A stretch of 63,229 bases of DNA, filler included, from Bipalium vagum (taxonomy: Eukaryota), in assembly GCA_037834085.1 (NCBI GenBank). It is 3 parts of 3 records of this genome, joined end to end, with 100 filler letters (N's around TTAATTAATTAA, not from the genome) between each part and the next. Parts side by side here need not be neighbours in the genome. Positions count along the whole stretch, not along the records: positions 1 to 22,141 come from JBBMKC010226327.1; 2 more parts are not named here. One strand, written 5' to 3'. The number at the start of each line of letters is the position of its first letter. Position 1 is the first letter of the stretch. The notes under the pieces are model-generated. The model was not told the DNA's origin, made no database searches, and saw nothing but the letters and a program-made list of their open reading frames with translations. A program made the translations under genes and the position numbers. Of the stretch, positions 1 to 63,229 are shown piece after piece.

Positions 1-60
<60 letters not shown>
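1..60. repeat. (AAT)n microsatellite
   Basis: About 20 perfect ATA/AAT units at the window start. Confidence 0.95.
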
Positions 61-64
<4 letters not shown>

Positions 65-1947
65 TAAACAAATAATCAAAAAGAAAAAGATTTAAAATAA
101 TATTTAAACATTTTTTATTTTTAAAGTTTTTGCATATTTGCAGAATTAATAAATTTTAATTTCTAAACTTCTCTCTCTTTTCATCTCCGAATTTAGACGT
201 TAATGTAGTTCGGAAAGTAATATTAATAGTAATTCTCCAACACATTAATATGAAATACACATACTAAAGTAAATTGATAAAACCGATCAACAAATTAATA
301 TTCGGATTTCAAGTCATAAAATTTTTATTTTTGCCATAATATTGAAAGTTATGCCTTAATAAAACCTGTGTAAATTCATTTAAAGGGTTACGTTTTAGAG
401 AACAGATTGACTATAAATTATAAATTTATTAAATTTCCGTCAAAATAAACTGAGTTTCGTAAACTTTTATTTTCGATAATCACCTTAATTGAATTCAGAT
501 CAGCATGCAAATGAGATTATAATTTTACTAATCCGTTCGTTCTCTCTGGAAATATTCATATATCTGAATAATAATATCGAATGTTTATCGTTTCATCCTC
601 TTTCTTTTATGTCACTGATCTTTTTTCGAGCTCAACTGCGCCCCCTCCATATATTGCTTGCACAATTCATTTGTTTCTTTTGTAGACTCTTAATTAAATA
701 ATTCTGAATTCATGAAATAAAAAAATAATCATTTCTAAAATAAAAAAAACGTAAATTTTATCAGCTTGACAAAAAATCTAAAGTTTTTGTCCGTAATTTT
801 TAAAAATAATAAAATCAATTTAATTTGATAATTAATAATAAATCACTAAATTTAATGGTTTTAATTAATATTGATTTTTAACAATTAGTTTTCACTATGC
901 TTATTTTTATTTATGAAAATATTTCAGTTTTCTTTTTAATAAATTTAAGTTATAATATTGATTTTTATTATTTATATAACTCCAGTTATTTTCAAAAATA
1001 ACGTTACTTTTTATTTTTATGGATGTTTAAAAGCACTTTGCAGTACAAAATCACAAAATCATTAATTCTTGTTTGCAATAAAATAAACTGTGAAACCAAT
1101 TTCCTGAAATTTACAGTTTTATTTATTATTAATAATAAAAAAAGTTCGTTTTGTATCCACATATTTTCTCAATTTTTTATTTTTTTATTAAATCCAATAA
1201 AGATTAATAATTAATAGACCGGTTCTATTCACTTGTTTTCGTGTGATATTAGGAATTATTATTCTTTAATCTTAAAGATCTTTTATATCTCATCTATTAT
1301 ATTATACAAAAATTTAATATTTATATCTATTTTTGATCATTTTCGTTAAAATCAAATCAAATCAATAACGTTTTGTTTTTATTTTCTTAATAAATGGAAT
1401 ATGATCAAAAGGTTTTATTTTTTGTAAAATCTCTTATATTTTTTATTATAATTTAGTGTAAAAAATTTGAATTTTATCAATATTACATTATAATAATAAA
1501 ATCGATACTGCACATAAGAATTAAATTAAAATCTCTTTATTTATAAGACGAACTGAGACTGAAAACTTGAGCCATCCATCATTCTGACTAAATTCTTTGG
1601 TATAATGTTAAATTTATAAAATCTATTTGAAATATGTACTGTATTTTCTATTGATTTAACTGTTTCCAAATATATATAAATTGATATCAATAACAGTTTT
1701 TTATCTCTCATATTTTTCATGTGCTGCTTGTGTAGCATATGGCATAAATGGTCTCAAGCGGTAGGGTATTATATAAGCAAATTACCAACAAATTGTTTCT
1801 TTTAATCGATTTATTGTTTATGGCTTTAAGAAATGGTCGGTCCAAAATTGTCTCCGAGAGTGGTGGATATTGTTCTTGTTCTCTTCTAGTATGTGCATGA
1901 GGTTTGCATGTGGCCTCTTTATTATGAAGTACGAAAAAGTTCTCCTG

Positions 1948-1988
1948 AGTAGTAGTAGTAGTAGTGTAGTAGTAGTAGTAGTAGTAGT
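1948..1988. repeat. (AGT)n microsatellite with one slip
   Basis: agtagtagt... run; it produces the poly-Tyr/poly-Thr in the spurious ORF 1717..2124. Confidence 0.9.
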
Positions 1989-2090
1989 GACTCAATGCTG
2001 TGTGGTACTGGTACGCCATTGACGGCTCATATGGGCGTAAATATTTCGGGCGGAAGAGAGGCGCATGGGAATTAGTAGCCAATTCCAATA
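1988..2090 (+). promoter_or_regulatory. candidate promoter of the E-protein gene
   Basis: Locally GC-richer island with TGACTCA (1988-1994), CGCCAT (2014-2019), overlapping GGGCGG/CGGAAG (2048-2056) and two CCAAT (2079-2083, 2085-2089). Motif-only evidence. Confidence 0.3.
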
Positions 2091-5000
2091 TGTTCCTATT
2101 CATTTGCACTGGAGTGGAGTTCAATAACTGTCAGTCCACACATAAAATAAATTTAGTCATTTATGTATTACAACACCGTAATTGGGAAATAACACACGGT
2201 GGTTTTATTGCTATTTTATTATTAATATTATTTTCTCAATCTTCTTGTGATGGGTAACTAATAATAAAGCAGTTGATCTTCTTTGTTTGATATTTCGTTG
2301 TCTCTTATCACATAGATCGTTGAGCCATCGTCGCGTTCTTACCACTAGCAGAAATAACGACTCAGACAGAACAACTATGAAATATGTCGATATTATCAAT
2401 TAATTTTATCTAACGATTTTTCTATTTGCCCACTTATTTAGTATAATTGAATCCCTTCTCACTTAAGTGTCGACAATCACTTTGATTCTCAATTCTTTCT
2501 TCTTTAATCGTGAATGCGTACAATTCACTGAATAATCGATTATGAACTTGATAAAATAATTTGAGTAGCACGCTCGATTTTATTATTTTAATTGCATATT
2601 AATATTTCTTGATAATATTCCTTTGTCACCAAAAAACTCGAGAATAATCATGGTAACTGGTTACCAAACCTTAACAAAAACACGTTTTATACAATTTATT
2701 ATTTTCTACATTCATTTATTTTTCCATTTTCCAATTTCTTGACATTTTTTCTATTGAATAATTTTTTGTTGCATAACGAGGTTTTAAATCTCAAAAAATT
2801 CAGTTGTTACTTTTAAAATTGAAAATCAACAGAAATATTTTTTCTGTGACATATTTTTAAAATTACTCTTTAAAACATTTATAAAAAAAATTAATAATTA
2901 TTACCAAAAGTGATTACAAAAAATATTTATTACATTCCTTAGTTAAATTTACGCTCGAATTGCAAATATACTTCAGTGCGTGTTATAATCAAAACTTTTG
3001 AAAAGAAAACCGTCTTTATCATTATGTATAATTCTATAATATGTTTTGGAAAAGAATTCATGAATTTACCCAATCTTCTTTTCAATTGTTGGTGGTATTT
3101 CTCTTTAAAAGTACTTAACTGGTAAAGTTAGGAAATTATTTTAAAAATATAGTAAAAATTAATTTCCCCCAACATTAGTAATGTATGGGCGACTGTGAGA
3201 TATGAATATTGAATTTTTAATTGATTTTACACTTGTGAAATAATTTTCGAATTCCCAAGCATTTTTGATTATAAAATTAATATTTGACGGTCTAATAGAA
3301 TTTGGCATTATCTCTCGAAATATTAAATTGATAAAAATTTTTAAGACAGAGTGAAAATCAACATGAATTATACGGCCTTTGTTATCTTAGGAAAAATAGC
3401 TGGAAAGAGCATTGTGATATTCTGTCTCTAGATCCAGCTAAACAAGAATAAAAATGATTAAGGGTTAGCATCTTAATGAGAACGAGCTTATTTATAAATG
3501 ATTTTCACATCTTTTCAATTATTGATTTTTTTTCAGTTTATGAAGCCTAATTTTCTGAATAAAATCTTATTTCAATAGATTTTATATAATTTTTGTGTTC
3601 GTAACTCTCAGTAATTGTGAAATATTTGAAACATGGCCTTGACAATTGATTGAAAATATAAAATGGAAAAAGTTGCTTTGAAATTTCAAAAATTACTTGT
3701 ACGATTAATTTTAATAATTTTATTCTTGATTCGTTAAAATTTCTCGCACTTTCTTCATGGACGTTGTCAATTTTTGGTCTGATTTCAAATCTGAAGAGTC
3801 TATATTTGTCAGTTATTATTTCCATACACCTTTCTAGCTCTTCTCAGATACAAAATCTAGATCCTAGAAAGCTCGGGGTCAATTTAATATTCCTGTTGAC
3901 GCTAAAATATTGAAAACTTTCTTGCCAATGAAAAAAATATCCATTGAAAATTGATAGATGGATTATCACACGATCGTTAACAACGAAGGCGGGAGACTGT
4001 TCGAGCCAATATAAACATGAAATGATAGTGCTGAGGTGTCTGGGTATTGAAAAAAATCATCAGTTGAAATATGGTGGTTATTTACATTGAATTTTATCAC
4101 ACTCGATGGGACCAACTTTCTCCGTTACTTGCTGATGACAATTCGTGGTCGGAGGGAGGTACTGAGGTTCACGGGAAGCAGGCAGCCTACAGTGCGAACG
4201 TTTTGTGCTGGTGTTTGATGTTCGACTTTTGTTTTGATAATAGCAGTTTCCGCTGAATTGGTTTATCGAATATTCAGTATTCGTTGGTCACGTTTCTCTC
4301 TTCAGCACTCTGCTTTTGTTGGATTTTTAAAACTTTCACAACGTGTGGGTGTGATGTGATTTTCTTTTCAAATCTTTGTGTGATATTTTCCATTTTACAA
4401 GTCATGATGCTACTTTTCCCTCAATGCTGATAATCGTTTCGATGGGTGATAGACGTCGAACTGTCTGTGTTGATATCTGTGTAACTGTGCCCTGTTCATG
4501 CTTCCGTTGGGAAATTTATTTGCTATTTACTACATTATTCCTCATGTTTGTTTTCATATTCTCGAAAGATAAACAAAAATTGTTTGTCATACGTAAGTCT
4601 CTATCAGGCGAAATATTGTGCTTTGGTGGATTCGAATTGGAATTTTTATATTCGTTTGAAAGAAATCAGTCATTTCCAATTTATTTTGTGATTAGGAGAT
4701 AAAAAGTAAAATAATAATGGTAAAACACTTATTTTGATTCTAAACTGAAAACTTGTTGATGTTTTACCTTTTTAGCGTTTTTAATAAGGGAGAATCGCTG
4801 AAATATTAAACTATTAATTTAAAAAGCTAAAAATAATTACATTAAATTTTTAATAATATAAGTTGATTTGCTACTTGCAATGTTTTATCTTTACTTAATA
4901 TTAATTATCTTTATTGACATTTATCAGTGCACAAATTAGTCTATCTTTTCCTTTAAAAAACTATTATATTATTATTTTGAATAATATAGTCGATATTTAA

Positions 5001-5951
5001 ATAACAAATAAGAATAATAAAATATTTAAATATTAAAATAATAAATAATAATAATAATAATAATAATAACAATAAATATTTAAATAATAAAATAATAAAT
5101 AATAGTAAAAATAATAAAATAATCAATAATAGTAATAATAATAAAATATTAAAATAATAATTAAAAAAATATTTAAATAATAAAGTTTTTGAGATTAATT
5201 AATATAATTAATAATAGAAACTAATTTATAATTTTACAATTCAATTTTTTAACTTAAACGAAATTTTTCAACAAAAACTATGTTTAATATTGATATTTTC
5301 GTATTTAAATAATATTGCTTACCTTTTATCAAGTAACTCTAAGAAGATTACCGTTTATTTTTCATTGTGGCAAATAAGTCCGTTTGGTTTTTCAGAAAGA
5401 AATTAAAATGTTGCTTATGATTTTAAAAGAACAGTTTTAATGGAAATTTTAAAAACATCTATTAATATGTCATAGAATATGTTTGTGTTTATATAATCAA
5501 TTTTTATCGAATATTTAAATAAATTAATATGGAAAATATTTATGTTCATTTCAAGGAATGTTTGTTGGTGGATATAAGTTTGTCATTGTTTTTTTGTTCA
5601 TTTGAAATCTTCAAAAATTAAGATTATGATAATTTGATTATTAATAATACAATAATAATCTCTATGGTTTTTCCTTAATGTCATATTTAAACAAATTAAT
5701 TAATTATTAAAATGTTTTAAAATTATTTAATTTAAAAATTCGCTCAAGACAAAATTATTTAAAATTGTTTAAAGTTTTAATTGCTTAATCCTTACAATAT
5801 TAAAGAAGAAGGATGATAATAAATTTTCTTACCCTTCTTCATCGTATTTTTTATTTCTAATTAATCTTGTTGGGTTTGTATTTAAAAGTAAAGGCTGCAC
5901 AATATCATAAAATGTTATTATGATTTCCTTTTGAACAAGAAACCATTTCAG

Positions 5952-6123
5952 GTGTATTCCCCAAACAATGCCGATCCTAGCGAATTAATAACTTCAGATC
6001 CCGCACCCTATACAGTCTCCACCTCAATGGTCTATCGGTTACCAGGTATGAAAAACAATCAAATTCTGCCACTATCCAATGGGAACACAGATTTATATGA
6101 ACAGTCAAATTATTTTTCCTTTG
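5952..6123 (+). CDS. E2A/da: E-protein exon (VYSPNNADP...SNYFSF)
   Basis: tttcAG acceptor and G|GTAAGT donor; phase 1 fits exon 10864. May contain a 45-nt in-frame intron at 6046-6090. Confidence 0.65.
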
Positions 6124-9100
6124 GTAAGTATAATAGTGATCATTATTGATTTTATTGTTTATTTATTATTTTTATTATTATTATTCGTTTTTATTCTTAT
6201 CATTTGGAAAATTGCTTTTATTTTCGATGTGAACTAAATCTTCCGAATTTCTAACGCTGAACATCTGGATGATCATTAATAAATGTTTCTTTCTTTACAA
6301 TTCTGAATTATATTGATAATAAAGCTTTTAAACTCATAGATTTTTATTGTTTGAAGAAAGAGAGAAAAGAGACAATGAATCAGGTTCACCTAATTGCCTT
6401 AGAGGAATTAAAAACACTCATATGGTCTAATATAACATAAATTCTCACTAATGGGAAATATAAATACCTTTAACTAATTTGTTGTTATCAACTGACCAAT
6501 TCTCAGATGGTTGTTCCCATATTTTTTCTTTTATTATTTTTTCTAATTGATATTAATAAAGATATCGTTTCTCCACATTTCGTAGACCTTTAAGCCTGAG
6601 CCAAACAAGTTCGGTTATATACTTCAAGATAAAATTTCGCTTTAAATTTTTATTAGAGGAAATCGCTTTTTTGTCAACACATTTTCACAGAGATTGGCAT
6701 TCATGTTTATATATTTGTTGATTGTCATTTTTAATTTATTGTCGACTGAGAAAATTATAATAATTTATTTTATTTTGATTATTATTATTATTAATTATAT
6801 TATCTATTCATTGATTCATAACACATTTAATTTTCAAAATATAGTCGTACTTCATAAGGTTTATTTTATTATAATAATATTTGAAGATCGTCAATTATTT
6901 GGTCCGAGAAAAAAATCTTTAAAAACTGTTTTTCTTGGATTCGAAATTAATATTTTTCTGGAAATGTTGAAAGCTGAAATTTATTGATAATTTTGGAACT
7001 CTTAGGTATTGTTGTTACCGTATGTATTATGAATAAAATCATCAGATTTCACAACGAATTACTCCATATAGCAGAGAATTTTAAATATTGTGTCTACTAA
7101 GTGGTGCAAAATATAAATAAATTGAATTATTTGATTAATAAAAGGAAGTTATAATATAAAAATTTATAATGTTGTTATCATTCTTAAATTCTCAATTCCA
7201 AAATATTATAATTCCAAAATATCATTACTGTTTTAGTTTTAGTCCTAAAAATTCGTCCAGTTTGATTTAATTCTAATAATAATAATAATAATAATAATTT
7301 CAACCTTTCACATGCGCATGGACTGCTCTGACCGCTGAGCTGCATCCCAGAGTAATTTCAATTTATCTCACAGTCTTGATCAAAACCTCTGTTTTTTATT
7401 TCAAATCCTGGTTTCAATTAAATTTTTATTGCCCTTGGTGCGACTTTTTCGTTGTAGTCTTCTTGGATTATTAATAAAGCTCAGTCGGTGCTTGTCTTTA
7501 TCGTCTAACAAAGAAAATTATTTCTTATACGATTTTATTGTATTGTTTGTACTTTTAATAATATTTAGTCAGTTTTCTTTCGAAAAACACTTTAGTAACA
7601 TTTTTATAATTTAGTCCCTTAATTATCACGAATTTTACTTATTTTCTAAAGATATATTTATCAGGTAAAATGTGTTCCAAAGGTGACCGATATTAAATAT
7701 AAGAATGGTGACATCTTTTAATGAGTAATTTGCTTATGTTCGGACACTATCTCATTATCATCATTAAAACTTTCAAGGTGCTATTGTGCTTTATTCGTTA
7801 TTCTTGACATTTCTAATTACAATACTTAAGACTTTCACAAAAATTCGGTGGAACGATGAACAGTTTTCATTGATAACTCGAGAAAAAATTACATGATTAA
7901 AATTGTTTGTTGTAAAGACAGCTTGATACCAAGAATGCGTTTAAGTAGTACTTCAGATTTTTGGAATTGAAAAGAGTATTTAACTTAATCCTCACCTGGG
8001 CTCTCTTTTGAGCAAAAGTTCTGAAGAAAAGATGAAAAGTGTTTTAAAGTCTTAAAAAATCGCTCGTACTCGCGGAAAATTTGAGAAATCGAAAAATTGA
8101 CACACGTGTTATGTCTCATTTGATCACAGAGGAACCAGATTCGTTTATTTGATCGAAATAAAATTAGCGTTTGATTCAGAAAAAAAATTTATTGGAAATA
8201 GTGTAACTACTGACAAAATGCTGAGATTTCAATATGAGCCATTAAAAAATACCAAGACCGGATGGATTTTTTCAAGTGATCAAAATCAAAAAAATTGTTT
8301 GTCCCCAAGGGAAATAAATTAAGGCATTGCAAATAGTTGTCTTTTTATACCAAGAGTATCATTAACACAGAATTTGTTAAAGGACCTAAGACTGTCAATG
8401 GAGAATGTTATGTTCGTGGAAAAGAATTCAGATATGTCTTGTCGAATATCATTTTATTAAAAATGCCCCTGTACACAAATAAAAAGTAGTACCTGAATAT
8501 TCCTTTATTCACAACATTTTCCAGTGTGTTACTCCTGTAGACTTGGTGTAAGTCATGAAGCAAAACACCTATACCAACCGAGAAATTTGAAACTGAGGTT
8601 TTGGGACATTTCTAAAGAGGATTATGAAGATCGCTTGAAATATTTTATAACGAATTAAAATATAACGGATTGAAGTAGATTTATCATTTTTGAAAAACTT
8701 CTTAATTAAGTCCTTGAAGAATGCAATACTCAAGGAAAAGTTCAAAATTTTAATGAGCCCAAAAATGTCTTTAGATATTATTTTTAAAAATGTTCTTAAA
8801 TCGGAGTTGAAAATTACGAAAAATCGAATGTTTCAAAGGATTTAAAACAGGCTAAAAATATTTGTGTTATTAAAAAAGCAATGGAAATATAATCTTGATG
8901 ATTCTATGATAATAATTTCGACGAATTTTAGTCATGATATTGATCCAGAAGTGAAAATACATTTAAAACTAGTCGTTGAAACCAATCCAATGTCTGTGAA
9001 ACATTAAATTGAGTTTCAGATTTAGAAAAATATGATTTTGCCTAATGATCAGAGGAATTAAAATATATTACAAGAAATAGACCGAAATCATTTAAACATT

Positions 9101-12100
9101 TCGGTGACGGTCTTTTCATTTTGCCAATTTTACTTTTCTCTTTTCTGAAAAATTGATCGCTTTTATTGGATAATTTGTTTCTTGAACATCAGAGATTTAC
9201 CAAAGGTTTTCTCTTCAAACACATTTAAAAATGATCAATAAAATACATTTTGATCTGTCGAAGCACAACATCTCATTTTTAGCTGATTTTTAGTTTTGAC
9301 TTTAACAGAAAAGCTACAGCACTTACAAATCAATACTTCCCCAATTCTCCCTACTTTTTCTAAATCCGTTGGAGATAATACAGAACGGCCCAGTGAAATA
9401 AAATATCAAATTATACTAATACTTCTAATCTATAAGGAAAAACTTAACAAACTGAAGACACACTCAAAGTAATCGATTTAAAATAATGATTTTTTGTCCT
9501 GTTCACTAAAATAATATTTTCAGTGAATTTTGTCATTGAAATGTTGCTAGACGACATCTCGTGGAAAATACCAAATGTATTTCTTGGTGGATCCCCCGCG
9601 TCCAGTGATAATCATTATTTTGTTTCCGTCTAATTTACTTTTCAAACTGTTTGATCTGAATGATTTTCCCCATCAATTGTTTTTTTTATTTTAAAAGCTT
9701 CAATGAAAAATCTGTTTATTCTACTCAAAGTTCATGAGAATTATAAAATAAATCAAAAATGTCACTGGAATTATGAGATCATTAAATTGGGGTCGAGTTA
9801 TCTAATTACCTGTTCATTTTAATAAGATGAGTTCATCAGGTTATGTAATCAGAAAAATGAAATCCTTGAGAAGCAAACATTTTTGCCACTGATGATCATT
9901 TTGAAAGAGGCCAAATTATTCAAGAAAAATAGTTTTATTGATAAATGGATATGTAGATCAATTCCTGTTACGACGAACTGTGTAGAAATATTTTAGTAAC
10001 ATCTGTGAATGTTGAAATAAAAGGGTCCCTAGTTTTTCTTGATATAGAGCAATATATATATAGATTTAAAAAATAGAATTCTTGAAATTTCTTTAGGTCT
10101 CCTACTTAGAAATCATTACAGACAATAAATTCATCGAGAAAATTTATCTGTTTTTCCAATGAAAATCTGAAGAATATTTAATTAAACTTGACAATGTTTG
10201 TCATTAGGAAGAAATATTTCCACAGAGGTTCTAAAACAATTTATGAAGAAGTTTTAGCCATGTGTAACGCAGTAAAAAAACGTTGTTTGTTATTGGGATT
10301 GATAATTTGTTCACATTTATATATTTAATGGATAAAAGTCCGAACATTACAAAATCGATAGTTTTAATAAAAATCCATCAAAACATTGTTATTCTTTACT
10401 TATCTTTCGTAATCTTGTACCATACCTGTTAACTTTATAAGGGTCATCTAAAGTTCAAGGGTATGTATTTTCATAGTTTTAATAGGCAAACAAATTTGAC
10501 AACCAATGATTTACCTTTCTATCGTTACATCATAGAACCTACCGACCAGAATCAACTGATTATATGTGATAATGAATGCATCAAATAATGGTAACGGAAG
10601 CAGTAATGATAGTTTGGCATTACATGTCTGACAACAAGACAGGTGCACACATCGACCCCAATGCTTGCGATGCTTCAGCGATTTTTGATTGATCGGTTTA
10701 ATAATATGCTCGATAATAATAACAAATAAATTTTAAATTCACTTCATCTTTTTTGACAGTTTTGAAAAGGTACCAAATTTTTTTATCGAATAATTATTTC
10801 AATCATTTTAAAAGAAATCAAATCATTTGGAATTTTTATTGGACTTTTCCTTGTTTTTTGTAGAATCTCGACCGGACATGTGGAATACGCAATATAACTA
10901 TGGTCATTCTCAAGCTACCACTGATGCTTTTGTATGATTTTTTAAATAATTTTTTCCATTATTTGCACTGTTGATTATTGATTTAATAATAATATTTTTT
11001 TAAAAAAATATTCATTTTTATTTTAAATTATCAAGTAATTTTCAACAGTCATCATGTGAGACATGTTTTGTTATGAAAAGATCACTTATTCCTATTTGCC
11101 AAGAGGTTGTCAATTTAGTAACAGCTGTATAAGTTTTGAGACAAATTTCATTAAGTGTCTGCAACTTTATTTTTCTGCGAGTTTTGAATGGCCACTTCGT
11201 TTTGGAAACTTTCATTTAACTGTGATTGACTGTAACAACAATATTATTTTATTATTAAGACAAACTCATTGATACTTTGGTTGACATGTCTCTTTCCGCG
11301 AATGATTTTAATGATACATTATTTGAAAATGTCAGAAACACATCAGAAAAGAATTTGTGAATTACTTTCACATTTTTAAAATTAATTTTATCAATACTAA
11401 TATATATTATCTCTGAGACATTGATTTTTTACGATTAAAACAAAAAAGATTTCAAGAAATTATTGATTGTCGGGAATCCGGAGTAATTTATTCTCAACTA
11501 GAAGTTTAATTGATTTTTTATTATTTCTATTTATTATTAAATTATCATTAATTTATCCATATAAATCTATTATTATTATTATTGTTAATTTTATTAATAA
11601 TAATTATTATCATTTTTATTAATTTTCATTATTATTATAATTACTTATTATTTTTTATGTTTATTGTTATTATTATTTATTATTAGTATTATTAGTATTA
11701 TTTCTGAATCAAAAGTAACCGGAACAATGATAGATAATACTCACTTACGTAAATATTTATGTGTCCGTAGCCAATTTTACATTTCGATGAGAAAAAAATA
11801 CTAAAAAAACTTAATTGTTCACCAATGAAGCCCAAGCGAATTATTAAGTAATAAAAATCTTATTTTATTGCCCTGATAAATTTCAACTGTTTCACAAAAG
11901 CGATTGAGAAAACTAAAAATTCTGTTCTGCACCACATTCGAACAGATTATTTCTCTTTGATAATTAATTTGAAAATTGAAAATTGTTTTTAACTATTTTA
12001 TTTATGAGCAATTAAATTTATTTCAAGAGGAAAAATCAATTCCCTTAATACGAATGAAAATGTTGAAAATTATTGTTTGAGACATTTCTTGAAAATCATT

Positions 12101-15100
12101 TCTGGTTTTTCGTGGCGGTGATGGGTTGCGAATATATCATTTTGGCCAGTGAAAAATGTTCGTTTACCATTATAATTTTTATGCTCGTTTAATACTTTCC
12201 CCAATATCTTTGCCACCATGATTGTGTTTTTTTTTTTAAAAAAATTTGTTACTGCTGGACTACTTTAATGGTGTCAGTTCAAGTCGGAACGTTTTCGTGC
12301 CCGATTAACGATATCATTTTACGAAAACCGTTAAATTCTCTCACTTCGATATTTCGGTGTTTGGCAGACAATTTTCTTAATAATGCTCTTCTGACAAGAT
12401 TTTATTTCCCTTGTAACTGTTTATCATCGCTCGACACTGTCGGTAATTCTATTTTCGTTTTTTCTTGTTTGTTTTGGTCATTTACGCTTTTCAAATCATT
12501 GATTTCACTTTCTGTTTTATAGTTGATGAGAAATTTCTATTCACAGAATCTTTACATGTGTCCCAATAATGCCCCAGTCGGGGACTACAGATCGGCATAT
12601 TCTTCAAATACTTTGCTCAATAGTATGTATTTCTTTTTCATTGACTCTAACTTATGCCAATATTTTCTGAAACAGACCCTTCCGGGTACATACCAACAGA
12701 TTATTATCAGCAACAAAAACCAAGTGCCAGCGACCCTGTTGTAACTTGTGCAGCATCATTAGTCAGTAATTGTTCGAATGGTATGGGGTCAGGGTTTGAG
12801 GCGTCTATTACCAATCTCAGTCAACATATGGATTCTACGTTACAGAACACAATTCATATGATAAAAAATCAAATGGACGCCGGAGTGGAAGCCCTTTATG
12901 ACATTGCCGGTGCTAATAGTCTAGATTCAATGAGAGTCACTTACACCGATTTATCAGGACTTTCTTCGGGTAACAATTTGTTGTCATCTGCTAGTCAAAT
13001 GTTCCCCGGAGAAACAGATATGTCCAATCTTTCATCGACACCTGGAATGAATTCCAATGTATGTAAAGGTACACTGACTCAGACTATGCCTCTTGATCCC
13101 AGTCTTGCTGCAGCCAATACATCGTTACTCAGTGATCATTCATCGTCGGCTAATTCTGGATCCTGTAATATTCGATATATTATTTATTGTTGGATTAATT
13201 TACCATTGTTGATCTAGCTAATGGTAAATCTGGATCTTCTCAGAAAACTTCTACTAATCGGGCTTTTAATCAAGTTTTCGGTTTGCAAATGACCAATAAT
13301 ATCAACAACAGCAAGTCTCAGAGCAACCCTCAAGCTGCAATCAATGTGCAACCTCCTAAAAGAAGAGCAGACAATAATACAGACAGTATTTGTGATGATT
13401 CAGAAGGCACTATTGATCCTGACGAAACTCCTGAACAGAAACATCTGCGGGAAAAATCTCGAAGACAAGCAAATAACGCAAGGGAAAGGTAGCTTTCACG
13501 TTTATTATCGAATTTTGAGAGTTTTACAATTATTGATTAGAAATGATTAATAATAATAATAAATAAATAAAATAATAATAAATGTAAGATTCTCAGAAAA
13601 AACTCGGAATTATGTAGAGAATCGATTGAAAAAAAATCTGATGCTCCGTTTGGATCTTGGTTCTAATGACACTTCTCATCTATTAAAAATTCTCTCTAAA
13701 AATGTGTAATTTTGCGATATAAGATCATAGTTATGAATAGTTTCCCTTTGATATTTACGGAGACCTTTTATCGATCTCTCAAGTCACACAGAAATCAAAT
13801 CAAATTGATTTGTTACCAAAAAATTGATGCCAAACGGACAATTTAACAAGAAAAAATTGTCATCTTTTTGTTGTCGTTGGTCTGAGAAATTATTGGTTTT
13901 TTATATTTTAAAATAAGAAAATTAATCCCAAAATAATGTCAAGTCTCGACTCGATATTCCTATAAATCAATTAAAGCGAAGCTGTAAAATTTGGATATTT
14001 TCATTTTATTTCGTTTATTTATTTTCCGGTAATTCTGAAACCACGAGAGATGATGACAAAACCTGTCAAAAGGTTTTAATTGGAAATATCGATTTTATAG
14101 TGCTCTTCACCCATGATTGATTTTCTGTCAATTATTAAAATATTTGGAAAAATCAATAGAAGCAGCATAGCGTGCAAAGTGTCTAAACTAGATTTTTCTC
14201 CTAATTATTGCCCCATTTGAGAACAGTTTTTTATTATTTGATAATTGACGGTGAAAGTTATTGATTTTATGAAAGTTTTTTAAAGAGAAAAATACAGAAT
14301 GAGATTCGACCAGTGCCCAACTCCGTCATGTTTAAATAGTTTTTCTACTTTCCATTCAAATTCTCACAAGTTCTCAGTTACTTAGGGATACAATAAAAAC
14401 CACAATAATCAACTAAATCATATGAACTCCAAAACGCTGTCAGTTATTTTAGCAATCGAAATATACAACGTTTTGAAATGATTAATTATTTTCAATTAAA
14501 AAATAAACGCGAAAAAATATTGACTTTTCTTAAAATTAATTATGCGCTCATCTTATAACACCACTCTGTAGTCAAAATCTCAATTTCAAACTTCTTGTAT
14601 TGTGGACAACCACATCTCTCCGTAAATAATTTCGGATTTCTTGTGGCAGAGTAAAAAAATACTTCAGATTTAAGTTTTTTTCCAAATCAGTGAAATATTT
14701 CTGACAAATCCCCAAACAGTTGTCTTGACTTGACCCCAAATATCGGGAAAATGATAATCGATAATATTGTGACTTATTTTCTCAAATTCCCAACAAGAGC
14801 GTGTCCAGTTTGAAATTGATAACAAAGTTTGAAAATCCCTCTTTAATTTGCCATATATAAACAAAAATTCCAAAGGAAACTTATTGGTTAATTTTAATTT
14901 GAAATTTCATACAGAAAATTCCCAATTTCAAACTGGACAAAGCGGTTCATAACAATGATTGTTTTGTGTCTCTTCCTACTGTTAAAATATCATTTTAAAA
15001 GGTTTTAGAGAACTCTCGATAACTGCTGAGGTTTTGAAAAACATTTTTTTAATGATAAAATCTATAAAGTCATCCGTAGTTGAGTAATTTTAGGGTCCCA

Positions 15101-18091
15101 TTGAATTTTTATAAATGGAACATCTTTATTTAAATTGAAATCGTTTTCAAGACAATGTACATCAATTTTCTCAAAAATTTGACTAATCTTTTCCTCACCT
15201 GTCCTTTTTTTGAACGAATTGTATTGATTAATATTTGTTGAACTCTGAATTTCTCTAAAAAACATATTTTTTCGATTCTTATATAAATTAGGTCGTCTTT
15301 CATTGATTTCTTTTCACTTTTGTTGTAAATTATTATTGGAACATTCGCAAAATTTTCAAATTTTTCGATATATTAGCTATTTTTTATTTATCCGTGAGAA
15401 TGAACGGTTGGATGGTTTCTCGCTTAAAGATTTGTTGGGAATTGATTTCTTTGTTGTTTATTGAAATTTTTCTGCTAGTTAATAATTGTTCAATAAAATA
15501 TTAAAGATTTTATCTATTTTCAACATTATTATTCCGCCTTTTACTGGTCTCGTATTTCTGAATTGAATAATAGTATATAATTAAATCATTTGGACCTGGT
15601 CTCGTATATTTGTAACCCAAAATGTTGTCATGCCTTCTATCGTTTATTGGAATCCATTGATGATCAATAAATGTGGGAAATCTTGTGATGCAGTAAAGTC
15701 GAGAGAAGTGATAAAAAGCCATTGGTATTCAATGTTAACTGATTATTAAAAATGATGCGGAACAAGGTTTTTATTGTACCATATTTTTAAAACCAAGATT
15801 GCGAGTCAGAGAAATTAATGATGCCTTCAAAGAACTTGGTCAAATGATAAATATTCACACGGGTAACAATCAGCCGTTGACTAAGTTGATGATTCTCCAG
15901 CAAGCAGTCTCTGTTATCACGGGATTGGAGCATCAAGTCCGGGGTACGAGGCCTGGCATGTGGTGCATGTGATTGGAATTGTGTAAAACATCGGCAAGAT
16001 TTGAGAAATACACTTCATGTTCTCTTTGTTCGAATTTAGCTTTCTTCACAATACAAGAAACTCCTAAACTCAACTGCCAAAACGACATCTCCATTTATCG
16101 TTCTTCTCTTTTCTGTTTTTCTTTTATTAATGGATTTTCATTATTTAATGAACATAAACTATTTCACAAAAACCTTTGGCTTTACCAAACGATCCCCGCT
16201 AATTATTTTTTCTCTAGAGTGCGAGTTCGTGATATAAACGACGCATTCAAGGAACTAGGACGCATGTGCATGATGCATTTAAAGCATGATCGACCTCAGA
16301 CTAAATTGACTATCCTTCAACAAGCTGTCAACGTCATAACTAGCCTTGAACAACAAGTCAGAGGTCAGTAGCAAATGTTTTCTTTTATTTTTTGTTTGTT
16401 TGGTTTGCTTTTTTAAATGTGCTTTTTTCGTCTCTGATCAATTTTCGATTTTAACAAACCCGATGATGGTGATGAGATAAATACTCTTCATTACCCGTGA
16501 TCATCGGTTGTCTCTTTCTATCGACAATACACGTGTATTTCCGCGAGAAATGTGGATTATCGATTGATCACATTGGAATTCATTGGTTGACTACATTTTA
16601 TAGAACGGAATCTGAACCCGAAACAAGCCTGTTTGAAACGTCGCGAAGAAGAAAAGAATGACGATATACCCTTAGGCGTTGGACTGAATATGCCACCTTG
16701 TTCAAATGGTGGCGTTCCTTTGTTAAATAATCATCTGAAAATATCATCGGCACAAAACGACATTGTTTCAAACTTTAATCTGAATTCTAAGTCGATGTCA
16801 GATATCGCGGCTGGCCACTGTGTACCGAATCAAAAGTTGGGAAAAGGTAACCGAACAACACTAATTAATAATAATAATATTTTTATTATTTTTTATAAAA
16901 ATTAACTATTTTATTAATATCAAAATAAAATAATTAAATAAATATTTTAGCTATATTTTATTTTAATAAATATTGTTTTATTATTTAAGTTTAATTTTTA
17001 TTCTTTTATTAATTATTTCATAAATATATTTTTATTTATTATGAGTAATACTGTTTTAATTATGTATAATTTTATATTATTTTTTTATTTCCTATTATTT
17101 ATTTTTTTATAATTTAATACTTATTAAATAATAAATATTATAATTTTTTAGATCTTTTTATTATTTTATAATAATAGTTTTTTTATTATTATAAATAAAT
17201 ATTTTTAAGAATAAAAAATAATTAAATAATTTTTTTTCAGATTTTTATAATTTAATATTTTTATTAATTATATCAGAAAATTTAAATAATTTAAGACATT
17301 TATTATTATTATTATTATATGAACTAATAATATATTTATTTATCTATAATAATAATACTCATAATAATAAAAAAACCATAAAAATAAAATACTCAGTACT
17401 TAAAATGCTTTTTGATCAATGAAATTAACACAAAATTAGGATTAGAATATAATTTCTATTCTTTCCAGGGGCGGCATTCAATCTCGATTCATTCAGACAC
17501 CAGATGGGTTCCAACGCATCCACTGGTTACGGAAGCCAATACTTATTGGACCCGACTGCCTCTTCTCACATGTGGCAAAGCTATCAAACCAATCAAAAGT
17601 TCCAAGATCAATTGAACCCGTCGATGTATTTGCAGTCTGCTGACATGGACGGAAAATCTACTCTCGACATCGTGACCAGTATCACCAGCTCGTCGACGTT
17701 CCATCCATATTCTCATTCAACAGCCGGAATAACGTCGTCAATTTCGGACATTTTCGGACTGAACAATTCTTCGACCACGTCGGCCTTCTCCGATTCTTTG
17801 ATGCGGAAAATCATGTCCAACCGACCCGATTCCAGCAGCGGCTTCGAGGTGGAGAATGAAGAACCCAGCGATTCTGACGAGGACGATGAAGATCAAAACA
17901 ATGATCAGCAACACCATCAACCCGACGACACTAATTTGCTCAAATCATGCCAATCCAAGAACAACAACAACAATCTCCATGGCAACAGCAGTAGTGCTGA
18001 ATCTTCGTTTCCCGTTGTTGTCAATGCGTGCGCCAGACTGAAATCAGAAGCAATCGTTTGTTCTTCCGACCCAAATTCTTCAAACTCGTAA
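5952..18091 (+). CDS. E2A/da: E-protein (class I bHLH transcription factor, E2A/daughterless/TCF3-TCF4-TCF12 family), spliced gene; true 5' start not established
   Basis: Phase-consistent GT-AG exon chain: 5952-6123, 10864-10931, 12547-12622, 12676-13164, 13218-13488, [15798-15943 or 16218-16363], 16604-16846, 17469-18091. Spliced bHLH reads [27 protein letters not shown]...[40 protein letters not shown], the E-protein signature. [11 protein letters not shown] resembles the LDDAIHVLRNH motif. Confidence 0.93.
7780..8720 (+). mobile_element. highly decayed mariner-like transposase relic in an E-protein intron
   Basis: Fragmentary translations (SHLITEEP for WVPHxLT; VTTD...QYEP for VTxDExWxxxYxP) in the expected order, with many stops. 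Boundaries approximate. Confidence 0.45.
10864..10931 (+). CDS. E2A/da: E-protein exon ([23 protein letters not shown])
   Basis: ttttttgtAG acceptor and GTATGA donor; phases 1/0 bridge the neighbouring exons; PDMW resembles the D-x-W motif of TCF3/4. Confidence 0.65.
12547..12622 (+). CDS. E2A/da: E-protein exon ([25 protein letters not shown])
   Basis: cacAG acceptor and GTATGT donor; followed by a 53-nt intron containing a CTCTAAC branch-like motif. Confidence 0.75.
12676..13164 (+). CDS. E2A/da: E-protein exon with AD2/Rep-like motif
   Basis: Lies in ORF 12654..13217; aacAG acceptor and T|GTAATA donor. Confidence 0.85.
13218..13488 (+). CDS. E2A/da: E-protein exon ending in the basic region (...[13 protein letters not shown])
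   Basis: tctAG acceptor; AG|GTAGCT donor splits the Arg codon (phase 2). Confidence 0.92.
15798..15943 (+). CDS. E2A/da: HLH exon A, mutually exclusive ([48 protein letters not shown])
   Basis: 146 nt, ccaAG acceptor, G|GTACGA donor, no stops, 32/48 aa identical to exon B. Absent from the ORF track because the read-through ORF is under 60 aa. Confidence 0.88.
16218..16363 (+). CDS. E2A/da: HLH exon B, mutually exclusive ([48 protein letters not shown])
   Basis: 146 nt, ttttttctctAG acceptor, G|GTCAGT donor; canonical E-protein HLH. Confidence 0.95.
16604..16846 (+). CDS. E2A/da: E-protein exon starting [18 protein letters not shown]
   Basis: ttttatAG acceptor and G|GTAACC donor; conserved post-HLH C domain. 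Confidence 0.93.
17469..18091 (+). CDS. E2A/da: E-protein last coding exon (Ser-rich and acidic tail)
   Basis: ctttccAG acceptor, phase 1, in frame with ORF 17504..18091; TAA at 18089-18091. Confidence 0.82.
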
Positions 18092-18654
18092 CTTTTGTGA
18101 TGAAGAGAATGAGGATGACTGCACACACCGTCACAGCACACACACTGTGTAATCCCTTTTTCTTTTTCTCTTCCTGCTCCCATTCAGACAAAAGCAAGCA
18201 CACTCGCGAATTCACACAGACGGGCACAGGCACAATTATCGTTTTTGCTTACGTTGCGTCCTTGTTTTCTTTTATATTGTTCATCAAAAAATCGATCGTT
18301 TCTTGACAATCGATAAAATCTAAAATGAAGCATACTCATGCTGTCTGTTTCTAAATCAATGTTCTCTTTCTCTTACTTCTTGCTTCTCTCTGTCTTATAT
18401 TTTCAGAAGTGCTTTAGAAAAAAAATGGAAGTATACTATTTTAATTTATCTCTTTGTGTCTCACGTGTTTAGTGTGTGTGTTTGTATCTGTTTAATGAAT
18501 GGGACGTTCCTGTTTGTCATCTTCCGATTTGAATTTTGGAGAAGTACTGATTATTATCATTATTATTACCAATTATTATTATTTTTATCAAATATATTAT
18601 AATAATTATTATTATTTTTGAAATTTATCGTGGAGAACTGTTTTTTGTAAATAG

Positions 18655-18660
18655 AATAAA
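18655..18660 (+). terminator. candidate polyadenylation signal of the E-protein gene
   Basis: AATAAA followed by a GT-rich tract (ttgtctgtaattgtctgttatgtgctgt). Other AATAAA lie near 18918 and 19002. Confidence 0.45.
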
Positions 18661-21600
18661 ATCGATTGTCTGTAATTGTCTGTTATGTGCTGTTTCCCAA
18701 CTCTCTTTTATTGATTTTTTCGTGTAAATAAGAATTATAATTTTATCGATTATAACCAATCTATCAATTCGATTAATCAATTCAATCAAGTCCAATCAAA
18801 AAATCAATTGATCGTTCGATTGAAATTAAACTTTCCTATTTTTAACGGTTCAATAATTATTGTGTGTAACAAAATACGGTTACCACGGTGATGGTTCTCA
18901 AGGGTGTTGTACTATCTAATAAAAATACATGTGGACATTGTCTTGTTTTTTCTTTAGTTTTGAGTGTTTATTATTGAAAAATATTGATTTTTTCAATCAT
19001 AAATAAATATAAATATAGGTGGTATCTATTGATAATCGATAAATGATGGTTGGTGCAGGTCTGGTCGGATTTGGTGTGTTTTGTTTTTTGTGCTTTTATT
19101 TGGCTTAATGACCAATGATTTTTCGAATGAGTTTGTATGAGACTTGTACATTACGTTGATTCGGTCGTGGTTGGGGACCTGTCGAATGTTGGGAATACAG
19201 AGTGAAGACGCCAGGGCACAGATGTGGAAGATGTGTAAAATGTATTTATATATTTCAATCGGAAACAATTATCGAGAGATGTTATATTTGGTGGACTTTG
19301 TTTTTCAGTGTATTTCAATGACCATGAGTTGTATATTTTGAAAATAAATTTCATTATAACTTTTGGTCTTCCTATCGGTTGCATTGATTGCTATGGTTTG
19401 GTAGGAAGGAAATGACAATGGCACAATGTGGCTGATAATTGGCTCAACATTACGGTTTTTTGGTTCTGTCAGTATGTTTCATATAAAATTCTCGTATAAA
19501 AAATTTTGGAATATTATCTTTTTACAGATATTTCACCATCGGCTCATTGATTAACAAAAGTAAAACAAAACTGTTAAAGAAAAGAACGGTTTCATTTTGA
19601 ATTTTGTAACTTTGCTCTTATGATTTTCGTTCCTCTTATTTATTATTGAAATCTGATATTTTTCAGCTAATAATTTTCTTAATTCAATTTTCATTGGTAA
19701 ATGTTCAAAAATAAAATGCTTTGATCTCGTTCCACAAAACATCCGTGTCTCTTGAATTGAGAAATATAGGAATTACGTGTTGTCTTTCAAAACCCTTTCT
19801 GATTATGATTAAGTATCGGAGAATCTATAATAAATTTATCAGCTCATGTCGAGTTTCCTTGTCAAGAAATCCATCACATTAATTATAAAGAACAAGCACT
19901 TTTGAGTAGTTGCTGAAGGTTTTTGAGTGTTCTGTTTTGTGGAATGAAAAATATTTTGAAAAGACTTTGAAACAAAAAATTAGAGAATGTGTCTATTTCT
20001 AAAATGTCCTGATCGTTTCAATCAACCTCAACACCATTGATCACTTCATTCGAAGTTGTTTTGTCTCCATTTATAATTAATGTGGAAAAGTTTAACTCGT
20101 AATTGGTTTTAGATCAGCTCCAGCCGAATTGGGCTGCCAATTATTATTATAGAGGATCAATACATTTTCGGTAGTCACCGAAACATTTAAACACCAGAAA
20201 GATTTTTTAAAATGTACACATTAGCACCGCTTATTTTGAAGGAACATTTTATTTTTTGAACTTTTATAAATTTATAAATAAACGTGGAGCACTTAAATAA
20301 AGCTTGACCGGAGAGGCGCAGGTGGAAATTTTCGTTTTTCAGAAGATTTGTATACTTGTGTCTGCAGTTAAATCAAAGCAAGTGGTCATTTAGGAAACTC
20401 TGTTTATTGGAATGCGTTCATTGTGTTTACTTTTCACACTTTTAGAGATATAACTTTTTGTCCGTGGTGCTTCGCTTAAATGGTTTGACTTTTTATGGTA
20501 CCTCTTAAGAAATGTAGATTTTTTTTGAGTAACAAATTTTTGAGTTTCATAAATCGGTTTTTATATTATCACAATAACATGGCGAGATTTCAAGCAAACG
20601 AAACCAAAAAGGAGATTGACGTCGCATCACAAAAACCTCAAGGATCTTAGGAAATGTAATCAATATCGATAATGTGATAAAGTAACGCCCACATTGGAAT
20701 CACTTGAATTAAGGAAATTAACATATTCAAGTACCAGGGAAATGTTCAGAACACTTCAGAAAGTAAATAATCAATTTCTCAAACATCGAAGTTGAATTGG
20801 TCACGAAAAATATATGAAACACATGATAGAACATGTGCAAGGTTCTGGTTTTGCTTCTTTGTTAAAGAATTTTCTGGAAATCTGGAAGTTTCCCTTTAAC
20901 ATTTGAGCCACTAAAAATGAAATACGATGATCCAAATCTGGTCATAATACCATGCCTGATAAGGTATTGTGTGAATGATAAAGAACTTATGGGTGAATCT
21001 GGAAAATTAAAGAAGAAGAATTCCAGGCACCTTCAAGTTGTCACCGACGAAAGACAATAAAGGTAACATATAAAAACGAGCCTGTTGAAAAGGAGACCAC
21101 TTGAAGCCTGGATGTATCGTCTGGATTGTAACAAGAGCACGGATGGACAGGGAACAATTAGTAGTAAATCGGAAAACAATTCTCACCAATTGTAGAACTT
21201 TTTCAATAAATAACCTTGCACATTATATGCATCACAAAATCTTTTCATTCTGGACTTCACTGCGATTTTACATTTTGTATATAGATTTTATTTCACCTAA
21301 CATTCTATCGATATGAAACCACTGAGAATGTTTTATCAGAAACAGATTTACTCAAAAATTACACGTAACATTTACTGCCTCGGTTCAAACTGGCTAATAT
21401 TTTTAAGGCAAATAGGAAGACTGTGATAGTTTAAGGAAATCGCGCAACCTAACTTTCCTGTTCTAATGGGTCGTATGCAATTCACTATTCATTTGTTACG
21501 GTAGAACACATAACTAAAAATAACTAAGATCTCAATGTGTGAGGATTGCTATAGTAACGAGTTCAGAAAGATTTTATTAATGGAACATTCACAACTTTTA

Positions 21601-22141
21601 ACATAAATTATAAATCGTTTGTGATGATCGTCCTGGATAATTTTCTGCCTAAAACCACAACAAATAATCTTTAAGCATTTTCATTAAAAAGCAACAAAAT
21701 TCTCTCTCCCTTAGACTCGGTCATCCTCAATAAGAAGAACAATTTGGACTCACCACCCTTCGTAAAGGGTAAAGCAAAAGCAATAAAAAGAAAAGAAACT
21801 AGAGAAAAGAAATAACAAAAAATAGCTTGATGCTTGAGTGCTAAGCTTGAACCTTTATTTAAAAGAATTATATTGATTTTCAGTCATTACTATGGACACC
21901 ACTGCTACTCTCCAGGACAACAACAATAATAATGAATCTTGCTTAAAACTATTTATTATTTCTCTGTTACGAATTCGCACTGTAACAAGAAAAGAAATAA
22001 AATACCTTTGTAGCATAACATGGTAAATATTTTACGATATTATCTCCAAATTATTACATGGTTCCAAATGATCAATAAAATGTCTGCAATCAAATGTTTT
22101 TACACAAAAAATCAAATGTTATCACACTAAAAATCAAATGG

Positions 22142-22241
22142 NNNNNNNNNNNNNNNNNNNNNNNNNNNNNNNNNNNNNNNNNNNNTTAATTAATTAANNN
22201 NNNNNNNNNNNNNNNNNNNNNNNNNNNNNNNNNNNNNNNNN
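22142..22241. other. artificial contig spacer N44-TTAATTAATTAA-N44
   Basis: Exactly 100 nt; the 12-mer at 22186-22197 gives stops in all six frames; identical to the spacer at 40869. Confidence 0.97.
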
Positions 22242-22319
22242 TTACTAAAATAATAATAAATGTTTAAAATTCATGATTTTTATAGGTGTACTCAGACTTT
22301 TGCACGGGGGTGTATATAA

Positions 22320-22800
22320 ATGAGTAACTTTAATTATTGGAAATGAGTGAAACATTAAATTCCGATATATACTGTAAAATTCTTGACCATTTGAGAGATG
22401 CATTAATTGTAAAACGTCCTGCATTAAGCAACAGAAAAAAAATAGATTTTTATCACAAGGCTAGGGCACACACTTCTAAAGTGAAGCAGTAAAAGCTGAA
22501 AGCCTTTCAATAGGAAATAACGCCTCAGCTTAAATATAGCCAAGACATTGTGCCTTCGGATTAATATTTGTTTCTATCTTTACAACATTTCGTTCAATGC
22601 AAAAAGTTTGACAGAATTCAAGGTATGAAAACTGCCCTGAATAATCTCTTTAATGAAAAGCATAGTCCCTGGTATGACAATGGTATCGAAAGTTTGATCA
22701 AACGTTGGAAAGAGGCTGTTGATAAAAATGTAAAATATATACTTGATTGAATTCGTTTTGTTATTTGTATAAATAAATTAAAATTTTCTTAAAAAAAACT
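22320..22800 (+). mobile_element. mariner transposase C-terminal relic, preceded by a Tc1-like TIR end at about 22285-22315
   Basis: ...KRPALSNRKKIDFYHKARAHTS...YSQDIVPSD*YLFLSLQHF...GIESLIKRW match mariner HDNARPH and YSPDLAPSDYHLF motifs. Confidence 0.8.
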
Positions 22801-22913
22801 TTCAATTTGAAAACTTTAAACTAATATTGAGTAATTAATAATAATATTTAATAATATTAGATATCTTTAAAAATTATAGAATTGTTATTTATTATTTTAT
22901 TTTTCACTTTTAG

Positions 22914-25900
22914 GATTGAGAGGACCACAAGGAAAAGTTGGACCACCTGGTCAGCGTGGCGGAACAGGATCAAAGGGTTCTCAGGGTCTACCAGGATCTC
23001 ATGGTATTGCAGGAAATCCAGGAAAAGATGGAAAACTAGGAGCCATGGGTCTTCCAGGAAAAAACGGAGCTTTAGGAAGAGTTGGTCCAGTTGGATCTAT
23101 AGGGCCCGCTGGACTTCCAGGAAAACCTGGACAAGCAGGACTTCAAGGATCTCCCGGAGCTCCTGGTAAAAATATGCAACCAGGTGCTCAAGGTCTTCCG
23201 GGTGAAAGGGGTTTACCTGGGAAACCTGGAGAAAATGGTATTCCTGGACCTTCTGGTCAGCCAGGCCAACAAGGATTAGAAGGTCCTATTGGTCCACCTG
23301 TAATATGTAATTTTCTTAATAATTGGATTATTATTTCTTTAGGGCAATAGAGGTCAAAGAGGATTACCAGGTCCAAATGGCTCATCTGGATTGAAAGGAA
23401 ATAAGGGTTCTAAAGGTCCAATCGGAAAACCAGGAATTACAGGGGATACTGGAGCTCTAGGTCCTCAAGGTCCTAGAGGAGAAAATGGTGAAAATGGTAA
23501 TCCTGGTGAGCACGGATCGGTTGGAGAAATGGGAAATCCAGGAATCAGAGGATCTAGAGGATTACCTGGCTTATCTGGGAAAGATGGAGAAAATGGTAAA
23601 AATGGAAGTGATGGAATGAAGGGTAATGTAGGAGCTCCTGGGCCAAATGGAAGAAGAGGTACAGTGGGTGTTCAAGGAAGTATTGGTACTCCTGGTGTTG
23701 CAGGACTAAAGGGAGATACAGGCACAACTGGCCTGCCTGGTAGAATCGGTATAGCGGTAAGAATATAGTTTAATAGGTATTTTAAAATATTTTATATAAT
23801 TTGGATCTTTTATGAAAATCTTTTAAGTTTTAGTAGAATTGATTTTCAATATTGACAAAATTTTATGATGGTTAATTGTGCTCAATATTTTAGAATTTTT
23901 GTAAAATATATAATCTTTTATAAATACAAAATAAATCAGACAAACTTCAAAACGATATATAAGCACTGTATTTTACTGCATGAATAATATTTTTTATATC
24001 AATGTAATATAAAAATTCCCGTCTATCTAATGTATACTAATTAATTTTAATTGATTTCTTGATATTTTTGTTATTAGATGACAAATGAACGATCTGATAT
24101 TTTGGTGATGCACAAAAGGGAAAAGATCAAATTGATACAAGGAGCTAGATCATGACGGTGACCGTCCTAGAAGAGGAAGAAAGCGGACCACAAGATCATC
24201 AAGAAGTGGGATATACGTGATCCGTAGGTATCAATCAGTAAAATAGCCTGTGAGACCGGTGTACAGAATTGCCAAGACAGAGCTCAACCTGAAGCCTTGC
24301 AAGCCTCACAAAGTCCAGCTTTTTATAGATTCTAACAAAGAAGTATGTAACTTCGGCATCGGGCCGCAGGTGAGCGATGGGAGAAAATCGTCTTTCCGAT
24401 GAGAAACTGTTTACAATTGAATTGTCATAATGACCAAACCGATAGAATATGGTCAACTGAAAACCTTGGGCCTGTGATATTGTCACTCAATTTCAGGAAA
24501 AGTTTACAGCTATGTATCGACACTCAAGGTGGCCACTTTGAAGCCACTTCCATATGTTGCACCTCCAAACATACTTAAATGTTATTCGTTGCAACTTTTT
24601 TATTTCTGTCATTATAATAAATTATAAAGAAAAAACGAGTCTTATTTATTTTGAGGCACTCTGTAATATATTGGCGCTTATATTAACAAGTGCACTACTG
24701 AATATTTAGTATTATAAGATGATTGCTAATCAATTGTAAATGAAAACCAATAATTATTTTTATTTTATGTTTAGATGTAAAAGGTTCGTCAAGCTTAAGT
24801 TAGAAAATTTTAAAAAAATTATTTCATAACAAATAAGGAAGTCTTTCATTTAATATCCAAGATAGAGTATTTTACATGAATAGATTATATTTTTAATCCT
24901 GGTAGTTTTAAATTAAATAACTATTTTTAATAATAATTTTTATTAAAGGGTTTACCAGGTAAACCTGGAATAGATGGTATTCCTGGACCAGAGGGTTTGA
25001 AAGGAGATAAAGGAATAGCTGGAATAATGGGACTTCCGGGAGAAATGGGTTCAGTAGGATCCAAAGGTTCTAAAGGAAAACCTGGGGAATTTGGAAAAGT
25101 TTCTTTTTCTGGTAGATCAGGTGCAACATCCGGCGCTCGAGGTGCACCCGGGATTCCTGGGAAGATTGGTGACAATGGACTTAAAGGAGTAGACGGACCC
25201 CCTGGTAAGCATCAAGGTTGATTAATTATAATCAAAAATAAATTATAGGACAAATGGGAGAACTCGGTCCTACTGGATCTCCAGGACCTATTGGACCGAT
25301 AGGCCTTAAAGGTGAAAAAGGTCCAGATGGAGCAGATGGGGGTATCGGATTACCAGGAAATAATGGAGCTACTGGACCACCGGGACCGCAAGGACCTGTT
25401 GGACCCTCTGGAAATCAAGGAAGATCAGGATTTTCTGGAGAAATTGGTCAACCAGGTCAAATTGGACCAACAGGTTTGCCAGGTAAAAGTGGAGATGACG
25501 GAAAATCTGGATCTCCTGGACAAAGAGGACCAATTGGTTTACCTGGACCAAATGGATTGACAGGAACTGTTGGAGTATCTGGAAGAGATGGTGTTAGAGG
25601 AGAAGCAGGTTCTATTGGTGACCCAGGCTTGCCCGGTGACGTTGGAATGCCAGGGAATTCTGGAATGGATGGGAAATCTGGTGAACCTGTAAGTTAAATG
25701 AATTTTCATATCATATTCTTGCTATTTGTATACACTATTTGCACTACATAAAGAAAATTTCATTGATAATTATTAAATTTTCATTAGAAGATACACTTAT
25801 CTAATAATTAATTTGAGAAAACATAACTTTGACAACTTTTTTGTGATATTTTGCTATGAAATGAAATGGAATTAAGGCATTTAAATTTGATGAAGAATTC

Positions 25901-28602
25901 ATAATTTTTTTTATTTTAAGTAATAATTTTACGAGGGTTTGTAAAAACGGATTTATTTTCTCAAGTTACTTATTAACCCAATGCTCTCAAGAATCACCAG
26001 CTGAAACCAAGCACGCTGTAAAGTGTCCAGCAACGTAAACTTGAATTCCTTTCCCTCTTCAATAGCATCAAGTCTGTGGCATAGCAAGGACTTCTTGTAG
26101 TGGCCTTTGAAGCTCTCTATGATTCCTTGATCCATTTCTTCGAGTTCGCCGTTCAGTCAACTGGGATGTCCTTGTTCTTGAAGGCACGAAGTCTTTTGGA
26201 AGCGCCAATCACCAGAAGAGGAAACTTCTCGATGCCATTCATACTTGTCCCAACCAAAAGAGTTATCATTTTCTTACTTTTCTTTCCTCCTGTAAACTGT
26301 TCTCCCTGAAAGCCATGATCATATTCGGAAGTAGTTGCCAGAAGAGTCCAGTCTTGTCCAGGTTGAAAAAGTCGTCTGTGGAGAGCTGTGTAAGTAATAC
26401 CGTGTTTGACCTTGACATGCAAAAATTCAGACTTTTCATGACTCGTACCTTTTAACAATCACACAAAAGTGGCATAGCAAATATATTTTGTATTTAATTT
26501 TGTTGGAACCTGATAAAAGTGGCTGATAGCGAGAGTGGTAACGGGATTTACATGTATTAAAAAGAACATTTTTTGTATTCAGAAAGTTTAAGAACTTATC
26601 AGTGTCTTTTAAAGTTTATTATAAAATTTCAATATTATAGTACCTTTTATATTGAAAATAAAAATTAACGAAGTAATAATTATTAACAAGTTATAAAAAA
26701 TAATAGAATAGTAATTACCAACAAGATTTTCTTAATTCCATAAAAATTCATATATGATGATTTATAATTTAGGGTCCACAAGGAAATTTTGGTACATCGG
26801 GACCAGTTGGTTCTAGAGGACTTAAAGGACTTCCAGGACCTCAGGGCCTACCAGGATTTCGGGGGAAAAAAGGTGAAAGAGGTCCACCAGGAAAAACTGG
26901 ACCTTCTGGTCCAATTGGAAATCAAGGTCCAACAGGTCCTATGGGATTAGAGGGAAGTCAGGGTCACTTAGGACCTGCAGGTCCTATGGGCACAGAAGGT
27001 CCTCCAGGACCACAAGGCATTGCCGGTCCTATTGGAGATCCAGGAATTGAAGGAGTTGATGGCCCTCCTGGACCACGAGGTAAACAAGGTCCAGAAGGGG
27101 AAAGAGGCCAATCTGGTAATGAAGGTAAACAAGGAAAAAAAGGAAAAAATGGAAAAAATGGTAAAGATGGACGAGATGGTAACCCTGGTAAAACAGGATC
27201 TCCTGGTAAATCTGGGATGATTGGTCATCCGGGATGGATGGGTGTTATAGGAAATCCAGGCCCGAGAGGAAAACCAGGACCAATAGGAGATCCAGGAGAT
27301 AAAGGACCTTTGGGGAATATCGGTCCTCCAGGAGAGCCAGGTTTACATGGTTATGTAGGCTCTACTGGAACCAAGGGATTTCCTGGTGACAATGGTCCAC
27401 CTGGACCAATTGGTTTGACAGGAAGAGATGGACCTCCAGGCTTACCAGGACCAGTTGGAAATCCAGGTCCACCTGGTCCCCCTGGCCCATCAGCAATTGT
27501 ATTTCCACTGAGAAGTATGCGAAAAAAAATACAAAATGATGATCCTTCGGCTGCACAGGTTTTTGGAAATGATGTGATAAGAAAACCTTTAGGCACTAGG
27601 GAATTACCTGCTAGAACTTGTAAACATTTAATGGAACAAAACCTTGACATAAATGATGGTTATACTTTTTTTTTAATTTTTAAATAATAAGTTATAGGAG
27701 AATATTATATTGATCCAAATGGTGGAAATATTAATGACGCTGTTCCAGTAAATTGTCATGCAAAGACGAAGGAAACGTGTATATTTCCAAAGTCGTCTTT
27801 TTTCAAAATAAAGAACTGGGGAAGTAATAATAATGTAGAGCATTCGTGGTTTGGAGAATCCACTGGTATTTTTAAAGTTAGTAGTTATTTTTGATTGCTT
27901 AAATGTAGCTTAACTAAGATGATATGATAGAAATAAAAATCGAGTATTACCGAAATTCACAATTTAATATGATTTAATTATTTCTCTATTTATTTTAGTC
28001 TAATTTGTTTATATTTTAATGAATAGTTAAAAATAATTAAATTAAAAGTATGTTCATGATTCAAACCAAGCAATTTCACCTTCCATTGTAAACGAGTTTT
28101 TTTGTTTTTAATAGTAAAACTTTAATATTTTTTAATAATAATAATAATGTTTAATAATAATAATATTATTATTAATATTAATATAGAATTATATTTGATT
28201 TTCCTTCCAGTTTGATTATCAAATTGAATCAAGTCAATTAATGTTTCTCAAGTTGCTCAGTTCTAATGCTAAACAAAGAATAAAAATTTCATGTCAAAAT
28301 CTTCAACTTTTAAATAATGCAAAATACCCTTTGACACTTTATTCCGATAACGAAGAAGAAGTGACAGAAACGAGTAATTTTTTCAGATACACTGTTATAA
28401 AGGATGGGTGCAAGGTATTAGTTATATAGGATTTTAACTCTTATTCTTAGATATATAGAATATTCAAGATGCTGTTGACAGTACTGAAATTGAAACTAAT
28501 ACCGAAGCTCATCGTTTACCAATAAGAGATATTGCTCTTAATATGGGAGATTCTGAAAATCAAAAATTTGGTCTTGAGATTGGCGAAGTTTGTTTCTCTT
28601 AA
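22914..28602 (+). CDS. fibrillar collagen alpha chain (Gly-X-Y helix plus COLFI C-propeptide), 5'-incomplete
   Basis: Exons 22914-23299, 23343-23756, 24949-25204, 25249-25688, 26773-27658, 27698-27876, 28211-28414 and 28459-28602, all phase-consistent. About 739 helix residues, then PARTC...[10 protein letters not shown]...ETCIFP...[10 protein letters not shown]...DGC...RLPIRD...[11 protein letters not shown]. Confidence 0.95.
24490..24665 (+). mobile_element. Tc1/mariner-superfamily 3' end relic in a collagen intron
   Basis: [10 protein letters not shown] (C-terminal GGHFE motif), then a TIR-like end ttttgaggcactctg-TA. Confidence 0.5.
25950..26560 (-). mobile_element. pogo/Tigger-like transposase relic in a collagen intron
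   Basis: [39 protein letters not shown] and [14 protein letters not shown] (ORFs 26153..26458, 25953..26135); internally deleted. Confidence 0.85.
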
Positions 28603-28674
28603 ACTTAAAGTCTCCTGTTGTATTACGAGACTGTGTTTGAACCTTTTTTCTGTAATAATATTTTGTATAAATCA

Positions 28675-28680
28675 AATAAA
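28675..28680 (+). terminator. candidate polyadenylation signal of the collagen gene
   Basis: AATAAA about 70 nt after the stop codon. Confidence 0.5.
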
Positions 28681-28799
28681 TTTTTGATTTGAATATAAAA
28701 AATAAAAGTTTCTTTTGTTTTATGATATTATTTTAAAAGGATATATATATTATATATTAAAGGGTTATATAAAGATAGAGGGTTACAATTCCGGGTCTA

Positions 28800-31600
28800 G
28801 TCCTCAAAGTCTAATATATTTACCTACTAATAATATAATTAATAAAAATATTTTCAAAATGAATTAATAGACAATTAAATATTATTTTAAATAATAAATT
28901 TAGTTATCAATTTTTTACTAATTGTAAATTGTAGAACCCGAATAAAATTAATTCAGAAAAATTAAGTAAACTATTATTAAATCAATTTTATTCATAAAGA
29001 GAAAAATTAATAAAAGAATATCAAATAAATAATACAGTTTTATTTCACTTAGAAAATTAAAGACTCATTGAAGAAAAGCAACAAAAAGAATATGAATGAA
29101 ATCTGGAAAAATAATACCAATACAAATAGATTTATTTAAATATCAATTAATTAATATCATTAATTAAATATCATTAGTAGGATCATCATTTATAAAAAAT
29201 TAAATATCATTTAAATTAGAAAATATTATTAATTTAAAAATAACGATATTAAATGGTTTATTTATAGTGAATTAGCAAATTTATTTCCACTAGAAATTAA
29301 TTTAAATCGTATTAATAATTATACAAAATATATAAATGAGTTAAATTTAACAAATATTAATTTTTCAATGAAAATAAGGAATATTAAAAAAAATTAATAA
29401 GCAAAATAATAATAAATAGTTTAAATTTAAAATGCCGTCCATATGTTTTTGGCCACCTTGTAAAAATGGACATAATAGTAGACTATTGTTTAAATTAGAA
29501 GATTTATGTTTTGAACTACTTTAATTTAGATACATGATGAAATTTCATTAAAAAATTATTACAAATAAATGTTTTATAATTATTAAAATACATTTGTTAT
29601 AATAAAGTTTTTAAAATTTTGATGTTATATAAATAAATAAACTATTTTAAAGAGTAAATTAATTTTTAAAGTAAAATCTATACCTACAACATTTTACTAA
29701 TGGTTAAGTTATTAAATATATATATATATTATATATTAAATTATATATATATATATAATTTTAGAAATTCTTTTGTTAAATGTGACTAAGATATTATTCA
29801 TTAAAAAATTGAAAGAGGGTTTGTCTCGGAGAAAAGTTACAAGTAAACTCAAAATTTCAAGAAATGTTGTTCAACATATTATACGGAAGCTGCAACAAAT
29901 ACGCACAAATCAGAAAGATCACTTATCGGATGTCAAAGCAAAATCCCCAGAAAACAGTAGGTAATCTTTTTATCGATTGGAGATCACGCAAAACTTCCTC
30001 AGTTATTACTGTGAAACGTATTCTGAGAAATTATGGATTGTTCGTACGAATTGCAGCGAGAAAACTATATTTAAATGGGCGATATATCAATAAAACACTT
30101 AAAGTTGTACAGAAATTATGGTAAACTATTTCCTTCTTTTTGGAATGAGGTGATTTTTACTGGTGAAAACCAGATAGAACTGTTCTCTAGAAGAAGAGAA
30201 TACGTCGAAAATTGTTAAATTTGGAGAAAAGAGTTTGATGGTTTGAGGCGCAATCAAAGAAGATGGTACCAGAGCTTGGATCACATGAATTCTAATGTCT
30301 ACCGGGATGTTTTGAAGAAAGGCTTACTGCTAATACATGAGGCATAGAATATATTTCAGCAAGACGGAGCTCCATGCAATAATTCAAGATTGGTGACTTT
30401 ATTTTTGGAAAAGTCCAAGTTATGCGTGCTGAGTGATTGGCCTACTCAATCACCAAACCTGAATTAATTGAATATCTGAATTGAGTCTGAATATAATTGG
30501 GCTGTTTTGAGGTGATCCGAAAGCCAAAGTTGCTATGTAATAATTTCTAGTATCTTAATTGTTCATGCGTTTGAATGTTTCCTTAAATTTGTTTGGTCAT
30601 TTGAAATGTAAATGAAAGATGTTTTACTGATGTTTTAGTCTTGTATCCAAAATGACTTAAACGTCGATGTTTTTGAAAAAAAATCGAATTTTGTACATTT
30701 ACAAAAATAGAGCTTTAGAAAGTTTTGATTAAAAACATATTCTTCAACATAGTCTCTCATATATGTAGTTAAATAAAGACTATTGTATAAATTGTAAAAT
30801 TGTATAAGACTATTAAATAAAGTATTATATTTTATTATTATTTATTTATATTTTATTATTTCATTTTATGAAAATTATAGAGGTGTTTCAAAACATATGG
30901 GCATCGAGCTTATAAGTATTTGTCAAGAATTTAAAGAATCAAAATCAACATTTCATAAAGATAAATATTATCAATTCAGTAATTATTAGTATAAAAATAA
31001 CTTATCATTCGTATTATAGTGATTTTGAAAATTGGAATTTATATGAGAAAATTCACGTATGAATAAAAAATTTTTGTTTATATTGAAACTCTTAAAAACT
31101 GATTTTCCAAAATTAATTAAATCAGATTATGTATTATGAATTTTATGGAGAAAATATAATAAATGATTTTATAACATATTTAAATAATATTAATGAAAAA
31201 TTAACCGACCTAATAAAACATAAAAACCATTCATTATTATAACTGAAAAGATGAAATTGGTTTTATTAATTTTAAATAATTGAATCCAAATCAGAAAAAT
31301 TTAGCAGTACCATTTAAATGGAAAATATAGAGGGGCTTCTCATAAAAAATGCAATATAAAAACTTTTAAGTGATAAATCACTTGATTTTTTTTCATTTCA
31401 TTTTATTTTTATAATGAATAAGAATATGATTTTCATTTATTTTTTAAAGAATTAATTAAAATATATCCAAATGAAAAAATATATAATTCCTTATACAAAT
31501 GAAAGTTATATAAATTTTAGTTTTAAGAATATTAGATTTATAGATTCTTTAAGAATGTGTTCAAATATTTCAATTAAAACTATGAAAAAATCTTTATTGA
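28800..31600 (+). mobile_element. decayed Maverick/Polinton fragment (N-terminal half of pPolB), interrupted by a Tc1
   Basis: Ordered relic motifs GSSFI (about 29180), DFE (31021), HLNGKYRGASHKKCN (31311-31355), YDFHLF and RFIDS (about 31540); terminal-repeat-like motif at 28800-28829. Confidence 0.7.
29432..30906 (+). mobile_element. decayed Tc1-like element
   Basis: Imperfect TIRs ccatatgtttttggccacct / aggtgtttcaaaacatatgg; HTH-like ORFs 29773 and 29864; FQQDGAPC and DWPTQSPNLN motifs. Confidence 0.82.
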
Positions 31601-32539
31601 AATCTAATAAATATGAAATATGAAAATAATTAATAAATATGAAAATCTAAAATATATTTATAATTAAGACAAATCAAAACTTTAAAATAAAAAAAATTTT
31701 CAATATGTATTGAAAATTCCCTAACTAAAATAAATCAATGAAGAAATATTTAATTTATTTAATTAATGTGTATTATTTTTGAGAGATCGTGTGTATAAGG
31801 TTGACAGAAAAATGAAAAATAAATTTTTATATTTTTATTATTATTGTTAGGAGCTTGTATGTTTCGCAGTGCATGCATTGGTGAAATTAAAATAAAATTA
31901 TACAAAATAAAATATTTTTTTATTATCGTTTTACTAGCGTTTATTCGAATTTTTATTTTATGAATTGATTTAGAAAAAATTATTTTATTTATGAATATAT
32001 TTTAATAAAATTTTTTGTGGTCTAAATAAGGTCACTATTTAATAAATATTTTAAATTTATATTTTAATTATTTTTATCTATTAATTTAAGTTTTATACAT
32101 TTTTTAAATTTTAAAAATTAATACACACAAACTCCAAATTTTAACTTTTAATATCTTTGAACCCTTCAAACATTTTCAAGTTTTTATTTCAAAGTTATCG
32201 AGAACATGAATGTGCTCTATCTAACCGTATAACTTTTATTCTTGTATCACCATTATATGTACACCTTGACTTTTACATACACACAGATACCGTTTCTTTC
32301 TTTAATATAAATCCTCTATTCAAACATAAATTGAAGTGGGATAAAATTAAAAGGTTTAAAATCGTGTTACATGATGTGGCAGGTTTGATAGGGTATAAAA
32401 CATTCAAAATATTCAACCATTAATAACTTTTAATCTACTGAATCGATTTTAACAAACTATATATCAAACTATAGGTACTTAAATTCTATATAATACTACA
32501 TATGTATTCACATAAAATAAAATTTAAGTTAAAAAATAG

Positions 32540-33395
32540 CAAATGAAAAACTCTATGAAAAAACAAAAGTTCTTCCTCCTGAAAAAAGTAAAAAATTAGC
32601 AACTGAACTTCATAAAGAATTTAGAAAAACTAAAAATTTCTTAAAAGTAACAGAAAAAAACAAAGATGATATTTGGTCTGCAGATTTAACATTTGTCCCA
32701 GGAGAAAGAGATTATAAAAAAATTCTAACAGTTTTTAATTTATATACTCGTTTTGCTTTTGCTGTTCCTTTAAAAAATAATTCAGGTCAATCAATTAGAG
32801 ATGCATTTGATAAAATATTTGAAGATTCTAATAGAGTTCCAGAAAAACTTTGAGTTGATAAACTAAAAGAATTTTACAATAAAACATTTGAAGAATTTTG
32901 TAATGATAACAAAATAGAAATTTAATCAACAGAGAATGAAGGAAAAGTAGTTTTCATTGAAAGATTTAATAGAACTCTAAAAAATTTAATGTTAAAAAAA
33001 TTAACAGAACAAGGAAATAGAACATGGTTAAATCTTTTACCAAACTTAATTAATTTTTATAATAATAAAATTCACAGTTCAATTGGAATAACACCAACGG
33101 AGGCATCTAAAAGTCTAACGAAGTTGGCTGACCCTATGGCTAATCCTGAAAAGTTAAAGAATGATCTAACTGATGAAACTTCTTCCATTTCTCAATTACC
33201 CTCAAAACCAAAATATCATATTGGAGATAAAGTAAGAATTTTAAAATATATAAAAATAAATTTGAAAAAGGATATACAGCAAAATGGACAAATGAAATAT
33301 TTATTATTAATGAAATTTATTTTACAGCTCCAATTGTTTATGGAATTAGAAATTTAAAAGGAGAAAAAATTATAGGTAGATTTTATGAAAATGGC
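32540..33395 (+). pseudogene. Polinton retroviral-like (rve) integrase, disrupted
   Basis: LATELHK...DIWSADL...YTRFAFAVPLKN...PEKL*VDKLKEFYN...IERFNRTLK...YNNKIHSSIGITP...GDKVRI...GRFYE, with stops and frameshifts. Confidence 0.9.
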
Positions 33396-35039
33396 ATTTT
33401 TTTGGCATTCTTACTAGAAAGCTTTATCCAAAAACAGTATATATTTTGAAAAATTAAAAATCAATATAACCATTTTTGGATATTTTTATAGAGACAGAAC
33501 ATTTTTTTGAAAGTTTAATTTACAATAATATTAGTTGCAAATAAAAATGAATACATAAACAATAATATTGTAAATTTTAGAACAACAAATAATCATAATG
33601 TTTTCGGTTGGTGCAATACTTATAGGAATTCTTTTATGCCGAATGGAAAACCTTTAAAAAAAGTTCGTTAAAAGTTATAAAGGAGCTGATTAATTATTTC
33701 TAAGATTTACTCAATTGATTTGGACTGATAAAAAAAGAAATTTTATTTTTTTATAATTCAAAAAATAAATTTAAGTCCATTTGTAATACGCGTAGCTTCA
33801 CTGTAGATGGAAACACTAATTTTTCATTTAAAATTAATTCAGAAAATAAAAAAATTTATGGGATTATAATTTTCCATAAATATTTACAAAATAATGAATT
33901 AAATGAAATTGAAATCTTTATGAAACAATTTTATCCTAATATACAGTATGATGTAAAATTCTAAATTTTTTTTTAAAAAATGGAAGAATCAGGTGCACTT
34001 TTTGAAACATTATATTTTTCAACTTAAAGCTACAGAAAATATAATTTTAACTAATGAAGAAATTGAACAAGCAAAAAAATTCAAGAATGTAGAGAAAATA
34101 TTAAAAAATAAAAATTGAAATGTTATTGAAAACGTTTAAAATGAAACTAAGAAAGAGTTGAAAACAGAATTGAAAAGGAGTATCTAAAAAAAGTTAAAAG
34201 TGTATAAAAATTATTTTTTTAAAAGAAATGAGTGCTTTATATAATTGTATAATTTTTGAATTAAATATAATTTTATATTTATTAGAAATTTTTCCTATTT
34301 AAAAAACATTGAAATTCAATCTCTTTAAGATATTTATGATTTTTTAAAAATTGAATATTATGAATTTCCATGGGAATAATTATTTTTATTTTTTATTTTA
34401 AAAACACACTTAAGGTGCTACTATTTTTTTTCAAAAAAATCGAAATGGATGCAAATCAAAATTCAATTGATCTTAAAAAAAGAAAGAGAAAAATTTTAAA
34501 AATTACAAGAAGTGAAAAAGAAATTTGAAACAAATAAATTAAATCAATGGAAAGAAGAAAGAGGAATTCAACAAGATTTAAAAATTATTCATAAACCTGT
34601 TACTGATACAATTGATAAATTTAAAACAAGCAGAAAGATGAGAACAAAGTTATTTAAACTCAAACTTCTGAAAAAATAAAAGATTTAGAATATGCTAATA
34701 AAAACTATTGGAAAAACTTGAAAAAAGAGAGAAAATGAAAACTGAGAATTTAATTGATGAAAATGAAGATACTGTTTTTAATAAAACTATGATCAACCTC
34801 CAAAATATGAAGATTTTTATTTTGAAAACTTATTTCATATTAATCATGAATGTTACTTACCAGTAACATTCAAAGCATCAATTGAAAAAAGTATTTTAAC
34901 AATAAATAAAATATCTTTTGAGTTATTTAAAATTGGTAATGAAATTAATTTTTGAAAGCAAAATAAACCAGAGTCAGGAATATTATAAGAGGGATTAAAA
35001 TCATAAATTGAATTTAAAGAAAAAACAATAAAAGTTGTT

Positions 35040-35163
35040 CTAAAAAAGCAAATGAAATTCAACCTTCTGATAAATTAGATAAGAAATTAAAAAATTTAAT
35101 TATTTTTGATAATGTAATAAATGAAAAAAATCAAACTATTATGGAAATGAATTTTACAAGAGA
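35040..35163 (+). pseudogene. Polinton packaging ATPase fragment (Walker B region)
   Basis: EIQPSDKLDKKLKNLIIFDNVINEKNQTIMEMNFTR resembles KNLIIFDD...FTRGRH. Confidence 0.65.
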
Positions 35164-35480
35164 ATACAAGCAAATAATTCTTACTATCCTTTAAACCCTG
35201 TTCAATTTGAGAAAGGAAAAATAATAGAACTTTTTCAAATTTTGTAAAACCTTGTAAATATTTTGAGAATGATCCTCAATTATCTTTATTAGAATTTCAA
35301 AATTTATATTCTATATTTTGTTTTGATTTGTAAGATATACCAGAAAATTTATGCTTAAATCGAGTAGTTATAACTTTACATATTTTAAAAGATAAAGATT
35401 TTAAAGGAAAAATGAATGTTGTTTTATTGCAAGAGCAATTTATGGATATAAAATTAAAAGGAGGAAAAATGTTTAATATT
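35161..35480 (+). pseudogene. Polinton major capsid protein C-terminal fragment
   Basis: NNSYYP...PQLSLLEFQNLYSIFCFDL*DIPENL resembles the C-terminal YP...F..LY.IF.FD.S motif of Polinton capsid proteins. Confidence 0.55.
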
Positions 35481-37179
35481 GAAACAAAAATAAAAAGTAA
35501 TTTGATATAGATTTTTTTTATAAATTTTTGATATTATTAAATAATATATTAATTATTAAAATTTTGTAACATTTTTTATTATTATTTTACGATATATTTT
35601 TTAATCTTTATAATTTTTTTTTAATTTTTAAAATTTTTTGTTTCAAATATTTTCTTTAGTATAAGTATACTAAAAATATTTTTTAAGTTGTAGAGTTGTT
35701 ATGGGGGTTACATTTTTAATTTTTTAATATAAAAAATGGGTGATAATTATTATTGTGAATATTGTCAAAAATATATTTTAAAATCAAATAAAGGTAGGCA
35801 TGAAAAGTGCATTTAACTCTCTTCTTTCTACTCCTCCAAAAGATGAGATGAAGAAGGAATTGAAAGATTCTTCAAAGAATGAGGATGAGGATGATAAGAA
35901 GTAGGATGAGGACGAGGATGAAAGCCGGATCAAATGAAAATAAAATATGTTTAGAAAAAAATGAAAGAAAAATATTAACTTTGAATAATGAAAAAAACGA
36001 AATATATAAAAATTAAGAAAATGACAAAAAATCATAAAAAATGTTGGGAAAATAAAAATATAAAAATTACTGATTTAAAAAACCAAAATCAAAAATTAGA
36101 AAAAAGTATCTGTGATATTCGTGATGAAAAGTTTGATAAAATAAAAAATTTAAAGCAGAAATTATGAATACAAAAGAGAGTGAAGAAAAGAATAAAAAAG
36201 AAATTGAAAAATATTAAAAAATTATGAAAGAAAAATTAAATAGTTATCAAGCCGAATATAATGATTTACAAAAGGACTATAAACACTTAACTATTAAAAA
36301 GAAAAGATTGAAAAAAAATGAAATTGAAAAATGTAAAAATGAAATCAATGATCTTAAACAATAGTTAAATAATACTGAAACTCTTTTGAAATCCACAAAT
36401 GTAGGTTTCAACCGTAAATATGAAATTAATATTAAAAGATATGAAAATGTGATCAAAGATCTTAAGAAACAAACTTTTTTAGAAATTGAAAAATATAAAA
36501 ATGAAGTTGAAAGATTACAAAAAAGAATATTAAATACTCATGGACAAATTGATAGAATAAATCAAACAGAAATAAAAAGAACAATATTTCTTCGCAAACA
36601 GAATTTTATGCAAATAAATCTATAAAAAAACTTTAATGAAAATTTAGAAATTAAAAAAACAATAGATAATCAAATTGAAGGAATGAAAGAAAAATTTTAA
36701 AAAAACGTACAAGTGAAAGAATCGAAGAAATAAATGAATTTACATTTTAGATTTTAAGATCTTATGAAATAATATTTCAATCTTATTTTACAAATAATAA
36801 ATTAATAAGAGATGATTTAAAAATTATAGGAATAATAAAATAATATAATACAGAAATAATATTTTTTAATCTATGATAAAAATTTTATGAATAATGTAAA
36901 AAAATTCCAAAAGGCAAAATAAAGAGTAATATTTATAATAATTTTAGGATGTTTGATAATTTTTAATCATTTGATAATTAATTATTTAATAGTAATTTTA
37001 AATTGCATTTTTTTATTGCCCAAAATTTAGAAAATTTGGAAAAAAAATTATTTTTCATTTATTAGTTTCTTATAAAATTATTATATAAATTTAATTCCAT
37101 TTTTTACTTATTTTTTATTAGTTTGAAATATTAAATAAAATATTAATTCAATATTTTTTAAATAAAATCTTTTATCATA

Positions 37180-40100
37180 AAACTGATCTAATGCTTTTTT
37201 TTATTTTGGTGTAAAATAAATATATCATGCTTATCAGATTTTATATTTGTAATTATTTTAAAATCTTTTTCTGTTATTATTGGATTTATTTATTTATTTT
37301 TAAAATCTTCTAACTTCATTTCATTTTTAAAAATTTATGAATACCTTTATTTATAAGTTTTTGAGATTCCTTATTAGAAAGAACATTTTTTGTTTTATAA
37401 GCATAAGATTTTGATTTTAACGCTGCAAATTCTATTAAAATTTTACCCTTTATTTCATCTGTAAGCTTTCCTAATACTTTTTTAGTATAGTCATCTTTTT
37501 CTAATTTTAAACTAGTAGGAAATTCATTTTTTTTATATTCAAAAAAATCCACCCAATCTTTTAATTCATTTAAATCTTTATAAAGATCATTTGTTTTTAT
37601 ATTTATTACGAATGAATCAGTATCTTGATAAATTAATTCAATATCATCATTATATTTTAATTTTAGAACATCATAATAAAATTCATACATAATTAGTTTA
37701 GATAATTCTAAAATACAAAATACTAAATAAATTGGTTTATCCATTTTTGTTTGATATTTTTTATAATGAATTGCCATCGCATTTTCTGAAAATATTTCTC
37801 TTTTCACATAATTCTAATTGCCAAGTTAAACCGGGAGTTGAAACAAAATGACAAGGATCTAAAATTGGTGGTTTTCTAAGTTTTTCAAAAATATCTGTAA
37901 GTAACATCACATCTTGCTTAAGATACAGAATTGTATAATCCCAATGATTTTTACAAAACTTTGAATAAACTGCTTTATATCTTTTACATTCTTCATTAGA
38001 AATATTTGATTTCTTTAACATAGAATAAAAGGCTTCTTTTGATAATAATTCTGTTCTATTAAATTTTTCAATATCTTTAAAATATTCATACGGGTAAATT
38101 CCTTTGCCATTTAATAAATTAAATGTAGAAATATTAGAAGTTTTACTTCTAAGAACATTGCTCGTATTTAATTCAGAACTATACTTCGATTACATAAGTA
38201 ACTTCTAAAAAAATTTTCTAAGTTTTTTTTTATCTTTTAACCAGATCCATTATGAAAAAATATTGGAACTGATTTTGGAACACTTGCATTAAGATTACAA
38301 TCTAAATGTGCAGGATCTCTATAATTTCCATCATAATGATCATGATCAATTAATTTATTCATAAATTGATTTCCAGCTGCATCATAAGCAACAGCTTTAT
38401 CTTCAGTCTCGCTTTCACAAAAATGACAAATATTATTATTTTTAAAATGTTCCATTTCTTCTTCAGTTAAGTTATATGGTTTTTCTTTTCTCAAAGCATT
38501 GTAAAAAGTTTTTCAACATTTGTTAACCAATGACAAAATTCTTTTGTACAATTTTCACCTTTAAATAAACGATTATTTAATTAAATAATTGAGGACATTC
38601 TTCAATTAAATTTGGATAATGACAAACAATGTTTAAGAAAACGCATAATGGTTTTCCTTGAAATTTTATAAATGTATTTGTAAATAATTTTTCATATAAA
38701 TTTATATTAAAATTTTTAATGTAATTAATGATGTAATTATAATTTTTTATTTCACTTGGATTTCACAGCAACGCTGTTTGAGAATAATACTCTCGAAACT
38801 GAGAATCTTTTAATAATATTTCTCGATAACTACTTTTAAATTTTATTTCATTTATTGGTTTATTAATACATTCAATGTCTGCATAAATTACAAATGGAAG
38901 TCTTAGTTTATATGCATAATATGTAAAAGTTATTTTTTAATTCTGATCAGGAAAAATATATTTTGTTGGTTTATTTAAAATACAGAAATCATAATGATTT
39001 TCATAAGCAGATCTATTAATATTTATTTAAAACATCTTTCACAAATAAATAATTCCTCATCTTCACTCGGTTTAAGTCTGTATCCAATTTCTTCATTAAT
39101 CCATGTTTTAAAATCTTTAATTAAAATCTAATGATCTTCAATAAATCATAAAAATATTGTTTTATAATTATTAATATCCTGTGAAGAAATATATATTGGA
39201 CATGTTTTCCAAGATTTTCTTAATTCAATTTTGGAAACAGAAGGATTAGTTCCAAGGGTTTGCTTCTCTTTTTATTAATACATTCAATCATATAAACATT
39301 TATTCTTAATCCATTTTCTTTTTCACATTTATTAATATTACATATTTTCATTGATATATCTTCTTCATTATATTTAAATTTATTTTCATATTCTTTATAC
39401 TATGTTAATTTTTCTTTATGATGTGGAATTTTAGGTCGTATAAAATAAGAAATAATTGACCATATAAAACATTTTTATTTTGGTTCTGAATATTAATGAT
39501 TGAATGAGATTGAAAAGGTAAATGAATAAATGTTCTTCCTCTTAAATCTTTTATATCATCAATTGAAAGTGTTCAGTGAGAAAAACTATCGATTATCCAT
39601 CCAGATTTTTTTAATCGTTGCCAGGTGTTTTCCATTTTTTCTTCTAAATTTTGTAAAAATGTCTTCTGTTTCTGATGTAATATTATTTATTGTAATTATT
39701 GTTCCTACATCACATGAAGTTTAAAATATTCAGAATCAATTGGATGAAAAAATTTAATGTTCAAGTTTAATGAAAATTTTAATGGTTTAAAAAATCTTCC
39801 ATCTTGAATATGATAGAACATTGATTCTTTAATTTTTGGAAGAAAATTACTTAAATAATGTCTTACATCATCTCCTTCATAAATATCTTTAGAAATTAAA
39901 TAATCTTTTGAAGAATTATAAAATTGATCTTTTAAAGTAATATTATTTTCATAATTAAAATTATTTAAATTTTATTGTGAAATTTGTTGCAGCTGATTAT
40001 TTTGATTATCAAAATTATTCGGATTTTTATCACAATGTTTTTTATGACTTATTCTTGATGCAACTGTTCTGAAAATATCTCCACAAAAATTACATTGTTT

Positions 40101-40215
40101 ATTTGTTGGTTAACATTATTTTAAATTTCTAAATGTGATTTAGATTTTTTATGAGAAATTAAACCTGCAAGTATATTACAATCTTTTCACAAATGTCACA
40201 GTAAGTTGAATTCAT
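37180..40215 (-). pseudogene. protein-primed family B DNA polymerase, disrupted and internally deleted
   Basis: PFVIYADIE, DHDHYDGNYRDPAHLDCN, PIFFHNGSG, GKGIYPYEY, YLKQDVMLLTDIFE, ILELSKLIMYEFYY, YQDTDS and LKSKSY. Polymerase motifs A and B are missing across about 37810. Confidence 0.92.
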
Positions 40216-40336
40216 TTTTTAAGCAAAAAAAATTTTTTTCTATTTTATTTTTACTGATTTTCAACTTTTATTTTTTAAGAAAAAAATTGATATTTTTAAG
40301 TTTTTAAAACTAGTAATATAAGAATATAATAAATGA

Positions 40337-40473
40337 AGTAGTATGTAAAACCAGACTTTGGGGGAGGAAATTTTTTTTTTCTATTTTGATGGAGCTCTCC
40401 TCTGGGGTTGAGTGAAAAAAATAAAAAATAAAAGTGGGGATCCTGTCCTCAAAGTCTGGTTTTACATACTACT
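40337..40473. repeat. 24-bp perfect inverted repeat with Polinton-type termini
   Basis: AGTAGTATGTAAAACCAGACTTTG (40337-40360) and its exact reverse complement (40450-40473). Confidence 0.95.
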
Positions 40474-40868
40474 CATACCCAAAATGTGGAAAACATGTGA
40501 ACGCGCTTATTTATTGATCAAAAATATGTAATACGCAAGAGAATCGTGGAAATAGAACTAAAATAAGAAAAACCTACAACGCTACCAAGAAAGGAAAAAT
40601 TCACGAATAATGGTAAACAGGAAAATCTTAATTCACTAAGAAAAATCGTGGTCGATTAAGCTAACTAAACTTTTTGGATAAAATCCTTACGTATTATTAA
40701 ACATTTCCTTTTTTATTTGAATCTATTATGTTTGCAATTATCAGTGTTAGCAGCTATTTCAATAAAGTCACTCATAGTTTCAAAAATTTTCTTAATCCAA
40801 AAAAAAAATAAAATACTTAAACAAATTTCCGTAAATTAATTAATTTAAATAAAGTGTCTCTTTTATTA

Positions 40869-40968
40869 NNNNNNNNNNNNNNNNNNNNNNNNNNNNNNNN
40901 NNNNNNNNNNNNTTAATTAATTAANNNNNNNNNNNNNNNNNNNNNNNNNNNNNNNNNNNNNNNNNNNN
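40869..40968. other. artificial contig spacer N44-TTAATTAATTAA-N44
   Basis: Same 100-nt structure as 22142-22241. Confidence 0.97.
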
Positions 40969-41031
40969 TAAAAATTACGAAATTAAACTTAAAAATTACG
41001 AAATTAAACTTAAAAAATACGAAATTAAACT
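40969..41031. repeat. 21-bp tandem repeat, 3 copies, truncated by the gap
   Basis: taaaaattacgaaattaaact x3, with one mismatch in copy 3. Confidence 0.9.
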
Positions 41032-42179
41032 TTAAAACCTATATAATACTAAGTAAAGTTAAACGAATGATGATTATCCTAAATAATACCGGTATACTTG
41101 AAATTTCAGATTAATTGTTTGATGTCGAACTATGTTTACCAATCCATTCGAATGGAATTAAATTTAAATAAATATAGTTAATATAACTATCGTATATTAT
41201 AAATATAAATGAGTTTTGACCTTTATAAACTATAAGATAATTCCATGTACATATAAGTTAAGTCTTAAAGTTAATTACAGATATAACTATTCGTTTTAAA
41301 TGTTATGTAATTTAGTTGCATGTCATTTTTGCAATTAATTTATCTATTTTTAATAAATAATAAATTAAAATTTTCAGTTATTCTTTTAATTATTATTATT
41401 ATTTATTCTTTTTTTTATTATATGAAATCCATTAAAAATTAATATATTTAAATGGAGACTTTAAAATATGCAAGAGAAATTGTATTAAAAATTATAAACT
41501 CTAACAATTGAATTTAAGATTTATAATTTTAATTTAATTTATAAGACGTATTTATATAAGAACTAAGAGGAAAAAGCCACCCAGTTGAAAATTTCTAAAA
41601 CACTTTTCAATGAGATTATCGGATACTTCACTGTTCACTTGATTAATGATGTCTGGATATTCCAATTTTCGCAAAATTAAAATTTTTCCTCACTGATTTT
41701 CAGTTAAAATTTTTAATGCAATATCGTTGACATTTCCAAATACATTTTTCAAATGATTTTAAGTGTTAAAATTTTTTAATATTAATTTTTGAGAACTGAA
41801 AAAAAAGAATTTAATTATTAAAATTGAATTTAATTACTGAAAGAATTTATTTATAGATTTAAATTAAAAACATATTTCATTGTAAGATATAATTAAACTT
41901 TTTTTGTTATTATTTAGTTGAGAATTGTTATCCTATAAATTTAAGGAAAATATAAAAACTGATCAGCACATTGAATATATAGTTTATGAAGTTGTCGTGA
42001 TAGATAAATTCTTGAAAAATAGAATTTTATCTGACGATAATTGTTCCACAATTTAAATTTCAAGACAAATATTAAAATAATATTTGTTTACAATGTGACA
42101 AAATAGTTATCCAAAACATCTTTGCAAATTTTTGAAACGATTTTTCATTAATATCAGAAGAAATCGAAAAATTTTTTAT

Positions 42180-43050
42180 TTTCTTACGATGATGGACAGG
42201 ATTCAACGAATCCTAGCTAATAAGTCGACTATAAATGTACCGGTTTGTACATATCAAACGATCAAGGGACTCATCGAAAGACTCCAAACGTCGACCGCTC
42301 CAAAAGTGTTCGTCCGTCCAAAAGAGGTCGTAATTGAAAGAAATAAGAGCTGGAGTGTAGACAGGATGCGCCAGGATCTTAATATCATCATGTTCCTTAA
42401 ACTTTTGGTTGGTGTTTTAGTTAAGTGTGGTTTAGGTTTGTTCGGCTGAAATAGTGTACGCTTTCGATTAGTCAAAGCCGGTTATTTCACTTTAGACAGT
42501 AAAGTTCGCAGTTGATGACTTTCCCGCGTGGAAAACTTTCAAAGTGCAGGATGCCCTCAAAATTTCACAAGACGCAAATCCTCGCTTTCTTGTCAAATCA
42601 ATTTTTTCTTGGAACTGATGACGGAAATTGGCAACTAAAAACTCATTTCTTTATCTATCGTGGTTGACTAGACAGATTAATGAATTGTTGAGCAGCTAAA
42701 GGCAAATTTAAGTTGAGCCTCTGTTAGTTCGTATGGATTTTGTTTAGGTTCCCTGGCCACGAAGTTAATCTGATCCAAGTGATGTAAGATCGTAGGTTTG
42801 TGAACACGAGGTTTTTTTCCTAAGGAGAAAGTCTGTTTATCTAGAGCTAACAACAAATACTCGCTTATAAATATTGATGGTCACCAGCCTAGAAAGATCT
42901 TCTAAATTAAAATCACATTTGTTGAACCACTTGAATTATTCCCAATTGTTGTCTTAGTCATTGTATCAGAATCTTTTATCACTCATATCTCGTCCGTAGT
43001 TTCTGTAATTGTTTGGCCTTTCTTTCAATAAATCGTAGAAATTCTATATA
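42180..43050 (-). mobile_element. decayed mariner
   Basis: PALTNRKRTLFQPNKPKPH and ILAHPVYTPALISFNYDLF...HFWSGRRLESFDE on the minus strand. Confidence 0.7.
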
Positions 43051-44824
43051 TATAATTAAATCTCAAAATGGAAAAAGCAGGAATCAATGGATGACTTATG
43101 TTTTCTGTAATTAATATTAAAAAAAATTTTAAAAATGTTAAAAGATAATTTTTAAAGTTTATAGAATTTTAATTTTTTACTTTTCTCCAATAATAATGAA
43201 GATAATTTTATATAAATCATGATAGTAATCACATTTGAAGATAAATAATGGAGAAGGATATTAAAATTGACTGAAGAAGATCTGAATGAAAAAGCGTGTA
43301 CTTGAAAAAAAATCATTTATTATATATTTAATTAATAAAAACTATTAATTAAATATATTTGCTTAAATGCTTCCAACAGTTTCAGCATGATTTAAGCAAG
43401 TACTTATCCAAGAGTGTTGAACATAATCATAAGTCATTACAATTAAAAATAAAAATTGTAAGCCAACATTTGCATCATTATTATTATATTATCTATTATT
43501 ACAAAAATTCTACTTAATAATTACAAAATTTTAAAAAACCAAAATATTATAGATGACAAACTATTAATGACTAAGGAATTCATTACTTAGAGATTTGGCA
43601 AGGAAGACTTCTTAATATGGGTTGTGATCTGAGAAGTCACAGAATAGTGACTTATAAGTTATTAATAAGAATAAAATAATTACTTGCGCTACATTTTAAT
43701 TTGCATGAGTAAATAATTTATAATTTATTAATCTAATTAATCAATATAATATTATTGACATTTCTTAAATTAACCTTTTAAAATCTACTTTACAATTACG
43801 TTCGTAAGTTGACAACCTTCTAATTGTTTCTTATTAATTTTAACTGTTAGAGTTATTTTTCAATTTTATTTTATTTCCCCATTTATTTAGGACTATTATG
43901 TATATTATAATGTAAATCCTGTTATATTATCTTGTTATATGTACATTACATTTTATTATTTTTGTTATTATTGTAATATTTTTAAAAAATAGCCATGATT
44001 CTTAAAACCTATTTAAAAAAACAAAATTGGGTAATTTTTAATTTTCTTCAAAAGAAATTTTTATCATGGTTTCTTTTAAAAATGTTAAAATCAAAATTAC
44101 ATCTGAAAATAAAAACGCAATAAAATAATCTTTAACGACAACAAATGCTTTTCAATAACTTAAAATCTTAAATTATGTAACTACAACTGTGAACAAAAAT
44201 ATCATGAAGATAAAACATGTATTAGGGTAAACGAATTCCTTATTTTTAACATAGAGATCCAATTACAATAGGATAAACATGTAGAGTATCCCAAAATAAA
44301 CATTTTTTAACAATTAAGTTTTTTGATCTTTTTTAAAAAAATTTTTTATTTATTTATTGTGTTATGGGATTTTCACATTAAAGACATTTTTAACAACTCA
44401 ATACAATTATTTTTTATTAATTAAATTATCGACGCAATATTAACAAAAAAACAAAGGAGCATTTTTATATAGAATAAAAATAGAAATTATTTTATTATTA
44501 TTAACTGTAAATAATAATAATAATAATAATAATAAATTTATTATTAATTAATATGTAGAAAATTATATATTAAAACCAGAAAGAAGGCAAAAAAAGTCAG
44601 AAGTAGCCTTTAGTATCATAACCTACGTGTTTAAGATGAAACTACTAATTTTTATTTTGAATGTAAAAACCAAATACTACAGCATTCTAAACGAACCAAA
44701 AAAGAAAAATTATTATTGATAAGAAGCACAAACCAGATTTTTGTAGTTTCACATAAAAAAATTCAACCAATAAGGAAATTTTAGCTTACTCTTTATCGTA
44801 AAGTAAGTTAGATCAAATTATATA

Positions 44825-46104
44825 CGAGGGCGGTTCAATAAGTCCGTGAAAAATAAAACAAATTTTAGCCCTAATGTTTTTCAACTTTGTTAATAAACAA
44901 TTTAGACATTAAAAATGTAAAATCCGATAAATACATAAAATTGTGTTAATTATATCACATTTCAAAGTTGTCAATAACAATTATCAATATGAAAATGGAA
45001 ATGGAAATGAAATGAAATATGAAATGGAGTCCTCCTGACACATTATTTTTTTTGAGACGTAAAACAATCAGTGAAACAAATTTACGACTCATTAAATATT
45101 ATGGTGACTCCTCACCATCAATCGGGATGATCCATAAATGGTTCACCGAATTTCGTTGTGGCCGTACAGGCACAGATGATTCCGCACGGTCTGGTCGTCC
45201 AAATGAAGTGAAAAAATCGGAAATTATTCAAAAGATTCACGATATTGTTCTTCATGATTGACGAATCAAAGTGCGCGAGATAGCCCAAGCTGTTGGCACA
45301 TCAGTTGGATCAACATTTTCAATTTTGCATAAAGATTTGGAAATGAGAAAACTGTCTGCGAGATGGGTGCCGCGCTTGCTCACAGTTGATCAAAAGCGTG
45401 AGCGTATGCGAAGTTCGGGGAGCAAGGTTTGGCTTTATGATCAACATTCCAAATGAATTTCTTCATCGTTTTATCACTGTTGATGAAACTTCGATTCACC
45501 ACTATACCCCTGAATCTTAAAATCAATCAAAGCAGTAGATAAAATCAGGCGAACCAACTCCGAAAAAGGCGAAGACTGTTGCATCTGCTGGAAAGGTCAT
45601 GGCTATCATTTTTTTGAATGCGCACGGTGTAATTCTAGCTGGTTATCTTGAAAAAGGAAAAACAATTAATGGAGAATATTATAGTGGATTATTGACCAGT
45701 TTGAATGAAGAGATTAAAGTGAAACAGTCACACATGTTGAAGAAAAAAGTCCTGTTCCTTCATGTTAACGCCGTCTCACAGGTTAGCAGGTGCAATTTTA
45801 AAACTGCATGAACTACACTTTCAACTGCTTTCACATCCACCATATTCTCCCGATTTATCTCCGTCTGATTATTTCCTCTTTCCAGACATAAAAAATAGCT
45901 TGCAGGTCGAAAATTTCAATCGGATATTGAAATCATTCATGAAGTAAATGCTTATTGATGGACTGGATAAATCTTATTATAAAGAAGTAAACTTGAGAAA
46001 CGTTAGACGAAATGTATAGACCTACTTGGGAATTATGTTGAAAAATAAACTTTATTCTGTGTAAATATATTAGTCGTTATTTTATTTTTCATGAACTACC
46101 CTCA
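44825..46104 (+). mobile_element. near full-length mariner (about 1.28 kb) with a defective transposase
   Basis: TA-flanked TIRs CGAGGGCGGTTCA.../...TGAACTACCCTCA; ARWVPRLLT, ITVDET and HPPYSPDLSPSDYFLF motifs; several stops. Confidence 0.95.
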
Positions 46105-47879
46105 TACATAAAAACAATCAAGAAATTCCCCCAAAAAGGCAAAATTTAAATCCAATAGAAAATCTATGATTTCTATTGAAAAGACTGCTGAAAAAGTCCT
46201 TCATGCATAATGTACACCGATTGAAGCTACATGTCTTGGGAACTTTAGTAATCAGAACCCAAAACAAAGGTTATCTAATCTAGCCCGTTTCATGCCAACA
46301 GGACTTGTTGAAGTTATCAAGTTCCTTCAATTATTAAAGATTAAAATATTATTTGTTTATTTTTATTCTATTGTATTTGGATCTCGATGTTAAAAATAAA
46401 GAATTCCCTTGCTCTAATACATGTTTATCCTAAACTATTCGATGTCAAAGTTTAAAATTGTAAAATATAAATATTAAGTTTTAGAGTCTCGATGTTATAC
46501 TTGTTACATAACCAATATTTATATTTAATAGATTTTATTTTAATTCACACAATGTATTAATTTTTCTATAATATTAAAAAATATTTTTTAAAAAATTTTA
46601 TTTTATTAAAAAATTATTTTTTTATTAAATTATATTATTTTTTAAAAAACGGATAAGATATTATTAATAATTACCTTTACATTTTTATCAAATAATCTGT
46701 TACTTTGATTCAAAGTAAAAAAAATTATTATAATAAATTAAAAAAATTTTAATTAAATATTCTTATTTTAAAAACTTTGATTAATATAATCGATAAAAAG
46801 TTTAAAAAGTTGATTAAAAAATCAATATTTTTTATGAATCAGAACAATACTATTTTAAAAATTAGAAAATTGGAACCTTTGTTAATCAATAATATTGTGA
46901 GAAAATAAGATTAGGCCAATCTAAACCACATATTTTGACAAAATAATAGCCATATAATCTCTATAATTGCTCGAAAACCGATCTAAAATTGTTTCAATTG
47001 TTAAGGATTTAATTCAGTACACTCATTTAGATAAAAATTGAGAGTCATAAGTATGAATTTACAGAATAAACGATTTCTGATATTTAATTATTTTTATCAG
47101 ATGGAAAAAAATAATTGAAAACTGCTGAAAAATTTTATAGAAATTATTTTAAAAATGTACTTTCTACCATTTCTTTAATAATAAATAATTATTATAAAAA
47201 TATTTTTCTTTTGATATGATTTAAATGTATATTTCTTCAATTTTGTACTTCTATTCTACAAGACTCATTTAATAGTTTCAATGAACGTTACTGAAAAAAA
47301 TTAATAATTAGTGTTTAAATCAAATGAAATTTAAGAACTGAATCTTATAATATTTTACAAATATAAATCAAATTAAAATTATTTTTTAAAATATCAGACC
47401 TCGTTGAAGTTAATAATTATTAAATTAATTTTTTTTAATTTTAAATAAAAAGATTAAAAATTAATATTTTTTCCATTTATATTTAATTTAATGATTTTTA
47501 ATTAATTATGTAATTCAACTTAATTTGAGCCTCATAAAACAATATTTTAACCAATAATTATGTCTGTAAAAGAAAACGTGATTTTAAAAGTTTTTATTAA
47601 TATTATATATTTTTGCATTGTAAGTTTTTCCTTTATTACAGAATTACAACATATTTATCATGATTACCACGTTTTTCGGTAATACACTTACTGGTTAGTG
47701 GATTTTAAATGTTCAATAGATAAGATGAAAGGCTCTTATTAAACAGTAAAAGCTTATTGAGAAATTTATAAAACAAAAATTGAATCTAGTATTTATAATC
47801 TTCATCTCGACTAGCAAAGCTTTCTTCATCTAAAAAAAAATCAACATGTGCTGTTCTGTATTTCTTTTTAATTTCAAAA

Positions 47880-48610
47880 CACATCTCTGATTTTTCCATC
47901 ATTTAATGATACTTAATTGAACTACAAAATTCTGAACAACTTTTGAATTTGAAAGAACTTACAGCAAAATTTACAGTTTCCAAATTGAATTGCTCCTTAC
48001 AAAGCAGTGCGTTTGTTGTGGGCACAACAGCATCGCTAAACAAAGTAATCAGTAGTCATCTTCAGTGATTAGTCAAAGTTTCAGATTAATAATGCACAAC
48101 AGTTCAAACGGCGTAAGAAAGGCCCTATATTGCAGGAACGGTTTGTTATCCATCTTCATAGGAAAAGTTCACCTCACTGCATGGATGGGGATCGTTCTGT
48201 AGAGATGGATTTGGTGATTTGGTTGAGTTTAACTTTGGTTTTATTCTGAAGATTATTTTGAGCTATTAGAACAGTACCTCCTTGCTTTATATCAAATGAA
48301 CAACATCAAAAATGATCTAATCCATACTACCAAAAAAACCAGTATACAATAAAAATCATAAAATACCTCTTCTGTCGTGGGCAGCAATCAGTTCCTCATG
48401 GAAAATATATAGGGACGCATGAAACATAAACCTCATCTTATGGCCAAAAGCCTATCACTTATGACGACTTGTTCAGCACCTGTCAGGAGCTGTGGAGCAC
48501 TACATGGGAGAAGAGAATGACCGAAGCAGACCCATAGATTCTATGGAGCGAAGTGTTTCCGCAATAGTCGAAGCAGCTGGAGGATATAGTTACATAATAT
48601 TAATCATATG
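47880..48610 (+). mobile_element. decayed Tc1-like relic
   Basis: IFSD*SKF, WGSFCRDG and C-terminal AIVEAAGGY motifs. Confidence 0.6.
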
Positions 48611-49734
48611 TATTGTATGTTCTTTGAATACATGAATATACCTAAAATTATATCTTAAAAATTATGTTAAATATTGAATTTTTTATTGGACAATTCAATG
48701 TAATAGATTGTATAAGTCATTCGGTTTTTTATCTGACATAACAACAGTTTCAAGATTTTGTGAAAATTATATATCATAACTTTATATCCAGCAAGATAGT
48801 GTTTCAGCTTACACCAGTTGCCGAAAGAGATATTGACTGACTAAGAACTTAAAATGTCTTTTTACCGGAAAAGTTATTTCTCTTGATTATTATCTATGAG
48901 TCTCACTTCAGTAATAACTTAATAGGTTTAAAATTTCGAACTCTTGATTCAGAAAGATATAAAATAGACTGTTGATGTAAACCTTATCACAAATTTTCAA
49001 AACCTAAATAATTTCCAAATCTAAAATTATTAATCACATACATACATAGAATATAGAATAAATAAAATTAAAATAAAAATTCCAGTCTCGTGACAAACTT
49101 GTAACATGTCAGTCCATTTATGCATCTGATGTCGTTTCTTTCTTACCATCAATTTGGACCTCGCTTATTATCTCTCATTATTTTTGACATTCATTCAAAT
49201 TGTTGATTACCTTTTGAATCTCCTTTTATCCGTCTTTGTAAAATATATTTTTTCATAATATTCTATACGTTAACATGTCAGCCATTCAAGTAACTTTTAC
49301 TAGTATAATTCTTTTTATCTATCAATAGCCCGAGATTAAGTAAAATAAATCCACTTCAAAATCTTAATTAAAATACTTGAATAATAAATTTTAGTAAATT
49401 TCTTCATTAACCCCAATAAAAAAGTTGATTAATAAAACCTTTAATAATCTCAAAAAAATTTATATCACATTCACCAACCTAAACAAAATCCATGCATATA
49501 TAAACAGTCACCATTTGGTTATTGTTAGTTTTGAAATTCTTGGTCATAAAAATATTTTTTGCTTAACTTATTTATGAGAAGTGTAGAGAACGAGGTTTCT
49601 TTTTATTTCTCTATCTAAATCACATTATTCGTTGTGATTATTTAATTTATTATCAACTATAAATTAACTAATAATTATAAAATTTTTAAAAATATTATAT
49701 TATACATTAAAATTTACGTTTTGCACTATGGTTA

Positions 49735-50330
49735 GATGTCGATGAAGCTCCGTTACACTGTCCAAAAAAAGATTTACACCCGAAAAGGTAATACTCACAG
49801 GATGGTGGTCTATGGCTGGTGTTATATATTTTTCGTTACTAAGACAGGGTGAAACTATTAAATGCGACAAATATTGTTCTTAAATTGAAATAATGCATAA
49901 AAAATTATGTATTAAACAACCGTCATTGAACAATAGAAAAAGTCATTCTGTTACATGACAGTACACGGCCACATGTGGCAAAGAAGACGTTGCAAAAGCT
50001 GAACAACTTAAACATTGAAATTTTACCACATCCTCCATATTCATCAGACTTATATCCGACCGATTATCATTTTTAAGCATTTGGATAATTTCTTGGTTCA
50101 AAGAATCATTACTGATCAGGGTGATGTCAAAATCGCCCTGTCAAAATTCCTGGACTCCAGAAAATCAGATTTTTATGCAAATAAGATCCTGAAATTAGTC
50201 TGTAGATGGGAAAATAATTTTTAGAATCTAATGGTGAATATTTTAATTAAATAAATATCTATTATTGCACTTTTAAAATATTTTTTTGTTTATTAAATAA
50301 TCGAACATTTCATATGTGACAACCTATGAT
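49735..50330 (+). mobile_element. mariner 3' half relic
   Basis: LHDSTRPHVAKKTLQKL...ILPHPPYSSDLYPTDYH...KLVCRWE; TIR-like end near 50300-50328. Confidence 0.85.
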
Positions 50331-52739
50331 CAACCTATGTGACAACACACACACATATATATTTATGTATATATTTAGCTTTATATAAAATACCAGGCTC
50401 CAGCTCTTCAATCCAAACTAGCTTAAGCGTCAACCAATACCATGTATCCAAATTAATGATGATAAGTTTTTAACATAATTCTGTTTTCTTTTATTTTTAA
50501 GGTGTCTTATGTAAAAGTTAGAACCCAGATTAATAATTTACTTCTCTTTCATGTCTCATAATATAGAATATAACACTATAACAAAATAATATAAAATTGT
50601 GTAAACAACAACATATAAAAATCAAAAAATAAAATATAAAATTAATATAAATTATAATATTTAATTAAAGTCGTTATTTGGATGAGCAATCATAAAATTT
50701 TAGTTAAAATTATTGGTGACAAAAAGTTATTAAATAAATGTGTAGAGCAAAAACTTTTATACAATTTACTATAAATAGAAATGTATAACAATATTTTATA
50801 AAATAATTTACAAAATATAATAGTAACATAAAGTTACAAATATTAAAAGTTAAATAAAATAAAATAATATAACAAATGATAAAAATTAACAAAAAACAAC
50901 ACAAAAATTTACAGCACTGAGAATAGTCAAAAAAGAGGAAAGCAACTAGCAGTGCCAGGAGATTTCAAGAACGTAATACCAGTATATAATTCAAGTACCA
51001 GCATTGGAAGAAAAAAATTAACAGAAACCAGAAAACAGTACTTTTAATCAGACAGGAAGCAGCAAGTAGAAACTCAGCTCGAATCTCAATAACTATAAAA
51101 GGGTCACTACATTCTAACAGAAAAGAGAGTAATTTGAGGACAATTGAAGAACAATTAGAAGAAAAAATTCGAGAACAATTTTGGAAAAGAAAGCGACAAA
51201 TAACTACAGATTACGATTTTGAAGCAGAAGGGTAAGCGTATTCGATTATGTAAATTTTTGTTTTTTACATTTGATATTTAGGGGATTTGATCACAAATCT
51301 TACTATTCAATTGATTGCTAAACAATTTTGATTCACACTTTAATAGGTGAACCAATACCAAAATAAATAAACACTTTTAACTGTAATTCGATTCTGAATT
51401 ATAAGTTAAAAGTCATTTAATTAATTTAAATAAATACTTAAGATTGGACCAGCCACTCCAACGCTTTAGGATCAAATAAATTCCTTTTTACTTATCTCTT
51501 AATATCTTCATATTTTTGCTTTCTTCACGTCAAGCAAAGGACGTAGAACCGATTTTTTACGAAGAACCCTTGAGAGTAGGTTACCGAAGGGTTATCTGAC
51601 TTTTCTTAAGCATTCTCTAAATCTCGGGTAAAATAATATTGTAAACAATAATAATAAATTGTCAAATTTATTTAAAAATATATTTAATTCAACATTTCGT
51701 TATCTCAGTTTATTATTGTTAAGTTTTAAATATCATTTTTAATCGATTTTTTATTATATTTGTCACTTAAATTTTTACTCTGTTCATACCCGCAGACTTA
51801 AAAACAATTTACATTAAGTTGCATAATCACAATTCACAAAGTTGTTCATCTTTAAATCTACCTTTTAGCAAACTTAACAGCTTAATATTAAAATTAAATC
51901 GTTTAGACATTCTTTGAAACTTGAAAACAATCATATAAATTGTAATTTTTTTTAAAGATTTTATTATTTTTTATTGATTTTTAAAATTTCTGAAAAGTGA
52001 TTATTTATATTTAATGAAAAATCAAAACGATTGATTGAAGTCTTGCAAGAAATTGATAAAATTTAATAACTGAAATATTCAATCAAATATTTCTTCTAAT
52101 TTATTTATTTATTATCTCTACCATAATCGAAAATTCAACTACTTTAATGAATTAAGAAGTTTAATTTGAATATGGAATATTTATTAATCAAAATCAAAGA
52201 ATTTTTCTTCTGGTGAATTTTAATAAATCATTATTGTATATTTTATGTCATTATTTTATATTTAAAAAAATAAAATCTAAACGGAAAATTCGATAATTTA
52301 GAATTTTTCCTGAAAAAATAATCGAATTTTTAATAAAAACAAATTTTCACCTGTAATGTTTTGTAAAGGTCAAGTATTATTATAATTCCGCATTCTCAAA
52401 AAATATTTTTTATTGGTAAAAATCTGGTATAATTTTATGTCTTTTTTACACTAAATATTCTTGAAGAAAATGAAGAATATAGAATGAGTAAATAAATTGT
52501 ATTCTCATGTTGAACGGTCAGGAATGTATAGTGGATATTATAAAATATGTAACGAAGCTTGGATAATGTTTCTGAGTAAATATAAATGTATTCGGCCTTG
52601 CATTATCATAATGGAAAATTTACCGATTCTATTCATTGTATGAATTGTATTATTTAGATTGGTTAGCTGGTTAATGTATTGGGTCAAGAAAATAAGTTGT
52701 TAATGTTTCTTAATTATACATTTAAGTTAATACAATAAC

Positions 52740-53400
52740 AAGTTTCTTGAATGGAAATTAATGATGTATTCTTGACACTATCTTTATGTTTAAACTTCAA
52801 TACCTTTGCGTTAAAATTCCGATTTCTTTTAAGGAAAATAGTCAAAAATCTCTTTTTGATAGCTTCTTTATCTTGGAACTTTAACTTGAAAATAGTAATC
52901 CAATGGTATCAGATCAGGAGAATATGTTGGATGTGGTAAGACGACTGAACTGATCTCTATATCTTATTGTGAATAAATCTATCGATATGTGGTCTCGCAT
53001 TATCTTAGTGGAGGAGCACATTTTTCCTGTTGTTTAGAGCAGGGTGATATTTTGACTTAGTCTGTATAATTTTCAAGCGTAGAGCTCCCATTAATAATAC
53101 GATTCTCACCCCATAGTTCTCTATGCACAGTTCTACTGATGTTCCACCAAACAGATAAAAACACTTTTTACATTTGGAAGGGATGTTTGATCAGGCTTCA
53201 ACCATTGTTGATGACATATCTTCCTTATCAAGCTATAAAAAATGGGTCCATTGGTATTTCAGAGGGTAGTGTTAGCACAAGTAAATCTTTTTGTAGCATA
53301 AAATAACTTTTTGAACGGTTGATTTTGCAACGTCAACACTTTTAACGATCGTTGAATATGAGACAGTTGTATTTTGATTGTATTTGGACAAAATTTTTTT
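52740..53400 (-). mobile_element. decayed mariner
   Basis: KVFLSVWWN...PALNNRKNVLLH*DNARPH...LPHPTYSPDLIPLDYYF on the minus strand. Confidence 0.8.
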
Positions 53401-54153
53401 CCTCATTTAAATTTTTTTTCCAATTTTCAATGTTAATTTTTATTGATCTACAAAATCAATAAATTATTTAGATAATATGAGACAATTTAATTTATAAAAA
53501 TAATGGCATTAGACAACCTATTCAAAAGTTATCACAGTTTGTAATCAACCACTGTTCATCATTAACAGTCTTTATATATTTGAATTAATGATTTGAGGGC
53601 ATTTTTCTTAAATCTCACAAAATTTTTATGATATCCTGCCATATAATGTAGCTTTGATGGAATTAAATAGTTAAAATGTTTAAAATTTAACTTAAATTAT
53701 TATAAAAGTATATCTTTGTTTGAATAAGAAAATATATATATGAATAAATTTAAGAATCTAAAAATATGAAATAATTACAAAACGTAACTATGTAAACCGA
53801 CTAAAAATTGAAAATTTTAAAAATTGCTCGAAATTATCATGTAAGATCATGTCTCATTAAGAAATTTACAGAAAATATTTCTATTATTGATTGTGGAGAT
53901 ATTGTGATCTTATATGGACATTTTATTTATAATTATGATTTTCTCTGATTAAAAATGTTTAATATTAAAACAATATTTCTCATCCACACAAAAATATAAT
54001 TTTTTTGACATAAAATAATATTAAAATAAATTTGTGGTTTTCTTCGAGTTAGAAATATCAAAGAACTGATTCTATTAAATGATTAGGGCAGCATTTTGCT
54101 TTTTGTAATTTAACTTGAACCCTTATTAGGTAATAGTCGTATAAAGGTAAATA

Positions 54154-63229: not shown

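What the first reader, a model, noticed from the sequence alone, without database searches (positions are those of the whole stretch)
15798..16363. Invertebrate E-protein with two mutually exclusive HLH exons: an E12/E47-like isoform switch with its own exon boundaries
Seen: between the basic-region exon (ends ...NNARER, phase 2, 13488) and the ERNLNPK exon (16604) lie two homologous exons, each exactly 146 nt, same phases, GT-AG bounded and stop-free. As 146 is not a multiple of 3, including both or neither shifts the frame. They share 32/48 residues while silent sites are heavily diverged (7 of 9 codons in INDAFKELG differ synonymously), so both look old and selected rather than one being a dead copy. 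Differences cluster in the end of helix 1 and the loop ([13 protein letters not shown] vs [13 protein letters not shown]), and exon A lacks the helix-1 Cys. Known: vertebrate TCF3 makes E12 and E47 from mutually exclusive exons that include the basic region, and that Cys has been linked to disulfide-stabilised E47 homodimers. Inference: here the basic region is shared and only the dimerisation module is swapped, suggesting an independent origin and a switch of partner preference. Exon A is invisible in the ORF track and easily missed by annotation. I cannot confirm it is unreported.
Basis: partly seen in the sequence, partly recalled or inferred. Interest (0 to 1): 0.92.

Follow-up and report, generated by a model that had tools for sequence, protein, structure and literature searches.

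The report
Two alternative HLH exons in E-protein
A flatworm-type E-protein (daughterless/TCF3-family) gene carries two intact, equal-sized copies of the exon for its dimerisation helix-loop-helix, usable only one at a time, and the pair is an old feature shared by flatworms, annelids and molluscs, not a peculiarity of this genome.

Summary
Exons A (15798-15943) and B (16218-16363) are each 146 nt, AG/GT-bounded, in the same phase and open. They share 32/48 residues and are saturated at silent sites. Both score as Pfam HLH. They lie between a basic-region exon (ends 13488) and the ERNLNPK exon (starts 16604). Using both or neither gives an early stop.

Exon A is under purifying selection. A second, strongly diverged copy of the gene in the same assembly keeps both exons (A vs A': pN 0.06, pS 0.77). 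A-type exons, with a loop of the form H-T-G-N-S-Q-P-L-T-K-L-M, occur in eight other flatworm genera, two annelids and many molluscs. A cestode and an annelid locus have the same 146+146 nt layout. On a tree the A-type exons form one well-supported group. Vertebrate E12 and E47 group with other chordate E proteins.

The pair is therefore ancient and spiralian-wide. It probably arose independently of E12/E47, although an AU test cannot exclude a shared origin. Mollusc and annelid transcripts and RefSeq isoforms join A-type exons to both neighbours.

No RNA data could be obtained for this species, and no flatworm model joins A to the downstream exon. I found no paper describing this. Verdict: real, probably functional, a new variant of a known kind, of moderate interest.

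The parts
13218..13488 (+). Shared exon encoding the acidic stretch and the basic region (..[24 protein letters not shown] + 2 nt of the Arg codon). The 3' end is exact. The 5' end (AG at 13216-17) is inferred.
   Evidence: sequence, GT at 13489-90; tblastn of flatworm E proteins P0257, P0009, P0189 and P0158 ends at 13489.
15798..15943 (+). Exon A: 146-nt A-type HLH exon (helix 1, loop, helix 2). Loop ..[17 protein letters not shown].., no helix-1 Cys. Weak acceptor tract (..tttttaaaaccaag).
   Evidence: boundaries, frame. (Pfam HLH, E 4.5e-10). (purifying selection against the second copy). (A-type group 100/98). (852 database hits, the best being flatworm A-type exons at 82-90% identity).
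15944..16217 (+). 274-nt intron between the two alternative exons. It is not conserved with the second gene copy except for the pyrimidine tract and AG in front of exon B.
   Evidence: alignment with the paralogous intron. (no convincing inverted repeats).
16218..16363 (+). Exon B: 146-nt canonical E-protein HLH exon (..[17 protein letters not shown]..) with the helix-1 Cys and a strong acceptor (ttttttctctag).
   Evidence: (Pfam HLH, E 1.8e-9). (98% self match, 96% to the second copy). (84% to the Mesocestoides B-isoform model P0247).
16604..16846 (+). Shared downstream exon starting (G)AA CGG.. = [18 protein letters not shown].., the conserved flank C-terminal to the E-protein HLH. The start is exact. 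The end (AAG|GT at 16846/16847) is inferred from the matching position in the second copy.
   Evidence: sequence, frame. (second copy ends ..CAAG|gttgg). (P0247 residues 198-218 match 16603-16665).
12654..13165 (+). Upstream coding exon(s) of the same gene (open frame 12654-13217; boundaries not determined). No database relative was found for it.
   Evidence: ORF. (no hit at E<=0.001). Assignment to the gene is inferred from position and strand only.
17504..18091 (+). Probable last coding exon of the gene (Ser-rich and acidic C-terminal region). Boundaries not determined.
   Evidence: 195-aa ORF, same strand. (no Pfam family). Assignment inferred.

Best explanation
The window holds the 3' half of a class I bHLH (E-protein; daughterless/TCF3/4/12 family) gene of a flatworm-like animal. 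One exon carries the DNA-contacting basic region. The whole helix-loop-helix dimerisation module is encoded twice, on tandem 146-nt exons A and B. Because 146 is not a multiple of 3, only mRNAs with exactly one of the two stay in frame. The gene can therefore make two E proteins with the same basic region and different HLH modules.

B is the canonical E-protein module. A is a distinct spiralian type that arose by tandem exon duplication before flatworms, annelids and molluscs diverged. It has been kept under purifying selection since.

The A type differs at fixed positions:
- Arg to Gln/His at the end of helix 1.
- No helix-1 Cys.
- The loop motif [DE]-[KR]-P-Q becomes [SNG]-Q-P-L.
- Met at the second residue after the T-K-L motif at the start of helix 2.

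Inferred, not shown: B, with the strong acceptor, is the default choice and A, with the weak acceptor, is the regulated one. Choosing A changes homodimer stability, partner choice and/or backbone contacts of the universal bHLH partner.
For: Shown here:
- Exon geometry, phases and open frames. Both exons pass Pfam HLH.
- Double inclusion or double skipping gives premature stops.
- A second, strongly diverged copy of the gene in the same assembly (contig C86945) keeps A' and B' in the same order, with AG/GT sites. A vs A' is 42/48 aa with pN 0.058 and pS 0.77. B vs B' is 47/48 aa with pN 0.013 and pS 0.55. Their introns are unalignable.
- A-type exons occur in Macrostomum, Cichlidogyrus, Protopolystoma, Hydatigera, Taenia, Echinococcus, Schistosoma and Schistocephalus. 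They also occur in the annelids Lamellibrachia and Ridgeia and in many molluscs.
- The layout is identical (146+146 nt, A before B, same phases, GT exactly after the 146th base) in Schistocephalus and Lamellibrachia.
- All 19 A-type exons form one group on the ML tree (100/98), with five diagnostic columns.
- In other spiralians, 21 distinct A-type exon sequences are joined to ERNLNPK in protein models. These include the Ridgeia model P0049, mollusc RefSeq isoforms such as P0191 and P0192, and the Logan contig products P0060 and P0156. P0060 and the annotated models also join A to ANNARER.
Against: - There are no RNA data for this species. The only public run holding exon A is genomic DNA.
- No flatworm protein model in the searches joins exon A to the ERNLNPKQ exon. 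Flatworm models either run on into the intron after A (P0013, P0014, P0188, P0257) or fuse A with B (P0001, P0009, P0158, P0160).
- One transcript-like Logan product (P0258) also reads into the intron after A.
- No conserved intronic element or competing RNA pairing that would enforce exclusivity was found.
- The functional difference between the A and B modules is untested.
Confidence: 0.8

Rival explanations
1. In flatworms exon A is not swapped for B. It acts as an alternative last coding exon. Transcripts read on from A into the A-B intron (here 9 more codons, G-T-R-P-G-M-W-C-M, then a stop), giving an E protein that ends just after helix 2 and lacks the ERNLNPK..C-terminal region.
For: Flatworm models P0013, P0014, P0188 and P0257 and the transcript-like Logan product P0258 all continue from A into intron sequence. 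No flatworm model joins A to ERNLNPKQ. The ORF 15799-15972 closes 9 codons after the exon.
Against: A GT sits exactly after base 146 of exon A in the window, its second copy, Schistocephalus and Lamellibrachia. The 146-nt length and phase that fit the ERNLNPK exon are preserved. Neither would be needed for a read-through end. The post-exon peptides are not conserved (window GTRPGMWCM vs GTIDCQ in P0257). In annelids and molluscs A is demonstrably spliced to ERNLNPK. Read-through in helminth models is the usual behaviour of gene predictors on fragmented contigs.
Confidence: 0.1
2. Exon A is a dead or decaying duplicate (pseudo-exon) that is never used.
For: RNA was not seen for this species. 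Its acceptor tract is weak. One third-copy exon in the pearl oyster locus is indeed disrupted, so such copies can decay.
Against: The frame is open and both splice sites are intact. pN/pS is about 0.08 against a copy whose silent sites are saturated. Identity to A-type exons of other flatworm classes is 82-92%, and there is a cross-phylum A-type group with diagnostic residues. That is hundreds of millions of years of preservation.
Confidence: 0.02
3. Concerning origin only, and compatible with the best explanation: the A/B pair and vertebrate E12/E47 descend from one duplication in the bilaterian ancestor (A with E12/TCF4/TCF12, B with E47). The intron after ANNARER was later lost in chordates, and one exon was lost in many lineages.
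For: The AU test does not reject A-type+E12 (p 0.15) or A-type+E12+TCF12+TCF4 (p 0.29) as one group. In flatworms and the annelid, A starts with Leu like E12/TCF4/TCF12 and B starts with Val like E47 (alignment). The order in the gene is the same (E12-like first). Crustaceans also have two HLH exons after a shared basic exon, so the arrangement is not confined to spiralians.
Against: The ML tree puts E12 and E47 together with TCF4, TCF12 and tunicate E proteins (94/83), and the A-type exons apart from all of them (100/98). None of the five A-diagnostic residues is found in E12. The Leu/Val first residue is not consistent in molluscs. The exon boundaries differ. The duplicated exon has multiplied independently several times (bivalves, the organism of L006, the organism of P0003), so recurrence is the rule.
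Confidence: 0.2

Closest known systems
Vertebrate TCF3 (E2A) exons 18a/18b giving E12 and E47 by mutually exclusive splicing (PMC6795145, PMC6120717, PMC6317319)
   Same: Same gene family. Tandem duplicated exons encoding the HLH, used one at a time. The first exon is E12-like in its first residue. The same 3' boundary (..QQVR | ERNLNPK).
   Different: In TCF3 each alternative exon also encodes the basic region and residues upstream of it. Here the basic region is on a separate, shared exon and only helix 1, loop and helix 2 are swapped. The A-type loop and helix-1 residues are unlike both E12 and E47, which both keep the Cys. The tree favours separate origins, but this is not decisive. In human cells both or neither exon can be included and regulation is by hnRNP H1/PTBP1 (PMC6795145). 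Here double inclusion or skipping breaks the frame.
Mollusc and annelid 'transcription factor 4/12-like' genes and their RefSeq isoforms (e.g. Crassostrea virginica X4 P0192, Saccostrea cucullata X6 P0191, Ostrea edulis X19/X30 P0210/P0211, Ridgeia P0049, Lamellibrachia P0162)
   Same: Orthologous A-type HLH exon (one tree group). The same intron positions, with a 146-nt exon (Lamellibrachia, Pinctada). A is joined to ANNARER and to ERNLNPK in annotated isoforms.
   Different: The annelid has A+B like the window. The one bivalve locus examined has three A-type copies (one disrupted) and no B-type exon. Oyster isoforms differ in which A-type copy they carry. These are database models only. I found no publication describing them.
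Drosophila daughterless, C. elegans HLH-2 and crustacean E-protein genes
   Same: Class I bHLH, the single common partner of class II bHLH factors. Crustacean genes (Hyalella, Cyprideis, Darwinula) also show a shared basic exon followed by two HLH exons.
   Different: The crustacean first exon is not A-type (no diagnostic residues; 49 codons in Hyalella). The second crustacean exon resembles my recollection of the daughterless HLH; no daughterless sequence was compared here. From general knowledge, not tested here, daughterless and HLH-2 are described as having a single HLH.

Membership tests
Class I bHLH / E-protein family (TCF3, TCF4, TCF12, daughterless, HLH-2) | HLH domain detectable by profile | tested here: met
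   Pfam PF00010 for exon A (39.6 bits) and exon B (37.7 bits), cutoff 20.7. The best solved-structure matches are TCF4 and E2-alpha (8osb, 6od3, 2ql2; E about 1e-14 to 1e-13).
Class I bHLH / E-protein family (TCF3, TCF4, TCF12, daughterless, HLH-2) | E-protein-type basic region (R-R-x-A-N-N-A-R-E-R) directly before helix 1 | tested here: met
   The upstream exon ends ..[10 protein letters not shown](R) at 13488. It aligns to the basic regions of flatworm E proteins.
Class I bHLH / E-protein family (TCF3, TCF4, TCF12, daughterless, HLH-2) | Conserved flank after helix 2 (E-R-N-L-N-P-K[11 protein letters not shown]) | tested here: met
   The exon starting at 16604 reads [18 protein letters not shown]. 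The same motif is present in the hits examined.
Class I bHLH / E-protein family (TCF3, TCF4, TCF12, daughterless, HLH-2) | N-terminal activation domains (AD1, AD2/loop-helix) | tested here: inconclusive
   The upstream ORF 12654-13217 found no relatives and no Pfam family. The 5' part of the gene may lie outside the exons recognised.
Mutually exclusive exon pair derived from tandem exon duplication | Adjacent, homologous exons of the same length and phase with intact splice sites | tested here: met
   146 nt each, 274 nt apart, 32/48 aa identical, AG/GT on both.
Mutually exclusive exon pair derived from tandem exon duplication | Only single inclusion gives an open frame | tested here: met
   A+B gives a stop 6 codons into B. 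Skipping both gives a stop after 18 codons.
Mutually exclusive exon pair derived from tandem exon duplication | Both copies kept by selection | tested here: met
   pN/pS is about 0.08 (A) and 0.02 (B) against the second gene copy. Cross-phylum conservation.
Mutually exclusive exon pair derived from tandem exon duplication | Transcripts carry one or the other, never both | not testable with these tools
   The only run holding the exon is DNA. In other spiralians, A-only products exist (P0049, P0060, P0156, P0191, P0192), and a B-only model exists in Mesocestoides (P0247).
Orthology of A/B with vertebrate E12/E47 | A groups with E12 and B with E47 on an exon tree | tested here: inconclusive
   The ML tree does not show it (E12+E47 with chordates 94/83; A-type group 100/98). 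The constrained trees are not rejected (p-AU 0.15 and 0.29). Only 48 columns were available.
Orthology of A/B with vertebrate E12/E47 | Alternative exon includes the basic region (TCF3 structure) | tested here: not met
   The basic region is on the separate exon ending at 13488. The same split occurs in the cestode, annelid, bivalve and amphipod loci.

The most novel reading that the evidence does not exclude
The gene for the common bHLH partner acquired a second, functionally distinct dimerisation module once, before flatworms, annelids and molluscs split, and independently of the vertebrate E12/E47 duplication. The A module has an uncharged loop, no Cys and Met after T-K-L. It changes which class II bHLH partners, or which DNA contexts, the E protein serves. 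In spiralians, and so in flatworm stem-cell and neural specification, the 'single ubiquitous E protein' would then be two proteins set by splicing. Crustaceans and several other lineages would have reached the same solution again, making the HLH exon of E-protein genes a recurrent site of mutually exclusive exon evolution.
Probability: 0.4. Interest if true: 0.7.

Novelty: new variant of a known kind. Interest (0 to 1): 0.55.

Why it matters
E proteins are the obligate partners of the tissue-specific bHLH factors (achaete-scute, atonal/neurogenin, MyoD, Twist, Hand and others). In invertebrates they are treated as one invariant, ubiquitous subunit. A second HLH module conserved since the common ancestor of flatworms, annelids and molluscs would mean that splicing can retune the whole bHLH network in these animals, including planarian and parasite stem-cell systems. 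It would also be a likely convergent parallel to E12/E47.

There is a practical consequence. Published flatworm gene models of this locus are wrong in several different ways: A and B fused, a truncated end after A, or B only. bHLH surveys count one domain per gene and so miss the A isoform, and RNAi or in situ probes do not separate the two.

Tried and rejected
- **RNA evidence.** The look-up of sequencing runs with exon A gave a single run of unknown kind. When laid on the window, its contigs ran through the introns from 12500 to about 14870, but none lay on exons A or B. The only joints were non-canonical ones in AT-rich repeats at 16860-17420, so it is genomic DNA.
- **Species identification.** A search with the 187-aa upstream ORF found nothing, so the species is not identified. 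'Flatworm' rests on the best matches of exon A (82-92% to monogenean, cestode and schistosome exons), the KQAC variant of the downstream motif, and the close model P0257.
- **P0257.** This UniParc entry (UPI000608B29A) is 79-94% identical to the window's exons and joins the basic exon to exon A. I first read it as transcript evidence, but it is probably a gene model from a fragmented helminth assembly. It is not on record as a contig, so it is not counted as RNA evidence.
- **Mechanism of exclusivity.** There is no conserved intronic block between the two gene copies apart from the exon B acceptor. There are no convincing docking or selector-type inverted repeats. The A-B intron (274 nt here, 152 nt in Schistocephalus) is too long for steric exclusion. 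The very short A-B spacer suggested by model P0002 was an artefact of that model.
- **Look-ups that failed.** Schistosoma and Saccostrea loci were not on record. There was no DNA for the contig of P0003.
- Searches used single exons by reference or database proteins. Joined frames were only checked for stop codons inside a script. Complex prediction and structure prediction were not used, because any HLH is expected to dimerise and a pass would not separate A from B.
Full report
**1. The observation**

- The basic-region exon ends at 13488 (..RRQANNARE plus the first two bases of an Arg codon), followed by GT.
- Exon A is 15798-15943 and exon B is 16218-16363.
- Each is 146 nt, preceded by AG and followed by GT, with the same phases. 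Each is open only in the HLH frame.
- The next exon starts at 16604 and reads [18 protein letters not shown].
- The two peptides share 32/48 residues. Nucleotide identity is only 62%, and 22 of the 32 identical residues use different codons (7 of 9 in INDAFKELG).
- Both score as Pfam HLH. Their closest solved structures are TCF4 and E2-alpha bHLH domains.
- Either exon alone keeps the frame. Both together stop 6 codons into B. Neither stops after 18 codons.

**2. Is exon A alive?**

The window's own assembly (440 Mb, 272,664 contigs) holds a second copy of this part of the gene on contig C86945. It has A', B' and the ERNLNPK exon in the same order and with AG/GT sites. The introns of the two copies do not align, apart from the pyrimidine tract and AG in front of exon B. 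The copy is therefore an old paralogue, or a second related genome in the sample, and not an allele.

| Comparison | Identical residues | pN | pS |
|---|---|---|---|
| A vs A' | 42/48 | 0.058 | 0.77 (saturated) |
| B vs B' | 47/48 | 0.013 | 0.55 |

Exon A is under strong purifying selection, a little weaker than on exon B.

**3. Relatives**

An exhaustive HMMER search with exon A gave 852 hits. The best hits carry either two HLH stretches or an A-like one.

Names show A-type exons (loop H-T/S-G-x-x-Q-P-L-T-K-L-M) in these groups:
- Flatworms: Macrostomum, Cichlidogyrus, Protopolystoma, Hydatigera, Taenia, Echinococcus, Schistosoma and Schistocephalus.
- Annelids: Lamellibrachia and Ridgeia.
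- Many molluscs.

Genomic loci fetched for four species show the same gene plan:

| Species | Locus | HLH exons |
|---|---|---|
| Schistocephalus (cestode) | L008 | A 5964-6109, B 6262-6407 |
| Lamellibrachia (annelid) | L005 | A 22209-22354, B 22951-23096 |
| Pinctada (pearl oyster) | L009 | three A-type copies, the third disrupted; no B-type |
| Hyalella (amphipod) | L007 | two exons after the shared basic exon: 49 codons, then 146 nt |

In the cestode and the annelid all four exons are 146 nt with the same phases, and GT follows directly after base 146. An unidentified metagenomic contig (L006) has one A-type and two B-like exons.

**4. Exon tree**

The tree used 45 HLH exon peptides and 48 columns (IQ-TREE).
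- All 19 A-type exons (flatworm, annelid, mollusc, L006) form one group with support 100/98.
- B-type exons sit in the unresolved backbone with rotifer, acanthocephalan and other E proteins.
- Gecko E12 and E47 fall together with TCF4, TCF12 and tunicate E proteins (94/83).
- The crustacean second exons form their own group (100/100).

Five columns are diagnostic for the A type:
- Column 15: Arg becomes Gln/His.
- Column 24: Asp/Glu becomes Ser/Asn/Gly.
- Column 25: Lys/Arg becomes Gln.
- Column 27: Gln becomes Leu/Met.
- Column 31 becomes Met.

In addition, the helix-1 Cys is lost at column 17. The A type therefore arose once, before these phyla split.

However, with 48 columns the AU test cannot reject A+E12 (p 0.15) or A+E12+TCF4+TCF12 (p 0.29). 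Independent origin is likely but not proven.

**5. Use in RNA**

For this species nothing could be learned. The only public run holding exon A is genomic.

In other spiralians there is good evidence. Twenty-one distinct A-type exon sequences are found joined to ERNLNPK in protein models. These include RefSeq isoforms of oysters, abalones and scallops, the Ridgeia model, and products of short Logan contigs (P0060, P0156) that must be cDNA, because introns flank this exon in every genome examined. Oyster isoforms differ in which A-type copy they contain.

In flatworms the picture is poor.
- Models fuse A and B (Macrostomum P0001, Taenia P0158, Echinococcus P0160, Cichlidogyrus P0009).
- Or they end in the intron after A (Hydatigera P0014, Taenia asiatica P0188, Protopolystoma P0013, and the close relative P0257).
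- Or they use B only (Mesocestoides P0247).

None joins A to ERNLNPKQ. This leaves a minor rival: that A is a terminal exon with read-through. The exactly conserved GT, length and phase speak against it.

**6. Mechanism**

Shown: only single inclusion is productive.

Inferred: double or zero inclusion is removed by nonsense-mediated decay. Exon B has the stronger acceptor in both gene copies (ttttttctctag / ctttttctctag) and is the default. Exon A has the weaker one (..aaaaccaag / ..aacctcaag) and needs activation. I found no competing RNA pairings and no conserved intronic element, and the intron is too long for steric exclusion.

The A-specific residues remove three positive charges and one negative charge at the end of helix 1 and in the loop, and they remove the Cys. 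According to published work on E2A, recalled and not tested here, that Cys stabilises homodimers by a disulfide. His and Glu at columns 20 and 44, which pair across the E47 homodimer, are kept. A change in homodimer stability, partner choice or backbone contacts is therefore plausible, but it is untested.

**7. Comparison with what is known**

TCF3 E12/E47 is the known kind (PMC6795145, PMC6120717, PMC6317319). This case differs in three ways: the basic region is shared, the frame enforces exclusivity, and the origin is old, spiralian-wide and probably separate.

Eight full-text searches and three papers read found no description of alternative HLH exons in an invertebrate E-protein gene. These included Murre's 30-year review and the lophotrochozoan bHLH survey (PMC5381572), which counts one E12/E47 gene in each mollusc and in Capitella and two in Helobdella and Lingula. 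The isoforms do exist as unremarked RefSeq and UniProt models in molluscs and annelids, so it is not new to databases.

**8. Limits**

- The species is not identified.
Searches were made exon by exon by reference, or with database proteins.
- Protein lists were capped at 120-150 rows, so absence of a flatworm A[10 protein letters not shown] model is weak evidence.
- Only one mollusc locus was inspected for a B-type exon.

**Verdict**

Exon A is a conserved, selected alternative HLH exon. It is a new variant of a known kind, of moderate interest (0.55).

Noticed in passing
G000 contig C86945 = L004 (minus strand): A' 1480-1337, B' 1142-999, ERNLNPK exon from about 884: A second, strongly diverged copy of the E-protein gene's 3' part in the same assembly (silent sites saturated, introns unalignable). 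Either this animal has two E-protein paralogues, each keeping both HLH exons, or the sample holds two related genomes. The basic-region exon is not within the 1.5 kb upstream on that contig.
   Followed up: partly
Proteins P0206 (Logan transcript), P0033 (Liolophura X4), P0085 and P0208 (scallop isoforms): Some mollusc isoforms and transcripts carry an extra small exon between the basic exon and the HLH exon. It encodes a second basic region (..[25 protein letters not shown]..). In molluscs the DNA-contacting region itself may therefore be exchanged by a cassette exon.
   Followed up: no
L009 (Pinctada imbricata) 40850-40995, 41245-41390, 41712-; P0157 and P0159 (Magallana gigas): Bivalves have three tandem A-type HLH exons and, in the locus examined, no B-type exon. 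The third Pinctada copy loses the frame after ..KELGH (a decayed exon or an assembly error). Oyster RefSeq isoforms differ in which copy they use.
   Followed up: partly
L007 (Hyalella azteca) HLH exons at about 3605 and 4678; P0025 and P0028 (ostracods): Crustacean E-protein genes also have a shared basic exon followed by two alternative HLH exons. The first is divergent (49 codons in Hyalella). The second resembles my recollection of Drosophila daughterless; no daughterless sequence was compared here. Not A-type, so apparently another duplication.
   Followed up: partly
L006 (ENA metagenome contig k141_343067) HLH exons at 1526, 2339, 2591; P0003 (ENA, 568-kb contig): Unidentified animals with three (one A-type plus two B-like) or two near-identical B-like tandem HLH exons. 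The exon has duplicated repeatedly in different lineages.
   Followed up: no
Database models P0001, P0009, P0013, P0014, P0158, P0160, P0188, P0002: Published flatworm gene models of this locus are inconsistent and mostly wrong around the two exons: A and B fused in one protein, a truncated end in the intron after A, or odd splices.
   Followed up: yes
window 16860-17420: An AT-rich repeat in the intron after the ERNLNPK exon draws very high contig depth (up to about 1180 against about 20 elsewhere) and many false joints in the DNA run. It is a dispersed low-complexity or repeated element.
   Followed up: no
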